DNA of 64,000 nucleotides from Pyrinomonadaceae bacterium (GCA_051002375.1 JBPCMK010000103.1:1756-65755), one strand, 5' to 3'; counted from the stretch's first letter, positions 1 through 64,000 are shown. The notes: generated by a model not told the origin, from the sequence alone. Program-made: numbers and translations.

Positions 1-231
1 ATAACAAGTGTTGGGCTTTGTTTTGATGAAGATGAAAACATTGACGACTTGCTTTCAACAAATGGTTATAAGGAAGGAACTACTCTTGAAGAAGGTGGTA
101 AACCAATTACTCTGATAATTAGGAAAGAAAACATTCCAAAACTTAATGGAAATTGGAAGAAAGTTTATGCAACGGCTTCTGACGGTTCAAGAACCTATTA
201 CATATCAAACAAAGTAAAGCGAAAATTTTAG
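1..231 (+). CDS. hypothetical protein, C-terminal part (ORF open at left window edge)
   Basis: Frame +1 is open from nt 1 to the TAG at 229-231. No motif recognised. Visibly AT-richer than pheT, which starts 4 nt later. Confidence 0.35.
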   Translation: MTSVGLCFDEDENIDDLLSTNGYKEGTTLEEGGKPITLIIRKENIPKLNGNWKKVYATASDGSRTYYISNKVKRKF

Positions 232-235
232 ATTT

Positions 236-2320
236 ATGAACATCAGTTACAACTGGCTGAAAGATTTAGTTGAAGTAGATTTGTCGCCGCAGGAATTGGC
301 GACGAAGTTGACGAATGTCGGATTGGCGGTCGAAGGCATTCACGAATTTGCGGACGATTTTGTGTTCGATATTGATTTGACTTCAAACCGTTCGGATTGC
401 CTGTCGCATCTCGGCGTGAGCCGCGAAGTCGCGGCGATTACGAATGGCGAATTACGAATTACGAATGACAACGAACAACCGGCGAACGACGCGCAAAATT
501 TAGTTTCGATTCAGGATGCGGATTTGTGTCATCGTTTTACGGCGCGAATTATTCGCAATGTCAAAATTGCGCCGTCGCCGGAATGGTTGAAACGACGGCT
601 CGAAGCGGTCGGCGAGCGTTCCATCAATAACGTCGCGGACATTACGAATTTTGTAATGCTCGAACTCGGCAATCCGATGCACTCGTTTGATTTGAATAAA
701 TTGGCGGAAAATCGAATTGTCGTCCGTCGCGCTCGAAATGGCGAAACGATTCAGACGCTCGATGAAGTTGAAAGAAAATTAGATGAAACGATGTTGGCGA
801 TTTGCGACGCGGAAAAGCCGGTTGCGGTCGCGGGCGTGATGGGCGGTTTCGATTCTTCGATTACTGACGCGACGACCGACGTTTTGCTCGAAGTCGCTTA
901 TTTCGACCGCGCGAATATTCGGCAAACTTCCAGAAATTTAAAACTCTCGACCGAAGCGAGTCATCGTTTCGAGCGCGGCGTTGACATTGAAAATCTCGTT
1001 CGCGCATCGAATCGCGCGACTGAATTGATTTGTGAATTGGCGGGCGGAACTGCCGGAGAATTTGTTGACGTTTATCCGACGAAATTTACACCGAATGAAA
1101 TCGAATCAAACGATATTCAATTTGCGGTGAAAAGATTGACAGGTTTGGAAGTCGAAGAATCTGAAATTTTACAAATCTTAAATTCGCTCGGCATCGAAAC
1201 GAAAGACGAATCGCAAATCGCAAATCGCAAATCGCAAATCTTCGTTTCTCCGAGTTGGCGGCACGATTTGGCGATTGAGGAAGATTTGGTCGAGGAAGTC
1301 GCGCGGATTGTCGGCTATGACAAAATCGGCGAAGAACTTCCGCCCGCATTCGGCGCGGGCGAATATCAACCGACTGAAATTCGCAAAAAATCTTTGCGAA
1401 ACACTTTAGCAAATCTCGGTTTCAACGAAGCGATTTCTTACAGCTTTATAGACACGGGCAATGACGGTAAATTTGATTTGATTCCGAATCTCGTCGCTGA
1501 CAATTTGGACGAAAAATATGTTTCGCTAAAAGATTCGATTATCGAAGGCGCGACCAGAATGCGCCCGTCTTTGCTGTCGGGATTGCTCGACGCGGTTCGT
1601 GCAAATTTGAATCATCAAAGGCGCGATTTGAAATTATTCGAGATTGGAAAAGTTTTTTCCGCGCCGGAAAAGGAAAACGATTTGCCCAATGAACGCGAGC
1701 TTTTCGCGCTCGCTCTGACGGGCAATGAGCTTGCGGAAAACAAAGCGTCAGCCATTCGAGAGTTTGATTTTTACGACGCGAAAGGTGCGCTCGAAAGCGT
1801 GACTAACGCAATCAATTTAACTGCGCTCGAATTTCAAGCCAAAGATGCGAGTCATCTACGAAAAGGTCAGTCGGCGGAAATTCTTTTAAACGGCAATTCG
1901 GTCGGAACAATCGGACGACTCAATGATGAAATCGCCGCCGCGTATAAATTTCGTCAGCCTGTTTTCGTCGCCGAAGTTGATTTGCAAACGATGCTCGCGG
2001 CGGAAACGAAATCAATCGTTTATCAACCTTTGGCAATTTATCCGTCAATTGTGCGCGATGTTTCCCTGCTCGTCAAACGTAGTGTGAGTTACGCGGAAAT
2101 TCAAAAAACGGTTCAAGAACACAATTACGAATTGCTTCGCAGCGTCGAATTTGTTGATGTCTACGAAGGCAAAGGAATGGCTGATGACGAGCGTTCGATT
2201 ACGATTCGGCTTGAATATCGAAGCGACGAGCGGACGCTTTTAGAAGAAGAAATCGAAACAATTCACGCGCAAATTTTAAATAATCTCGAAACGAATTTGG
2301 GCGCGAAGCAAAGATTTTAG
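236..2320 (+). CDS. pheT: phenylalanine--tRNA ligase beta subunit
   Basis: 694-aa ORF. The N-terminus MNISYNWLKDLV...LSPQELATKLTNVGLAVEGI and overall length and layout are typical of the PheRS beta chain. ATG at 236. Confidence 0.95.
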   Translation: MNISYNWLKDLVEVDLSPQELATKLTNVGLAVEGIHEFADDFVFDIDLTSNRSDCLSHLGVSREVAAITNGELRITNDNEQPANDAQNLVSIQDADLCHRFTARIIRNVKIAPSPEWLKRRLEAVGERSINNVADITNFVMLELGNPMHSFDLNKLAENRIVVRRARNGETIQTLDEVERKLDETMLAICDAEKPVAVAGVMGGFDSSITDATTDVLLEVAYFDRANIRQTSRNLKLSTEASHRFERGVDIENLVRASNRATELICELAGGTAGEFVDVYPTKFTPNEIESNDIQFAVKRLTGLEVEESEILQILNSLGIETKDESQIANRKSQIFVSPSWRHDLAIEEDLVEEVARIVGYDKIGEELPPAFGAGEYQPTEIRKKSLRNTLANLGFNEAISYSFIDTGNDGKFDLIPNLVADNLDEKYVSLKDSIIEGATRMRPSLLSGLLDAVRANLNHQRRDLKLFEIGKVFSAPEKENDLPNERELFALALTGNELAENKASAIREFDFYDAKGALESVTNAINLTALEFQAKDASHLRKGQSAEILLNGNSVGTIGRLNDEIAAAYKFRQPVFVAEVDLQTMLAAETKSIVYQPLAIYPSIVRDVSLLVKRSVSYAEIQKTVQEHNYELLRSVEFVDVYEGKGMADDERSITIRLEYRSDERTLLEEEIETIHAQILNNLETNLGAKQRF

Positions 2321-2339
2321 AAATTTATTAATAAAACAC

Positions 2340-2368
2340 TTGAAGTTTTTCGCAAAAATTAACATAAT
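2340..2368 (+). promoter_or_regulatory. sigma70-like promoter candidate for the zapB-like/zapA pair
   Basis: TTGAAG (2340-2345), 17-nt spacer, CATAAT (2363-2368). GGAG at 2400-2403 precedes the ATG at 2410. Confidence 0.45.
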
Positions 2369-2409
2369 CAGACGGAACTTATAACGACAAACTTTATACG
2401 GAGAAACCA

Positions 2410-2691
2410 ATGAACGGTTTGGCAGGAATGGAAAAATTTTCGCATCTTGAAGACAAAATTTATTTGACGATTGAAAACGTCCGCAAGCTGCGCGAAGAAA
2501 AGGAACAAATCGAACGCGAAATGAAATCGCTGCGCCACGAAGTCGGCAGTCTTTTGTCGGAAAAAACGCGGCTCGAAGAAAAGGTCGAAGATTTGATGAG
2601 CGAGCGCGACGCGATTCAACTAAAAGTCGAAGCGATGCTCGACGCGATTACGATTATCGAACCCGATGTGGCGGAAGCCGTCAGCAGATAA
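2410..2691 (+). CDS. small coiled-coil protein, possible ZapB-like cell-division factor
   Basis: 93-aa ORF rich in heptad-like E/K/L (EEKEQIEREMKSLRHEVGSLLSEKTRLEEKVEDL). Sits immediately upstream of zapA. Good SD. Confidence 0.6.
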   Translation: MNGLAGMEKFSHLEDKIYLTIENVRKLREEKEQIEREMKSLRHEVGSLLSEKTRLEEKVEDLMSERDAIQLKVEAMLDAITIIEPDVAEAVSR

Positions 2692-2699
2692 AAATTTTT

Positions 2700-3056
2700 A
2701 TGCTCAACTCGAACGGCAAAGGAAAAGCGGAAGCGGTGGCGCAGTCAATCCGCGTCGAAATTTACAATCAAACTTACAACATTCGCTCGGACGGCGACAA
2801 CGATTATATTCTGCGTCTTGCCGAATATGTTGACGGCAAAATGCGCGAAATATCAAGCGGAACGCTGACCGTTGATTCTTTGAAGGTCGCCATTCTCGCC
2901 GCGCTGCACATCGCCGACGAATGTCATCAATTAAAAAATCAGCAGGAACAATCCGACGCGCAGCTCGCTTCGCGCAGCGCGGAATGCGCCGAAATGCTCG
3001 ACCGCGTTCTCAAACACCGCGAACCCGCGCCGCAGGAACTCGAAACAGAACAGTAG
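2700..3056 (+). CDS. zapA: cell division protein ZapA
   Basis: 118 aa. IRVEIYNQTYNIRSDGDNDYILRLAEYVDGKMREI followed by a C-terminal coiled coil matches the ZapA pattern. pheT-zapA neighbourhood is common. Confidence 0.85.
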   Translation: MLNSNGKGKAEAVAQSIRVEIYNQTYNIRSDGDNDYILRLAEYVDGKMREISSGTLTVDSLKVAILAALHIADECHQLKNQQEQSDAQLASRSAECAEMLDRVLKHREPAPQELETEQ

Positions 3057-3064
3057 TTCAAGTA

Positions 3065-3134
3065 AAAAGTAAAAAGGCAAAGGGAAAAAGTGGAAAACGA
3101 ATTCTTTACTTTTTCCCTTTGCCTTTTTACTTTT
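3065..3134. repeat. perfect palindrome (27-bp arms, 16-nt loop) of A-rich heptamers; probable zapA terminator
   Basis: 3065-3091 aaaagtaaaaaggcaaagggaaaaagt is the exact reverse complement of 3108-3134. Starts 9 nt after the zapA stop. Confidence 0.9.
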
Positions 3135-3399
3135 GCCATTTTAAAGACTGTGTTACAATCTTTTTCAGGCGAAAATTCTGCAAGGTTTGTAACCGGGCGT
3201 TATAATAATTGAGCCAACATTTATTGAATCGGGAGGCTAACGCCGTTGTTTCGGTGCAATCTTTCACAGTTAAAGATTTGCCATAGAAAACGGCTTCGAT
3301 GCTCGAAAAATTTTTGGGCAGAAAGCCACCCACCTATTTAGTTATAGGTTCAATTCAATCGTCTGGAACGGCTTCTGCGGTTTTCTCGCCAATTTTTTT

Positions 3400-3466
3400 G
3401 GGGGAGAGAGGAAAGAGTGGAGGGGAGAGAGTTGGATTTTCTCTCCTCTCCACTCTTTACTCTCTA
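3400..3466. repeat. palindromic element built from GAGAGTG/CACTCTC-type heptamers
   Basis: 3412-3430 aaagagtggaggggagaga pairs with 3440-3458 tctctcctctccactcttt (1 mismatch), 9-nt loop. Ends 6 nt before the 3472 start codon. Confidence 0.85.
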
Positions 3467-3471
3467 CTTCT

Positions 3472-4260
3472 TTGATTATGAACATTTTAATTATCGCTGA
3501 TGTTGTGGCGCGTCCCGGACGACTTGCCGTTTTGGAAAAAATCCAAGAGCTGCGCGAGCGATATGAAATTGACATCGCTTTGATAAACGGCGAAAACGTC
3601 GCGGGCGGATTTTCGATAACTCCTGCGCTTGCCGATGAATTTTTCGCAAAAGGCATTGACCTGATGACTTCGGGCAATCATATTTTCGATAAGCCGGAAA
3701 TAATTCCCTATATCGAAAAAAATTCGCGTCTCGTGCGTCCGGCAAATTATCCGCCCGACACGCCCGGCAAAGGTTTATTTGTCGGCGAAGTTCGCGGCTA
3801 TAAAATTGCTCTTCTCAATCTTCTCGGCAGAGTTTTTATGCCGCCGGTTGACGACCCGTTTCGCATCGCCGACGCGCAAATCAAATCCGTTCCCGACGAC
3901 GTGAAAATTCGGCTGGTTGATTTTCACGCCGAAGCGACTTCGGAAAAATACGCGCTCGGCTGGTTTCTCGACGGTCGAGTTTCCGCCATCTACGGTTCGC
4001 ACACGCACGTGCAAACGGCGGACGAAAGAATTTTAGACGACGGCACGGCTTATATTACCGATGTCGGAATGACCGGAAGCTACGCGGGCGTGATCGGCAT
4101 GGACCGAAAAGATGTCATCGGGCGATTCACGAAATTTCCCGCCCGCCGCGCCGACCATGCCAAAGGCGACGTTTGGATTTGCGCGATTGTCGTCGAGATT
4201 GACGAAGAAACCGGAAAGGCGAATAAAATTGAAAGACTTCGGCTGGAACAGAAAAATTAA
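3472..4260 (+). CDS. ymdB: YmdB-family metallophosphoesterase (2',3'-cyclic-nucleotide phosphodiesterase-like)
   Basis: NILIIADVVARPGR...INGENVAGGFSIT...MTSGNHIFDK...DFHAEATSEK...GSHTHVQTADERIL matches the TIGR00282/YmdB signature. The start could be 3478. Confidence 0.85.
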   Translation: MIMNILIIADVVARPGRLAVLEKIQELRERYEIDIALINGENVAGGFSITPALADEFFAKGIDLMTSGNHIFDKPEIIPYIEKNSRLVRPANYPPDTPGKGLFVGEVRGYKIALLNLLGRVFMPPVDDPFRIADAQIKSVPDDVKIRLVDFHAEATSEKYALGWFLDGRVSAIYGSHTHVQTADERILDDGTAYITDVGMTGSYAGVIGMDRKDVIGRFTKFPARRADHAKGDVWICAIVVEIDEETGKANKIERLRLEQKN

Positions 4261-4300
4261 ATCCGTTCAGAACCGCCTGCACGAACGGACGGATTTTCTT
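4259..4300 (+). terminator. intrinsic terminator candidate after ymdB-like gene
   Basis: aaatccgt (4259-4266) pairs with acggattt (4289-4296), with inner ccgttc/gaacgg pairing, followed by tttctttgg. Confidence 0.5.
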
Positions 4301-4464
4301 TGGAAGCGGTTTGGAAACTACGAATTTGTTAAAAACAACAGCCAAACTATTCGTTATTCGCTATCAACTGTTCGTTGTTTGGCAGAAGAAAAAGGAATCT
4401 GCTTGAGAACAGCAAATAGTGAACTTCGGATCACATAAAATTTTAAGATTGGCAAATCGGAAAA

Positions 4465-5100
4465 TTACAGGTCAATTACGATAGGCAAATTCGTCGGCTC
4501 GTAAGATTCGTCGCAGTTTGAAGCGTTGATAAATTTCACGCCGAAATTTTCGGTTATTCCGTAACCGCAGTGAATATGTCCGAAGATGTGAAGTTTCGGT
4601 TTGATTTTTTCGACTCGTTTTCGTAATTCCTCGCAGCCCGTGTTTTCAATCCAATACTGTCTCGGAACTTCGTCTAAAATTCCGTTGGGCGGTCCGTGCG
4701 TAATTAAAATGTCCGTCTCGTCGGGAATTAATTTCCACTTTTCCGCGAGTTCCCTGCCGCGATTCAGGTTAAAAGCCCAATCGAAAAAGCGCGGCTGCCA
4801 AGGCGAGCCGTAAATTTTCAAGCCTTCGATTTCAACCGAAGAATCCTGCAAATAATCAATTGATCTGTCGAGCAAATTTCTCGCAAAATGATTGTTCGTT
4901 TCAAAAAGCCAATCGTGATTTCCGGCGACGAAAATTTTTCTGGCGTGCGGCAAATTGGCAAACCATTCGTTAAATAAAAATATCTCGTCAAACGTGCCGC
5001 GAATCGTCGCATCGCCCGCGTGGACGAGTATGTCGCCGTCCGGCACGCGGATTTGTTCATTGCAGTTGTGCGTGTCGGACAAACAAACGATTCGCGTCAT
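4465..5100 (-). CDS. calcineurin-like metallophosphoesterase
   Basis: 211 aa. Motifs LSDTHN, HAGDAT, VAGNHD, THGPP and GHIHCGYG are the classic MPP metal-binding blocks. Confidence 0.85.
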   Translation of the reverse strand: MTRIVCLSDTHNCNEQIRVPDGDILVHAGDATIRGTFDEIFLFNEWFANLPHARKIFVAGNHDWLFETNNHFARNLLDRSIDYLQDSSVEIEGLKIYGSPWQPRFFDWAFNLNRGRELAEKWKLIPDETDILITHGPPNGILDEVPRQYWIENTGCEELRKRVEKIKPKLHIFGHIHCGYGITENFGVKFINASNCDESYEPTNLPIVIDL

Positions 5101-5124
5101 CGTAATTTTCCTGAGTGAAATTAA

Positions 5125-6258
5125 TCAACTTTTGTAGATTCTCGAAACGAAGTTTCCGTTGAGAAATTCCTGTGGATTGATTTGACTTTGCGTAATTACG
5201 CCTTTGTAATTTCCCGACAGAAGCATCATCGCTGATTCTATTAAAGGAACGGCGGTCGTCGTTTGAATGGCGCGAAGATGTGTATTGTTAATTTGAAGCG
5301 GCTCGACGAAAAACGCTTTTTCCAACATTCGCCTCACGCCTTTCGAGTCGAATCCTTCGACCGAAGCGTAAGCCAAAACAAAATCTTCCTCGACCGCCGG
5401 AACTTCCCGCATAATTTTCCTTAAAAGTTTGTCCGGCAGATTTTCATCTTTTGTCAATTTTCTAATCAGACTCTCAACCCAGGCGTAATGTCCGACGTAA
5501 CGCAGAGTTTTGTAATCGAGGCGGCGGGATTTTCCGGCAAAAAATTCCGGCAAATCAGCCGCGCCGCCGCTCGTCAAATCCGCCTCAAAAATTTTGCCGC
5601 CGATGACGATTCGTTCGCGGTCGGACAATGCCGGTCGCTCGACGATTTTATAATCACGAACGACGCGGGAATTTTTGACGTATTCGGTCGCCACGCCAAT
5701 CGGCGACCACGTAAAACCGTAAAAATGCGGCTCGTGCGCGTGGGCGGAAAGCGCGCCCACTTTCATTCCGATTTTTTCGACGCTTTCATTTTCAAATTGC
5801 TCGACAAACTTTTGATAAAGCGACATCGTCAGCACATTGATAAAACCGGGCGCGAGTCCGGTCTGCAAAACGAATCCGGTTTCCGCACCTTCGGCGAGCG
5901 CGATTATCTCGTGGGTCTCGGCGACATATTCCGTCAGATTCGCGTAGTGCATTTTAAAGTCGCGCGAGAACCGAGCCATTCGCGGAGCTTGCGAACCGGG
6001 CGAACAATCAAGCAAAACATCACACGATTCAAACGCCTCTTTCATCGGTTCGCTAATGCCGTTTTTCGACATCAAAATCGTTTCGACCGCAGAAGTTTTC
6101 GGCGAATTGCTCAAAACTATTTCCTTCGTCTTACGCAAATTATCCGCGTTGATGTCGCCGAGATAAATCTCGATTTCCATCGTTGACCATTCGCGCAGAA
6201 GCAGCGCGACGGCTTCGCCGATGCCGCCCGCGCCGGCGATAAATATCTTTTTGCTCAT
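5125..6258 (-). CDS. saccharopine dehydrogenase-like NAD(P)-binding protein
   Basis: 377 aa. N-terminal Rossmann motif KIFIAGAGGIGEAVALLL. Length and C-terminal domain are consistent with the saccharopine/homospermidine dehydrogenase family (from memory). Confidence 0.6.
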   Translation of the reverse strand: MSKKIFIAGAGGIGEAVALLLREWSTMEIEIYLGDINADNLRKTKEIVLSNSPKTSAVETILMSKNGISEPMKEAFESCDVLLDCSPGSQAPRMARFSRDFKMHYANLTEYVAETHEIIALAEGAETGFVLQTGLAPGFINVLTMSLYQKFVEQFENESVEKIGMKVGALSAHAHEPHFYGFTWSPIGVATEYVKNSRVVRDYKIVERPALSDRERIVIGGKIFEADLTSGGAADLPEFFAGKSRRLDYKTLRYVGHYAWVESLIRKLTKDENLPDKLLRKIMREVPAVEEDFVLAYASVEGFDSKGVRRMLEKAFFVEPLQINNTHLRAIQTTTAVPLIESAMMLLSGNYKGVITQSQINPQEFLNGNFVSRIYKS

Positions 6259-6264
6259 TAGGAT

Positions 6265-6501
6265 TTATTCGTTCCGGTCGGATTCTTCGGAGCGTCGCAT
6301 TTCTTCGCCCTTCTCTAAACTCTCGGCAGCTTCTTGCCGCAAATTTCCGGCTTCGACGTTGTATTCGCCTTCGGCTTGCGTAATCGGATCGGCGGTCAAA
6401 ATTCCGCCGACGGTTTCGATTCCGCCGACGATGATCTGCCCGACCGCTTTTAAGTCTTCGGTTAAGGTAGTTTCTTTTCGTTCTTTATTTTCTTCCGTCA
6501 T
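6265..6501 (-). CDS. small acidic protein, possibly CsbD-like
   Basis: 78 aa. The segment GGILTADPITQAEGEYNVEAGNLRQEA loosely resembles the CsbD G-x-D-x-AEG repeat. Stop is 7 nt from the downstream gene start. Confidence 0.45.
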   Translation of the reverse strand: MTEENKERKETTLTEDLKAVGQIIVGGIETVGGILTADPITQAEGEYNVEAGNLRQEAAESLEKGEEMRRSEESDRNE

Positions 6502-6563
6502 ATCTAAAATTCTACAACGAAAAAGCCGACTTTGCGAACAAACAAAGTCGGTTGAGCCGTCTG

Positions 6564-9500
6564 TTACTCGATATTAAAATATTTCGCTTCTGGGTGATGA
6601 ATGATGATTGCCGAAGTTGATTGTTCGGGAACGAGTTGGAATTCTTCCGACAATTCGACCTCAATTCTTTCCGGCAGAAGCAGTTCAAAAAGTTTCGTTT
6701 GGTCTTCGAGATTCGGACACGCCGGATAGCCGAAGCTGTAACGCGAGCCTTGATAGCCTTGGTGGAAAAGTTTGGATAAATCTTTCGCATCTTGGTCAGC
6801 GATGCCGAATTCTTCGCGGATTCGTTTGTGCCACATTTCGGCTAAGGCTTCGGCGGATTCGACTGAAAGCCCGTGAAAAAGAAGATAATCGGTGTAGTTG
6901 TCCGAACGGAAAAGCTCGTGCGCGTATTCGCTGGCGCGTCGTCCCATCGTTACCAAATCGAACGCGACGACATCAATTTTCCCCGAATCTTTCGACGCGA
7001 AATAATCCGCTAAACAAAGATTTTTTCCGCCGCGCTGCTCTTTCGGTTGACGCGGAAATGTGAATCTTAATTTTTCGGTTTTCTCGTCCGTTTCATAGAT
7101 AATTAAATCGTTGCCTTCGGATTGACACGGAAAATATCCATAAACCAATTTCGCTTCCAAAAGTTTTTCGCGCATTGCTTTGGCTTTGATTTCGGCGAAT
7201 TTCGGATAAACTGTTTCCTGCAAAATTTGCTCGTATTCTTCTATTGATTTGCGCCCTTGTTTGTATTGCCATTGCCCTTTGAAAAGCGCGGTCTTGTTGA
7301 TGAATGCGAAGACTTTATTTAAATCTTTTATCTCGACGACTTTCGAGCCGTAAAAAGGTTTTTCGGGAATTTCGACATCGTTTGAAACGTCGGATTTCGT
7401 CGTGTGCGTCGTGTCGCCGGTTTGACGGTTTGAAACACGCGCGGCTTGTTTGCCGAGTTTGGCATCTTCGCCAACGAGGTCTTCTGCGTCGGAGACGGTT
7501 TCGATTGTCGCGTCTAATTCGCCCGCTAACGCAGGCGGTTCTGACAATTCGCCGACTGCCGCGACTTTGGACTTTGGACTTTGGACTTTGGACTGCTCGC
7601 GCTGCGTGAGCGCGTCCATCGCGTGCAGACCGTCGAACGCATCGCGGGCGTAGAAAAGTTTGCCGTTGTAAAGCGGAACCAAATCGCTGTCAACATATTT
7701 TCGATTTAACGCCGCGCCGCCCAAAATGACCGGAACATTGATGCCGCGCTCGTTCATAATTTCGAGATTGTCGCGCATCACCAAAGTTGATTTGACGAGC
7801 AGACCGCTCATTCCGATGGCATCGCAATGCGTTCCTTCAAAGACGCGCAGAATTTCGTCAATCGGTTGTTTGATGCCGAGATTTACTACTCGATAGCCGT
7901 TGTTCGTCAAAATTATATCAACCAAATTTTTGCCGATGTCGTGAACGTCGCCTTTGACGGTCGCCAAAACCATCACGCCTTTCGACTGCTCGCCTTCGAC
8001 TTTTTCCATAAACGGTTCGAGAAATTTGACCGCCGTTTTCATAACTTCGGCTGACTGCAAAACGAACGGCAACTGCATTTGTCCGCTTCCGAATAAATCG
8101 CCGACAACCTTCATTCCGTCGAGCAAAATGTTGTTGACGATTTCGAGCGCGGAATATTTTTCGAGCGCGATTTTCAAATTGTCTTCCAAGCCGATTTTCT
8201 CGCCGTCAATAATGTGATGTTTCAGCTTTTCTTCGGTCGAGAGATTTGAAACGTCAACCTTCATTGATTGCGCCGTTTTGCCCTGAAACATCGTCGTAAA
8301 TTCGCCGAGCGGATCATAAACGCAAACCTCGCTGTCATTATCTTTAGCAAATTTTCGGCGGTCGTAAATCAAATCCTGCGCGACTTCGATTTCGTGTTCG
8401 TTAAAGCGATTGAGCGGCAAAATTTTTGATGCGTTGACGATTGCCGAATTCATTCCGGCTTCGACCGCTTCGTGCAAGAAAATTGAATTAAGGACAACGC
8501 GAGCCGCCGGATTCAAGCCAAAACTGACGTTTGAAACACCCAAAATAATATTCGCTTCGGGCATTTCCGCGTGAATACGTTTGATTGATTCGATTGTCTC
8601 CGAAGCGTTTTTACGGTCTTCTTCGATTCCCGTCGAAATTGGCAGCGCGAGAGGATCGAAGAAAATATCGTGCGCCTCGATGCCGAATTCGGTCGCTTGT
8701 TTGAATGCGCGGCGGGCGATTTTCAATTTGTTTTCGGCGGTTCGCGCCATTCCTTCTTCGTCAATCAAACCGATGACAATCGCCGCGCCGTATTCTTTCG
8801 CTAATTCCAGAAGTTTTATAAAACGCGGCTCACCATCTTCGTAATTCGTCGAATTCAAAATGCACTTTCCGCCCGCCAGCTTTAAGCCTTCTTCCATTTT
8901 TTCCCACTCGGTCGAATCGAGCATCAGAGGAATTTTGACATTTGTTACAAGCCGCGAAACGAGCGTGTGCATATCTGAAACGCCGTCGCGCCCGACAAAA
9001 TCCACGTTGACATCTAAAATATGTGCGCCTTCGCGCTCTTGTTCTTTAGCGAGTTTTACAAGTCCGTCCCAATCTTCCGCCTCCAAAAGATCGCGCATTT
9101 TTTTCGAGCCTGAAGCGTTGACTCTTTCGCCGACGATTAAAAACGAATTGTCCTGCGTGTAAGGTTGCGAAAAATAAATCGAAGCCGCCGCCGGAGTGAA
9201 TTTTATCTCACGATTTTTCGGTGAGACATTCTGCATTTTTTCAACGACGAGTCGCAGATGTTCAAATGAAGTTCCGCAGCAACCGCCGACAACATTTGCG
9301 CCGAAGTCCTTCGCAAAATGCTCGACCTTTTTCGCAAAATCTTCGGGCGTTTCGCTGTAAAATTGTTTTCCGTCTTTGACTTCCGGCAGTCCAGCGTTTG
9401 GCAAAACAGAAACGGGAAACGGCGAATTCTCACACAAATATTTGACGTTTTCGGTCATTTGGTCGGGACCCGTTCCGCAGTTCATTCCGATCACGTCAAT

Positions 9501-10148
9501 CGGAAAAGGTTCGAGCGCAACAAGCGCAGCGGAAATTTCCGTGCCGTTGAGCATCGTGCCGAAAGTTTCGATTGTAACCTGCGCGATGACCGGCAATTTA
9601 ATTTTACGTTTTTGAAAAAGCTCAAAAATCGAACGCAGCGCAGCTTTCGTTTGCAGCAAATCCTGACAAGTTTCGACGATAAATAAATCCGCGCCGCCGT
9701 CCAAAAGCCCGCGCACTTGCTCGTCGTAAGCGCGTTTCAAATTTTCGTAAGAAATATGTCCGAGCGTCGGCAATTTCGTTCCCGGTCCGATTGAACCGGC
9801 GACAAAACGCGGCTGCGCTTTGGTGGAAAAATCATTCGCCAATTTTTTAGCGAGTTCCGCCGCTTTCAGGTTCACGTCGTAAGTTTTATCCGCGATGCCG
9901 AATTCTTGCAAGACAACTTCGCTGCCGCCGAAACTGTTCGTTTCAATCACGTCAACGCCCGCCTGCAAAAATCCGAGATGCACCGTTTCAATCGCTTCGG
10001 GTTTCGTGTAAAGCAAATTTTCCGAGCAGTTTTCAAAATTCGCGCCGCCCCAATCTTCGATTGACAATTCCTGCGCCTGAAGATTGCTGCCCATCGCGCC
10101 GTCAAAGACGACGATTTTTTCTTTTAATAAATCGAGAAATTTTTTCAT
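6564..10148 (-). CDS. metH: cobalamin-dependent methionine synthase
   Basis: Hcy-binding, pterin-binding, B12-binding ([15 protein letters not shown], i.e. DxHxxG) and AdoMet-activation regions, all in MetH order. Start set to ATG 10148 ([24 protein letters not shown]), because the 37 codons upstream read through heptamer repeats. Confidence 0.95.
7564..7594. repeat. tandem heptamer ACTTTGG x4.4 inside metH
   Basis: actttgg repeated at 7564, 7571, 7578 and 7585, plus a partial copy. Encodes [11 protein letters not shown] in the B12-domain/activation-domain linker. Confidence 0.95.
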
Positions 10149-10161
10149 ATTTGCGATCTGC

Positions 10162-10241
10162 GATTTGTAATTTTCGATTGGTCGGTTGCTTGCATTGGCG
10201 AGCGAAAAAAATCCCAAATCGGCAATCGAAAATCGCAAATC
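10162..10241. repeat. heptamer-built hairpin in the metH 5' leader
   Basis: 10162-10180 gatttgtaattttcgattg versus the reverse complement of 10223-10241 caatcgaaaatcgcaaatc (2 mismatches). AAATCNN heptamers at 10205-10241. Confidence 0.8.
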
Positions 10242-10243
10242 AA

Positions 10244-10275
10244 AAAACTCCGCGCCCAAACAAGCGCAGAGTTTT
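10244..10275 (-). terminator. intrinsic terminator-like hairpin about 95 nt upstream of the metH start
   Basis: Minus strand aaaactctgcgc-ttgtttgg-gcgcggagtttt followed by ttgatttg. 12-bp stem including one G-U pair. A T-run is also present on the plus strand. Confidence 0.65.
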
Positions 10276-10417
10276 CTTTATCTAAAAAATTATATTGAAA
10301 CTCAAAAGCTGTTTAGCGATTTTTTTCGTGGTCGCAAGTCGCTGTAACTCACCACATCTTAAAGTCTAAAGTTTATAGAGTCGAGAGCCGAGAGTCAACC
10401 GAAAACTTGAAAGCGGC

Positions 10418-10460
10418 GGAAATAAAAAGTGAATTGCTTTTATCAAAAGCAATTCACTTT
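10418..10460 (-). terminator. intrinsic terminator of the C25 peptidase gene
   Basis: aaagtgaattgctttt (10426-10441) pairs perfectly with aaaagcaattcacttt (10445-10460). On the minus strand it is followed by tttttatttcc. Starts 24 nt after the stop at 10484. Confidence 0.85.
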
Positions 10461-10483
10461 AAGTCTCAAGAATGAAAACAAAA

Positions 10484-13060
10484 TTATTTAGTTTTCAAAG
10501 TCGGGTCGCCGAGCAACGTCCAGGATAAACGCACGTCGCGTCCGTAGCTGATAGTCGTTTTCGCATCTCTGATCAAATCGCCGAGCCGTGTTATATTGCC
10601 TGCCGCTATCTGATTGTAATAGCGCGTTGCCATTACTTCCTGCACGTCGGCGGTGGTCAAGCCCGTCGAAGCCCAAGCCGAAACCGCGCCGCCGTTCGGG
10701 TTTTTTAACAAAATTTCTCCCATTGCGTCGTTTTCTTGAATAAAATAACCATTCAGGCAAGTGAGCATCGTGTAAATTGATAAGTTATTTCCGTTATTTA
10801 GCGCACCGGCATTTGTATTGTTAAAAAAGCCGCTCGAAGCCCAAACTCCGGCGTTGCCGTGTCCCGAATAATTAACCAGAAATCGTCCGTTGTTTAGTTC
10901 GCTTAATAATTGCGTCTGCGCGTTTGGCATTTCTCGACCGACCAGAATACGCGGAATTGTCGTCGGTAATTGGTCGCGCAGTCTTCCGCTCAAACCTTGA
11001 AAATCATAGCCGTTCGGCAAATCGTAGGCGAAAACCGCTCCGCGATTTAAGCCTTGACTGCTGACCGTTTGCTCGAAAGCTATTTCTTTATTGAGAGCCA
11101 ACGTAACGGTCGCCGCGTTTCTGGCGGGAATTCTGCCAATCGGTATTTCAGCCAAGCCGTCGTCGTTAAAATCCGCTAAGGTTTCGTCGCTTCCCGTTTC
11201 GGAATAAACCGTGTCAACCAACTTGGTCGGAACGAAATTATAAATTCCGATTCCCGTATAATTTTTCGGGTCGTAAGTCGCATCGCCGAGCAGCAAAACG
11301 TAATTCGGCGGAGTTTGCCAATTAGTTTTGGCGTATTGCAGAAAACTTCTGATGGCGAGGGAATTTAAAACGCCGTAATTAAATTCATCGTAGACATCAT
11401 CTATATTTACGACCTTGACCGTCATTCCTTGCGAGCGGCGATAATTAGCCCAGTCTTCCGCCTGTGGCAGCCAATCTTTGTAAGAAATAATTATCATTTC
11501 GCCGTTATTAGCGGCGGTTGATAAAGTCGAAGGCGCGTTCGGAACTATCCAAGACGGCTGCGCGAGTGCCGCGTCTTCGACGGCGTAAATCATTCGTCCG
11601 CGATTCGACGGTATATAAACCCGATAACCTGCGCCGGATTGTTCGACGGTCAAGCCGCTGATTAAAGTCGGATTGTCTGAATTCGTCGTATCGAACAGAC
11701 GAACATTCAGCGAAGCGAAATTTTCGACGTAGCTTGCTTTATAATTCGGCACGTAAAACGAAAGCTGACCTTGGTCGGCAACGTATTTGCGCGAAAAATT
11801 TACCTTTACCGAATCGAAATACGAACCGTCGCCGGAAGCCGGAGTAGAAGCGAATTGCAGCGTATTAGTTCCTTCGAGCAGAACCGAAGTCGGAATATCG
11901 AAATGTGTGGTAGTGTGCGCGTAGTTGCTCGCTTGTATCACGCCGAGCGGGACGTTGTTTATACTGACGCTGTTTTGATGCGGAACTAATGTCGCGCCGT
12001 TGATGGTAAGGTCTATCGAAGCGGTTGGCGAATTAAAATCAACATTTGATAAATTGAAATTGACGGTCGCGCCGCTCGTGCCGAGAAAAGTTCCGAAAAA
12101 GTTTTCCGCATCTCCGTTTAGAACATTGTAGGCGTAAAACAGACGCTCTTTTTTCAGAAACGACTGTGAATAACCTTGCGATAAAACCGCGCCGTTCATC
12201 TGGCGGCGAATCGTCGTGCCGATGCGTTTGCCGTTTTGCGTTCCGACAACCAGAAAATATGTCTGCGTATTCGATTCGAGCGTATCAATTCCTTTGCCGT
12301 AAAATTCGATATAGCTGCCGTCTGCCCCGACGTTAATCGCCTGCTCGACACCGTTGACGTAAAGCTGCCAACGCTCGGTCGGAGCGGTAACGTCAAAGCC
12401 GCCGGTTTGAAGGTCGGCACGCGAGACGCGGTAAAAGCCTTCGTTTTTCACGCCGATTTTCGCGCCCGCCTGCGCCGCCACCCATTTCTGCGTAACCGGA
12501 TCGGCTTGTGCGTTGTTGCTTTCGACTTCTTCCGCCAAATCCTTAGGCAAAATCAAATCGTTTCGCAAAACTTCGGGCTTGGCGTTTTTCGATTGATTAA
12601 AAAGCTGCTCGGAAGAAGAACCGGCAACATCTTTCAAATCGTTGACGACTTGCGGCTGAATCAAATCGGTCGCAATTTTTTGACCGTTTAGATTGTAGCT
12701 CTCGACGATATAATTTGAATTAGCATCGCCAAAACGGTCGTAATACGAATAGCTGCCGGAAGTGATTTGTTCGGCTTGCGCCCGCGCATATGCGCCCGGA
12801 ACTAGAGCCGTATTGAGAAGCTGACGTTCTCCGCCGCCGACGCGATATACGTAAAATCCGAGATTTTTCGTTTCCCTTTCAGTCTGCCAACCGATCCATA
12901 CGCCGCGACCGTCCGTGTATGCCTTCGCGTCCGAATACTGCACCGGACTTTTTCCGAATTTACCGATTAAATCTAATTTATACAACTTTTGCGCCGACAT
13001 CGGAACGGTCGTCAGCGAAACTGCCAATAACAAAATTGCGGCTGTAAAAAATCTTTTCAT
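10484..13060 (-). CDS. secreted peptidase C25 (gingipain-like) family protein
   Basis: Signal peptide MKRFFTAAILLLAVSLTTVPMSAQ. C-terminal half has YVLLLGDATYDP, DFNDDGLAEIPIGRIP, VNYSGHGN (His) and YTMLTCLNGYF (Cys) in caspase-fold order. ATG 13060 is preferred (AAGGAG 11 nt upstream). Confidence 0.8.
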   Translation of the reverse strand: MKRFFTAAILLLAVSLTTVPMSAQKLYKLDLIGKFGKSPVQYSDAKAYTDGRGVWIGWQTERETKNLGFYVYRVGGGERQLLNTALVPGAYARAQAEQITSGSYSYYDRFGDANSNYIVESYNLNGQKIATDLIQPQVVNDLKDVAGSSSEQLFNQSKNAKPEVLRNDLILPKDLAEEVESNNAQADPVTQKWVAAQAGAKIGVKNEGFYRVSRADLQTGGFDVTAPTERWQLYVNGVEQAINVGADGSYIEFYGKGIDTLESNTQTYFLVVGTQNGKRIGTTIRRQMNGAVLSQGYSQSFLKKERLFYAYNVLNGDAENFFGTFLGTSGATVNFNLSNVDFNSPTASIDLTINGATLVPHQNSVSINNVPLGVIQASNYAHTTTHFDIPTSVLLEGTNTLQFASTPASGDGSYFDSVKVNFSRKYVADQGQLSFYVPNYKASYVENFASLNVRLFDTTNSDNPTLISGLTVEQSGAGYRVYIPSNRGRMIYAVEDAALAQPSWIVPNAPSTLSTAANNGEMIIISYKDWLPQAEDWANYRRSQGMTVKVVNIDDVYDEFNYGVLNSLAIRSFLQYAKTNWQTPPNYVLLLGDATYDPKNYTGIGIYNFVPTKLVDTVYSETGSDETLADFNDDGLAEIPIGRIPARNAATVTLALNKEIAFEQTVSSQGLNRGAVFAYDLPNGYDFQGLSGRLRDQLPTTIPRILVGREMPNAQTQLLSELNNGRFLVNYSGHGNAGVWASSGFFNNTNAGALNNGNNLSIYTMLTCLNGYFIQENDAMGEILLKNPNGGAVSAWASTGLTTADVQEVMATRYYNQIAAGNITRLGDLIRDAKTTISYGRDVRLSWTLLGDPTLKTK

Positions 13061-13343
13061 ACTTTTACGCACTCCTTATGCGCGAAATCGAATCTAAAAC
13101 TCGTTTGCGTGATAATTTAACTTAAGGGGATTGGACGAATAATCATCGCTGATTCTACTATTTTTTTCGTCGTTTGCCAAACATATTTCAGCGTTGGCGC
13201 AAATAAACGAATCTACATCTCTTTTTTAATGATGCTTCGAGATTTTCAATTTGAAAATCGTTGCACCTACAAATGTCGAAGAAACCCGAATTATTTCGCC
13301 CGTTCGCTTATCAATAAACCGGATTTTTGTTAAAGTGCAAGAT

Positions 13344-15083
13344 ATGTTTTCCAAATCAATCAAAAAATTCTGCGTCATTCTTTTCGTTATGTCATTTCAG
13401 CTTTCGTTTATTCCGCCCGACAGAAATATTTTTGCGGCGCGGCGCGAAGCCGCCCGCGGACGACACGCGATGGTCGCCTCGCAGCACCGGCTCGCTTCGG
13501 AAATCGGCGCGGACGTGATGAAACGCGGCGGCAACGCCGTGGACGCGGCGGTTGCCGTCGCGCTCGCTTTAGCGGTCGTTTATCCCGAAGCCGGAAATTT
13601 GGGCGGCGGCGGATTTATGCTGATTCGTTTTAAGGACGGCAAAACGACGGCGATTGATTACCGCGAAATGGCTCCGGCGGCGGCGAATCGAGATATTTAT
13701 GTTGACGACAAAGGCGAGCTTATCAAAGGCGAAGGTTCTTCGACCGTCGGTTATCGCGCCGCCGGAGTTCCGGGAACGCCCGCCGGACTCGATTATGCTT
13801 TTCAGAAATACGGCTCGAAAAAAATGTCTTGGGCGCAGCTTGTCGAACCGGCGCGAAAGCTCGCGCAAAACGGTTATGTTTTAAGCGACCGGCTGGCAAA
13901 TCTTTTTAAGTCTTATCAAAATCATCTCGACAAATACGAAGACAGCAAACGTATATTTTTGAATGGCGGCGAATTCTACCAAGAAGGCGATACGTTCAAA
14001 CAGCCGGATTTGGCGAACACGCTCGACCGTCTGGAAAAATTCGGCGTGAAGGATTTTTACGAAGGCGCGACCGCGAAATTGATCGCCGACGATATGAAGG
14101 CGCACAACGGTTTGATAACTTTGCAGGATTTGAAAAACTATCAGCCGAAAGAGCGTGTGCCGCTTCGCGGAACTTATCGCGGTTACGAAATTATCACGAT
14201 GCCGCCGCCGAGTTCGGGCGGAATCGTAATGCTCGAATGTCTTAATATTTTGGAAAAATACGATTTACATTCGATGGAATCGAATTCGTCGAAGTATTAT
14301 CACGTTCTCACCGAAGCGATGCGCCGCGCCTTTGCCGACCGCTCCGAACTAATGGGCGACCCGGATTTCGTCAATGTTCCGGTCAGCGATTTGATTAGCA
14401 AAAGCTACGCCGACAAACGACGCGAAACGATTGATTTGACGAAAGCCTCGAAAAGCTCCGACATCAAAGCTGGCGAAGTCGTCGGGAAAGAACCGATGGA
14501 AACGACGCATTTTACAATCGTTGACGCGGACGACAACGTCGTAACGAACACTTACACGATTAACGATTTATATGGTTCGGGCGTTACGGCGAAAGGCACG
14601 GGCATTTTATTAAACGACGAGATGGACGATTTTGCGGCGCGTCCCGGAAAACCGAATATGTTCGGTTTGATTCAAGGCGAACGAAACGATATTCAACCGA
14701 AAAAACGTCCGCTTTCCTCGATGACTCCGACGATTGTTTTGCGAAAAGACGGTTCGCTCTGGTTCGCCACCGGAGCGCGCGGCGGACCGCGAATTATCAC
14801 AGCGGTTTTGCAAATCGTGTTGAATATGATTGACCACGATATGACGCTTCAGCAGGCGATTGACGCGCCGCGAATTCATCATCAATGGTTTCCCGACGAG
14901 ATTCTTTACGAGCCTTTCGGAATGTCGCCCGACACGCGGCTCGCAATGGAAAATCTCGGTCATAAATTTGCCGAAAAGCCCGGTTTCGTCGCCTCGGCAA
15001 CCGGCATTGCGATTGAAGAAAAAACCGGCGTTCGATTGGGCGCGATTGACCCGCGAAGCGACGGCGAAGCAATCGGATATTAA
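13344..15083 (+). CDS. ggt: gamma-glutamyltransferase
   Basis: GGNAVDAAVAVALALAVVYPEAGNLGGGGFMLI, the autoprocessing site ETTHFTIVD, and GSGVTAKGTGILLNDEMDDF. Start set at MFSKSIKK (signal peptide). Confidence 0.93.
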   Translation: MFSKSIKKFCVILFVMSFQLSFIPPDRNIFAARREAARGRHAMVASQHRLASEIGADVMKRGGNAVDAAVAVALALAVVYPEAGNLGGGGFMLIRFKDGKTTAIDYREMAPAAANRDIYVDDKGELIKGEGSSTVGYRAAGVPGTPAGLDYAFQKYGSKKMSWAQLVEPARKLAQNGYVLSDRLANLFKSYQNHLDKYEDSKRIFLNGGEFYQEGDTFKQPDLANTLDRLEKFGVKDFYEGATAKLIADDMKAHNGLITLQDLKNYQPKERVPLRGTYRGYEIITMPPPSSGGIVMLECLNILEKYDLHSMESNSSKYYHVLTEAMRRAFADRSELMGDPDFVNVPVSDLISKSYADKRRETIDLTKASKSSDIKAGEVVGKEPMETTHFTIVDADDNVVTNTYTINDLYGSGVTAKGTGILLNDEMDDFAARPGKPNMFGLIQGERNDIQPKKRPLSSMTPTIVLRKDGSLWFATGARGGPRIITAVLQIVLNMIDHDMTLQQAIDAPRIHHQWFPDEILYEPFGMSPDTRLAMENLGHKFAEKPGFVASATGIAIEEKTGVRLGAIDPRSDGEAIGY

Positions 15084-15175
15084 AATTGAATTACGGCGGG
15101 TTTTCCATTGATTTTACTTGCCGAAGTCAATCTAAAAAAGGTAGCCTTGAGAAAAATCGAAAAGGAGAAGATTTT

Positions 15176-16084
15176 ATGCGAAAACAAATAACTTATTTAC
15201 TTTGGTCGGCTTTATTTTGCGCGGCTTGTTTCAGCCTCGCGTGTCAAGCACCGGCGACTAATACAACCGTTAATATGACGGTTAATTCAAATGCGAATGC
15301 AAACACCAATACGAATATGAATTCGATGAATTCGATGAATTCGTTGAATTCAAATCTTGCGAATTCAAATCTTGCGAATTCAAATACAGTCGTTAATTCG
15401 AGCGCGGTTGTTGACACGAAAGAACCGGAGCAATATCAAGCGACGGTAACGGCGCGGCTGGAAACTTCCGGCAGTCAAAAAATGTCTATGCCGCCGTTGA
15501 AAGCGGAAGTGGGGCGCGACGGCGCGAACCGCCGTTTGGAAATCGCCGCGCCGAACGGAGAAAAAATCGTTTATCTGGAAACGAACGGCAAAAAATATAT
15601 TATCGCGCCGCAGCGTAAAGAATATGGCGAATTAGATAAGGATTCGCTCGGTTTCGACATTCAAAATTTATTGATGCCTGACCAAATCGTCAATCGGGTT
15701 AAAAACCTAAAAGGTGTCGAGAAAGTCGGCGAAGAAAAAGTTAATGGACGCGACGCGATAAAATACAGTTACGGCGCGACGACCAATACGCAGACGAAAG
15801 CCGGAACGGTCGAAACCGAATCTTTTATTCTCGTTGACAAAGAAACCGGTTTGCCTCTGCGTTCCGTAACGAGTTCGCAGTCGGAAAACGGCAGCGTACA
15901 GGGAGTTAACGGTTTGAGTTTGATAACCGAAATAAGCAACATTCGGACAACCGCCGATGCGAGTTTGTTTGCCGAACCGACCAATTTCAAAAAAGTCGAA
16001 CCCGAACAAATCAGACAACAGGTAAATCAACTTTTAAGCGTCGCTATGGCGATTGTCGGTCAAATAATGAAAAACGCACAATAG
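15176..16084 (+). CDS. lipoprotein with Asn-rich linker (LolA-like fold is only a guess)
   Basis: AAAGGAG at 15161-15167. MRKQITYLLWSALFCAACFSLAC gives a lipobox. Followed by an N/S-rich low-complexity tract encoded by short tandem DNA repeats at 15310-15375. Confidence 0.75.
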   Translation: MRKQITYLLWSALFCAACFSLACQAPATNTTVNMTVNSNANANTNTNMNSMNSMNSLNSNLANSNLANSNTVVNSSAVVDTKEPEQYQATVTARLETSGSQKMSMPPLKAEVGRDGANRRLEIAAPNGEKIVYLETNGKKYIIAPQRKEYGELDKDSLGFDIQNLLMPDQIVNRVKNLKGVEKVGEEKVNGRDAIKYSYGATTNTQTKAGTVETESFILVDKETGLPLRSVTSSQSENGSVQGVNGLSLITEISNIRTTADASLFAEPTNFKKVEPEQIRQQVNQLLSVAMAIVGQIMKNAQ

Positions 16085-16085
16085 G

Positions 16086-16169
16086 AAAATTACGCGCTTT
16101 CAAATTACGAATTGTGAATTGAAGAAAATTTTCCAACATTCGTAATTTGTAATTTGAAATTCGTAATTG
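16086..16169. repeat. palindromic element built from AATTACG heptamers
   Basis: 16098-16120 tttcaaattacgaattgtgaatt versus the reverse complement of 16137-16160 (about 20 of 23 match). Fills the whole intergenic gap. Confidence 0.8.
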
Positions 16170-16179
16170 ATATAAAACT

Positions 16180-16950
16180 ATGAGCAAAACTTTAACATTC
16201 ATACTCGGCGCGGTTCTCGGTTTAATAATCGGCGGCGGCTTGATTTTTTATTTGTTCGGCGGCGTGCCGCGTGCCGCGCAAGCTCCCGGCAAGCCGATTC
16301 AGCAGCCCGATCCGAATGGCTCGCCCGCAGGAACGGCGAACGTCGTCTTAAACCAGCAGTTTTTCGATACGATTCTGGCGACGATTTTCCGCGATATGAA
16401 CGCGCCCGCTTTTCCGCTTAATTTGACCGGAAGAAATAATTACGTTCCGACCGCGCAGCCGCAGCTTGCGAGTTTCGCTTTTCAAAATAACAATGGCTGC
16501 GACGGCAAGATAATTTTGAAACCCGAAGGAAGCGGCGTAACGACGGGCGTTCGCCTTGAAAACGGAAAAATCTCCGCGCCGCTCGCCTTTGCGGGCAGCA
16601 CTTCGGTTTTCGGTCAATGTGTAAATTTTACCGGCTGGGCGCAGGCGAATCTGGCACTTCGTTATGATGAATCACAGCAAACCGTGTTCGGACAAATTAA
16701 TGTCGAGACGGTAAATCTCGACGGCGTTTTGCCGGTCGTGAGCGGTTTCGTAACGCCGATTGTGCAGACGACAATCAACCAAAGGGTCAATCCAATTGTC
16801 ATTTTGCGCGGTCAGCAAATCGCTCTGAATCTTCCGATTGCTGCGACCAACGGAAATTTGCAGGCGCAAGTCAAAGACGTTCGCGCCGATGTTAAAGACG
16901 GCGCACTCAACTTATACGTTACTTATAACTTTACCGGCTCGGGCAAATAA
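16180..16950 (+). CDS. membrane-anchored hypothetical protein
   Basis: 256 aa. N-terminal TM helix LTFILGAVLGLIIGGGLIFYLFGG. No motif recognised. Confidence 0.65.
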   Translation: MSKTLTFILGAVLGLIIGGGLIFYLFGGVPRAAQAPGKPIQQPDPNGSPAGTANVVLNQQFFDTILATIFRDMNAPAFPLNLTGRNNYVPTAQPQLASFAFQNNNGCDGKIILKPEGSGVTTGVRLENGKISAPLAFAGSTSVFGQCVNFTGWAQANLALRYDESQQTVFGQINVETVNLDGVLPVVSGFVTPIVQTTINQRVNPIVILRGQQIALNLPIAATNGNLQAQVKDVRADVKDGALNLYVTYNFTGSGK

Positions 16951-17041
16951 TACAAAACGCCGAAATTTTCTTTGACACATTGTTAGGTTTTATTTTACAA
17001 TTCCGACGAAAATAAATTTTCTTTCTTCTTCTCTCAAACGA

Positions 17042-18484
17042 ATGTCTGCAGTCGAAACCGAAACTGTTTCAGAAGAAAAAATCGAAGAGACGACTCCGCC
17101 GAAAAAAAAGCGTTCGCGGCTGCCGATTTATATTGTCGGCAGCGTGATTTTTGTCGGCGGCATAATCGGTCTTGCGTGGTGGCTGCACGCCCGCCAATTC
17201 GCCACGACCGACGACGCTTTCGTCGAAGGCAACATCTCTTTGATAACGCCGAAAATATCTTCGTATGTCGTCCGCATTCACGTTCAGGAAAATCAATTGG
17301 TCAAAAAAGGCGATTTGCTAATCGAGTTGGATTCAAGAGAGCCGGAAGCGAAATTGGAAGAAGCCCAAGTCGCCAAACAGACCGCGCTCGCCGAACTCGA
17401 AAAAGCCAACGCCACAACCGCTTTGACCCGCAAGAACGGCAAAGCCGGTTTGACCGAAGCGAGTTCAAATTTGGAAACCGCGAAAAACAACGTCGAACAA
17501 TCGCGTCTCGCATCCGATTCAAAACAAAATGTCATCGAGCAAAATCGCAGCCGAGCCGCTGTCGCCGAAGCAAATCTGAGTCAAGTGCAAGAGCAGATTC
17601 CGGCGGCGGAAGCCTCGCTCGCCCAAGCCCGCGCTCAAGTTCCGGCGGCGCAAGCCAAAATTGATTACGCCCGCGCCGAATTTGCCCGCAACAAATCTTT
17701 GTTCGATGCGGGCGATATTTCCAAACAGGAATTCGAGCAGTCGAAACGCGAACTCAGCCAAATCGAAGCAGCGATGACGATGGCTGAAAAACAAGTGGAA
17801 ATCGCGCAGGCGCAGTTTGCCGCCCTGCGTCGTCAAGTCGAAGTCGAACGCTCGCGCGTCAAGGAAATGCAGTCGGGCATCGCTTCCGCCGAAAGCGATT
17901 ATCGCCAATCTCTCGCGCAAGTTGACGCAACCGCTTCGCAGGCGAACGAATCGCTCGGACGGCTTCAAGGAGCGCAGACTTTGCCCGAACAAATCGCCGT
18001 CCAATCGTCAGAAATCAGCGCGGCGGAAGCCAAAGTCGCGCAAGCCGAAAACGCCATTCGCCAAGCCGAACTCGAAGTTTCCTACACGAAAATTTATGCG
18101 CCGCAAGACGGCTACGTCGCCCGCAAAACCGTGCAGGAAGGACAACTCGTGCAGCCCGATCAAAGTTTAATGGCGATAACGCAAAATGATTTTTGGGTCG
18201 TGGCGAATTACAAGGAAACGCAGCTCGAACAAATGAAAATCGGGCAGCCGGTTGATATTTATATTGACGCTTATCCGAACACGGTTTTTCACGGCAAGAT
18301 TGACAGCTTTCAAGCCGGAACAGGCTCGCGCTTTTCGGTTTTGCCGTCGGAAAACGCGACCGGTGGATTCGTCAAAGTCGTGCAGAGAGTTCCGGTGAAA
18401 ATCGTTTTCGACCGGCAGCCCGATAATCAAAAATACTTGCTCGTGCCGGGAATGTCGGTCGTTCCGCGCGTGAAACTCAGATAA
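17042..18484 (+). CDS. HlyD/EmrA-family membrane fusion protein
   Basis: N-terminal TM. Lipoyl-like motif (VKKGDLLIELD ... YTKIYAPQDGYV), a long A/Q/E coiled coil, and a C-terminal beta-barrel (VPGMSV). Located upstream of an MFS pump. Confidence 0.88.
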   Translation: MSAVETETVSEEKIEETTPPKKKRSRLPIYIVGSVIFVGGIIGLAWWLHARQFATTDDAFVEGNISLITPKISSYVVRIHVQENQLVKKGDLLIELDSREPEAKLEEAQVAKQTALAELEKANATTALTRKNGKAGLTEASSNLETAKNNVEQSRLASDSKQNVIEQNRSRAAVAEANLSQVQEQIPAAEASLAQARAQVPAAQAKIDYARAEFARNKSLFDAGDISKQEFEQSKRELSQIEAAMTMAEKQVEIAQAQFAALRRQVEVERSRVKEMQSGIASAESDYRQSLAQVDATASQANESLGRLQGAQTLPEQIAVQSSEISAAEAKVAQAENAIRQAELEVSYTKIYAPQDGYVARKTVQEGQLVQPDQSLMAITQNDFWVVANYKETQLEQMKIGQPVDIYIDAYPNTVFHGKIDSFQAGTGSRFSVLPSENATGGFVKVVQRVPVKIVFDRQPDNQKYLLVPGMSVVPRVKLR

Positions 18485-18488
18485 TCAA

Positions 18489-20078
18489 ATGAGCGATTCT
18501 TCGACAGACAATTCCGATTTCTCGCCGAATCCTTACATCACCGTTTTTATTCTTTCCATCGCTACTTTTATGGAGGTTTTGGACACGACGATTGCCAACG
18601 TCGCGCTGCCGAAAATCGCCTCCGGTTTGTCAATTACCATCAACGAAGCGTCTTGGATAACCGGCTCGTATCTGGTTGCCAACGCCGCGATTGTTCCCAT
18701 CAGCGCGTGGGTTGCGACGTATTTCGGGCGACGACGATATTATATGGTCTGCGTTTTTTGCTTTACGCTCGCTTCCCTGTTTTGCGCTCTTTCTCCGAAC
18801 ATCGAAACGCTCGTTTTTTTTCGCATTTTGCAGGGCTTGTCCGGCGGCGGACTTGCCGCGAGCGAGCAGGCGATTCTCGCCGACACCACGCCGCCGGACA
18901 AGCTCGGTCGTATTTTTTCGATTTACGCATTCGCGGTAATGGTAGGTCCGATTAGTGGTCCGGTTCTCGGCGGTTTTATCACCGACACTTTAAGCTGGCA
19001 TTGGGTTTTTCTCATCAATGTTCCAATCGGCATTGTCTCGCTGCTTTTAACAAGTGCTTTCGTTAAAGAATCCGACAAAGCCCGCGAGCGCACCGAAGCG
19101 TTTCGGCGCGAAGGCAAAACGATTGATTGGGTCGGCATAATTCTGTTTATTTCCGGCATCGCTTGTCTCGAATTATTTTTCGATTTCGGTCCGAAAGAAG
19201 GCTGGCTTGAATCGGATTTCGTTCTTCTGCTCGGTGTCGCCGCCGTGTTGTCGCTGCTGATCGGAATAACTTGGGAATACTATCAAGATCAGCCGGCGGT
19301 TGATATTACGCTGTTTAAATATCGCAACTTCGCGGGCGCGGCACTGCTTGTTTTCACGCTTTCGCTGATGTCCACCGGCTCGGTCTTTTTGTTTCCGTTT
19401 ATGGCGCAGACATTGTTCGGTTACAGCGCGACGAATTCAGGTTTAATATTTCTGCCCGGCACTTTGATAATGATGGTGATGGTGCAAATCGTCGGCTGGC
19501 TGATTGATAAATACGACGTGCGCTACATCATCGCCTTCGGCTTGTTCGCCCTGTCTTACGCGCAGTGGAATTTGTCGTCGCTGACCTTGCAGGCTGATTA
19601 CACGACTCTGGTTTGGGCGCGGGTTTATCAATCGTTCGGTTTGTCGTTTCTCGCCGCCTCGATCAACACGGCGGCTTATACGGATATGCCGTCGGATAAA
19701 GTCAACGGCATCTCGGCGTTTATGAATCTGGCGCGAAATACGGGTTCGAGTTTCGGGGTCGCTATCGCTTCGACTTTGATTATCACTCAAACGCAGGTTC
19801 ACGTAAATAATCTGTCTTACCACACATCGAATTTCAATCCGAATTACGTCGGAACGATAAAGAATTTGCTTTTCTTGTTTCAGCAGCAAGGCTACACCGC
19901 CGTTCAATCATTGGGAATAGCGCGTGGAGTGATGTGGAATACACTCACCCGCCAAGCCTCGATGCTGGCATTTATAGATGCCTTTCAGCTTTACGCTGTT
20001 TTGCTGGCTCTTATGTTTCCGCTGGTTTTTCTGCTCAAACGAAAAAAGAAAAAGCCCGCCGAACAATCTGAAAAATAA
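18489..20078 (+). CDS. MFS transporter, DHA2 (EmrB/QacA) family
   Basis: 529 aa with about 14 hydrophobic segments. LDTTIANVALPKI and GRRRYYM motifs. 4-nt gap to the HlyD gene. Confidence 0.88.
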   Translation: MSDSSTDNSDFSPNPYITVFILSIATFMEVLDTTIANVALPKIASGLSITINEASWITGSYLVANAAIVPISAWVATYFGRRRYYMVCVFCFTLASLFCALSPNIETLVFFRILQGLSGGGLAASEQAILADTTPPDKLGRIFSIYAFAVMVGPISGPVLGGFITDTLSWHWVFLINVPIGIVSLLLTSAFVKESDKARERTEAFRREGKTIDWVGIILFISGIACLELFFDFGPKEGWLESDFVLLLGVAAVLSLLIGITWEYYQDQPAVDITLFKYRNFAGAALLVFTLSLMSTGSVFLFPFMAQTLFGYSATNSGLIFLPGTLIMMVMVQIVGWLIDKYDVRYIIAFGLFALSYAQWNLSSLTLQADYTTLVWARVYQSFGLSFLAASINTAAYTDMPSDKVNGISAFMNLARNTGSSFGVAIASTLIITQTQVHVNNLSYHTSNFNPNYVGTIKNLLFLFQQQGYTAVQSLGIARGVMWNTLTRQASMLAFIDAFQLYAVLLALMFPLVFLLKRKKKKPAEQSEK

Positions 20079-20114
20079 TAGAAAGCGGCGAGCCGATAAA
20101 TTCTCTCAAAAACT

Positions 20115-20657
20115 CTATTCGTCTTTTTTCAACAATTTCGTCGTGCCTTCGGTAACGCTGCGCGGATGTAAGAGATCGCCCGTGTCTGCCGCCTTCCACG
20201 AAGCGGCGGGCGGAACGTAGCTTTGCGCGGGCGAAGTTTGCTGCGGCGGCAAATGTTTATCGGAAGTTTCCCGAAAACTTTTCATCTCCGATGGCGGCAA
20301 TTCATACATCGGAGCGAAGGGTTGATTCGGTTCGTTTTTTAACAAAACCAGCGAAGCAATCAGCCACATCAGCCCGCCGAAAATGCCGACAACCGCCGAA
20401 GCTCCGGCAAGTTTATCAATATCCAAAATGCCGAAAAACGGACACATAATCAAAACGAAAAACATAAACCAGAAAACGCTGAACACGATTCCGTTTCGTT
20501 TGGTCAGCCAATTTTTCGATTTATAAAGTTCGGCAAGCTGCGGCAGAAAACCGCCGTGCGCCAAAATCTCCGAGACGAGTCCGAGCGGAAAGCCGCAGCG
20601 CGAACAAAATTTTGTTTCTTCCGAAACTTGCTGCTGACTGCAGCGCGGGCAATACAT
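20115..20657 (-). CDS. zinc-ribbon membrane protein
   Basis: MYCPRCSQQQVSEETKFCSRCGFPL (CxxC...CxxC) followed by two hydrophobic helices. Confidence 0.7.
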   Translation of the reverse strand: MYCPRCSQQQVSEETKFCSRCGFPLGLVSEILAHGGFLPQLAELYKSKNWLTKRNGIVFSVFWFMFFVLIMCPFFGILDIDKLAGASAVVGIFGGLMWLIASLVLLKNEPNQPFAPMYELPPSEMKSFRETSDKHLPPQQTSPAQSYVPPAASWKAADTGDLLHPRSVTEGTTKLLKKDE

Positions 20658-20744
20658 ATTCTTCTTCTCCTGAATTTTCTACAAACTGCGCTTAAATCTC
20701 TTTGGAGCTACGAATTTTATTTCCAAAATGTTCAAAACGCAAAA

Positions 20745-21221
20745 TTAAAGCGGCGGCAATTTTTCGTCCGAGAACATTTGAAAAATCGCAAACGCGCGTC
20801 CTTGAAAATGTTCGGCGCGGGAAACGGTTTCGAGCAGAATCTCGAAAATCGTTTTCAGTTTTTCCGGCGCGGGCATTTCGCGTTGTAAATCTTCGTCCGA
20901 ATTAAAAAGCGCAAAACCTCTGCGGCGCGTTTCTTCGACTTCCGCTAGATAATTTGCCATCAAATCGGCGGTCGAAAGTTCTTCGGGCAGAGTCCATTCA
21001 AACGGGTCGTCCCAAAGTCTGGTCGTAATTCCGCCGAAGGTTTGTTCGACCGCGCCCGCACTTCGCAAGATAAATTCGCCGCACGAGAACATCGTAAAAG
21101 TTCGGTTTAACTCGCGCGGTTTCCAGAATAGTTTTCCGTCGGGTATCAGTTTCAATAATTCGAGCGAACGCCTTTGAAGCGAGGAAAATTGTCGGTCGAA
21201 AGAATTTATCAGCCGTTTCAT
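20745..21221 (-). CDS. hypothetical protein (possible DinB-like helical bundle)
   Basis: 158-aa ORF with normal composition and no overlap with other genes. The family assignment is a weak impression only. Confidence 0.55.
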   Translation of the reverse strand: MKRLINSFDRQFSSLQRRSLELLKLIPDGKLFWKPRELNRTFTMFSCGEFILRSAGAVEQTFGGITTRLWDDPFEWTLPEELSTADLMANYLAEVEETRRRGFALFNSDEDLQREMPAPEKLKTIFEILLETVSRAEHFQGRAFAIFQMFSDEKLPPL

Positions 21222-21292
21222 AAAATAAAAAAGCGAGCGTCAAGATTTTAACTTGCCCGCCCGCCGCTTGTCATTCAGATTGATGTTTTTAT

Positions 21293-21664
21293 TTATTTTC
21301 CCTGAAACTTTCTGCCTTCCTCGATAATGCCCAAACCGTAATTCTTGCCGCTGAAATTTACGCCGTTTTGAACTCTGCCTTTTACGCCGACGCGCGTTCC
21401 TTTTGACGGAACGCTGTTTTGCGTAACGACCCAAATCGAGCCTGTGCCGTCGTCCACTTTATACACGCCGCCGCGAATCTGCGTCAAAGGAACATTCAAC
21501 CCGTAACTATCGCGCACCGTTCCGACGATCCCGACTTCTTTGTCGTAAAACTTCGACGGATTTGCCTCGATGCTGCCGATGCTTTCGCGTTGCGGACACG
21601 CCGCCGCGAGCAAACCAATCGTTAAAACCAAACCGAGCGTAATCGCTCTCGTTATTTTTTTCAT
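21293..21664 (-). CDS. small lipoprotein, OB-fold-like
   Basis: ATG at 21664 preceded by GGAGAA. MKKITRAITLGLVLTIGLLAAAC gives a lipobox. The beta-rich remainder (VYKVDDGTGSIWVV...GTRVGVKGRV) resembles BOF-type OB folds. Confidence 0.7.
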   Translation of the reverse strand: MKKITRAITLGLVLTIGLLAAACPQRESIGSIEANPSKFYDKEVGIVGTVRDSYGLNVPLTQIRGGVYKVDDGTGSIWVVTQNSVPSKGTRVGVKGRVQNGVNFSGKNYGLGIIEEGRKFQGK

Positions 21665-21809
21665 CCTTTTCTCCTTTTCGTTTTTAGAATTTCGGGAGAG
21701 CCGTTCGTTCAAATTTACAGATTCGATTCGCGGCTCAAAGTTTGCCATAATTTTTATTTTCTGCGATGCTTTTAGCGTCGAATCTCAAAGGCATTTCCCG
21801 AAATCGAAA

Positions 21810-22931
21810 ATGACGACGGCAATTCAAACAAAGGCGAAGGAAAAATTTGCGTTTTCGTCGAGTATCGCGGCTGACGTTTGGCATCCGAAGCAAAGTTCGA
21901 AGGCATTCGAATGGTGGTATTTCGACGCTTTATCCGAAGACGGACGCGACGCGGTGGTGATAATTTTTCTCGATAATTTTATCTTCTCGCCGCGTTACAA
22001 TTCGCCGAACCGTCCGCACAGCCGACTCGCGGAAAAACTCCGCCGCAAAAAAAATTTCGATTGCGGCAGATGTTATCCCGCGCTTGCCTTTACTTATTAC
22101 CGCGACGGCAAGCCGCGCTATCGCGCCATCAGCGAATTCGCGCCCGAAGAATTTTCAGCCGGACAAGACACGCCTTCGTGTCAAATCGGCAGCAATTCGT
22201 TTCGCTTCGAGTCCGCGCCGTATGGTTCGGGTTACACGCTTTCGATTGACGCACGGCTGCGCCGCAACCGAATTCTCAAAGCAAATTTTGAATGGCTTTC
22301 AATCGAGAGCGATTTTACGCCCGGCGATAAATTTGACGCGGGCGACGCGCACAGTTGGAATCTGGTCGTTTCAAGGGCTGACGTTACGGGCAGAATCAGC
22401 GTCTTCGACGATAAAGACAACAATCTCGACATCGTGCATTTTCGCGGCACGGGTTATCACGACCATAATTTCGATAACCGTTGGCTGCCCGAAATCGTTT
22501 CCGATTGGCAATGGGGACGCGCTCATTACGCCGACGCGACCGCCGTTTTTTATCGCTACAAGGAACGCGGCGAAGCGGACACGACGACGAAATTATTTAC
22601 GGTGCGCGACGGCGTTCTGACAAACAGCGATGCGAGTTACGAAGAACAAATTTTCGCCCGCGATAAGTTCGGAGTAAAATATCCGCAGCGCATTACGCTG
22701 ACCGACGCGGACGATAATCGTCTGCGCGTCAAACAAATGAAAATTATTGATTCGAGCTTTTTCTATCTGCGTTTTTTGAGCGAGATGACATTGACTTTGC
22801 GCGACGGCAAGCCGGGAAAAACAATCGGAATCACCGAATTCTTAAACCCGAAGGCTCTGAAATATCGCTGGCTCGACTGGCTGACGAATATGCGAATCGG
22901 TCGGCGCGGCAAAGGCTCGTTTCTTCCGTAA
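21810..22931 (+). CDS. CrtC-family (carotenoid 1,2-hydratase-like) protein
   Basis: FEWWYFDALSEDGRDAVVIIFLDNFIFSPRY closely resembles the conserved CrtC N-terminal block (WWY.DA.SDDG...FSP.Y). Start set at MTTAIQTK (ATG 21810). Confidence 0.7.
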   Translation: MTTAIQTKAKEKFAFSSSIAADVWHPKQSSKAFEWWYFDALSEDGRDAVVIIFLDNFIFSPRYNSPNRPHSRLAEKLRRKKNFDCGRCYPALAFTYYRDGKPRYRAISEFAPEEFSAGQDTPSCQIGSNSFRFESAPYGSGYTLSIDARLRRNRILKANFEWLSIESDFTPGDKFDAGDAHSWNLVVSRADVTGRISVFDDKDNNLDIVHFRGTGYHDHNFDNRWLPEIVSDWQWGRAHYADATAVFYRYKERGEADTTTKLFTVRDGVLTNSDASYEEQIFARDKFGVKYPQRITLTDADDNRLRVKQMKIIDSSFFYLRFLSEMTLTLRDGKPGKTIGITEFLNPKALKYRWLDWLTNMRIGRRGKGSFLP

Positions 22932-22963
22932 TTCGTCGGAACACAAAGCGAAAGCAACATAAC

Positions 22964-23083
22964 GCCGTCATCTTGACGGCTGTCGCGGCGAGCATCTTGC
23001 TTGCCGTTTTTCATCTGGATTAGTTCGACAATTTATTTTACCTTATCAAGCGGCGGGCAAGATGTTCGCCGGACAGCCGTCAA
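22964..23083. repeat. long imperfect inverted repeat (REP-like) between convergent genes
   Basis: 22973-23006 ttgacggctgtcgcggcgagcatcttgcttgccg versus the reverse complement of 23051-23083 (1 indel, 3 mismatches). Also a local hairpin gccgtca-tct-tgacggc at 22964-22980. Confidence 0.8.
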
Positions 23084-23110
23084 CTTTTGAGACAGTCTCT
23101 AAAACTACTT

Positions 23111-23431
23111 TTATTTATTCGTCAGCTTGACCGCCGTTCCGTAGGCTAAAACTTCGGTCGAACCTTGCGTAAATTCGGTCGCGTCATAGCGCATACAGAT
23201 AATCGCGTCCGCGCCGATTTCCTGCGCGTGCTGCACCATTCGATTAAAGGCTTCCTGTCGCGCCGCTTCACAGACGCGGGCGAATTCTTCGATGTTGCCG
23301 CCGCCGAGCGATTTCAGCCCGCCGATAAAACCCGCGCCGATGCCCGTCGCCCGCACGACGATGCCGCGCACCACGCCCAAGTATTGCGTGATATTTCCCA
23401 TCTCGACATTATTTCCCGTTGTAATTATCAT
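23111..23431 (-). CDS. ybjQ: YbjQ/UPF0145 family protein
   Basis: 106 aa. LGVVRGIVVRATGIGAGFIGGLKSLGGGNIEEF...AFNRMVQHAQEIGADAIICMRYD is the YbjQ signature. Confidence 0.88.
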   Translation of the reverse strand: MIITTGNNVEMGNITQYLGVVRGIVVRATGIGAGFIGGLKSLGGGNIEEFARVCEAARQEAFNRMVQHAQEIGADAIICMRYDATEFTQGSTEVLAYGTAVKLTNK

Positions 23432-23655
23432 TTTTTATTTCTCCTATTTTCATCTTTAACGCTAAAGTAAAGTTTATTGTTTCGCCTTCGGAATTATGAA
23501 AGATTGCTGACTTTTTTTACGCTTTATTTTATTTGCTTCGAGCGGCAAAAGACGTATTTTTCAGATGAATTCGTCCAAAATAATAACCGCAAAACCGGGC
23601 GTTGACAACTCGATTTTGCGGTTAAAAGCAAAAACTTTATTCGTCTGAAACGACT

Positions 23656-24018
23656 TTATCCGACCGGATGATTATTTTTCTTGCGCGTCAAACCGGATTT
23701 GCGGTCTGATTTGCGAACGTAGCCCATCGCTTCGTAAATCGCGGAATCGTCGCCGTATTCGGGATCGGCGAGAACGCCATTGACGATAAACTGAACGTCT
23801 TTCATCGTTGTTACATCTTCGCTTTCACGCGATGCCTGCTGCTGCTTTTTTTCGTCTTCCAACTGGTCGAGCCGCGTGCGCGGGGCAAGGCTTTTATTAA
23901 CTTGATCTTCAAACTGCTGAAGCGTAAAACCGCCGAACGTCTTGGTCGGCGCGAGCGTTTTCCACGCATTGAGAATCATTGACATTTTATCTTCATTTTC
24001 TTTAGGACTGTTTGGCAT
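23656..24018 (-). CDS. hypothetical protein (120 aa)
   Basis: ATG 24018 preceded by GGAGGCGAC. The longer 212-aa track ORF reads through tandem repeats upstream and was trimmed. No motif recognised. Confidence 0.55.
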   Translation of the reverse strand: MPNSPKENEDKMSMILNAWKTLAPTKTFGGFTLQQFEDQVNKSLAPRTRLDQLEDEKKQQQASRESEDVTTMKDVQFIVNGVLADPEYGDDSAIYEAMGYVRKSDRKSGLTRKKNNHPVG

Positions 24019-24226
24019 AATGTCGCCTCCTTTAATCTGCGAGAAGGTGTTGAATTTGGAAGGTTGAGCCTTAACGGTAATGCAAAGGCGAAAACACGCT
24101 CCGTTTGCGAGTGCAGTAAGTTTTCTCGCAGTGAATCGCTCGCTTTTCGGAGGTGTCAATGCCGAACATTCTGCGCTTGAATGATAATCTTTGTCAACAG
24201 TTTTTTTGATTTGCCGTCGCATTTCA

Positions 24227-24396
24227 CGATACGCTGCTTGCGTATCGCGCATCCGAAGCAAAGTTTTGCAATACGCCGCTTGCGTATCGCTCACCCGAAG
24301 CGAAGTTTTGCGATACGCAAGGCAGAATATGCGATACGCAAGTCAAGTATCGCCCACCGGAAGCGAAGTTTTACGATACGCAAGACGGAATTTGTG
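24227..24396. repeat. 42-bp tandem repeat array, each unit carrying a CGATACGC-N5-GCGTATCG-type palindrome
   Basis: Units at 24227-24268, 24269-24310 and 24332-24373, plus truncated copies at 24311-24331 and 24374-24396. See findings. Confidence 0.9.
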
Positions 24397-24433
24397 ATTT
24401 TTCTCAATAAAATCACAAATTTGCTTGTTTCGA

Positions 24434-25006
24434 TTATTCTTTCGGCATTTGATTGACGATTTTCATAGTTTTAACGCTGACCGTCGTTACTCTTTTCAGC
24501 AGATCAATAACCTGTTCTTTATAATCGGCGAATTTGTAAGTATTAAATTTTTCCCGAATCGTCGCGTCCTGCGGCGTTTTTTCTTTATATTGGTCTAAAA
24601 TCCATTCGATTGCGCTTCGATTACCCAATTTATATTCCCAAGCCGCCGCCGGAACGCCCGTCAAAGTCGTGATCGAATCTATGATAATTGTGCCGGTTTC
24701 CTTATCGGCGCGAAGTTTGGTCTGCGGTTTGGCTTCAAATGCGGGGTTTTCTTTACCGTCAAACAAAGCCGTTTGTTTCGGCTTTCTTTTCAAATCGTTT
24801 CGCTTGAGCGCAAACGGTTTTTGCGTTTCATAATTAATATGCAAATCCATCAATTCCGCACCCCAATTTGCCCATTGGGAAAAATCCGCATAAAACGGCA
24901 GGCGCGGAAACTCGCGTTTCAAATTCTGCTCATACTTCACCCGATAAACAGGCGAATGAAGCGCGGCGTAAACGTAATAAAAATAATTTGAGTATATTTT
25001 TCTAGT
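24434..25006 (-). pseudogene. C-terminal remnant of a type IIG / type ISP-like restriction-modification enzyme
   Basis: Frame is open from 25006 with no credible start (the track ORF begins at internal GTG 24940). YFYYVYAALHSPVYRVKYEQNLKREFPRLPF and WEYKLGNRSAIEWILDQYKEK match my memory of the conserved C-terminal domain of these MTase-REase fusions. Only about 190 codons are present. Confidence 0.7.
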
Positions 25007-25409
25007 TCATTATTTCATCAAAAATAATTTCCAAGTTTTCCTCTGAAACTTCTAACATTTCACCGTGTTTTATCTTTAAAGAATCTAAAACGGAAGCGAA
25101 CTTTTGAAAACCGTTCTCGCTTCGCAATTCGATCCAATCAACATTTAAACTGTTTAATTGCCTCTTATTCATATCGGAAAGTTTATCGGCAACAAAAACG
25201 CGGTTGTCTCTGGCGATGACGGCATCAGCACTTTCGGGATTACCTTTGCCCATTAGTTTAACCTCGCGTTTATATTGATTGTTTCCTTCGATAAAATAAA
25301 AATCTATCTCGCGTTCAAAGGTTGTTTCATCAACTTCGACGTTTTTGCCTTTAAGTTTAACTGAATAATTTTCATCGGCGACCTGATACAGCTTACACAG
25401 CGTCAACAT
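25002..25409 (-). CDS. hypothetical protein with PD-(D/E)xK-like motif
   Basis: 135 aa. EIDFYFIEGNNQYKREVKLMGKGNPE gives D-x12-E-x-K. AT-rich. Last gene of the three-gene module. Confidence 0.6.
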   Translation of the reverse strand: MLTLCKLYQVADENYSVKLKGKNVEVDETTFEREIDFYFIEGNNQYKREVKLMGKGNPESADAVIARDNRVFVADKLSDMNKRQLNSLNVDWIELRSENGFQKFASVLDSLKIKHGEMLEVSEENLEIIFDEIMN

Positions 25410-25454
25410 CAGAGGTTTTTCAACTTTTTTGCCTGCGGTTGACCATAATCCACC

Positions 25455-25667
25455 TTATTCTTGAGATTCGGTAATTATTAAATCTTCAAGGTTTTCAGCA
25501 TATTCGTTTAGATTAACAGTTTCGCCGTTATAAAAACTGTCATCTTCAAAATCAACTGCCACCCAACGCCATTGCTCTACATTGTTTATCGTGCATTTAA
25601 CAGGTTGCAAGAACACGCCCGTTGCGAAAATTTTATCAGTATCTGAAAGATTGATTTGCTTATTCAT
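25455..25667 (-). CDS. small acidic hypothetical protein (70 aa)
   Basis: Its start overlaps the stop of the upstream gene (ATGA at 25664-25667). C-terminal half is strongly acidic (DFEDDSFYNGETVNLNEYAENLEDLIITESQE). Confidence 0.55.
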   Translation of the reverse strand: MNKQINLSDTDKIFATGVFLQPVKCTINNVEQWRWVAVDFEDDSFYNGETVNLNEYAENLEDLIITESQE

Positions 25668-26629
25668 TGATTTGCTAAAAACCTCACTTGCATTTGACTG
25701 AAATGTTTAACCGATTGGAAAAACTCATCGAGTTCATCGTAATTCTTAAAGACAAATTCATTTTTGATTTTAGCAAACGGACTTTTAGCGACTTCTCTTT
25801 GAAATTTGCCTTTATTAATTTCTTCGGAAATGATGAACATCTTAATTCTTAACTTATGAACTTGGTAAAGCCGCAGTAAACCTTTTGTGATGTCGGTTGT
25901 GTGTTCAACCTCAAAGGCGTGTGTCGGATAACCTTCTTCATCGAACCAGATGACATCAACAAATTTTACAGTGTTTAAGCTCAAGCCCGGAATCGCGCCT
26001 TCGGGGATTTCTTTTTCCGTGCATAAATCTCCTAAAACTCCGAAGATTGTTTGTTTGTTCTTGTCCGGTGCAGGAACGAATGTTCGATAATTCAAGTAAC
26101 TGCCAACCAAAACCAATTTTGCCTGCAAATCATAATGTGAAAGTTTGACATCATCCTGAATCTCGATGTTAATAATTTTTGATATGTCCTTTAAACGACT
26201 TAAATCTCGCTTGTGATTCGGGAAAAGTATTTCAGTAACTTTATTACAGTAAAGTTCGGGTATTTCTTCCAAATACAAACCGTCTTCCGTCAAAACACAA
26301 TGAAACTGAAAACTACCTTTTTGCGTGGATAATAACTTATCTTTATGTTGAAGAAAGGCAGCGAGCGAACCGACGCAAACATCCATTTTGGTTTTATACT
26401 TCTTGACGACAACAAATGCGCCTTCCTGATTATGCGATGCTAAAGTCTGCATAATATTAGCGTTGATACCGTGCCAATCTTCCGCGCCGCCCGAGATAAG
26501 ATAAAACATTCCATTCGTGTCGCGGTAAAGTTTTCGTGAAGGCTTTACCTGTTCGAGTTTGATGTTCTGAATTTTCTCAAGTTCATCAATAACAAGTTTT
26601 CTGTCTTGGTCGGTAAATTTAGAAGTCAT
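25664..26629 (-). CDS. hypothetical two-domain protein with restriction-endonuclease-like C-terminal core
   Basis: 321 aa. VKFVDVIWFDEEGYPTHAFEVEHTTDITKGLLRLYQV resembles the D...E-x-E/K nuclease core seen in restriction-endonuclease-like folds. This is inference. Confidence 0.65.
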   Translation of the reverse strand: MTSKFTDQDRKLVIDELEKIQNIKLEQVKPSRKLYRDTNGMFYLISGGAEDWHGINANIMQTLASHNQEGAFVVVKKYKTKMDVCVGSLAAFLQHKDKLLSTQKGSFQFHCVLTEDGLYLEEIPELYCNKVTEILFPNHKRDLSRLKDISKIINIEIQDDVKLSHYDLQAKLVLVGSYLNYRTFVPAPDKNKQTIFGVLGDLCTEKEIPEGAIPGLSLNTVKFVDVIWFDEEGYPTHAFEVEHTTDITKGLLRLYQVHKLRIKMFIISEEINKGKFQREVAKSPFAKIKNEFVFKNYDELDEFFQSVKHFSQMQVRFLANQ

Positions 26630-26642
26630 GCGTTATTTTCCA

Positions 26643-27258
26643 AAAGATTTATTATAGCCACGCCGCTTTAGCGCGTGGTCAACGATGTTCAAATTATCGT
26701 TAGGGCGTTTCAACGTCCTTTTCAAAATGCTTTAGCCATTTTCTTTTTCGACTAATTCGAGGCGTTTATGAATTTTCCCCGATTTATGATGTTCTTTTTG
26801 ATTCTGCACATATTTAACAACCCATTTCAAATCTTTAGTGCCAAAACTAACGATTCCATAGCCGTTTTGCCATTCTAATAATTTATGATTTGAGTTGTGA
26901 TTGATGAAATACGCGCTCGCGCCTTTTAATTGTCCAATCCATTCGGCAGGCTGAATGTTTGGTGGAACGGAAACGGCAAGGTGAATGTGGTTTTCGATAC
27001 CGCCGATGGCGTGAACGAAAATTTCGGACGTTTCCAACATCTTCTTTCGTAGAAAACCATAGAGTTTCGGTTCTATTTCCGCTTTGATTAACGGCAAATT
27101 ATTCTTCGTATGCCAAGTGATATGAAAATTAATTTCGGAATATGCTCGACGCGACATAAATTTGAGTTTATCGATTTTTGAAAGGGCGTTGAAACGCCCT
27201 CAATGAATTTGTTTTATCTTTAACCACGCGCTGAAGCGGCGTGGCTAATAAATTTTCG
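26643..27258. mobile_element. IS200/IS605-type or RAYT element: Y1 transposase flanked by nested inverted hairpins
   Basis: Outer: 26657-26680 gccacgccgctttagcgcgtggtc versus 27222-27246 aaccacgcgctgaagcggcgtggct (inverted, 2 mismatches over 24 nt). Inner: 26702-26719 agggcgtttcaacgtcct versus 27183-27200 agggcgttgaaacgccct. The flanking aaaagatttatt / aataaatttt are also inverted. Confidence 0.8.
26732..27157 (-). CDS. tnpA: IS200/IS605-family Y1 (HUH) transposase / REP-associated tyrosine transposase
   Basis: 141 aa. HUH motif ENHIHLAVS and the catalytic Tyr block KYVQNQKEHH. No tnpB partner. Confidence 0.88.
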   Translation of the reverse strand: MSRRAYSEINFHITWHTKNNLPLIKAEIEPKLYGFLRKKMLETSEIFVHAIGGIENHIHLAVSVPPNIQPAEWIGQLKGASAYFINHNSNHKLLEWQNGYGIVSFGTKDLKWVVKYVQNQKEHHKSGKIHKRLELVEKENG

Positions 27259-27636
27259 TTCTACTAAAACATCATCATCATAAACAAGCAATCCGCGAAT
27301 TGCTTGACAAACGACTTTTGGGTCTTCATCCTGCAAGACTTCAAACAAATACGGTTTATTCTGCGGCTTGCGAAGTCTGCCGATTGCCGAAACTATCTCG
27401 CGTCGGGTTGTGGTGTCCGTTTCCTGTTTGAAGGCATTCCAGAGAGGTTCGAGACTTTTTGTTTGATTAAGTTTGGCGATGTTCTTTGCCGCTAAAAATC
27501 TTATCTTCGGGTTCGTATGTCCGAGCAAATTAAACAAAAATCCGCCTTGAAAGCCGTTCGGCAGATAACCCAAATCTTCGAGTGTGGCAATTAAATTCTT
27601 ATCACTTTGATTTTCGATATTAGTTTCGGTCATCAT
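27220..27636 (-). CDS. HEAT-repeat protein (138 aa)
   Basis: Three HEAT-like units (NPKIRFLAAKNIAKL, TTRREIVSAIGRL, DPKVVCQAIRGLL). The last 8 codons (SHAASARG) are encoded by the outer hairpin of the transposase element. Confidence 0.65.
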   Translation of the reverse strand: MMTETNIENQSDKNLIATLEDLGYLPNGFQGGFLFNLLGHTNPKIRFLAAKNIAKLNQTKSLEPLWNAFKQETDTTTRREIVSAIGRLRKPQNKPYLFEVLQDEDPKVVCQAIRGLLVYDDDVLVERKFISHAASARG

Positions 27637-28783
27637 TTAATAATTTTACTTGCAAACAGATTTTTAGAAAAATTTCCTTCAATTCTTTTTTGATGTTCAA
27701 AATAGAAATATTAGTTCGATCAATCAGTTCCGCGATAAATGTTCCCGTTCCCGTCGCCGGATCGAGAATATCCACGCCTTTATCCGAGAGAGTTTTGTTG
27801 AAATGTTTATCCAACAGCCAATCGGTCGCGTCAATCATAAACCTGACGATTTCGTTCGGCGTATAAACGACTCCGAGTTTGTCCGCGCCTTTCGGATTAT
27901 AAACTTTGTAGAAATTTTCATAGACGGTTTTGAGAAATTTCTGCTTTTCGTGGTTATCCGTAATGCCCGAAGCCGCGTCGCGGATGGTTTTGTAAAAGTA
28001 TTCGATGCGGCTCAGATAGTTTTTCCGCACTTCGCGCGTCATAAACGTATGAATCACGTCTTCGAGTTCACGCGCAATGTTATTCGAGCGGTGAAACTCG
28101 GCATCGCCGAAAACATTGGTGAAAATATCTTCGGTCAAGATGTGCTGAATTACCATTTCCCTTATATCTTCAGGCATTATTTCGGGATTGATTTCATTAC
28201 GGGCGATTTCCAAGAATTCGTCGCGCTTATCGCGGAAGGATTTATTCTTTTCCGCTTCGAGTTCCATCAGTTCGCGCAAACCGCTGACAATCGTCGGCAC
28301 GTTTTCCTTGAACTGTTCGAGAGCTTTGTTGAATTCTTTTACTTCCGAAGGCTCGTAATTGATAAACTTGTCGAGCAAATCATCGAGCAGATTCCACTCC
28401 GTCATCGAAACGCGCATCGCCTCCGCGCCTTCCTGAATCAAAACCGCCGTCTGCGAATCTTCAAAGATGATGTTCTTGGTCGGATACCCCGCTTCGTTGA
28501 GCTTTTTATTGATTTCAACGTCGAGTTTATCCTTTGAATCTTTGGCTTCCCAGTAACCGACATCAATGCCGCCGAAATACTTGATAACGCCGTCAGGTCT
28601 GATGCGCTTGCCGCTTTTCCCGACGAATTCAAATTGTTCGACAAGAAGCAAATTCTTCTTTTCCGCGTAAGAACGCAGCAGATTGGCAAAAGCAAATGTA
28701 ATCGAACCTTCGTTGCGCGTTCCGCCCGCGTTGAGGATTTCGTGAAGCTGGTTGTGATATTTGGTAATTAAGAGTTTTGACAT
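27620..28783 (-). pseudogene. N-terminal remnant of a type IIG / type ISP-like restriction-modification enzyme (PD-ExK nuclease plus start of N6-adenine MTase)
   Basis: RPDGVIKYFGGIDVGYWEAKD is a PD...EAK nuclease motif. GVVYTPNEIVRFMI and the AdoMet motif I DILDPATGTGTFIAELIDR follow. Sense then decays into AT-rich codons at about 27715, with a stop at 27620. No NPPY/DPPY motif IV anywhere downstream. Confidence 0.75.
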
Positions 28784-28875
28784 AAATCTAAAAGTGAATG
28801 TTCTCGCATTAAAAAGATATATTCAGCGTAACCAAGATAAAAGAAAAGGGAAGGTGATGCAACCTATTTCGTCTT

Positions 28876-28898
28876 CGATAAACGTATTGCGTTTATCG
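28876..28898. promoter_or_regulatory. perfect 9-5-9 palindrome upstream of the RM gene remnant (operator candidate)
   Basis: cgataaacg-tattg-cgtttatcg, 93-115 nt upstream of the ATG at 28783. Confidence 0.4.
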
Positions 28899-29024
28899 CC
28901 ATACGATTTGGTGTCGAATTCGAGATTCGAGCATTAAAACCGTTCGGAAAAAAGACGGTTTTCCCGTTTGAATGATTTGGCATATCGTTTGCTAAATTGT
29001 GGGCAGAGGTGAGGTGTTAAAATT

Positions 29025-29579
29025 ATGAACAATTTACAACGAAAAATAAAAAATATAAGTTTGGTTTTATCTTTGGCTTTCGGGTTTGTGATTTTGTCGA
29101 GCGTTACGGCGCACGCGCAGTATCGCAATGACGACGATTATTATCGCAACCAGCAGCAGCGCGAACGCCGCGAAGAAAGACGCGAGCGCAAAGACAAGCG
29201 ACGCGACCGCCGCGAAGACCGCAATGACGGTAATTACGGCAACAATAACGATAATAACGGTAATTACGGCAACAATAACGGTTATTATAACAATGGCAAT
29301 TATAATAACGGCTACGGCAACAATAATTCTTACCGATTGGCGCAGCAATACGGCTATCAGGACGGTGTGAACAAAGGGTTGGAAGAACGACGCGAGGGCG
29401 ACCGCGACAATCCGCAAAGCACAAGTCCTTATAAAAACGGTTTGAACGGTTACGACGGACGCGGCAACAAAGACGCTTACAAACAGGCTTATCGTCAGGC
29501 GTTTCTGCAAGGCTTCGACCGGGGTTATAATCAAGGCGGCAATAACGGTTACAATAATCGAAATCGTCGCGGTTACTAA
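29025..29579 (+). CDS. secreted low-complexity protein (R/E/D-rich block then N/G/Y-rich block)
   Basis: Signal peptide ISLVLSLAFGFVILSSVTAHA-QY. RERREERRERKDKRRDRREDR, then GNYGNNNDNNGNYGNNNGYYNNGNYNNGYGNNN. 22-nt direct repeat at 29229-29250 and 29256-29277. Confidence 0.7.
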   Translation: MNNLQRKIKNISLVLSLAFGFVILSSVTAHAQYRNDDDYYRNQQQRERREERRERKDKRRDRREDRNDGNYGNNNDNNGNYGNNNGYYNNGNYNNGYGNNNSYRLAQQYGYQDGVNKGLEERREGDRDNPQSTSPYKNGLNGYDGRGNKDAYKQAYRQAFLQGFDRGYNQGGNNGYNNRNRRGY

Positions 29580-29761
29580 CAGTCAGAAATCAAACGAAAT
29601 TTTATCAAGACCGGCTAGAAATGGCTGGTCTTTTTTGTTTGCTTTCAGGCGCGTTTTTACGATATTCAATCGGGATTCAAATTTCATTCAAAAAAGTTTG
29701 GCGTTAAACTTCGTTCTGTGCTAGAGTGTTATTAAATCAAACGAGGAGGAACAGACGAGGT

Positions 29762-29965
29762 ATGACTTGCTGGCATTGTGATAACGAATTGGAATTTAAT
29801 TTTCAGACGGCGGACTTGCTCAAGTTTTATCATTGTTCGCAATGCGATAAATGGTATGAAATGTTTAAGGAAAAAGAACGGGTGAACGGGGCTGTCCCGA
29901 TTAGATTTTACGAACTCGAAAGCCGCCCGCAATTTCAAGCGGCAGGCGTAAGTTTAGCGGCTTAG
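29762..29965 (+). CDS. small zinc-ribbon protein (67 aa)
   Basis: MTCWHCDNE...YHCSQCDKWY (CxxC-x26-CxxC). AGGAGGA 13 nt upstream. Start trimmed from the track ORF. Confidence 0.6.
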   Translation: MTCWHCDNELEFNFQTADLLKFYHCSQCDKWYEMFKEKERVNGAVPIRFYELESRPQFQAAGVSLAA

Positions 29966-29992
29966 AAGTTTTTTCTCAAATTGAAGTTTTTA

Positions 29993-30030
29993 AGGTCAGA
30001 CGGTTTAGCCGTCCGACCTTTTTCTTTTTG
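29993..30030 (+). terminator. intrinsic terminator (probably bidirectional)
   Basis: aggtcagacgg-ttta-gccgtccgacct followed by tttttctttttg. Lies between convergent genes ending at 29965 and 30037. Confidence 0.8.
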
Positions 30031-30036
30031 TCGAGT

Positions 30037-30936
30037 CTAATGTTTCAGGCGCAGCAGATAAATCGCCGTGCCGACCATTATTGATGCGGGCGGCATCGCT
30101 TGAAACTTTTCGTTCAAGCGCGTCAAATCAATCTTCTCGCGTTCAAAATTTTCCGAGAAAACAATCTCGACCTCGAATCCGGCGCGTTCAAACGCCGCCA
30201 TAAATTCGTGATGCCGGAAACGATTCGGAACGCCGCGGTTCGAGCCGTTTAATCTCCACGCCGCGTCGGAAAAACGCAGAAAGGTGAGCGGATCGCCGTA
30301 TTGAAACCAGCAATCGTGCGGACCGAAATCAACGCGGTGCAGCGCAACGCCGCTTTCCGGGACGAGCAAGCGTTTGTTCATTTCGGCAAAGGCGTTGATG
30401 TCCGAGATATGCTCGCCGACCTGAAAGGAACAAACGATGTCGAATTTATTTTCAGTTTCGGCGGTCTCGATTGGCTGCTTGATAAGTTCGAGGCGTTCAC
30501 CATAACTTTCGGGAAATTTGTCGGCATCGAGCCATTCAGCCCAAACGATTTCAGGATAAACGCGCGACCAATTTTCCCGAATACCTCGATACCAATTTTT
30601 CGCAATCGCGCCCGTGTAATCGCCCGGAAACCGGTCAATCACGGCATAGCGCGACGCGCCCGCCGCGAGCATCGCCAAACCGGACGTTAAATAATCGCCC
30701 GCGCCGATTTCACAGACGCTTTTGCCGCGAATATCGCCAACGTATTTTCGCAAAAGATTCAAACCGAGAAATGCGTAGCGTTCGAGTTCTTCGTCGCTTC
30801 CCGTAAAATACGCTCCGGCACGCGGTCGCGTGTGCCGCCAACGTCTGAAAACGGCGTTGCCCATCAAAACATTTTTGCCGATTTCCTTGAAAAGGTCTTT
30901 GTAAATGTTGATTGTGCCTGTGCGGTTTCGTTCCAT
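30037..30936 (-). CDS. class I SAM-dependent methyltransferase
   Basis: Motif I VCEIGAGDYLTSGL. Start set to ATG 30936 (MERNRTG...), because the upstream track extension reads through the heptamer palindrome. Confidence 0.75.
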   Translation of the reverse strand: MERNRTGTINIYKDLFKEIGKNVLMGNAVFRRWRHTRPRAGAYFTGSDEELERYAFLGLNLLRKYVGDIRGKSVCEIGAGDYLTSGLAMLAAGASRYAVIDRFPGDYTGAIAKNWYRGIRENWSRVYPEIVWAEWLDADKFPESYGERLELIKQPIETAETENKFDIVCSFQVGEHISDINAFAEMNKRLLVPESGVALHRVDFGPHDCWFQYGDPLTFLRFSDAAWRLNGSNRGVPNRFRHHEFMAAFERAGFEVEIVFSENFEREKIDLTRLNEKFQAMPPASIMVGTAIYLLRLKH

Positions 30937-30943
30937 ATTTAAG

Positions 30944-31057
30944 GGATGAAGGATGAATAAGAAATTAAAATTTGAAGTTATTTTAGAAGAAAAGATGAGA
31001 TGAAGGTAAAAAATAAATGAAAAGCCGACAGTTTTATTCATCTTTCATCCTTCATCC
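30944..31057. repeat. long-range inverted repeat of GGATGAA heptamers
   Basis: 30944-30960 ggatgaaggatgaataa versus the reverse complement of 31034-31057 ggatgaaggatgaaagatgaataa (one extra heptamer). More gatgaag copies at 30991-31005. Confidence 0.85.
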
Positions 31058-33924
31058 TTACTCAAAAGTTGCTGCAAAACATACGGCAGAATGCCGCCGC
31101 TTTTGTAATACTCAACTTCAATCGGCGTATCAATCCGCAAAGTTAGCTGCGCTTCTTCGCTCGTGCCGTCGGCGCGATTGATAATCAAAGTTACATTTTG
31201 TCGCGGCTTGATTTCCGCGCCTTCGAGTCCGTTTAAGTCGAATGTCTCCGAGCCGTCGAGATTGTAACTTTGCGCCGATTCGCCTTCTTTGAACTGTAAT
31301 GGAAGCACGCCCATTCCGATAAGATTCGAGCGGTGTATGCGTTCAAAAGATTCGGCGATAACGGCTTTCACGCCCATCAACGCCGTGCCTTTCGCCGCCC
31401 AATCTCTCGAACTCCCTGTTCCGTATTCTTGTCCGGCGAAAATAACGAGCGGCGTTTTCTGCGCGACGTAACGCATCGCCGCATCGTAAATCGTCATCAC
31501 TTCGTCGTCCGGCATAAAGCACGTAAAACCGCCTTCGCGCGGCGCGACCATCAGGTTTTTGATGCGGACGTTGGCGAATGTTCCGCGCAGCATCACGCGG
31601 TCGTTGCCGCGCCGCGAACCGTAGGAATTGAAATCTTCAATCGCCACGCCGCGCTCCTGCAAATAAAGTCCGGCGGGCGAAGTCGGTTTGATCGCGCCTG
31701 CCGGAGAAATATGATCGGTCGTTACGGAATTTCCGAAAATCGCCAATGCTTTTGCCCCCGCAATGTCGGAAAATTTTCCGGTTTCCATCGAGAAGTTTTC
31801 AAAATAAGGCGGCTCTTGAATATATGTCGAATTTTCGTCCCACGCATAAACGTCGCCCGTAACAGTCGGAATCGAGTTCCACAAAGGATTCTGTTCGGCG
31901 AAATCGCTGTAAAGTTTGCGATAAGTTTCCGGCTCGGTCGCCATCTGTAAAACTTCTTTTACTTCGTCGAGTGAAGCCCAGATGTCTTTCAAAAAAACGT
32001 CGTTGCCTTCGCCGTCTTTGCCGACCGGCTCGACCGCGAAATCTTTTTGAATGCAGCCTGCCAACGCGAAAGCAACGACGAGCGGCGGCGACATCAAAAA
32101 ATTCGCTTTGACGTTTTGATGAACCCGCGCTTCAAAATTTCGATTGCCCGAAAGAACCGACGCGGCAATCAAATCGTTTTCGACAATCGCTTCCTCAATC
32201 GCCGGATCGAGCGGACCGGAATTACCGATGCAAGTTGTACATCCATAGCCGACGAGATTAAAACCGAGTTGGTCAAGATAAACCTGCAAGCCGGTTTTCT
32301 CCAGATATTCGGTAACGACGCGCGAGCCGGGCGCGAGCGATGTTTTGACATAATCGGGAACTTTCATTCCGCGCCGCGCGGCTTTTTTCGCTAAAATTCC
32401 GGCGGCGAGCATCACGCTCGGGTTCGAGGTGTTTGTGCAGGAAGTTATCGCCGCGATAACCACGTCGCCGTGTCCAATAGAAGTGGTTTTCTGCTCGACA
32501 TCTTTCGTCAATTCCAAAACGCGGTCGGGTGTCGGACGGTTGTTGACCATTTCGGTTTCCGTCCAGGTACTGGTGTTTTCCGCGCTCGTATCGTTTTTGA
32601 CCGGCGCGGGAACGGTCGAATGAATTTGTCCGCCGCCGCCGGTAACGATTGCCGCGACATCCGCGCCGATTGTTACCATAAATTGCTTTTCTAAATCTTC
32701 CAACGCTTTGCCGTAACCGCCCTCGCTAATCGGATTGGTGAAAAGCTCGGTGAATTTTTCTTTTAATTCCGAAAGTTCAATTCTATCTTGCGGGCGTTTC
32801 GGTCCGGCAACCGCCGGAACAATCGTCGTCAAATCGAGTTCGATGACGTTCGTGTAATCAACTTCGCCTTTCAGAGGAATGCCGAACATCTCTTGCGCGG
32901 TGTAATAGTTTCTAATCGTTTCGATGTGTTCCGCGCTTCTGCCGGTCGCCGCAAAGTATTCGAGCGTCTTTTCGTCCGTGCCGAAAAAGCCCATCGTCGC
33001 GCCGTATTCGGGAGCCATATTCGCAATCGTCGCGCGGTCGGTAGCGGGCAGTTTTCTCGCGCCTTCGCCGAAAAATTCGACGAATTTTCCGACGACTTTC
33101 GCCTCGCGCAAAATCTGCGTAACGCGCAAAACAAGGTCGGTCGCCGTCGCGCCCTGCGGCAAATCGCCCGACAAATGCACACCGATAACGTCGGGCGTTA
33201 AAATATAAACCGGCTGTCCGAGCATTCCGGCTTCGGCTTCGATTCCGCCCACGCCCCAGCCGACAATTCCCAAACCGTTGATCATCGTCGTGTGCGAATC
33301 CGTCCCGACCAGAGTGTCTGGATAATAAACGCCGTCCTTTTCAAACACGCCTTTGGCGAGATATTCGAGGTTGACTTGATGCACGATGCCGATGCCCGGC
33401 GGCACGACCGAGAAACCGTTAAAGGCTTGCGTTCCCCATTTCAAAAAACGATAACGCTGTTCGTTGCGCTTGAATTCCATCTCCATATTTTTCTGATACG
33501 CCTGCTCGCTGCCCGCGTAATCAACCTGCACCGAATGGTCAATCACCAAATCAACCGGCACGAGCGGCTCGATTAAGCTCGTATCCGCGCCGATTTTCTG
33601 CACCGCCGAACGCATTGCCGCAAGGTCAACCAGAAGCGGAACGCCCGTAAAATCCTGCAAGATAACGCGGGCGACGACGAACGGAACTTCTTCGGTGCGC
33701 CCGGCATTCGCGCCCCAATTTGCCAGATGCCGCACGTCTTGTTCTTGAACCTTTTTTTCATCAAAATTTCGCAAAACTGATTCGAGAACAATGCGAATCG
33801 AAATCGGAAGACAGGAAATTTTCGCCACGCCTTCTTTCTCAAGCTGCGGCAGCGAGTAAAAAGTTCCGTCCGCGCCGCTTCCGGTTTTGAATGTTTGCTG
33901 TGTGTTGAATAAATTGTGTGCCAT
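31045..33924 (-). CDS. acnA: aconitate hydratase A
   Basis: 959 aa. [57 protein letters not shown] and CTTCIGNSG are canonical AcnA/IRP blocks. Confidence 0.95.
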
Positions 33925-33954
33925 ATCTTTTAATTGTAAATCTAAAGTTTAAAA

Positions 33955-34230
33955 ATGCCGAATGCCGCCGTCAAGAGAGCCGTTTCGTGTGATAAAATAA
34001 AAGCGATGGAAGACGAAAAGGAACAGCTTCGCGCGTGGGCGGAAAATTGGAAACGCGCCGGAAAAGTTTTAGAAGAATTGCGCCGCGAAGAAATTCGCAA
34101 CAGTTCTCTGCCCGACTCGATAATTCTTTTGAGCGACGCTTGCGAATCGGCGTTGTATTTGAATCCGCCCGAACCTGTTTCCGGTCTGCTTGAACAGCAA
34201 AAATTATTCTCTCGCCTGCGAAAAAAATGA
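33955..34230 (+). CDS. small hypothetical protein, possible antitoxin-like partner of the following nucleotidyltransferase
   Basis: 91 aa (or 74 aa from MEDEKEQL at 34006). Its stop overlaps the next start (ATGA at 34227-34230). Confidence 0.5.
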   Translation: MPNAAVKRAVSCDKIKAMEDEKEQLRAWAENWKRAGKVLEELRREEIRNSSLPDSIILLSDACESALYLNPPEPVSGLLEQQKLFSRLRKK

Positions 34231-34790
34231 TACCGATTGTCAAAACCGCCAGTCTAATTCAAGGATTTTTCGACCGACAAAATTGGCGATTCTGTTTTAT
34301 CGGCGGTCTGGCTCTACAGGCTTGGGGCGAACAGCGAGTTACAAAAGACGTTGATTTAACTTTGCTGACAGGTTTCGGTTCGGAAGAAAAATTTATTGAC
34401 GCGCTTTTAGCAAACTTTCAAACGCGCTTGACGGACGCAAAAGATTTTGCTCTGCGAAACCGAATCGTTTTGCTTCAAACCGAAAACGGAGTCGGCATTG
34501 ACGTTGCTCTCGGCGCAATTCCGTTTGAAGAAGAAATGATAAAGAGGGCTGTTTTTCGTGAATATCTGCCGCAAATTTCGCTGAAGATTTGCACGGCTGA
34601 AGATTTGATAGTTTCAAAAGCCGTCGCCGACCGCGGCAAGGATTGGAACGACATCGAAACGATTCTTATCAAACAAGACAATCTCGATTGGCGGTATATT
34701 GACGAGCAAATCAAGCCGCTCGCCGAACTAAAATACGAATCGGATATTTTAGGGCGGCTCGAAACTCTCCGCCGCCAAATCCTGAAATAA
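34227..34790 (+). CDS. minimal Pol-beta-fold nucleotidyltransferase family protein
   Basis: FIGGLALQAWGEQRVTKDVDL gives G-G/S ... D-x-D. 187 aa. Confidence 0.65.
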   Translation: MIPIVKTASLIQGFFDRQNWRFCFIGGLALQAWGEQRVTKDVDLTLLTGFGSEEKFIDALLANFQTRLTDAKDFALRNRIVLLQTENGVGIDVALGAIPFEEEMIKRAVFREYLPQISLKICTAEDLIVSKAVADRGKDWNDIETILIKQDNLDWRYIDEQIKPLAELKYESDILGRLETLRRQILK

Positions 34791-34890
34791 ATTTTTCTCA
34801 ACTTTTCTCTTTCTCTCAATCGCGCTATATTCAAATTTCTGCTAGCGGAATAATCCATAAAAACAATGAACGAAGGCGACAGTAGAACGA

Positions 34891-36195
34891 ATGAAATTCA
34901 AAGGTTTTTCCGACCGAAAATTTGTGCGAAACCTGCAACGCTTTCCCGCGCGTGTGCGCCGCGCTCTGCCTTCTTATAGATTTTTTGCCTATCTCGCCAT
35001 TTTAGGACCCGGAATCATCGCCGCCAATTCGGGCAACGAAGCGAGCGGCATCGCTACGTATTCTTCAGCCGGAGCGGAATACGGCTACACGCTTTTGTGG
35101 GCTTTTATTCCGATGACCGTTTGTTTTATCGTCGCGCAGGAAATGTGCGTCCGAATGGGTGTTGTTACCGGACAAGGACTCGCGGATTTGATTCGTGAAC
35201 AATTCGGTGTGCGCTGGACGGCGGTCGTGATGCTGGCTTTGATTATCGCCAACACCGGAATTATCATCGCCGAATTTGTCGGCATCGCGCAGGCATCGGA
35301 GATTTTCGGCATCTCGCGTTACATCACGATTCCGGTTGCGGCAATCGTCGTTTGGTGGCTCGTCGTCAAAGGCACGCCGAAAAGGGTCGAGCAAGTTTTT
35401 CTGCTGATGTCGCTCGTTTTTTTGACGTATATCTTTTCGGCGTTTTTAGCAAAACCCGATTGGTCGCAGGTCGGACGCGAATTCGTTACGCCGACGTTTA
35501 GTTTTGAAACCGGCTATCTTTTTACGGTGATGGCTCTTATCGGAACGACGATTACGCCGTTTATGCAGATTTACGTGCAGTCATCGGTGGTCGAAAAAGG
35601 AATGGACAAGGAAGATTTGCCGATTGTCCGCGCCGACGCGATTTTCGGCGTAATTTTCGCCAATCTCATCGCCGCCTTTATCGTCATCTCGACCGCCGCG
35701 ACGCTGCACACGCAAGGTTTAAAGCTGGAAACCGCCGCCGATGCCGCGCAAGCCATCGCGCCGGTCGCCGGACAATACGCCAAATATCTTTTCGCCGTCG
35801 GGCTTTTCGGCGCGTCAATGCTGGCGATGGGCGTGCTTCCGCTAGCGACGGCTTATTCGTTGAGCGAAGCGTTAGGAGTTGAAAAAGGCTTGTCGCATTC
35901 GTTCCGCGAAGCACCGATTTTTCTCGGCATTTTTTCCGCGCTGATTGTGGTCGGCGCAGTCGTCGCGCTTGTTCCCGGCATTCCGCAAATCAAATTACTG
36001 CTCTTGACGCAGTGCGTCAACGGACTTCTGCTGCCGGTGATTTTGATAGCGATAGTTTCGCTCTCCGCCAACCGCGAGATTATGGGCGAATATCGAAATT
36101 CGCCGTGGTTTAATTTTCTCGCGTGGCTGATCACAATCGTCGTCTCCGCGCTGTCGCTGTTATTGATTGGCGCGACGATTGTTGATATTTTCTAA
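34891..36195 (+). CDS. mntH: NRAMP-family divalent metal transporter
   Basis: LGPGIIAANSGNEASGIATYSSAGAEYGYTLLW and the MQIYVQSSVV block. About 11 TM segments. Confidence 0.88.
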   Translation: MKFKGFSDRKFVRNLQRFPARVRRALPSYRFFAYLAILGPGIIAANSGNEASGIATYSSAGAEYGYTLLWAFIPMTVCFIVAQEMCVRMGVVTGQGLADLIREQFGVRWTAVVMLALIIANTGIIIAEFVGIAQASEIFGISRYITIPVAAIVVWWLVVKGTPKRVEQVFLLMSLVFLTYIFSAFLAKPDWSQVGREFVTPTFSFETGYLFTVMALIGTTITPFMQIYVQSSVVEKGMDKEDLPIVRADAIFGVIFANLIAAFIVISTAATLHTQGLKLETAADAAQAIAPVAGQYAKYLFAVGLFGASMLAMGVLPLATAYSLSEALGVEKGLSHSFREAPIFLGIFSALIVVGAVVALVPGIPQIKLLLLTQCVNGLLLPVILIAIVSLSANREIMGEYRNSPWFNFLAWLITIVVSALSLLLIGATIVDIF

Positions 36196-36255
36196 CGAAG
36201 GTAGAAGCCCGTGCGTGAGCAAGGGGGAAAAATCTCGTGCGTCATTATTTTTACT

Positions 36256-37734
36256 ATGCAAACTTCCGATCTGCGAAAAAAATTTTTATTCTTCATCGTC
36301 TTTGCCGTCATCGTTACGTTTTTGCTTATCGTCGTTTCATCTCCGTTCGTAGAAATTCCTTTGAAAGAATACATTTCAAAGTTTTTTGGAACGACCGATA
36401 ATCGAATGGGCGAAACCGCTGCGACGCTCTTTGATCAAATTTTTCGTATTATCAAAATCGTTCTCTGGATGAGTTTGATAATTTCGATTATTCGATTTCT
36501 CAACTATTTGATTTTCAACACGGCGTTTCGCGGAAACTCTCACGAAATTTCTTCGCTTCTGAGAAATGTTTTTTCGATAATTCTCTACATCGTTTCATTT
36601 TTCGTCATTTTCAATTCGCAATATCCGGGCATTGACCTCGCCGCTTTGTTCACGACTTCCACGATTTTGGGCGTGATAATCGGTCTCGCTTTGCAGGACA
36701 CTCTGGGAAATCTTTTTTCCGGTTTGGCGATTCAAGCCGACCAGCCGTTTCAAATCGGCGACGTTATTTCGCTTCAAACCAAAGGCGCGGGCATCGTCGA
36801 AAGCATTTCTTGGCGCGGCGTGAAGATTCGCACGTTTCAAAATAAGTTAATCGTCATCAGCAACAGCGTTCTCGGCAAAGAAGCGATTGAAGTCGCGCCG
36901 AAGGAAAATCTCAATGCGCGAATCGTTTTCTTCAACACGCTCTACGCAAGTTCGCCTGCCAAAACGATTCAAGTTATCCGCGAAACAGTCCGTCAAGTCG
37001 AAAATGTCTCACCGAAAATTCGCCCGATTGTGCGGATTCGGAATTTGGGCGACAACGGAATTGATTACGAAATAAAATACTGGCTCGAAGATTACTCGAA
37101 ATACAACGACACGGACGCGCTCATTCGCCAGCGAATTTGGTATGCGTTTCAGCGCGAGCATCTCGAATTCGCTTATCAAACGCGCACGATTCACGTCGAG
37201 ACGAAAACGCAGGAAGATGTTTTCGCCGAACCGAACAACGAGATTTTTGAACGCTTGAGCAGCGTGGCGATTTTCGCGCCGCTCTCGGACGAAGAAACGC
37301 AAAAACTCGCTGCGGCTTCCAGAGTAAGGGTTTTCGCGCCCGACGAATCAATCGTGCGGCAAGGTCAGAAAGGCAGTTCGATGTTCGTCATTCATCGCGG
37401 CGCGGTCAAAGTGCAGGTCAAAGAAGAAGGCATTATCAAACCTCTGCGAAATTTGCGCGAAGGCGATTTTTTCGGCGAAATGGGACTACTCACCGGACAG
37501 CCGCGCACCGCGACCGTCATCGCCGAAGAGGAAACCGAAGTTTTGGAAATCAATAATTTATGTCTGAAACCGATTCTCGAAGAAAACCCCGAACTCGTCG
37601 AAAGTTTGGGTAAAATAATCGAAGAACGCCGTGCCGCTTTGGACAAACTCGAAGCCGAAACGAAATCTCGCGCGACAGTTGATAAAATAAGCGTCTTCGA
37701 TTCGATTAAAAAATTCTTCGGTTTGAACGAATAA
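36256..37734 (+). CDS. MscS-family mechanosensitive channel fused to a cyclic-nucleotide-binding domain
   Basis: MscS core GLALQDTLGNLFSGLAIQADQPFQIGDVI. C-terminal cNMP domain RQGQKGSSMFVIHRGAVKV...GDFFGEMGLLTGQPRTATV. ATG 36256 preferred over GTG 36211. Confidence 0.85.
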   Translation: MQTSDLRKKFLFFIVFAVIVTFLLIVVSSPFVEIPLKEYISKFFGTTDNRMGETAATLFDQIFRIIKIVLWMSLIISIIRFLNYLIFNTAFRGNSHEISSLLRNVFSIILYIVSFFVIFNSQYPGIDLAALFTTSTILGVIIGLALQDTLGNLFSGLAIQADQPFQIGDVISLQTKGAGIVESISWRGVKIRTFQNKLIVISNSVLGKEAIEVAPKENLNARIVFFNTLYASSPAKTIQVIRETVRQVENVSPKIRPIVRIRNLGDNGIDYEIKYWLEDYSKYNDTDALIRQRIWYAFQREHLEFAYQTRTIHVETKTQEDVFAEPNNEIFERLSSVAIFAPLSDEETQKLAAASRVRVFAPDESIVRQGQKGSSMFVIHRGAVKVQVKEEGIIKPLRNLREGDFFGEMGLLTGQPRTATVIAEEETEVLEINNLCLKPILEENPELVESLGKIIEERRAALDKLEAETKSRATVDKISVFDSIKKFFGLNE

Positions 37735-37761
37735 TTAAATTGGGGCTTCAGTTTCAGACAA

Positions 37762-37795
37762 TAAAAATCGTGAGCCGAATTTCTCCAGCTCACGA
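37762..37795 (-). terminator. intrinsic terminator of the TonB-like gene
   Basis: tcgtgagc (37768-37775) pairs with gctcacga (37788-37795). On the minus strand it is followed by tttttattg. Confidence 0.6.
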
Positions 37796-37819
37796 CTTTC
37801 AAAAACATTCGTCTCAATT

Positions 37820-39229
37820 TTAATAAATAGTAAAGCTGTATTGAACCTGCTTTGTTACCGCGTATGGCACGCCGTTCTTTTTCGCGGGTTCAAACCTGAT
37901 TCCGCGCGCCGCCGCGATTGCCTGCTCGGTTAAGCCGTAGGGCAAACCGCTGACCGGAGCGATGCCTCCGATTTGTCCCGAAGGTAAAAATGTAACGCGC
38001 AAAGTTACCGTTCCTTGAACTTGATTTTGCCGCGCCGCGTCGGTGTAATTCGCTCTTGGCTTGGCAAGAATTTTCACGGCTTCCGTTACGCCGACCGGAG
38101 CGGTCGGCGGCGGCGGCGGCGTTTTTCCGTTGCCGTTACCTGTCCCGTTTCCATTTCCGTTGCCGTTGCCGTTGCCGCTGCCCGAACCGTTGCCGTTGCC
38201 TTCGCCGGTGCCGTTTCCGCCGCCAATTCCCGTTCCGTTGCCTCTACCGATTCCGCCGCCCGAACCAGAACCGCTCGATAAAGTGTCCGACTGCAAACCA
38301 CTCGGCAAACCGACCGGCTCGCTCGTTCTTTCGCGTTTGATTTTGCCCTGCGTTTCGTTCGGGTTCGGAAGCGAAGCGTTTGTTACCTGCGGAAGCGGCT
38401 GCGGCGGCATAATCGGTTTGTCAACCTGATTTGGCAATCTGCCTTTCGATACCTCTTGCGGATTATTTTTTCCGCCGCCGCCGCCGCCGCCGCCATTATC
38501 CTTTTCCTTTTTCGGCTGTTTTTCCTCTTCGATAGCAATCGGATCAACTTCCGCGACGTAAAGCGGGCTGTCCTGATCAATCGAATTAACGTAAAGATTA
38601 TGCGTAAAAAGATTATAGACAACGCCGCCGACCGCCAGCGAAGTCATTAAAATCAAAGTACCGAGAAGAATAATATTGCGTTGCTGAACGCCTTTTTCCT
38701 CGATAACGGTGATGCGGTAATCGCCCTCCGGCGCGGCATCGCCGGTCGGATAATTATAAGCTGTCGTTTGATACGGATTGTTAAAATTACTCACGGTCGC
38801 GCCCGCGCCCGCCGCAAAAGTTTTCGTCGCCGGCGCGGTTTCTTCAAACGGAATATCTTCCGTCGCGTCATTTACTTCGTGAATATTAGTTAATTGCGCT
38901 TGGTCATCATCGGTGAAAATTTCCGTCTCGACGACCTCTGGTTCGGCGACATCGGCAACTTTCGCTTCGATGACCGGCGGCGTTTCAATCGTCGGCGAAA
39001 TCATCGCTGCGACGGGCGCGGCGATTGTCGGAATTTCCAAAATATCGTCCGCTTTCGACGCTTCGATATTCGCATCTGCGGTTTCGGGTTTGTTCGCCGA
39101 TGTTTCGATTTCGTTTTTGACCGGATTCATCTCGAACGCCGTCATCTCTTGCCCGCAAGTCGGACAATAGCCGAATTTTTCGGCAAAACTTTCGTCGCAG
39201 ACGGCACAGTATTTAACTATTTTTCCCAT
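37820..39229 (-). CDS. TonB C-terminal-domain protein with N-terminal zinc ribbon and Gly/Asn-rich spacer
   Basis: YCAVCDESFAEKFGYCPTCG, a TM helix ILLGTLILMTSLAVGGVVY, a G8 run, a (GNG)n tract, PPPPP, then a TonB_C-like ARQNQVQGTVTLRVTFLPSGQIG...GIRFEPAKKNGVPYAV. Confidence 0.8.
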   Translation of the reverse strand: MGKIVKYCAVCDESFAEKFGYCPTCGQEMTAFEMNPVKNEIETSANKPETADANIEASKADDILEIPTIAAPVAAMISPTIETPPVIEAKVADVAEPEVVETEIFTDDDQAQLTNIHEVNDATEDIPFEETAPATKTFAAGAGATVSNFNNPYQTTAYNYPTGDAAPEGDYRITVIEEKGVQQRNIILLGTLILMTSLAVGGVVYNLFTHNLYVNSIDQDSPLYVAEVDPIAIEEEKQPKKEKDNGGGGGGGGKNNPQEVSKGRLPNQVDKPIMPPQPLPQVTNASLPNPNETQGKIKRERTSEPVGLPSGLQSDTLSSGSGSGGGIGRGNGTGIGGGNGTGEGNGNGSGSGNGNGNGNGNGTGNGNGKTPPPPPTAPVGVTEAVKILAKPRANYTDAARQNQVQGTVTLRVTFLPSGQIGGIAPVSGLPYGLTEQAIAAARGIRFEPAKKNGVPYAVTKQVQYSFTIY

Positions 39230-39595
39230 CTTTTCAACCTCTCAAATCTTCTTACTTTACTTTTGAAAAAGAATTCAAAATTGCTTCTTTAATTATAACA
39301 ATTATAACGCGATTTTTGCAGATGTTAAGTTTTTCGGGAAATTTTATACTTAACACTTTTGCAGGATACAACACAGATAGATGCGATTGCCGTTTGACGC
39401 GATGCCTGCGGGAATCTAAAATTTTCATTCGCGGCGGAAACCGAAAATGGCGCGGAGCTGCGGCAAAATCGAATTTTCAGTCGTGTGTTTTCTCTGTCCG
39501 ACTTGTTCGGTTTCTACGCGGCGGGCGTTCGTTTTTCGATGCCAACGAAAAATGTTCGCGCCGCAACTAACGATTAATCGTATCACGAGTTAAAA

Positions 39596-40873
39596 ATGAT
39601 GAATACTAAAAATTATTCGGTGAAATTCGCGCTGTTTTTTTTGATTTTATTAACCGGCGTTTCTTTTGCGGCGGCGCAGATTGTCAAGTCTTCCCAACCG
39701 CGACAGGAAAAACTTCTCAACGGTCTGAAAGTGCTGCTGTGGAATGAACCGACGGCTGATAAAGTTACGGTCAAACTTCGCATCAACAGCGGCGCGGCGT
39801 TCGACACGCTCGACAAAGAAGGCACGATGGCTCTGCTCGGCGACATTCTTTTCCCGGACGAATCCGCCAAGGAATTTTTCCGGGAAGATTTAGGCGGCAG
39901 TCTCGTGGTCGAAACCAATTACGATTACATTCAAATCAACGCGACCGGCGATGCCGACCAAGTTGTAACGATTTTAGAGACGATTGCCAAAGCCGTTACC
40001 AAACCGACGATTGATAAGGAAACAACGGCAAAGGTTCGCGCCGCGCGGCTCGAAAAAATAAAAGAACTCGAAAAAAACCCGTCGTATCTCGCCGACCAAA
40101 TAGTCGCCAAACGCTTGTTCGGCGATTATCCGTATGGCAAAAGCGCGGAAGGAACGAGCGCGTCTTTACAGAAAATTGACTTTGCCGATTTGCTTCTCGC
40201 CAAGCAAAGATTTTTGACCGCCGACAACGCGACGCTCGCCGTTTCCGGCAGTGCCAAACCAGATTACGTCTATAAAGCCGTGCGCCAGCTTTTCGGCGGT
40301 TGGGAAAAAGCCGACAAAAAAATTCCCGCCACATTCGCCGAACCCGCCGCGCCGGACACGAAATTTTTTCTGATTAAAACCGAGATTAACAACGCCAGCG
40401 AACTCAGATTCGCTTTTCGCGGAATGGCGCGAAGCGACAAGGATGTTTACGCCGCGCAGATTGCCGCGCGGGTTTTGCAAAACCGTCTGCAAAAAAAAGA
40501 CGGCGACAAAGTTTCCCTCCGGCAGAATTCGTATTTTCTTCCGGGTTTAATCGTCGTAAAATTTTCTGATTGGGACAAAAGCTCGCTTAAAATCGCCGGC
40601 GCGGACGTTTCGCTGCCCGAAAATTTTCTCGATTATGTCGAAGATTTGCTCAGACCGAATATCACCGCCGACGAATACGAAACGGCGAAAAGCGAAATTA
40701 CAAAAGACTCGAATAATCAAAACCAAATTGATTCGCGGCTCGACGCGGATACATTTCGTCTAGCCGCCAAAACCGACGCGCAGACGACTTCGCTCGCCGA
40801 CGCACAGCGAGTTCTCGAACGCTGGCGCAAGGAAGCGGTCGTCAGAACGCTTCTAATCAAAACCGACGCTTAA
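39596..40873 (+). CDS. M16 (pitrilysin) family protein, non-catalytic
   Basis: Signal peptide. LLNGLKVLLWNEPTADKVTVKLRINSGAAFD has M16 fold-like order. The translation contains no histidine, so no HxxEH site. Confidence 0.7.
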   Translation: MMNTKNYSVKFALFFLILLTGVSFAAAQIVKSSQPRQEKLLNGLKVLLWNEPTADKVTVKLRINSGAAFDTLDKEGTMALLGDILFPDESAKEFFREDLGGSLVVETNYDYIQINATGDADQVVTILETIAKAVTKPTIDKETTAKVRAARLEKIKELEKNPSYLADQIVAKRLFGDYPYGKSAEGTSASLQKIDFADLLLAKQRFLTADNATLAVSGSAKPDYVYKAVRQLFGGWEKADKKIPATFAEPAAPDTKFFLIKTEINNASELRFAFRGMARSDKDVYAAQIAARVLQNRLQKKDGDKVSLRQNSYFLPGLIVVKFSDWDKSSLKIAGADVSLPENFLDYVEDLLRPNITADEYETAKSEITKDSNNQNQIDSRLDADTFRLAAKTDAQTTSLADAQRVLERWRKEAVVRTLLIKTDA

Positions 40874-40897
40874 CTCGTTCAATTTCTCGCTCTTTTT

Positions 40898-41623
40898 ATG
40901 ATTGAAAAACAAACCGCCGACGAACTGAAACACGCCCGCGCCGTGCGCGAGATGTTCGCGGGCATCGCCGGTAAATACGATTTTCTCAATCATTTTCTTT
41001 CCGTAAATATTGACAAACGATGGCGCAAACTCGTTTCCAAAAAATTAAAAGACGTTTTGGAAAGTTCCGACGCGCTCGTTTTAGATGTCGCCTGCGGCAC
41101 GGGCGATTTGTCTGTGGAACTGCAAAAAAACGCGAAGGCGAAAGTTTTCGGCACGGATTTTTGCCGCCCGATGCTCGACATCGCGTTTGATAAAAACGAA
41201 AAAACCGATTTGAAAATTCCATACATCGAAGCCGACGGAATGAATTTGTCTTTCGCCGACGCGTCATTCGACGCGGTAACAATCGCGTTCGGCTTGCGAA
41301 ATTTTTCTAATTGGCAAAACGGCTTAATCGAGTTTCAACGCATTTTGAAACGCGGCGGAAAGCTCGTCGTTTTAGAATTTTCCGCGCCGGTTCTGCCCGG
41401 TTTTCGGCAATTATTTCAATTTTATTTTTCGACGATTTTGCCCAGAATCGGCGGCGCGTTCAGCGGCTCGCGCGGCGCATACCAATATCTCCCGAATTCG
41501 GTTTCGCGCTTTCCCGACCAAAAAAATCTGGCAAAGATGATGCGCGAAACGGGCTTTTCCGATGTAGAATATAAAAACTTGACGGGCGGTATCGCCGCGA
41601 TTCATACAGGAGTAAAATTATGA
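40898..41623 (+). CDS. ubiE: demethylmenaquinone / ubiquinone biosynthesis C-methyltransferase
   Basis: VREMFAGIAGKYDFLNHFLSVNIDKRWRK, VLDVACGTGDL, FGLRNFSNW and YLPNSVSRFP are UbiE/MenG signatures. Confidence 0.92.
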   Translation: MIEKQTADELKHARAVREMFAGIAGKYDFLNHFLSVNIDKRWRKLVSKKLKDVLESSDALVLDVACGTGDLSVELQKNAKAKVFGTDFCRPMLDIAFDKNEKTDLKIPYIEADGMNLSFADASFDAVTIAFGLRNFSNWQNGLIEFQRILKRGGKLVVLEFSAPVLPGFRQLFQFYFSTILPRIGGAFSGSRGAYQYLPNSVSRFPDQKNLAKMMRETGFSDVEYKNLTGGIAAIHTGVKL

Positions 41624-41883
41624 GTGTTACAATAAATATCTCGGAGAAAACTTATAAATCATTTGAGCAGCAAGCGCGAAAACGCGAGATTGAGAGCGTC
41701 GAGGGTTTTCTCGAAAAACTGTCCGAACAATTTGAAACGGAAGAAGCCGAGGCGCGGGAAAAAGAATTGGAACAGCGGCGCGAAGTCGGAAAAGAAATCA
41801 GAGAGTTTCAAAAAAGAATGAAGGAAAAATACGGCGTGATGCCCGACAGCACGCCGCTTCTGAGAGAGGATAGAATGCGCTGA
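41620..41883 (+). CDS. antitoxin of a VapBC-type pair
   Basis: 87 aa, charged. Start overlaps the ubiE stop (ATGA) and its stop overlaps the PIN gene start. Confidence 0.65.
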   Translation: MSVTINISEKTYKSFEQQARKREIESVEGFLEKLSEQFETEEAEAREKELEQRREVGKEIREFQKRMKEKYGVMPDSTPLLREDRMR

Positions 41884-42311
41884 TGGAAAAGCTAGTGGTT
41901 GACAGCGGTATCGCCGTGAAGTGGTTTGCTTCGGAAGAAGATTCGGCGCAAGCCCTTTTAATTTATGACGAATTCGAGCGAGAAAACGTCGAGCTTCTCG
42001 CGCCCGATTTAATATACGCCGAATACGGCAACATTATTTGGAAGAAACAAATTTTTCAAGGACTCGAACAAGCGGATGCCAAAATTGCAATAAGAGAAAT
42101 TAAGAAAGTTTCGTTTGTGATAACGCCGACGATACTTTTATTTGACGAAGCTCTCCAAATTGCCGTTAAATACAAACGCACGTTTTATGATTCGCTTTAT
42201 CTCGCTTTGAGCGTCAAGGAAAACTGCGAGTTCGTAACGGCGGACGAAAAGTTTTACAACGCCGTTCGACAAGATTTTCCGAAAATGACTTTGCTGGTAA
42301 ATTGGCGTTAA
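41883..42311 (+). CDS. vapC: PIN-domain toxin (VapC family)
   Basis: LVVDSGIAVKWF (first Asp), LLAPDLIYAEYGN (Glu), YDSLYLALS (Asp) and FVTADEKF (Asp). Confidence 0.85.
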   Translation: MEKLVVDSGIAVKWFASEEDSAQALLIYDEFERENVELLAPDLIYAEYGNIIWKKQIFQGLEQADAKIAIREIKKVSFVITPTILLFDEALQIAVKYKRTFYDSLYLALSVKENCEFVTADEKFYNAVRQDFPKMTLLVNWR

Positions 42312-43292
42312 ATGAAATACAAATTTTTAAATTTCCTGAAACAAATCGGCTTGCTGTTGTTCGTCGTTTGGACGGTCGTATCCTTAGTTACGCTTTTAAT
42401 AGAATTAGTTCCGGGCGATCCGGCGACAGCCATTTTGGGCGACCAAGCGACGACCGAGCAAATCGAAAATTTCAACCGGAAACACGGACTCGATAAACCG
42501 GCGTTTTTCTTTTCCTACAATTCTGAAAAAGGTTTTATATGGCACGGCGCGGACAATCGTTACGTTGATTATTGGACGGGACTTCTGCACGGCGATTTGG
42601 GAACTTCGTTCCGCACGGACGAGCCGGTTTTAAATATGATTGCGGCGCGTTATCCGGCGACGATAAAGCTCGCGCTCGCCGCGCTACTGATTGCCGTCGG
42701 CATTGCGATTCCGCTCGGCGTTCTTGCCGGCACGAATAAAAATTCTTTAATTGATAATTTCGCATCTTTCATCGCGCTGTTGGGAATCAGTTTGCCGACC
42801 TTTGTCATCGGACCGTTTTTGGTTTATCTGTTCGCCGTCAAACTCGGCTGGTTTTCGCCGACCGGCAGCGCAAATCCCGAAGACATCGTTCTGCCTGCCG
42901 TAACTTTGGGCGCGGCGTTGTCGGCGATTTTAACGAGAATGGTGCGCTCGTCAGTGATTGAAGAACTTGGCGAAGATTACGTTCGCACGGCGCGGGCGAA
43001 AGGTTTGTCGGAAAGAAAAGTCGTCTATAAGCACGTTTTGAAAAACGGCTTGATTCCGGTCGTTACGATTCTCGGTTTGCAGCTCGGAGTTTTGCTGGCG
43101 GGCGCGATTATCACCGAAAAAATTTTCAACTGGCAAGGTTTGGGTTTGCTGCTTTTAGACGACGGCATTAGCAAACGCGATTATCGTCTCGTGCAAGGCT
43201 GCGTTCTCGTGATTTCGGTAACGTACATTTTAGCGAACTCGCTAACCGATTTTGTTTATAGACGGTTAGACCCGCGAATTAGATTATCTTGA
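42312..43292 (+). CDS. ABC transporter permease, DppB/OppB family
   Basis: 326 aa. LVPGDPA, the EAA-like block EDYVRTARAKGLSERKVVYKHVLKN, and 6 TM segments. Confidence 0.9.
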   Translation: MKYKFLNFLKQIGLLLFVVWTVVSLVTLLIELVPGDPATAILGDQATTEQIENFNRKHGLDKPAFFFSYNSEKGFIWHGADNRYVDYWTGLLHGDLGTSFRTDEPVLNMIAARYPATIKLALAALLIAVGIAIPLGVLAGTNKNSLIDNFASFIALLGISLPTFVIGPFLVYLFAVKLGWFSPTGSANPEDIVLPAVTLGAALSAILTRMVRSSVIEELGEDYVRTARAKGLSERKVVYKHVLKNGLIPVVTILGLQLGVLLAGAIITEKIFNWQGLGLLLLDDGISKRDYRLVQGCVLVISVTYILANSLTDFVYRRLDPRIRLS

Positions 43293-44104
43293 ATCGTCTA
43301 ACATACATCGGACTCGCCGTCGCCGCCGTTTTTATTTTGACGGCGATTTTCGCGCCGTTCATCGCCACGCACAATACGACCGCGCAAGATTTGATGATGC
43401 GCTATGCGCCGATGTCGGCGGAGCATTGGTTCGGTACGGACGCGCTCGGACGCGATGTTTTTTCGCGCGTCGTTTTCGGCGCGAGAATTTCGCTCGAAGT
43501 CGGAATAACGGTTGTCGTCGTTTCTTCGATTATCGGAATATTGCTCGGCGCGGTCGCCGGTTTTTACGGCGGCTTTCTGGATAAATTTTTGTCCGGTTAC
43601 GTCTTCAATGTCTTTCTCGCGTTTCCCGGACTTCTTTTAGCGATTGCGCTCGTCGCTTTTCTCGGCGCGGGTTTGGGCAAGTTGATTTTAGCTTTGTGCG
43701 TTATCGGATGGGTCGGTTATGCCCGTGTGATGCGCGGGCAGGTTTTGAAAGTCCGCGAGTATGATTTCGTGCTTGCCGCCCGCGCTTTGGGAGCGAGCGA
43801 TTCGCGGATTTTATTTACACATATTTTGCCGAATGCGATTCAGCCTTTAATCGTCCAAGCGTCTTTGGGAATGGCGGGCGCGGTTTTGTCCGAAGCGTCT
43901 TTGTCGTTTTTAGGTTTGGGCATTCCGCCGCCCGCGCCTTCGTGGGGAACGATGATTGAAGAAGGGCGCGGTTTCGATATTTTGTATAACGCGCCGCACG
44001 TTTTACTGTTTCCCGCGCTGGCGATTGCGCTGACGGTTCTGGCGTTTAATTTTATCGGCGACGGTCTGCGGGAATATCTCGACCCGAAACAAAGAAAAAG
44101 GTAA
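43289..44104 (+). CDS. ABC transporter permease, DppC/OppC family
   Basis: 271 aa. HWFGTDALGRDVFSRVVFGARISL and EYDFVLAARALGASDSRILFTHILPN. TTG start overlapping the upstream stop. Confidence 0.9.
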   Translation: MNRLTYIGLAVAAVFILTAIFAPFIATHNTTAQDLMMRYAPMSAEHWFGTDALGRDVFSRVVFGARISLEVGITVVVVSSIIGILLGAVAGFYGGFLDKFLSGYVFNVFLAFPGLLLAIALVAFLGAGLGKLILALCVIGWVGYARVMRGQVLKVREYDFVLAARALGASDSRILFTHILPNAIQPLIVQASLGMAGAVLSEASLSFLGLGIPPPAPSWGTMIEEGRGFDILYNAPHVLLFPALAIALTVLAFNFIGDGLREYLDPKQRKR

Positions 44105-44112
44105 AAATTAAA

Positions 44113-44793
44113 ATGCGCTGCAAAATGTTCCCGCTCGGCGACCGCGCTTTGACAATCGAATTCGGCAATGAAATTTCCGTCGAGTTAAATAATTACGTCT
44201 TAAAGCTCGCCGATTATTTTGAAAAAAACCCTTTCGCCGGTTTGATTGAAATTGTTCCCGCCTACGCTTCGCTCACCTTTTTTTACGACGTTCTTTTAAT
44301 CCGAAAAAAATTTTCCCGATTCCCGACGGCGTTCGATGCGGTGAAATATCTGGCGGAAACGGCTTTGCAAAACACGCACGATTTGGAAAAAACCGATTCG
44401 CGTTTAATCGAAATTCCCATCTGTTTCGACAAAGAATTCGCGCTCGATTTGGAATCTCTCGCGGCGAAAAAAAATCTGACGCGCGAGAAATTCATCGAAA
44501 TTTTTCTCGGTGAAACTTATCGCGTTTATATGCTCGGATTTCTGCCCGGCTTTGCATATATGGGCGAAGTCGCCGGAGAAATCGCCGTTCCGCGCAAACC
44601 TTCGCCGCGCTTAAAAGTTCCGGCAGGAAGCGTCGGAATTGCCGGACAGCAGACGGGAATTTACTCTTTAGATTCGCCCGGCGGCTGGCAGATTATCGGC
44701 AAAACGAACGTCGAACTTTTCACGCCCGAAGCCGCGTCGCCCGCCTTTCTGCAAGCGGGCGACGCGGTGAAATTTTACGCGGCGGAATTTTAA
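44113..44793 (+). CDS. pxpB: 5-oxoprolinase subunit B / KipI family
   Basis: FPLGDRALTIEFGNEIS...EIVPAYASLTFFYD...YRVYMLGFLPGFAYMG...PRLKVPAGSVGIAGQQTGIY. Confidence 0.85.
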   Translation: MRCKMFPLGDRALTIEFGNEISVELNNYVLKLADYFEKNPFAGLIEIVPAYASLTFFYDVLLIRKKFSRFPTAFDAVKYLAETALQNTHDLEKTDSRLIEIPICFDKEFALDLESLAAKKNLTREKFIEIFLGETYRVYMLGFLPGFAYMGEVAGEIAVPRKPSPRLKVPAGSVGIAGQQTGIYSLDSPGGWQIIGKTNVELFTPEAASPAFLQAGDAVKFYAAEF

Positions 44794-44796
44794 TTT

Positions 44797-46200
44797 TTAT
44801 TTTAATTCAATCGTTTCGCCATAGCTTGGAACGTGAACCGTCCAGCCGAATCGTTCGCGGATATGCTGCGCCATTGCTTGCGCCGCTTCCGGCTCGCCGT
44901 GTGTGGTGAAAAGCATTTTCGGGGCAACGTGAAGACCTTCGAGCCAGCGCAGAACGTCCTTCCAATCGGCGTGCGCGGAAAAACCTTCGATGCGCGTTAC
45001 GTGGCAGCGCACGGGAATCCATTCTTTGAAAATTCTGACTTCTTTTTCGCCATCCTCGATTCTTCTGCCCGTAGTTCCCGCCGCTTGATAACCGACGAAA
45101 ACGATTGTCGCGGATGGGTCGGGCAAAATCCTTACCGCGTGATGCAGAACGCGCCCGCCGGTCAGCATTCCCGATGCGGAAATAATAATGCGCGTTCCTT
45201 TTTCATCGTTTAATTTTTTCGATTCGTCGCGGCTCGAAGTCGTCATCATCGAACCCGTCCGCAAAGGATGCCGGTGATGCGCCAAAATCGAAGCGTATTC
45301 TTCGTCGTGTTCTTCGGCGAAACGATTATAAACCTGCGTCGCCTGCGCCGCCATCGGCGAATCAACGCGCACGGGCAAAACGGGAATGCGGTGTTTTTCT
45401 TCTAAATCCCGAATCAGATATAAAACTTCCTGCGTGCGTCCGATGGCAAACGCCGGAATCAAAACCGGAGCGTTGCGTTTCGCGGCTTCGTTGATGACAT
45501 CAGCCATCTGGTCTTCGCTCGAAACGTCGCCGTGCAGACGATTGCCGTAAGTTGATTCGACCATCAAATAATCGCAGTCCGAAGGAATCGAAGGGTCTTT
45601 CAAAATCGGCTGGTCGTAATGTCCTAAATCGCCGGAAAATAAAAATTTGATGCTCTCGCCGTTCGCTCGCGCGTTTTCCAATTCAACCAAAACGAGACTC
45701 GCGCCCAAGATATGTCCGGCGACGTTAAAGCTCGCTTTGAAACCCGCGCAGATTTCGACCGGAACGCCGTCGTTCGCTACGGGCGCGAGATGTTCGAGCG
45801 CGGCTCGCGCGTCGGCTTCGTCGTAAAGCGGAAGCGCGGGCGAATGTTTCGTCAAGTTTTTTCGATTGCGATAATCGGCTTCTTCTTCCTGAAGTCTGCC
45901 GGAATCGGGCAGAAGAATTTTCATCAAATCGCCGGTCGCCCGCGACGTGAAAACCTTTCCCGCAAAACCCAATTTGACGAGACGCGGCAGATAACCCGTG
46001 TGGTCAATGTGCGCGTGCGTAATAATCACAGTGTCAATGGTTTTCGGATCAAACGGCGGGTCTTGCCAGTTGCGCTCGCGCAATTCCTTTTCGCCTTGAA
46101 AAAGCCCGCAGTCAACCAAAACTTTTTTCCCGTTTGATTCGAGCAGATATTTTGAACCCGTAACCGAACCGACTCCGCCGTAAAATGAAATTGTCGCCAT
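44797..46200 (-). CDS. MBL-fold beta-CASP ribonuclease
   Basis: MATISFYGGVGSVTGSKYLL...VLVDCGLFQG...IITHAHIDHTGYLP plus beta-CASP region motifs and C-terminal GFSAHAD / THGE. ATG 46200 preferred. Confidence 0.85.
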   Translation of the reverse strand: MATISFYGGVGSVTGSKYLLESNGKKVLVDCGLFQGEKELRERNWQDPPFDPKTIDTVIITHAHIDHTGYLPRLVKLGFAGKVFTSRATGDLMKILLPDSGRLQEEEADYRNRKNLTKHSPALPLYDEADARAALEHLAPVANDGVPVEICAGFKASFNVAGHILGASLVLVELENARANGESIKFLFSGDLGHYDQPILKDPSIPSDCDYLMVESTYGNRLHGDVSSEDQMADVINEAAKRNAPVLIPAFAIGRTQEVLYLIRDLEEKHRIPVLPVRVDSPMAAQATQVYNRFAEEHDEEYASILAHHRHPLRTGSMMTTSSRDESKKLNDEKGTRIIISASGMLTGGRVLHHAVRILPDPSATIVFVGYQAAGTTGRRIEDGEKEVRIFKEWIPVRCHVTRIEGFSAHADWKDVLRWLEGLHVAPKMLFTTHGEPEAAQAMAQHIRERFGWTVHVPSYGETIELK

Positions 46201-46288
46201 TTGTTTCTCCCAAAGAAAATTTTCTGAATTCTCATCATAATACAACTGATTAGCCGAATAGAAATTTGTTCGTTAAAATTGTTACAGA

Positions 46289-47875
46289 ATGCCGAATCGA
46301 ATCAAGTTGATTTATTATTTTATTGTCGTAATTTTGATTGTTTCGACGGCTTGCCGCACCGCGCGTAAAACCGATTTGCGAAAACTCGCGCCGGGCGATG
46401 CAATCGCTTTTCTCGAAACCGACGATTTAAAAGAAACGCTCGAAGCAATCGCCGACAGCGCGGCGTTTCGTGAACTCGCGCCGGACGCGCCTGATTTTTC
46501 CGCCTTCAAAAACATCCAAATCGCTATTGTCATTAACGGTTTTGAATCGGACGAAAAACGAATCACAGACGAAAATTCCGTATTGAATTTCAAACCGCAA
46601 TTCGTCGCCGTCATCGAAACCCACGCTTGGAATTGGCAAACGCGCTCGCTCGTCGAGAATCAAATGGATAAATTCGTGAGAAAAATTTACGGCGGCGACG
46701 CGCGGCTGGAGACGAGCGATAAGGACGGCGGAAAATTTTACACTTGGACGGCGAGCGGCAATCGCAAAGCGTTTGCATTTGTCGAAGGCAGTTTGATTTA
46801 TTTCGGCAACGACGCGGCGGCTCTCGAAAAATGTCTGGCGGTCAAGCGCGGCGAAGCGAACAATTTATCAAATAGAGAGTCGTTCGCCGGCGCGGAAAAC
46901 AATCTGGCGTTCGGCTACGTTTCGCCCGACGGCGTAAAGCAAATTTCAAATCTCGCGGGCGTTTTCGTCGCGGCGGACGCGGCGGAAGAATCCGAAGAAA
47001 GAAATTTTATCGCGCGTGTTTTGCCGCAAATCGCGCAGAACTCGGCGCGGGAAATACTCTGGACGGCGAACAAAACGACGCGCGGCATCGAAGACGATTA
47101 CAAAATATCTTTGACTTCGGAAGCCGCTTCCGAAGTCAAAGATATTTTAGCGACAAACCCGGACGCACAGATTGCCGCCGCCGAATTTCTGCCGCCCGAT
47201 TTTTACTTGGCGACTCGCTACAATCTAAAAAATCCTTTGACCGCGTGGCGCGGAATGCTTTCGCTCGCGGCGAAAAATACGGACGTTTTGAGCGGCAAAA
47301 TTTTAATCCGATTTTCCGATTCGCTGCTCGAATCTTACGGCGCGGCGAGCGCGGAAAAATTTTTAGATGCGGCTGCTTCGCCGATTATAACCGCGCAGTT
47401 CGACGCGGACGGCACGCAAAGTGTTTCTATCGTTTCGGCGGCTGATGCGGACAAATTAAAAGATTCGATCACAAAAGAAATTAACTTTAAAGTGCCGTCC
47501 GAAAAACAATTCGACGCGGACGTTTGGTTTTCCGAAGACAAGCGACTCGCGGCGGCGTTCGCCGGAAATCATTTGATTTTGGGCGACGGAGAAAGCGTTT
47601 TAAAATGCTTGGAGGCAAAACAAAGCGGACGAAATTACACGAAAAATCCGACTTTTCAGAAATTTTTGCAAAACCATTCAACGAGTTTTACGTTTGGAAA
47701 AGATGCTGATTCGGCTGAAAAAATCGTTCGAGTTTTGGCGGCGAAGAAAGATGAAAACCGAAAACTCGCCACGTTTTATACGACTGAAACGCGCTTTGCG
47801 GAAAATAAAATCGAGCGCGTAACCGTTTCGGATTTCGGTTTGATTGGAACAATTTTAAAACAATTCACAAATTAA
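46289..47875 (+). CDS. hypothetical lipoprotein or membrane-anchored protein
   Basis: 528 aa. N-terminal LIYYFIVVILIVSTAC. No catalytic motif recognised. 1-nt gap to the XPB-like gene. Confidence 0.65.
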   Translation: MPNRIKLIYYFIVVILIVSTACRTARKTDLRKLAPGDAIAFLETDDLKETLEAIADSAAFRELAPDAPDFSAFKNIQIAIVINGFESDEKRITDENSVLNFKPQFVAVIETHAWNWQTRSLVENQMDKFVRKIYGGDARLETSDKDGGKFYTWTASGNRKAFAFVEGSLIYFGNDAAALEKCLAVKRGEANNLSNRESFAGAENNLAFGYVSPDGVKQISNLAGVFVAADAAEESEERNFIARVLPQIAQNSAREILWTANKTTRGIEDDYKISLTSEAASEVKDILATNPDAQIAAAEFLPPDFYLATRYNLKNPLTAWRGMLSLAAKNTDVLSGKILIRFSDSLLESYGAASAEKFLDAAASPIITAQFDADGTQSVSIVSAADADKLKDSITKEINFKVPSEKQFDADVWFSEDKRLAAAFAGNHLILGDGESVLKCLEAKQSGRNYTKNPTFQKFLQNHSTSFTFGKDADSAEKIVRVLAAKKDENRKLATFYTTETRFAENKIERVTVSDFGLIGTILKQFTN

Positions 47876-47876
47876 A

Positions 47877-49283
47877 ATGCCGGAAAATAATTACATTCTA
47901 AAATACGAATCAGGCACGCTCATTTTGGAAAACGCGAACGAGAGCGACGTTGTGCCGAAGGCTTTTGTGTGGGACAAGCGAACAAAACATTTTCGCGCTC
48001 CGGCGTATCTTTACCGCGAGATAATCAAAGAATTTATTCGCACAAAAACCGCTTATGAAGACGCGGCGAAACGATATGACTCGTTTGATTTCAAACCGAA
48101 ATTTCACGTCTCGCCGCGACCGTATCAAACTGAATCAATCGAGGCTTGGCGGCAAAATGAAAGGTGCGGCGTAATCGTTTTGCCGACCGGCGCGGGCAAA
48201 ACTCACGTTGCGACAATGGCGATTGAAATGTGCAACCGGCAAACGCTCGTCGTCGTGCCGACGCTCGATTTGATGAATCAATGGTATGACATTTTGGTTT
48301 CGACATTCGACGCGGAAATCGGTTTAATCGGCGGCGGATTTTATGAAATCGGCGCGATTACGGTTACGACTTATGCTTCGGCTTTTCGTCATCAGGAACG
48401 CTTGGGAAATCAATTCGGTTTGGTGATTTTCGACGAATGTCATCACCTTCCAAGCGAAGGTTATCGTTACGCGGCGGAGTTTGCGATTGCGCCGTTTCGT
48501 CTCGGACTGTCGGCAACGCCCGACAGAGCGGACGGCGACGAATCTTTGTTGGAAACGCTCGTCGGCAAATTTGTCTATCGGCTCGAAGCGCAGGAATTGG
48601 CGGGCGAATATCTCGCCGATTATACAGTCGAGCGAATTGAAGTTGATTTGACCGAAGCGGAAAAAATCGCATACCGGCGTGAGCGGCAGATTTATACCGA
48701 TTTCAAACGCAGCAAAAATTTACCATACGGACAGGAAGGCTGGCGAATGTTTATCATCAAGAGCGCACAGAGCGAAGAAGGGAGACGCGCGATGAAAGCC
48801 TACCGCGAATCGAAACGAATCGCGCTCGGCACAGATGCGAAACGCCGCGTTCTGCGTGATTTGCTCGTTCGCCACCGGCACGATAAAGTTCTGATTTTCA
48901 CGCACGAAAACGCGGCGGTTTATCAAATCTCGAACGATTATTTAATTCCCGCCATCACGCACGAAACGAATGTCAAAGAAAGAAAATTCTGGCTCGACGC
49001 ATTTAACAAAGGCGACGTTCTCGCTCTTTGCACGTCGAAAGTTTTGAACGAAGGCGTGAATATTCCCGACGCGAGCGTGGCGATAATTCTTTCCGGTTCA
49101 GGTTCGTCGCGCGAACATATTCAACGCTTGGGCAGAATTTTGCGAAAGAAGGAAGACAAGCAAGCCGTTTTATATGAAGTCGTCGCCAGAAACACGACCG
49201 AAGAATTTATCAGCCAAAGGCGAACTGACGCAAGACAGTTTCAAGATGCGAAAAAGCGAAAAGATAGAAGTTTATTTGATTAA
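47877..49283 (+). CDS. XPB/Ssl2-like SF2 DNA helicase
   Basis: PRPYQTESIEAW, Walker A VLPTGAGKTHVA, Walker B VIFDECHHLPS, SATP, and motif VI HIQRLGRILR. The N-terminal damage-recognition-like domain (YESGTLILEN) is typical of archaeal-type XPB. Confidence 0.85.
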   Translation: MPENNYILKYESGTLILENANESDVVPKAFVWDKRTKHFRAPAYLYREIIKEFIRTKTAYEDAAKRYDSFDFKPKFHVSPRPYQTESIEAWRQNERCGVIVLPTGAGKTHVATMAIEMCNRQTLVVVPTLDLMNQWYDILVSTFDAEIGLIGGGFYEIGAITVTTYASAFRHQERLGNQFGLVIFDECHHLPSEGYRYAAEFAIAPFRLGLSATPDRADGDESLLETLVGKFVYRLEAQELAGEYLADYTVERIEVDLTEAEKIAYRRERQIYTDFKRSKNLPYGQEGWRMFIIKSAQSEEGRRAMKAYRESKRIALGTDAKRRVLRDLLVRHRHDKVLIFTHENAAVYQISNDYLIPAITHETNVKERKFWLDAFNKGDVLALCTSKVLNEGVNIPDASVAIILSGSGSSREHIQRLGRILRKKEDKQAVLYEVVARNTTEEFISQRRTDARQFQDAKKRKDRSLFD

Positions 49284-50474
49284 AAGATTTTCCGCCGTTT
49301 CCTCTAAAACACGCGGTTCGAGTTTCGATTTGAAAAACACGACGTTTTCGTTTTCCCAGAGCGGCTCGTCGCGGCTGCCGCGAAGTTCCTGCCACGCGGC
49401 AAGAATAAATTTTTGGAAATTTGCCGCCTGAAATTCTTCTAATCTTTTTTGCAAACTCTTCGGTGTCCAAAATCCTAAAACGTCGAGATAAACTTTTTCG
49501 CCGTCGGGCGCGGCTAAAACAAAATCGGGAACGAAAGCCGTTTTGCCCAAATCAACGACTTCGCTGCTCGCTTCCAAATTCCAACTTGCGTCTGACTTTT
49601 CCCAATCTTTTTGCAGGCGTTCATAAATCGGGTTTTCATATTCCGGCTCGTCGAAATAGCACGAGACGAGTTCGATTTGACTGCTCGCCAGTTCATAAAA
49701 CGCAGCGTCTTTTTCCTTTTGAGAAATCTCCGCACGCATTCGCCAATCTTTGCAAAGCAGAAGCGCGGGCAGAAAAACCGACATCCGAATTCCGTATTTT
49801 TGCGATTGATAAAAAAGCGAAGCCGCGCCGGTTAATTTTATTTCGTATCCTTCGGCAGCGTTTCCTTTGATTGAATGAATCAGACGGAAACGCTTTATCG
49901 CGCCGAAAATCGCGCGGTAATTTGCCGCGTCCGACGGCGCAACTTGGATTGTCATCTCGACGCATTTGTAAAGCAAGGCTTGCGCCTGCGCGAGATTGTA
50001 TCGGTCGAGCAAATCGGCGGGAGCGAGCGGCTCGAAATAAATCAGCTTTTGCTCGGCGGACAAATCGGCGTAGAGATTTTCCGAAATGGTTTCGGTATCG
50101 GTTTGAAATTCTCCGGCGATTTTTTCTAAAACATCGTTTCTCGTTTTTGAATCGGGTAAGACCGGCTGAAAATTTTTCGCTTCGAGAAAAACTTTGCGGC
50201 GAATCTCGACCGGTTCGGCGACGCTCGCGGTTTCAAATTTACATCTGTCGGTCAAGAGTTTTATCAAGCCGCGCAAAATTCTGTAATCAGTTCCCGCGCC
50301 GACGTATTCTTCGAGTTCCGTTTCGAGTTCGCCGCGCTTTCGACTTTGAAATTCGTCGAAAATTTCAATCAAAACTTCAGCGTCGCGCAAGTAACCCGCG
50401 TCGTCGGTTTTGATGAGACGCGGGAAAATTTTATCGCCGCGCCGAAAATTTATTGAAAGGTCGGATGTCAGCAT
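49272..50474 (-). CDS. DUF790 / Bax1-like endonuclease
   Basis: 400 aa. N-terminus MLTSDLSINFRRGDKIFPRLI and the C-terminal nuclease block VPDFVLAAPDGEKVYLDVLGFWTPKSLQKRL match DUF790 (the XPB partner Bax1) as I remember it. Confidence 0.75.
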   Translation of the reverse strand: MLTSDLSINFRRGDKIFPRLIKTDDAGYLRDAEVLIEIFDEFQSRKRGELETELEEYVGAGTDYRILRGLIKLLTDRCKFETASVAEPVEIRRKVFLEAKNFQPVLPDSKTRNDVLEKIAGEFQTDTETISENLYADLSAEQKLIYFEPLAPADLLDRYNLAQAQALLYKCVEMTIQVAPSDAANYRAIFGAIKRFRLIHSIKGNAAEGYEIKLTGAASLFYQSQKYGIRMSVFLPALLLCKDWRMRAEISQKEKDAAFYELASSQIELVSCYFDEPEYENPIYERLQKDWEKSDASWNLEASSEVVDLGKTAFVPDFVLAAPDGEKVYLDVLGFWTPKSLQKRLEEFQAANFQKFILAAWQELRGSRDEPLWENENVVFFKSKLEPRVLEETAENLLIK

Positions 50475-50529
50475 AGTTATTTTTAAATTTAGTCCTGACT
50501 TAAAAATTCATTTATTCTAACCGGAAAAA

Positions 50530-50627
50530 CAATTATCAATTATTCATTTTCAATTTTAAATTATTTCGGAACGAATTTTTCTCTCTTCAAAATAATTGAA
50601 AATGAATAATGAATAATTGATAATTTG
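50530..50627. repeat. palindromic element built from AATTATC/GAATAAT heptamers (arms differ by one heptamer)
   Basis: The reverse complement of 50530-50555 is aattgaaaatgaataattgataattg. The right arm at 50594-50627 is aattgaaaatgaataatgaataattgataatttg. Confidence 0.85.
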
Positions 50628-50639
50628 CGAATAAAATTT

Positions 50640-51410
50640 TCAACTTCGATTTTTTCGCTTTGACGAATTTTGTCTTTTGCTTTTTAGTTTCAGAGACCGC
50701 GCGTTTTCTTCAATCCAATTTTCCGCTTCATTATAATACGCAAATTTTCGCTCGTCGCGCCTGAATTGCGGCGTGTGATTGTAGCGTCTGCCGTTGCGGT
50801 GCGTCGTCGGATGAAAGATGTGCAGCATCTCGTGAAAAACGACGTATTCGACGACGCACGACGGCACGGTTTTATCGTCCAGACTTTTGCTGATGACAAT
50901 CGTTTCGTGCGCCGCGTCGTGATGACCGAGTATGCGAAACGTGCGCCGCGCAGACCAAGTTAAAGTCGGTTTCAGAATCGAATCACGAAAATAATTTGCA
51001 TTCACACGCTCGAAAATTTCTTCCAGATTATAAACGTCGCCTTCGGAAGTCGTGATAATTTTGCGACCTTTCGCCCGCCGATTTTCTTTTGCCTTTGTTT
51101 GAACTTCGCGGCTTTTGATAAAGGCGCGATAAATTTCGTTCGCGGCGGACGAGACTTTTTTACGAAGAAGTTTCGCCGTCAAAATAAATGCCAACGCTCT
51201 CTGCGCTTCGGGCGGCGCGGCACGGCAAAGCTCGGCGAGACGAACGAAAACTTTTCCGCCGCGAATGCGGATCGTATTTTGGATTCCGATATACGGATAA
51301 AATTCGACCGCGATTTCCGGCATTTCGCGGTTTGCGTCTAAAGTTTGAAACGCTTCTTCGTAGAATTTTTTGATGAGCGTTAAGTCGGCAATCATAAAGT
51401 TGTTAATCAT
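50640..51410 (-). CDS. HExxH zinc-metallopeptidase-like protein (DUF45/SprT-like)
   Basis: VVFHEMLHIFHPTTHRNGRRYNHTPQFRRDERKF. Basic C-terminal tail. Divergent from hrcA. Confidence 0.65.
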   Translation of the reverse strand: MINNFMIADLTLIKKFYEEAFQTLDANREMPEIAVEFYPYIGIQNTIRIRGGKVFVRLAELCRAAPPEAQRALAFILTAKLLRKKVSSAANEIYRAFIKSREVQTKAKENRRAKGRKIITTSEGDVYNLEEIFERVNANYFRDSILKPTLTWSARRTFRILGHHDAAHETIVISKSLDDKTVPSCVVEYVVFHEMLHIFHPTTHRNGRRYNHTPQFRRDERKFAYYNEAENWIEENARSLKLKSKRQNSSKRKNRS

Positions 51411-51426
51411 AGTTTAACTATAAATG

Positions 51427-51456
51427 TTGACAGATGCTTGTCGAAAATGCTATTCG
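51427..51456 (+). promoter_or_regulatory. sigma70-like promoter candidate for hrcA-grpE-dnaK
   Basis: TTGACA (51427-51432), 18-nt spacer ending in TGc, then TATTCG (51451-51456). The -10 is weak. Confidence 0.35.
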
Positions 51457-51514
51457 TTTAATAGCTCAAGAATATCGCCTCCGAGCGATTTTCTTCAAAC
51501 TCGCCAGAGGAAAA

Positions 51515-52639
51515 ATGGCTGTCCCCGACCAAAGCAAGACAACCGAAAAAGATTCTTCTGCGCCAGACCGTCGCGGACGAGTAATTTTATCCGCTATCAT
51601 CAACGAACATCTCGTTACGGGCGAACCGATTGCCTCGAAAATAATCGCTGAAAAATTTGCTAACGCCGCCGGATTAAGTTCGGCAACGATTCGCAACGTG
51701 ATGAGCGATTTGGAAGATTTCGGACTCGTCGAGCAGCCGCACACATCGGCGGGTAGAGTTCCCACCGATAAAGGCTACCGATTTTTCGTTGATAATCTTT
51801 TGGGCGTTCTTCAGTTATCGAATGAAGATTTGAATTTGATAAATAAGGAACTCGGACTTAATGAACCGGATTTATCAAACGCGCCTGACAGATTGATGGA
51901 ACGCACTTCACAGCTTCTTTCTGCTCTTTCTCAAAACGTCGGCATCGTCGTTTCGCCTTCGCTGGCGAAAGATAGATTGCAGCATATCGAATTCGTCAAT
52001 CTTTCGGAAAAACGAATTCTCGTCGTGATGGTTTCTGCGCCGAATATCGTTCACAACAAAATTATTCGGCTCAACGAAACCTTCTCGAACGAGCAACTCG
52101 ACCGCACTTCAAATTATTTGAACGCGAAATTCGGCGGCAAAAGTTTGGCGGAGATTCGCGCGGAGATTTTGAAATTGATGCACGAAGAAACTTCTCTGTT
52201 CGACAAACTGCTGCAAATGGCGATGATTCTCTGCTCGCAAAGCATCGAAAGCGAAGCCGACAACTTAGGCGAAGTTTATGTGGACGGAACTTCAAACATT
52301 TTGACAAAGCGCGATTTCGCCGACCTCGAAAGACTGCGCGAGCTTATTCGCACGATTGAAGAAAAATCGCGGCTCGTGCAAATCTTGACCGAATGTATCG
52401 AGCGCGACCCGACGATCAAGGGAAATGTCCAGGTCATTATCGGAAGCGAAAATTCGGCTTCCTCTTTGAAAAACTGCACGCTTATCACCGCGCCATATCG
52501 CATCGGCGGCGGCGAGACGAGCGGAACTTTGAGCGTTCTCGGTCCGACCCGAATCGAATACGCCCGAATGATTTCCATCGTCAGCTACGTCGCCCGCATT
52601 CTCGAAAGAATGATGACGAAAGAATATCCGGCTCGCTAA
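51515..52639 (+). CDS. hrcA: heat-inducible transcription repressor HrcA
   Basis: RRGRVILSAIINEHLVTGEPIASKII...SSATIRNVMSDLEDFGLVEQPHTSAGRVPTDKGYRFFVD. ATG 51515 with AGAGGA SD. Confidence 0.92.
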   Translation: MAVPDQSKTTEKDSSAPDRRGRVILSAIINEHLVTGEPIASKIIAEKFANAAGLSSATIRNVMSDLEDFGLVEQPHTSAGRVPTDKGYRFFVDNLLGVLQLSNEDLNLINKELGLNEPDLSNAPDRLMERTSQLLSALSQNVGIVVSPSLAKDRLQHIEFVNLSEKRILVVMVSAPNIVHNKIIRLNETFSNEQLDRTSNYLNAKFGGKSLAEIRAEILKLMHEETSLFDKLLQMAMILCSQSIESEADNLGEVYVDGTSNILTKRDFADLERLRELIRTIEEKSRLVQILTECIERDPTIKGNVQVIIGSENSASSLKNCTLITAPYRIGGGETSGTLSVLGPTRIEYARMISIVSYVARILERMMTKEYPAR

Positions 52640-52647
52640 AATAAACG

Positions 52648-53415
52648 ATGAACTCAAAAACAAAATCCCAAAACTTAAAGGAAATTGAAATGGAAGACCA
52701 GCTTTCGATTGAAGAGTTTTTCAAACAACTCGAAGCGAAAGAAAGAGACCTCGATATTTCGTCCGACCTTGTAATCGAAATTGACGAATCGGATTTCGGC
52801 AACAAAGCCGTTCCCGATTTTATCAAAGCCGATTTGCCGTCGGTCGAAATCGAAACAACCGCCCAAGCCGCGTATTCTCCCAAAGAAAATGTGCCGACTC
52901 AGGTTGAAATCTACAATCTGCAAACGGAAGTTTCGAAACTTCAAAACCGAATTGTCCAAATGGAAACCGAGCGCGTCGAGATGTTTGAAAACGCGCGGCG
53001 GCGACATAACGATTTTGAAAATTACAAAAACCGCACCGAACGCGAGCGCGGCGAAACCTTCCGCGCACAAATCAGCAATCTGGCGACGCAGATGCTGCCG
53101 GTGGCGGACAATCTGAATCGCGCTCTGGATTTGTCAGAAAAAACTTCGGACGAACAGCCGCCGGAATTTCAACAATTTTACGAAGGCATCGTTTTAGTCA
53201 GCCAACAGCTAAACGAGATTTTGGCGGAAATGGGCGTTCAGCCGATAAACGCGGTCGGCGAAATATTCGACCCGCATTTCCACGAAGCATTTGCAACCGA
53301 ACAGCACGACGAATTTCCTCCGAACACCGTAACGGAAGAAGTTCTGCGCGGCTACCGAATCGGCGATAAAGTGATTCGCCCGTCAATGGTCAAAGTATCG
53401 AAGAGCGGAGAGTAG
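52648..53415 (+). CDS. grpE: nucleotide exchange factor GrpE
   Basis: DFENYKNRTERERGE...MLPVADNLNRAL...GEIFDPHFHEA...GYRIGDKVIRPSMVKV. The start could be the internal MEDQ. Confidence 0.9.
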   Translation: MNSKTKSQNLKEIEMEDQLSIEEFFKQLEAKERDLDISSDLVIEIDESDFGNKAVPDFIKADLPSVEIETTAQAAYSPKENVPTQVEIYNLQTEVSKLQNRIVQMETERVEMFENARRRHNDFENYKNRTERERGETFRAQISNLATQMLPVADNLNRALDLSEKTSDEQPPEFQQFYEGIVLVSQQLNEILAEMGVQPINAVGEIFDPHFHEAFATEQHDEFPPNTVTEEVLRGYRIGDKVIRPSMVKVSKSGE

Positions 53416-53477
53416 AGAGTCGAGAGTCGAACCCACCGATTCTTTTACTCTCCACTCTCTACTCTCCACTCTCGACT
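53403..53477. repeat. palindromic element built from GAGAGTN/ACTCTCN heptamers between grpE and dnaK
   Basis: Left ggagagtagagagt (53407-53420) pairs perfectly with part of the right arm actctccactctctactctccactctcgact (53447-53477). Overlaps the grpE stop. Confidence 0.85.
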
Positions 53478-53487
53478 AATTAAAATT

Positions 53488-55293
53488 ATGAGCAAAGTTA
53501 TCGGAATAGATTTAGGCACGACCAACTGCTGCGTCTCGGTTTTGGAAGGCGGCGCGGTGCAGATTATCTCGAATAAAGAGGGCGGCAGAACCACGCCGTC
53601 GGTCGTCGGTTTTACGGAAAAAGACGAGCGGCTCGTCGGGCAAATCGCCAAACGCCAAGCCGTTACGAATCCGGCAAATACGCTGTTCGCCGTCAAACGG
53701 CTGATCGGTCGAAAATTCAATTCGCCGGAAGTCGAGAAGATGCGCGAGAACGTGCCGTTCGATATTGTCGAAGCACCGAACGGCGACGCGCACATCCGCG
53801 TTCTCGACCGCACATACAGCCCGCCGGAAATTTCGGCGATTGTTTTGCAGCGTCTGAAACTCGCGGCGGAAGAATTTTTGGGCGACAAAGTTACCGAAGC
53901 GATCATCACCGTTCCGGCGTATTTCGACGACGCGCAAAGACAGGCGACGCGCGACGCGGGCAAAATCGCCGGTCTCGAAGTCGAGCGCATTATTAACGAG
54001 CCGACGGCTGCCGCGCTTGCCTACGGTTTCGACAAACAAAAAAGCGAGCGCGTCGTGGTTTATGATTTGGGCGGCGGCACGTTCGACGTTTCAATTCTGG
54101 AAATTCACGACGGTGTATTTGAAGTTCTCTCCACGTCCGGCAATACATTTTTAGGCGGCGAGGATTTTGACCAGCGAATTATTAATTGGCTGGTCGGCAA
54201 TTTCAAAATCGAAAACAGCATTGATTTAAAGGACGACCGTCTCGCTCTTCAGCGTTTAAAGGAAGCGGCGGAACGCGCCAAATGCGAATTGTCTTCGGTT
54301 CTGGAAACGACCGTCAATCTGCCGTTCATCGCGGCGGACGCAAGCGGACCGAAACACATCAACACGGTTTTGACGAGGGCGAAATTTGAAGAACTCGTGC
54401 AGGATTTGGTCGAGTTATCGGTCGAGCCGTGCCAAAAAGCTCTCTGGGACGCGAAACTCGAACCGACGGATATTGACAAAGTTATTCTCGTCGGCGGACA
54501 GACGCGCTCGCCGATTATCACCCGGACGGTCGCGGAAGTTTTCGGAAAAGAACCTTCGGCGGAAATCAACCCGGACGAAGTGGTGGCGATGGGCGCGGCG
54601 ATTCAAGGCGGCGTTTTGACGGGCGATGTGAAAGACATCGTTTTGCTCGACGTTTTGCCTTTGAGTTTAGGACTAGAAACGCGCGGCGGTTTGTTCGTCA
54701 AACTCATCTCGCGCAACTCGACGATTCCGCTCAAAAATACGATGACTTTTACGACCGTTACGGATAATCAATCAACGGTCGAAATCCACATTCTGCAAGG
54801 CGAGCGCGAAGTAGCGAGCGGCAACCGAAGTCTCGGTAAATTTGATCTCGTCGGCATTCCGTCCGCGCCGCGCGGCGTTCCGCAAATTGACGTTTCGTTT
54901 GAAATTGATGCGAACGGAATCGTCAATGTTTCCGCGCTCGATAAAATGACCGGCTTTGAACAAGCGATGCAGATTACGCCTTCCTCCGGTCTCGCGCCCG
55001 ACGAAATCGAACATCTGATTATGGAAGCCGAACATTCCATCGAAAAAGACCGCGCCGCGAAAGAATTAATTATGCAACGCAACCGGCTCGATTCGCTGAT
55101 TAAAAACACGCGCAAGACATTAGTCGAATATAGAGATGCGCTTCCGCCCGAACAAAGAGAAGCCATCGAAGCAATTTTATCGCAAGCCGAAGAAGGCTTG
55201 AAATCGGATAACGGCGGCGAAGTGCAGGCGATTTATTCAAACGTGGAATTTGCTGCCAATCAATTAACCGAATCCTTGATGGCGGTAGTTTAA
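53488..55293 (+). CDS. dnaK: molecular chaperone DnaK (Hsp70)
   Basis: [44 protein letters not shown] and [15 protein letters not shown]. 601 aa, with a somewhat short C-terminal lid. Confidence 0.93.
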
Positions 55294-55302
55294 AAACATA
55301 CC

Positions 55303-55376
55303 AGCCGCGAAAAGGCGCAAAATACGTAAAAGATTTTCTGTTTTTCTTTTTGCGTATTTTGCGCCTTTTCGCGGCT
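55303..55376. terminator. perfect 24-bp-arm palindrome; bidirectional terminator candidate
   Basis: 55303-55326 agccgcgaaaaggcgcaaaatacg is the exact reverse complement of 55353-55376. 26-nt T-rich loop. Lies between the convergent dnaK and BNR-protein genes. Confidence 0.8.
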
Positions 55377-55394
55377 ATACTTTTTTATTTCGAG

Positions 55395-58300
55395 TTATCG
55401 AACGAAGGCGTTCGGAATCGGAGAATCGCCGTTCGCGCCGAAAGCGAGCGAAGCGTTTTGATTATTTGACGAATTTAACCGATACCAGCCGCCGTTCGAC
55501 GGACGGAAAACGCATACGTCCGCCTTGCCGTCGCCGTCGTAATCCGCCGGAGTCGGCAAATCACTTCCCGCGCCATACGCGATTCCCGTAAATCCGAGCT
55601 GACTTCTCTGGATATACCAAGTTCCGGTTGACGGACGAAAGACTGCAACATCGGCTTTCCCGTCGCCGTCGTAATCCGCCGGAACGCACGTATCGTTTGC
55701 GTCGCCGAATTGAACTCCGGTAAAACCGAGATTGCTTCTGAGCAGATACCAGATTCCGCTCGACGGGCGAAAGACCGCGACATCGGTTTTGCCGTCGCCA
55801 TCGTAGTCTGCCGCAACAGGACGGTCGCCGGTTTGTCCGAAGGAAACGCCGGTGAATCCGAGCAGACTTCTCTGCATATACCACGCGCCGGTTGACGGAC
55901 GGAACACCGCGACATCGGTTTTGCCGTCGCCGTCGTAATCGGCTGGAACGGGAATGTCGTCGCTTGCCCCGAAAGCGATTCCGGTGAAACCGTCGCGGCT
56001 TCTCTGAATATACCAAGTGCCGTTTCGGAAGACGGCTAAATCGGTTTTACCGTCGCCGTCATAATCGCCGGGAACGATTTTATCGGTTGATAACCCGAAA
56101 CTCGCGCCTGTAAATCCGGCGGTTGATTGATTCAAATACCAGGTTCCGTTCGACGGTCGAAAGACCGATTCGTCCGCCTTGCCGTCGCCGTCAAAATCGA
56201 ATTGCGTGCGGGCGTTCGTCGCGTTCAAGTTTATCTCATACAATCCGCGCCCGTAACTTGCCGCCTGCATCAATCCGCTCGGTTGCGAATCGAGTGCGCT
56301 GATAATCGTCGGCGGCATTCCGGTATTAAAAGTTTCCCAAGTGTTGCCGCCGACGGTCGAGCGAAAAACGCCGATGTCCGTTCCGATATAAAGCGTGTTG
56401 GCGTTGTTAGAGTCAATCAATAAAGTATTGGTTGGAACATTCGGCAGATTGCCGCTGATGTCCGTCCAATTCGCGCCCGCGTTTGTCGTTTTGAAAACAT
56501 GCCCCGAACCATAACCCGAAACCGTTAGAAAAGCCGTGTTCGAGTCGGTCGGACTAACGATTATTGATTTGATAAAGCGTGTCGGAAGTCCGGCAGTAAC
56601 GTCCGTCCAACTCGTGCCGCCGTTGCTGGTAGCCATTACTTTACCCTGCGCCGAACCTGTATAAAATATATTCGTGTTCGAGCGTCCGACACCGATTGCC
56701 GAAAGAGTATCACCGCCGCCATTCGTCAAATCCTGCGCTCCCCCCGGCGTATTCCAACTCGCGCCGCGGTCGGTGCTGACGTAAAGACGATAAGTCCCGA
56801 AATACAAATTTGAATTTAAACCGTTGCCGACAAACGGCGGATAAAATGCCACGCGGTCGCTGGCAAAAACGGTGTTGCTGCCAATTTGTCCGTTATAACT
56901 ATCGCCGTTGTTCGTGTAGCGATAGACCGTATTATTGACGTAAGTTACAAAAACGATGCTTGGGTCAATCACATCAATGATTGTTTGTCCGCCGTCGCCT
57001 GCCGCAAATTCGCGCCAGCTTTGCGCTCCGGTGCGCTTTTGCGTTCCGTTGTCCTGCGTTCCGCCATAGCTAATCGCGGCATTGGTCGGGTGCATATCGA
57101 GACTCGTGAACATCGTCAAATTAAGACTAGCGTTCAGCGATTGAAATGTGTTTGCTCCGTCCGTCGAACGCCATAAACCGCCGTCGTTGGCGACATACAT
57201 CGTCGTCGGATTCGTCGGAGAAATATAAAAATGATGCTGGTCGGGATGCGCTCTGGCTTGAGTCGGAGTGTATCCGCCGGCGATTGTAAAATTATTTGTA
57301 ATGTTCGTGTATGTCGTGCCGCCGTCGAGACTGCGCCATAAATCGCGCGTGCCGACAAAAATTTGATTCGGGTCGGTCGGATGAACGAACAAGTAACAAT
57401 CGTAGCCAAATTGCGCGGTGTCGAAAGCCGAGCCGTGATTCGTCCACGTCGCGCCGCCGTCGGTGCTTGTTTCGATCTGCGCCGTCGTGCCGCTTCCGAC
57501 TAAGACGTAAAGATTCGACGGCGCGGCGGGCGAGACGGCGATTTTAATATTTGAAGTTGACGCAAAAGGCGAAGTGTAAATTCGAGTCCAGGTCGCGCCC
57601 GCGTCAACGGATTTGAAAATGCCGCCGGTCGAACTGCCGACACCGCTGTCATTTCTTTTCGTCGCCTGATAAAGCGTATTCGGCTGCGTCGGATGCCTCA
57701 CCAAATCGGTCGGCAAACCGCTTAATGTTTTTGTCCAATTAACGCCGCCGTCGGTTGAAAACCAAAATCCGCTCGAAAAATTCGTGCTGCCAGACCGATG
57801 AGCGAATTGAACGACATAGACACGATTGGCATCGTTCGGGTCAACCTCGATTCTGGCGATAGTTCCCGGCGCGGGCAAAGTCCCGTTGCTGATTCGCGTC
57901 CAGGACGATCCGCCGTCGGTTGATTTCAAAACGCCCGTGCCGAGATAACCGCCGTCGAGGTCGCCCATTCCGGCATAAACGATTGAATTATTGCTTGGCG
58001 CAAAAATGATTGACCCGACCGCCAAATCAACTTGGCTGTCGGAAGTCGGAGCGAACGTCGCGCCGCCGTCGGTCGAACGCCAAACGCCGCCCGTTGCCGC
58101 GCCGATTAAAATCAACTGCGGATTGGCAGGCGAAACGGCAACCGAGTTAATGCGCCCGCTCGTCAAGCCCCAGTTATTCGGAAAATAAGAATTTGTCGAA
58201 CGCGGTCCGATTGACTGCCATTGTTGCGCGAGCGGCGCGTTTTCGCCGAAAGCCGATTCAGGACGCGAGAGCCAAGCCTTTCGGCGAGCGTCAGCCGGCA

Positions 58301-58553
58301 ATTCGGAAAACGGATAAGTTCTCTGCGACATAAACCATTCCTGCCGTTTTTCCACGTCTCCCTCGAATTCATCTTCTTCCATCTTCGGCTGCGGAATCGG
58401 ACTCGATAATTCGCGCCGTTTTCGCCTGTTGATTTTTCTGTGTTTATGTTTTTTCTTGTGGGCTTTTTTCTTTGTAGTTTTTTTAACGGTTGGTTTCTCC
58501 GCCCGTTTAGTATCGGCTGATGCTGAAAGTGTGCCGCCGAAAAGCATCGCCAA
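55395..58553 (-). CDS. BNR/Asp-box beta-propeller protein with C-terminal FG-GAP/VCBS-like repeats; 5' signal-peptide region frameshifted
   Basis: At least 8 S-x-D-x-G-x-T-W-type boxes (RSTDGGATF, KSTDGGSSWTRI, STDGGVNWTKT, KSVDAGATWTRI...). Six repeats of DYDGDGKTDxAVFRPSxGxWY. The track ORF starts at an internal TTG 58553. See the 19-bp duplication finding. Confidence 0.85.
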   Translation of the reverse strand: MAMLFGGTLSASADTKRAEKPTVKKTTKKKAHKKKHKHRKINRRKRRELSSPIPQPKMEEDEFEGDVEKRQEWFMSQRTYPFSELPADARRKAWLSRPESAFGENAPLAQQWQSIGPRSTNSYFPNNWGLTSGRINSVAVSPANPQLILIGAATGGVWRSTDGGATFAPTSDSQVDLAVGSIIFAPSNNSIVYAGMGDLDGGYLGTGVLKSTDGGSSWTRISNGTLPAPGTIARIEVDPNDANRVYVVQFAHRSGSTNFSSGFWFSTDGGVNWTKTLSGLPTDLVRHPTQPNTLYQATKRNDSGVGSSTGGIFKSVDAGATWTRIYTSPFASTSNIKIAVSPAAPSNLYVLVGSGTTAQIETSTDGGATWTNHGSAFDTAQFGYDCYLFVHPTDPNQIFVGTRDLWRSLDGGTTYTNITNNFTIAGGYTPTQARAHPDQHHFYISPTNPTTMYVANDGGLWRSTDGANTFQSLNASLNLTMFTSLDMHPTNAAISYGGTQDNGTQKRTGAQSWREFAAGDGGQTIIDVIDPSIVFVTYVNNTVYRYTNNGDSYNGQIGSNTVFASDRVAFYPPFVGNGLNSNLYFGTYRLYVSTDRGASWNTPGGAQDLTNGGGDTLSAIGVGRSNTNIFYTGSAQGKVMATSNGGTSWTDVTAGLPTRFIKSIIVSPTDSNTAFLTVSGYGSGHVFKTTNAGANWTDISGNLPNVPTNTLLIDSNNANTLYIGTDIGVFRSTVGGNTWETFNTGMPPTIISALDSQPSGLMQAASYGRGLYEINLNATNARTQFDFDGDGKADESVFRPSNGTWYLNQSTAGFTGASFGLSTDKIVPGDYDGDGKTDLAVFRNGTWYIQRSRDGFTGIAFGASDDIPVPADYDGDGKTDVAVFRPSTGAWYMQRSLLGFTGVSFGQTGDRPVAADYDGDGKTDVAVFRPSSGIWYLLRSNLGFTGVQFGDANDTCVPADYDGDGKADVAVFRPSTGTWYIQRSQLGFTGIAYGAGSDLPTPADYDGDGKADVCVFRPSNGGWYRLNSSNNQNASLAFGANGDSPIPNAFVR

Positions 58554-58591
58554 TGTTAAAACTAATACGGAATGTTAAAACTAATACGGAA
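58552..58591. repeat. perfect 19-bp tandem duplication (2.1 copies)
   Basis: 58553-58571 and 58572-58590 are both atgttaaaactaatacgga. Period-19 identity extends over 58552-58591. Confidence 0.97.
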
Positions 58592-58802
58592 AGTAAAATA
58601 AAAATTTTACGCGAACGGAAAGAATCTTCTTTTTTCATAATCGAATGTTTTTGCTTAAAAGATAAATCTCAAGCGTCTGGATTAACGGATAGTTTAGATT
58701 TGACGGGGACGTAACGATAGATTCTAAACGGAATTCGATAGTAGATCAACTTGAAACCGAGAATTTTGAGGCTTTTTTTTATTTTTTAATACATTCTTAA
58801 CA

Positions 58803-58840
58803 CAAATAAAAAAGCGAAAGATTTGACACTTTCGCTTTTT
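58803..58840 (-). terminator. intrinsic terminator of csbD-like gene
   Basis: aaaaagcgaaag (58809-58820) pairs perfectly with ctttcgcttttt (58829-58840). A T-run follows on the minus strand. Confidence 0.8.
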
Positions 58841-58865
58841 TATTTTAATCGTCGTTTGATTTTTA

Positions 58866-59078
58866 TTACTCTTTGATAGCGTCGCCGACCGCATTAACCG
58901 CATCGCCGACACCGTGTTTGACTTTGCCCCAAGTTTCCTGCGTTTTGCCGGACGCTTGGTCGGCTTCGCCTTCCGCTTTCAGATTTTCATTGTCGGTTAA
59001 ATCTCCGACGGCTTCTTTGACTTTTCCTTTGACGTTATCAACTTTTCCTTGGACTTCATCTTTATTCGGCATTGACAT
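58866..59078 (-). CDS. csbD: CsbD-family stress response protein
   Basis: 70 aa. KDEVQGKVDNVKGKVKEAVGDLTDNENLKAEGEADQASGKTQETWGKVKH is the CsbD repeat pattern. Confidence 0.88.
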   Translation of the reverse strand: MSMPNKDEVQGKVDNVKGKVKEAVGDLTDNENLKAEGEADQASGKTQETWGKVKHGVGDAVNAVGDAIKE

Positions 59079-59157
59079 AATTTTTGTCTCCTTTTAATTC
59101 TAATTTTGCGTATCATTTCAAAACACAAAAAAATTAAGAGCAATTTATATTCCTCAA

Positions 59158-59185
59158 CCAATCCGAAATCCCAAATCCGAAATCG
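59158..59185. repeat. tandem heptamer AAATCCN x4
   Basis: caatccg aaatccc aaatccg aaatcgg, immediately 3' of the ETF-QO stop codon. Confidence 0.9.
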
Positions 59186-59187
59186 GT

Positions 59188-60900
59188 TCACATTCCTTTA
59201 TAATTCGGACCGCCGCCGCCTTCGGGCGTAACCCAATTGATAATTTGATACGGGTCGGCGATGTCGCAGGTTTTGCAGTGAACGCAGTTCGAGAAATTTA
59301 CCTTTATCTCGCGTCGTCCGGTTTTTGAATTCTCTTCCATTTCATACACGGCAGCCGGACAAAATCTTTGACACGGATTGCCGTATTCTTCGGCGCAGCG
59401 CGTCGCGCAGATTTCTGTGTCGAAAATATGCAGATGCGAAGGCTGGTCTTCCTCGTGCGCGACCGCGCCGTGATAAACGTCGGTTACTTTGTCAAAAGTT
59501 AATTGATTATCGAATTTCAAATCGGGATAACGCTGAACAATCGCATCGCCTTTGTAATCATATTCGTCGAGTTTTTCCATTCGCTCGTGTCCGGCGACGT
59601 GGTATTCCATCGGCATATAACCCCACGCGAGTCCGCCGGTCAAAAACTGCAAACCCGTGTTGAGAAGTGCTGCCCAGCGACCGCGCTGAAAGGAAGCGTG
59701 AAAATTTCTGACCGGATAAAGCTCATCGTAAATCCAGCTCGCGTTGATTTTTTCTTCATAATGCCGCAGCGTTTTCGTCGTGAAATCTTCGTGGTCGAAC
59801 GCGCTGACAATCGTTTCCGCCGCGAGCATTCCAGACTTCATCGCCGTATGAATTCCTTTGATGCGCTGCCCGTTCAAAAACGAAGCCGAATCGCCGACGA
59901 GCAACACGCCGTCCGCGAAAAGTTTCGGCATCGTGTGCCAGCCGCCCGCATTGATTGATTTCGCGCCGTATTTGAGCATCTTGCCGCCCGCGAGAATTGC
60001 GGCGACTTTCGGATGCGTTTTGAATTTTTGAAATTCGTGATGCGGATCAATCAGAGGGTCTTTGTAATCGAGTCCGGTAACATAGCCGATGCTGATGGCG
60101 TTATTCTTCATTCCGTAAATCCAACCGCCGCCGTAAGTCTGCGTGTCGGACGGAAAACCGAGCGTGTGTATGACGCGACCTTCTTCAAAATTTCCTGCCG
60201 GAACTTCCCACAATTCCTTCACGCCCAAAGAAAAAACTTGCGGCTCTTTGCCTTCGTTTAAATCCAATCGCTGCATTAATTGTTTCGTCAAAGAGCCGCG
60301 CGAACCTTCGCCTAAAACCGTAATTTTTGCCAAAAGGTCAACGCCCGGCTCGAAATTTTCTTTCGGCTTTCCTTCTTTATCAATTCCTTTATCGCCCGTG
60401 CGAACACCGACGACGCGCTCGTTTTCGTCGTAAATCATCTCCGCGCCCGGAAATTCGGGGAAAATATTTATTCCGGCTTCCTCGCATTTTTCGCCGAGCC
60501 ATTCGCAAATTTTGCTGAGCGAGACGATATACTTTCCGTGATTTCTAAGCGGCGGCGGCGTAATCGGCGATTCGATGGCGCGGTTTTCCGTCAGATACCA
60601 GAAAGCGTCGCTCTCGACCGTCGAATCAACCGGACAGCCTTGTTCGAGAAAGTTCGGCATCAACTCGCGCAGAGCAATCGGGTCCATCACCGCACCCGAC
60701 AAGATATGCGCTCCGACCGCCGCGCCTTTTTCGATGATGCCAATTTCGAGTTCGCCGATTTCCCTGCCCGCTTTTCTGCCTTTGGCGATGAGTTCGTCGT
60801 GTTCTTTTATCAGCTTTTTTAAATGAAGTGCCGCCGCCAGATTCGCCGGACCCGCGCCGACAAATACTACGTCCATTTCGAGTTGTTCGCGTTCAATCAT
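59188..60900 (-). CDS. electron transfer flavoprotein-ubiquinone oxidoreductase
   Basis: FAD motif DVVFVGAGPANLAAALHL. C-terminal 4Fe-4S block CPAAVYE...NCVHCKTCDI and the terminal GGGPNYKGM. Confidence 0.92.
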   Translation of the reverse strand: MIEREQLEMDVVFVGAGPANLAAALHLKKLIKEHDELIAKGRKAGREIGELEIGIIEKGAAVGAHILSGAVMDPIALRELMPNFLEQGCPVDSTVESDAFWYLTENRAIESPITPPPLRNHGKYIVSLSKICEWLGEKCEEAGINIFPEFPGAEMIYDENERVVGVRTGDKGIDKEGKPKENFEPGVDLLAKITVLGEGSRGSLTKQLMQRLDLNEGKEPQVFSLGVKELWEVPAGNFEEGRVIHTLGFPSDTQTYGGGWIYGMKNNAISIGYVTGLDYKDPLIDPHHEFQKFKTHPKVAAILAGGKMLKYGAKSINAGGWHTMPKLFADGVLLVGDSASFLNGQRIKGIHTAMKSGMLAAETIVSAFDHEDFTTKTLRHYEEKINASWIYDELYPVRNFHASFQRGRWAALLNTGLQFLTGGLAWGYMPMEYHVAGHERMEKLDEYDYKGDAIVQRYPDLKFDNQLTFDKVTDVYHGAVAHEEDQPSHLHIFDTEICATRCAEEYGNPCQRFCPAAVYEMEENSKTGRREIKVNFSNCVHCKTCDIADPYQIINWVTPEGGGGPNYKGM

Positions 60901-61036
60901 AGATTTATATTTTAAAATGAATAGTCATTCAGTTTTGAAAAGTATATCAAAAATAAATCCGCATTGCACAAAAGCAGATTCTCCGGCGGGTAAAAGTTTA
61001 GCGATGATTCAAAGTTTATATCACGATAAATAACTT

Positions 61037-61127
61037 TCGGAATAACTGATAAATGATAGCTGATAACTGATAGTTTCGGAGCGTCTTCAATTATCAATTA
61101 TTCGCTTTCAGCTATCATTTATTCCGA
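61037..61127. repeat. palindromic element built from ACTGATA/AATTATC heptamers (arms differ by one heptamer)
   Basis: Left tcggaataactgataaatgatagctg (61037-61062) versus the reverse complement of the right arm, tcggaataaatgatagctg (61109-61127). The inner part contains caattatcaattattc, identical to 50530-50545. Confidence 0.85.
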
Positions 61128-61178
61128 AATAAAATTCCGGGAATTAAATCTGAAGTTTGAAAATGCCGGTGATAAATT

Positions 61179-61631
61179 TCAGTTTGGTGCTTGATTGGCA
61201 GGAAAAGCATTTTCGTCAATTATCTCGCTTGACATCAATTTTTCTTTGTAGCTTTGTGGTAGAGAACGAACCTTTTTATTTTCGTCGGTTGCGAAATGAA
61301 GCGTCTCGCCTTCGGCAAGTAAAGTTTCGTCGGACGGGCGAAAGATTTCGTAAATGAATCTTAAAGAGCGACTGCGAATTTCTTCGACTTTCGTGCGGAT
61401 TGTCAAAACGTCTTCGTAATAAGCGGACGATTTGTAGCGGCAATAACTTTCGGCGACGACCATCAGCGCGTTGTCTTTTTCCTCCATTTCCTTGTAAGAA
61501 AAACCACGCGCCCGACAAAATTCGCTGCGCCCGACTTCAAACCAAATCAGATAGTTCGAGTTGTGGACAATTCCCATCTGGTCGGTTTCGGCGTAGCGCA
61601 CGCGGATTTCGGTTTCGTGCCAATCGCTCAT
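61179..61631 (-). CDS. acyl-CoA thioesterase, YbgC/4HBT family
   Basis: HETEIRVRYAETDQMGIVHNSNYLIWFEVGRSEF is the hotdog-fold YbgC signature. Confidence 0.88.
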   Translation of the reverse strand: MSDWHETEIRVRYAETDQMGIVHNSNYLIWFEVGRSEFCRARGFSYKEMEEKDNALMVVAESYCRYKSSAYYEDVLTIRTKVEEIRSRSLRFIYEIFRPSDETLLAEGETLHFATDENKKVRSLPQSYKEKLMSSEIIDENAFPANQAPN

Positions 61632-61638
61632 AAAAATT

Positions 61639-61712
61639 TGGCTGGGAGACAGGGATTCGAACCCCGATAGGCAGATCCAGAGACTGCAGTCCTACCATTA
61701 GACGATCTCCCA
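61639..61712 (-). tRNA. tRNA-Gln (anticodon CUG), CCA encoded
   Basis: The reverse complement folds as a cloverleaf. Acceptor TGGGAGA/TCTCCCA, D arm GTCT-AATGGTA-GGAC, anticodon arm GCAGT-CTCTGGA-TCTGC (one U-U), T arm CGGGG-TTCGAAT-CCCTG, discriminator G plus CCA. 74 nt. Confidence 0.88.
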
Positions 61713-61815
61713 ACAAAAGCTAAAATCTAATTTATGGACTGCTGCCAAACTTGTCAAATGATTTAATGATTTACAAACTTGCCTGCCGGAAAATTGAAAT
61801 GCAAAATAATAATTT

Positions 61816-62271
61816 ATGGCGGCAGACGAGAAAGACATTATCAATAATCGCCACGCTTTTTTCGAGTATCACATCGAGGATAAATACGAAGCCGGCATTG
61901 CTCTCGTCGGCACGGAAGTCAAAAGCGTGATGGTCGGACGGATTCAGTTAAAAGAATCTTACGTCGCGGTCAAAGACGGCGAAGTCTGGCTGCTTAACGC
62001 GCACATTTCGCCGTATTCGCACGGCAATCGAAACAATCACGAACCGCTTCGTTCGAGAAAACTTTTGCTGCATAGACGCGAAATCGAACGGCTCGAAAAG
62101 GAAACGACTCAGAAAGGAATGACGCTCGTCGTAACGAGAATTTACTGGAAAAACGGGCGCATCAAATTTGAAATCGGCGTGGCGAAAGGCAAAAAACTTT
62201 ACGACAAGCGCGAAGATTTAAAGTCGAAAACGATTGACCGCGAAACCCGCGCACAGATGAAAGAGCGGTAA
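61816..62271 (+). CDS. smpB: SsrA-binding protein SmpB
   Basis: NRHAFFEYHIEDKYEAGIALVGTEVKS...NAHISPYSHGN...RKLLLHRREI...GVAKGKKLYDKRE. Confidence 0.95.
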   Translation: MAADEKDIINNRHAFFEYHIEDKYEAGIALVGTEVKSVMVGRIQLKESYVAVKDGEVWLLNAHISPYSHGNRNNHEPLRSRKLLLHRREIERLEKETTQKGMTLVVTRIYWKNGRIKFEIGVAKGKKLYDKREDLKSKTIDRETRAQMKER

Positions 62272-62352
62272 AGTTGAAAGAAAATCCGAGTTAAGTTATA
62301 GTCAGAACAACTTTTTGCGGGAAAGTAAAATTATAAAAATCGAGGAACAAAA

Positions 62353-63849
62353 ATGAGAACTCAGGCGATTACTGAAAATTTTCAAGAAGCAAATGTAGAT
62401 GCGTTGGCGGTTGCCGTCTTTAAAGGCGAAAAGACGAGCGGCGGAATCTTAAAAGATTTGGATAAACTGACCGGCGGAAACATCGCTTCGGTCATCAAGT
62501 CCGAAGAATTCAAGGGCGAGAGCGGTGATGTGGCGTATTTTCTTTTCGAGCCGAAAGGGAAAATCAAAGCGAGTCGGCTGTTGCTCGTCGGCATTGGCGA
62601 CCGCGCTGATTATAAAACGCCGGACGCGGCAGTTTTAGCGGGAACGGCGGCGCGATATTTGCGAAAACGCAGCGTCAGAAGTTTCGCGCTCGCGGCGCGT
62701 CTCGAAGGCGACGCGGCGGACGTTGCCGCGAGCGCGGCACAGGGCGTTGTTGCCGGCGAATTTGAACTCGACAAATACCGAAAAGACAAAAACAATAAAA
62801 CGATTGATACGTTTGTTTTATACGTTGAAGGCGCGAAGGAAAAAGATTTGAAAGACGGCTTGCGGCGCGGCGAGATTATCGGCGATTCGATGAATTTGAC
62901 GCGCGATTTGGCGAACGAGCCGCCGAACATTCTGACTCCGACCGAAATGGCAAACCGCGCTCAAAAGATGGCGAAGGAAGTCGGTTTGAAATGCGAGATT
63001 CTCGACGAAGCGAAAATGAAACGGCTCGGAATGAATTCGCTTCTCTCGGTTTCCGCAGGTTCGGCACAACCCGCGAAATTGATTATTTTGAAATACGAGC
63101 CGAAAAAATCAACCGCTAAAAAAGGCGAGATGCTCGCGCTCGTCGGCAAAGGCATCACGTTTGATACGGGCGGAACTTCCATTAAACCAGCCGAAGGAAT
63201 GGAAGCGATGAAATACGATATGTCGGGTGGCGCGACCGTTATCGGCACGATGCGGGCAATCGGACTTTTAAAGCCGACCGTGCCGGTTCTCGGTATTGTC
63301 GCGGCAGTCGAAAATATGCCGGGCGGAAACGCCTCGCGTCCGTCGGATGTCGTAACCGCATCGAACGGTAAAACCGTCGAGATTATAAACACCGATGCCG
63401 AAGGTCGTCTGGTTTTGGCTGACGCGGTGGCTTACGCCGAAAAGAACGGCGCGACGCGCATCGTTGATATGGCGACGCTGACCGGCGCGGTGATTATCGC
63501 GCTCGGCGATTTGAATACCGCCGTTCTCGGCAACGACCAGGATTTGGTTGATGAAATTATCGCTTGCGGCGCGGAGACGGGCGAAAATTTTTGGCAGCTT
63601 CCAATCAGCAAAGAATACAGCAAAGGAATTAAATCGGACATCGCCGACGTTAGAAATATCGGCACCGGACGAAAGGCTGGAACGATTATCGGCGCGGTTT
63701 TTATTCAGGAATTCATAGACAAAGCGAAATGGGCGCATCTCGACATCGCCGGAACAGCGTGGGCGGACGACGTGAAACCGCACCGCGCGAAAGGTCCGAC
63801 TGCCGTGGCGGTTCGCACGCTTTTACGGCTGGTTGAAAAATCGCAATAA
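62353..63849 (+). CDS. pepA: leucyl aminopeptidase (M17)
   Basis: VGKGITFDTGGTSIKPAEGMEAMKYDMSGGA and NTDAEGRLVLADA are the M17 metal-site motifs. Confidence 0.95.
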   Translation: MRTQAITENFQEANVDALAVAVFKGEKTSGGILKDLDKLTGGNIASVIKSEEFKGESGDVAYFLFEPKGKIKASRLLLVGIGDRADYKTPDAAVLAGTAARYLRKRSVRSFALAARLEGDAADVAASAAQGVVAGEFELDKYRKDKNNKTIDTFVLYVEGAKEKDLKDGLRRGEIIGDSMNLTRDLANEPPNILTPTEMANRAQKMAKEVGLKCEILDEAKMKRLGMNSLLSVSAGSAQPAKLIILKYEPKKSTAKKGEMLALVGKGITFDTGGTSIKPAEGMEAMKYDMSGGATVIGTMRAIGLLKPTVPVLGIVAAVENMPGGNASRPSDVVTASNGKTVEIINTDAEGRLVLADAVAYAEKNGATRIVDMATLTGAVIIALGDLNTAVLGNDQDLVDEIIACGAETGENFWQLPISKEYSKGIKSDIADVRNIGTGRKAGTIIGAVFIQEFIDKAKWAHLDIAGTAWADDVKPHRAKGPTAVAVRTLLRLVEKSQ

Positions 63850-63856
63850 ATAAATT

Positions 63857-63953
63857 ACGGATTACGAATTATGAATTACGAATTAAAAGAAAATGCCGCC
63901 TCATAATTTTGAAGTTTTTTCTCGTAATTCGTAATTCATAATTCGTAATCCGT
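63857..63953. repeat. perfect palindrome (28-bp arms) of AATTACG-type heptamers; probable pepA terminator
   Basis: 63857-63884 acggattacgaattatgaattacgaatt is the exact reverse complement of 63926-63953. 41-nt loop. Confidence 0.92.
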
Positions 63954-63959
63954 CTTTTT

Positions 63960-64000
63960 ATGAGCCGCAGCCAATCCAATCTGCTCGCTGTTCTGGCGAT
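63960..64000 (+). CDS. start of an unidentified ORF running off the right window edge
   Basis: ATG at 63960 (MSRSQSNLLAVLA...). Only 13 codons are visible. Confidence 0.25.
   Translation, partial: MSRSQSNLLAVLA

Follow-up and report, generated by a model that had tools for sequence, protein, structure and literature searches.

A 64,000-nucleotide stretch of DNA from a Pyrinomonadaceae bacterium, hereafter the window, carries the wreck of a type II restriction-modification (R-M) operon, of the kind that pairs a HEAT-repeat N4/N6 methyltransferase (MTase) with a CfrBI-family restriction endonuclease (REase). The wrecked operon itself sits within a dead type IIG/ISP gene. The M/R junction of the operon has been swapped for a two-gene cassette, encoding a predicted nuclease of 321 aa, named here R321, and a protein of 70 aa, and a further part of the methyltransferase has been removed by a Y1/REP element. 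The reading favoured in this study, at a probability of about 45%, is that R321, a nuclease that is probably modification-dependent, displaces the R-M operon in the manner of drg, the 'dam-replacing gene' of Neisseria.

All features of the island are on the minus strand. The type IIG/ISP-like gene is split into two halves that flank the whole island. Its 5' fragment is a 387-aa ORF (27620..28783) containing Pfam ISP_coupler and the beginning of N6_Mtase (PADLOC model PDLC03621, 5.6e-105, positions 6-356 of 1024), and its 3' fragment is a 168-aa ORF (24434..24940; Pfam Type_ISP_C, 4.3e-36; PDLC03621 positions 862-1012 of 1024). Between them lie a 138-aa HEAT-repeat ORF (27220..27636; Pfam HEAT_2, 3e-12), an IS200-like Y1 transposase element (26643..27251), the R321 gene (25664..26629), the 70-aa gene (25455..25667), and the 3' remnant of a REase gene (24999..25454), within which an ORF of 135 aa is called (25002..25409). 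The GC content is 36-39% over positions 24750-27750 compared to 45-53% in the flanks. The preliminary description of this DNA had correctly located the ORFs of 321, 70 and 135 aa, the ATGA overlap (25664-25667) by which the first two are translationally coupled and the 45-nt gap before the third, and had correctly regarded them as AT-rich foreign cargo inside a dead R-M gene beside a Y1 transposase. Promoter/terminator, Rfam and tRNA scans over the region gave chance-level or empty results.

The HEAT ORF is identified by homology as the 5' stub of the operon's methyltransferase, with the catalytic domain gone. It is 91-93% identical in amino acid sequence to intact MTases of three related loci (L009, L011 and L012), and its phmmer match to the L009 enzyme (4e-77) covers only about positions q20-144 of 468. 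Nucleotide homology of the window to canonical operons is confined to this region (27650-27251, 81-86% identity) and to the REase remnant (25454-24999). No intact DNA methyltransferase came up in the window when ORFs of 100 aa or more were scanned, non-exhaustively, by motif and phmmer, and no N4/N6 or C5 methylase signature besides the HEAT stub was present in ORFs of this size. The stub alone thus stands where a type II R-M system would have an intact adjoining cognate MTase. The preliminary description was right that the window holds no intact methyltransferase among such ORFs, but the stub of one survives.

The Y1 element stands between the stub and the R321 gene. Its TnpA ORF (26732-27157) matches PF01797 (Y1_Tnp; 1.8e-20) and NF033573 (transpos_IS200; 1.5e-17, 64 bits against a cut-off of 55), and it is flanked by nested inverted REP-like repeats, the outer pair at 26655-26686/27216-27247 (32 nt, 91%) and the inner pair at 26702-26728/27174-27200 (27 nt, 89%). 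The combination of a Y1_Tnp protein with flanking inverted, hairpin-forming repeats is that of REP-associated Y1 elements of the IS200/IS605 group. The same layout of stub, Y1 and nuclease is found in L096 and L017, and in L097 the Y1 gene is located directly upstream of the nuclease at the contig start.

The 135-aa ORF is, judged from sequence comparison, the 3' remnant (approximately residues 176-310) of a CfrBI-family type II restriction endonuclease. It scores 28.5 bits against PF09516 (RE_CfrBI; cut-off 25) over positions 180-257 of 257, and 2.1e-38 against PDLC03496 over positions 175-308 of 311; it therefore passes the threshold of the family model but not at full length, full-length relatives being 304-337 aa long. 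Its closest relatives (L008, L009, L011 and L012; 89-93% identical in amino acids) are all full-length genes of 309-315 aa, and direct comparison with their C-termini gives 93-94% identity at the amino acid level and 82-86% at the nucleotide level. Residues D36, E49 and K51, invariant across the CfrBI-like family, are present, and the near-invariant Cys48 beside the E-x-K motif is replaced by Arg in the window. Since CfrBI-family homology spans the 45-nt 'spacer' up to the TAA (25454), the spacer is coding remnant rather than intergenic DNA. The pN/pS ratio of the remnant against canonical genes is 0.06-0.08, which is low because the remnant was recently derived from intact genes (93-94% identical). 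The third ORF measures anything between 0 and about 300 aa in different loci; in L092, L093, L094, L096 and L090 it is fragmented or strongly diverged.

The 70-aa and 135-aa ORFs share a reading frame, with only TAA and 15 codons between them. A single gene with a readable stop was considered and rejected, since full-length relatives have N-termini that bear no relation to the 70-aa protein, and L001 has the two ORFs in different frames. The 70-aa protein was also rejected as a candidate for the N-terminus that the CfrBI enzyme has lost, because it has no profile match and L137 and L150 contain both. A conserved short nuclease of 130-135 aa was largely rejected, the checked loci being truncated at many different points; short forms that are well kept share 91-97% identity with intact genes, others having decayed, in a check that concerned forms other than the ~60%-identical short ones.

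Relatives of the 135-aa ORF are encoded by 509 genomes. About 70 of the 80 loci fetched have the canonical form, a ~470-aa HEAT-MTase gene followed by a full-length REase gene (305-320 aa), mostly with an ATGA overlap, and they span many bacterial and archaeal phyla. The preliminary description had named a known restriction family with a known partner elsewhere as counting against its idea; the partner of the 135-aa family, a HEAT-N4/N6 MTase, is encoded directly upstream in these ~70 intact relatives. This MTase is of the PF01555 type, and relatives with longer stubs still show its SPPY motif IV. The window agrees with CfrBI-family R-M systems (PF09516 REase plus N4/N6 MTase) in the C-terminal catalytic part of the REase, but it keeps only fragments, the REase being down to 135 of ~310 aa and the MTase to 138 of ~470 aa. 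In the canonical operon both genes point the same way, M before R, and overlap as ATGA, and the MTase bears an N-terminal HEAT-repeat domain, whereas CfrBI itself is described in a preprint as having divergent genes with a common promoter (bioRxiv 10.64898/2025.12.04.692298). The canonical operons of L011 and L012 have a downstream gene in common with the window, so that one neighbourhood holds either the canonical or the invaded form. In L016 a homologue of the 168-aa Type_ISP_C fragment also comes after the REase remnant.

The R321 ORF is intact in the window and retains every residue that is invariant in its family; D225, D230, E240, E242, H243 and K249 are invariant across 43 homologues. 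The motifs quoted in the preliminary description fall within the most conserved blocks of the two families (D225..K249 of R321; D36/E49/K51 of the CfrBI-like proteins), and its view of both larger ORFs as nuclease-like agrees with their predicted PD-(D/E)XK type. All 120 R321 homologues among the matches listed, which are 65-93% identical and 318-323 aa long, barring a few fragments and one 361-aa call, carry a precomputed PF27126 (NmeDI_C) assignment. R321 itself had no match in NCBIfam or in a Pfam set searched without the PF27126 model, a weak match to PADLOC PDLC03534 (3.8e-6, residues 155-261, profile positions 168-278 of 351), and nothing usable in single-sequence and profile searches of PDB sequences. 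Its C-terminal PD-(D/E)XK domain is of the same NmeDI_C type as that of R.NmeDI, a 351-aa type II REase that cuts on either side of RCCGGY. However, the similarity extends over about 110 profile positions rather than the full length, the N-terminal 150 aa of R321 are unrelated, and R321 has no C5 methylase or Vsr neighbours and persists without any methylase.

The AF2 model of R321 consists of a beta-rich N-terminal domain (approximately residues 1-140, pLDDT about 90) and a C-terminal PD-(D/E)XK domain, the C-terminal half being of low confidence. Foldseek returned weak matches to Hjc (the best, E 3e-3), PvuII and NhoI. Whole-protein queries by Foldseek against the PDB and by PDB sequence search gave no significant SRA, EVE/PUA or winged helix fold for the N-terminal domain. 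Both domains occur independently: the N-terminal one by itself, together with HARE-HTH (P0472), or joined to a D..ECK nuclease of another kind (P0414), and the C-terminal one joined to other N-termini. The model and these occurrences suggest a DNA-reader domain fused to a nuclease domain. The PADLOC and Foldseek checks that had been proposed earlier yielded single-protein matches (PDLC03496 and PDLC03534) and these weak folds, and PADLOC matched no known multi-gene system at the locus.

Among complete copies, 64 of 70 encode R321 as a single intact ORF, and it is under strong purifying selection, with pN/pS of 0.07-0.10 (pS is saturated, so that raw pN/pS is given in place of true dN/dS). Distant copies are solitary among housekeeping genes, with no operon remnant (L153, L157, L123 and L105), and purifying selection still acts on this solitary clade (pN/pS 0.08 for L152/L153). 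Because R321 is intact and strongly constrained where no cognate methylase survives, it is regarded as a predicted nuclease that is independent of a methylase. No homologues were found in 50,697 phage records, and plasmid matches are only distant (22-31%), to genes of 420 aa annotated as 'type II restriction endonuclease', whose methylase neighbours are inconsistent.

Comparison of 92 R321 loci (duplicate contigs counted) revealed that the cassette usually has a 3'-truncated MTase gene on one side and a 5'-truncated REase gene on the other. An MTase stub is present in 46 of 59 loci and ends at or before q429 of 468 every time, whereas canonical MTases align to q444-468; none of the 46 loci has an intact MTase beside R321. 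A REase remnant is found in 47 of 63 loci and always starts at q8 or later, canonical REases beginning at q1-6. The longest MTase stubs stop directly after motif I (FDPFGGSGT) or 39 aa before the end, and in some loci the larger part of both genes survives around the cassette (MTase to q403-429, REase from q8-33). Left and right junctions occur in dozens of variants, with at least 12 different right junctions in a single Pyrinomonadaceae clade, and nested-deletion ladders are anchored at both cassette ends. Flank homology stops 0-40 nt from the R321 ATG in most loci, with a few gaps of 54-146 nt, and in nearly all loci it restarts 0-25 nt past the stop of the small gene, irrespective of the truncation point.

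In several pairs of loci the cassette is younger than its flanks, and identity steps abruptly at the cassette borders. L111 and L112 have cassettes of 92% identity (pS 0.54), but flanks that match different canonical operons at 91-96% and one another at just 73% and 86% (pS 0.81-0.82). The flanks of L015 are 93-94% identical to the canonical locus L014. A few loci are visibly decaying, R321 being frameshifted in L005 and fused in L017, and the REase remnant fragmented in L092.

The conserved unit is the pair of R321 and the 70-aa protein, found together in 54 of 63 loci; the three ORFs of 321, 70 and 135 aa do not form one three-gene system, as the preliminary description had assumed. Conserved co-occurrence in other genomes, which it had proposed as a check, is seen for the pair, the third ORF varying from locus to locus. 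The 70-aa protein has 105 homologues of 61-86 aa with the conserved core FATGVFLQP..C.IN..EQWRW, and its pN/pS is about 0.2-0.3. It has no match in Pfam, PADLOC or NCBIfam; its AF2 model (pLDDT 72) comprises a beta-hairpin core (hairpin residues 18-40) and an acidic tail, and Foldseek returned chance-level matches alone (E of at least 2). In at least nine loci, among them L120, L134, L123, L138, L139 and L151-L153, an intact R321 occurs without the small gene, and the small gene also adjoins an intact canonical operon (L084) and a MvaI/BcnI-type pair (L001). A toxin-antitoxin pair is expected to co-occur obligately, and this one does not. Its absence beside intact R321 and its presence beside other REases argue against an obligate function as antitoxin or immunity protein, roles suggested for it earlier; the 70-aa protein would be accessory rather than essential. 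A 110-aa ORF downstream of the solitary R321 in L153 was considered as a distant homologue of the small protein and rejected for lack of similarity. The problem of an unmodified host raised in the preliminary description is real, in that R321 must act with no cognate methylase, but restraint by a 70-aa antitoxin is argued against by the loci without it.

The drg gene has a low GC content, lies within dam, which it truncates, and codes for an endonuclease specific for GmeATC (PMC4269198; PMC516771). The cassette resembles this gene (NmeBII/Drg) in that a low-GC nuclease gene replaces or interrupts a methyltransferase gene and leaves a truncated methylase, methylase and nuclease are alternative alleles at one locus, and the nuclease needs no cognate methylase. 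The two differ in several respects. Drg is DpnI-like, with proven GmeATC dependence, whereas R321 is an unrelated two-domain protein whose modification dependence is presumed; drg hits a solitary methylase, whereas the R321 cassette knocks out a whole M+R operon; and the cassette has a second, small gene, occurs in many phyla and displays nested-deletion ladders at its ends.

R321 most likely acts like the drg product. The N-terminal domain would be the reader, recognising DNA that probably bears a HEAT-MTase mark or some other modification, and cleavage would fall to the C-terminal PD-(D/E)XK domain. R321 and the resident methylase could then not coexist, and loss of the methylase would make the resident endonuclease lethal, so that the only viable acquisitions would be recombinations that kill both genes at once. 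The obligatory double knock-out predicted by this model is the pattern seen at the loci. The cassette may pass from operon to operon by homologous recombination within its HEAT and CfrBI flanks. Stability without a cognate methylase, as expected of a modification-dependent enzyme, is a property of R321 (intact MTase in 0 of 46 loci, intact R321 in 64 of 70 copies, and a solitary clade).

Some considerations run counter to a drg-like model. An invading modification-dependent enzyme would meet a fully methylated chromosome, and nested deletions at both cassette ends are not predicted by replacement alone. The carriers are mostly fragmentary MAGs, in which a cognate methylase could lie elsewhere in the genome. 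The matches of the N-terminal domain include no recognised modification-reading fold, and the C-terminal model is weak. The role of the 70-aa protein, which also occurs beside the L084 operon and the L001 pair, is unaccounted for by this model.

The chief competing explanation, possible but rather unlikely, is a selfish cassette of the homing type. R321 would cut a site across the M/R junction of intact HEAT-MTase/CfrBI operons, and the break would be mended from a cassette-bearing copy, with the HEAT and CfrBI C-terminal flanks serving as homology arms, so that the cassette would spread specifically through this operon family and destroy it. Leftover half-sites at the cassette borders would trigger more cuts and outward deletions, and the small protein might soften killing by the leftover resident endonuclease. 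Like free-standing homing endonuclease genes, the cassette is present or absent at one conserved target, the junction is destroyed, and cassette and flanks have different histories. Homing would fit a cassette tied nearly always to one operon, with the M/R junction lost in every invaded locus, flank homology that ends and resumes tight to the R321 ATG and the small-gene stop at varied truncation points, the 12 or more right junctions within one clade, the identity step around a younger cassette, the downstream gene that the window has in common with L011 and L012, and the strong purifying selection on R321. However, the junctions are many and variable, with no single precise insertion point, and both host genes are destroyed rather than left functional, unlike in classical homing. 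A canonical homing-family signature is absent, as is any phage or intron/intein context, in line with the empty search of phage records; solitary R321 copies that lack an operon remnant are still under purifying selection, and the target sequence was not found. A more elaborate form of this idea, in which R321 and the 70-aa protein make up a selfish 'restriction-modification killer' cassette that homes into type II M/R junctions, uses the remnants as homology arms and, through the small protein, neutralises the leftover endonuclease, sparing the cell post-segregational killing, is unlikely.

Ordinary decay of a four-gene R-M operon is improbable. R321 would in that case be a conventional second or replacement type II REase, shielded by the HEAT-MTase or by a methylase of matching specificity encoded elsewhere, and the window would be a dying copy. 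Such a course is suggested by the membership of the R321 C-terminal domain in a type II REase family (NmeDI_C), the annotation of distant plasmid homologues as 'type II restriction endonuclease', the loci that keep most of the MTase and REase, and the visible decay of L005, L017 and L092. It is contradicted by the absence of a complete MTase from all 46 R321 loci as against the 64 of 70 intact copies of R321, and even the longest MTase stubs end after motif I or 39 aa short. Furthermore, R321 retains its pN/pS of 0.07-0.10 where the MTase is dead, and solitary copies have no methylase neighbour, a situation in which a conventional REase would be lethal.

The original view of the three ORFs as a novel defence or toxin system, with two nucleases restrained by the acidic 70-aa protein, is very improbable and already largely refuted by the comparative data, for although R321 and the small gene are coupled and mostly found together, the 135-aa ORF retains its D..ExK core at low pN/pS, and no known multi-gene PADLOC system was matched, this third ORF is a truncated and, in several loci, decayed piece of a larger gene (PF09516 28.5 bits; PDLC03496 positions 175-308 of 311), its low pN/pS is explained by recent derivation, and the small gene is absent beside intact R321 in at least nine loci, unrelated to the ORF that follows a solitary copy, and found in the company of other enzymes too.

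R-M operons are thought to be hard to lose, since their loss kills the cell. Here, in dozens of genomes that belong to several phyla, a conserved nuclease cassette stands where one operon family would have its methylase/endonuclease junction. For annotation, this means that the widely called 'CfrBI family' proteins of 130-150 aa and 'HEAT' proteins of 140-290 aa can be truncation products that flank such a cassette. If the cassette is of the homing type, it would parasitise R-M systems and provide a case of addiction modules being disarmed in nature. If R321 is modification-dependent, the lone dam/drg case of Neisseria would be generalised to a broad arms race between methylating and methylation-reading enzymes, and R321 would be an enzyme with a candidate substrate already in hand, the DNA marked by the HEAT-MTase.

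The island on the minus strand contains three open reading frames, encoding proteins of 321 aa (25664-26629; R321), 70 aa (25455-25667; "small") and 135 aa (25002-25409). R321 and small share an ATGA overlap, and the 135-aa ORF follows small after a 45-nt gap. In agreement with the preliminary description, the region is AT-rich (GC 36-39% over about 24750-27750, against 45-53% on both sides), an IS200-like Y1 transposase lies within it (26732-27157; family-model matches), and the whole is enclosed in a dead restriction-modification (R-M) gene: the flanking ORFs at 27620-28783 and 24434-24940 represent opposite ends of a single type IIG/ISP-like R-M fusion gene, matching positions 6-356 and 862-1012 of the 1024 of PADLOC PDLC03621, the latter with a Pfam Type_ISP_C domain. 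A 42-nt tandem repeat (24229-24318; 2.1 copies, 89% matches) lies between a 212-aa ORF and the ISP C-terminal fragment, and a 184-aa plus-strand ORF at 29025-29579, without Pfam match, has a signal-peptide-like start and a central part of low complexity, enriched in Asn, Gly, Tyr, Arg and Asp. The proposal that the three ORFs form a functional module of two nucleases and an antitoxin-like protein is, as written, partly refuted.

The 135-aa ORF resembles CfrBI-family type II endonucleases in their C-terminal part only (Pfam PF09516, positions 180-257 of 257, 28.5 bits, cut-off 25; PADLOC PDLC03496, positions 175-308 of 311, E 2e-38). Homology to longer relatives extends upstream of its ATG, across the 45-nt "spacer", which codes for GGLWSTAGKKVEKPL, to the TAA of small, and the small protein has no resemblance to the N-termini of longer CfrBI-family relatives. 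Judged by homology, the ORF is a remnant of a CfrBI-family type II endonuclease gene. Its relatives occur in 509 genomes of a scan that took one genome per species, and 80 loci (L-numbers) were fetched from these. About 70 of these carry a HEAT-repeat PF01555 N4/N6 methyltransferase (about 470 aa) directly followed by a full-length endonuclease (305-320 aa), usually with an ATGA overlap. This canonical operon spans Acidobacteriota, Patescibacteria, Ignavibacteria, Gammaproteobacteria, Altiarchaeota and others, and the 509 species-level genomes include CPR bacteria as well as Altiarchaeota. In this operon (L008-L087, e.g. L009 4107-6405) the methylase carries a HEAT-repeat domain (about 170 aa) N-terminal to the PF01555 domain, and the C-terminal half of the endonuclease keeps 59-66% identity across phyla. 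The operon and both remnants of it belong to known type II families, namely CfrBI-type endonucleases and PF01555 methylases.

The closest relatives of the window's endonuclease remnant (L008, L009, L011 and L012; Pyrinomonadaceae; 89-93% amino acid identity) all have the intact operon. Nucleotide homology to canonical operons is confined to 27650-27251, the first ~130 codons of the methylase, represented by a 138-aa HEAT ORF (27220-27636), and 25454-24999, the last ~150 codons of the endonuclease. The methyltransferase had been reported absent because the catalytic domain of the operon methylase is lost; no further DNA methylase was detected in the window by motif and phmmer scans of ORFs of at least 100 aa, but the HEAT ORF is the stub of a broken one. 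Stub and remnant are 91-94% identical to the intact genes, with pN/pS of 0.06-0.10, equal to intact-versus-intact values. At other loci the remnant is broken into pieces (L092) or has diverged to roughly 50% identity, at a pN/pS near 0.4 (L093, L094, L096, L090). These flanks are recent wrecks, not partners.

Between the window's two remnants lie a Y1 element and the R321-small pair, here termed the cassette. The Y1 element (about 27251-26643) has at its ends two nested pairs of inverted repeats, one of 32 nt (26655-26686/27216-27247) and one of 27 nt (26702-26728/27174-27200), whose arms are themselves hairpin-forming, a layout that resembles REP-associated tyrosine transposases (RAYT). The same element occupies the same place between HEAT stub and nuclease in L096 and L017, lies immediately upstream of the nuclease in L097, and is reduced to a fragment in L027. 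In L017, another Pyrinomonadaceae MAG, a single ORF (5737-6240) joins R321 residues 1-83 to CfrBI-remnant residues 14-95; it derives from the window architecture by deletion.

R321 has 335 homologues, the best 120 of which are nearly all 318-323 aa long and 65-93% identical, all with precomputed Pfam PF27126 (NmeDI_C) and all named "hypothetical". The family-invariant residues, including D225, D230, E240, E242, H243 and K249, are all present in the window copy. In its AlphaFold model the N-terminal domain (residues 1-140) is beta-rich and confidently predicted (pLDDT about 90), and the C-terminal domain is poorly resolved; the best Foldseek matches in the PDB, all weak, are PD-(D/E)XK enzymes (Hjc, 3e-3; PvuII; methyl-directed NhoI). 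An exhaustive profile search shows the two domains to be separable modules, the N-terminal one occurring alone (~170 aa), with a HARE-HTH domain (protein P0472) or joined to a D..ECK nuclease of another kind (P0414), and the C-terminal one behind other N-termini of ~230 aa. The N-terminal domain appears to be an undescribed DNA-associated domain, with the signature KFDE.DR...E.E....L..VG..RK...D..G..Y...GG...WHGI (P0401, P0402, P0472, P0414); the nuclease fused to it elsewhere is a different PD-(D/E)XK-like domain. R321 is under strong purifying selection, with raw pN/pS of 0.07-0.10 at saturated synonymous sites; the window and L096 copies share 92% of amino acids and only ~78% of nucleotides. 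Many loci have a short leader motif, GCAGCATAA, ahead of the R321 start codon. More distant copies (54-58% identical) are solitary, located among housekeeping genes (amidohydrolase and RRM protein, lipoyl synthase, PGI, AraC-type regulator) without a methylase nearby, and are also under purifying selection (L152/L153, pN/pS 0.08).

Context look-ups and a metagenome scan with R321 yielded 92 R321 loci in total, some duplicate contigs included, which were mapped by stop-to-stop ORFs and phmmer against one canonical methylase and endonuclease (query residues, q). R321 is a single intact ORF in 64 of 70 complete copies; a methylase stub is present in 46 of the 59 loci with enough upstream sequence, small in 54 of 63, and an endonuclease remnant in 47 of 63. 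Methylase alignments end at q444-468 of 468 in canonical operons and never past q429 in R321 loci (range 71-429), while endonuclease alignments start at q1-6 and never earlier than q8 (range 8-258), respectively. The longest common class of methylase stub stops right after motif I (…FDPFGGSGT…). The association between R321 and a broken methylase is perfect, yet the R321 ORF itself is retained, and the recurring unit is R321 plus small. L005 and L093, two loci of ENA sample ERZ25071726, have invaded operons downstream of a mutS2-like gene (MutS_V and Smr), a second chromosomal island site in Pyrinomonadaceae-like genomes besides the type IIG/ISP site occupied in the window, L092 and L016.

At many invaded loci the flanks match a single canonical operon at 91-97% identity and are much less alike between loci with nearly identical cassettes; cassette and flanks therefore have different histories. 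The clearest case is L111 and L112, whose cassettes are 92% identical (pS 0.54) and whose flanks are 73% and 86% identical (pS 0.81-0.82), nucleotide identity rising stepwise at the cassette borders. The flanks of L111 are 91-92% identical to canonical L034 and L038, those of L112 95-96% to L064 and L024, and those of L015 93-94% to L014. These data show evidence for cassette transfer between operon backgrounds: either the cassette moves or the flanks are overwritten, and homologous recombination in the HEAT and CfrBI C-terminal regions would do either. The window shares a downstream gene with canonical L011 and L012 and the ISP C-terminal fragment with L016, which suggests that, at this one neighbourhood, related genomes have the operon in either its canonical or its invaded state.

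Truncation points of both genes are many and differ among loci. The gap between the end of methylase homology and the R321 ATG is 0-40 nt in most loci and 54-146 nt in a few, and endonuclease homology restarts 0-25 nt after the small stop codon in nearly all. Within the Pyrinomonadaceae clade (R321 88-93% identical), at least 12 different right junctions, from q148 to q217, are variously combined with left junctions at q302, ~q220, q207 and q144 (beside Y1). The junctions thus form graded series of nested deletions that are anchored at the ends of the cassette. Random decay would be expected to produce internal deletions and stranded pieces, which are rare here.

The small protein has 105 homologues with a conserved core (FATGVFLQP..C.IN..EQWRW), is modelled as a beta-hairpin (pLDDT 72) and matches no known family or structure. 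An antitoxin or immunity role had been suggested for it, but the antitoxin role is not obligate: intact R321 genes lack it in L120 and L134, in both of which R321 directly adjoins an almost complete endonuclease, and in L123, L138/L139 and L151-L153, the ORF downstream of the solitary L153 copy being unrelated. In L001 small adjoins an MvaI/BcnI-type methylase-endonuclease pair, with the same kind of junction to a CfrBI remnant, and in L084 (6479-7044) a divergent homologue follows an intact canonical operon without R321; the next ORF, of 86 aa, has a D..E-x-K-like motif (RPDFLIER...EIHEIKG). In L001 (5666-8459; likewise L010 and L002-L004), a locus of the same kind, an in-frame fusion links the HEAT domain to another MTase domain, of the MvaI/BcnI type (PDLC03305), the order being HEAT-MTase, MvaI_BcnI endonuclease, small, CfrBI remnant; whole methylase-endonuclease modules appear to be exchanged within the conserved HEAT and CfrBI flanks.

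Being selected with a broken or absent methylase, R321 is not a conventional type II endonuclease, which could not persist so. The loci show its strict link to the knocked-out operon, and the comparisons show it to be a methylase-independent nuclease. On the best reading, anatomy included, to which we assign a probability of about 0.45, R321 may behave like the product of the Neisseria dam-replacing gene (drg), a low-GC gene inserted into and truncating dam, whose product is an endonuclease cutting only GmeATC (PMC4269198; PMC516771). As a modification-reading nuclease R321 would be incompatible with the resident methylase; methylase loss would turn the resident endonuclease lethal, and viable carriers would arise only from removal of the methylase/endonuclease gene boundary, killing both genes at once. 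The rule of never beyond q429 and never before q8 is expected from such a model, as are solitary R321 copies in genomes without the operon. The dam/drg pair is the single documented analogue of the cassette's behaviour, but it involves a solitary methylase, one genus and an enzyme unrelated to R321; R.NmeDI (351 aa) shares only the catalytic domain type. No prior description of the cassette or of its HEAT-MTase/CfrBI link was found in the literature on NmeDI, CfrBI and drg.

The main rival, which we consider rather unlikely, is a homing-type selfish cassette targeting the conserved methylase/endonuclease junction; residual half-site cutting would also account for the anchored deletions, but the solitary, selected R321 copies and the many variable junctions fit less well. 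That a four-gene operon is simply decaying, with R321 a conventional enzyme, is more doubtful still, being contradicted by the count of 0 intact methylases in 46, and a three-gene toxin or defence system is very improbable. The drg-like reading of the mechanism of R321 is an inferred one; the underlying cassette is more interesting than an orphan three-gene module.
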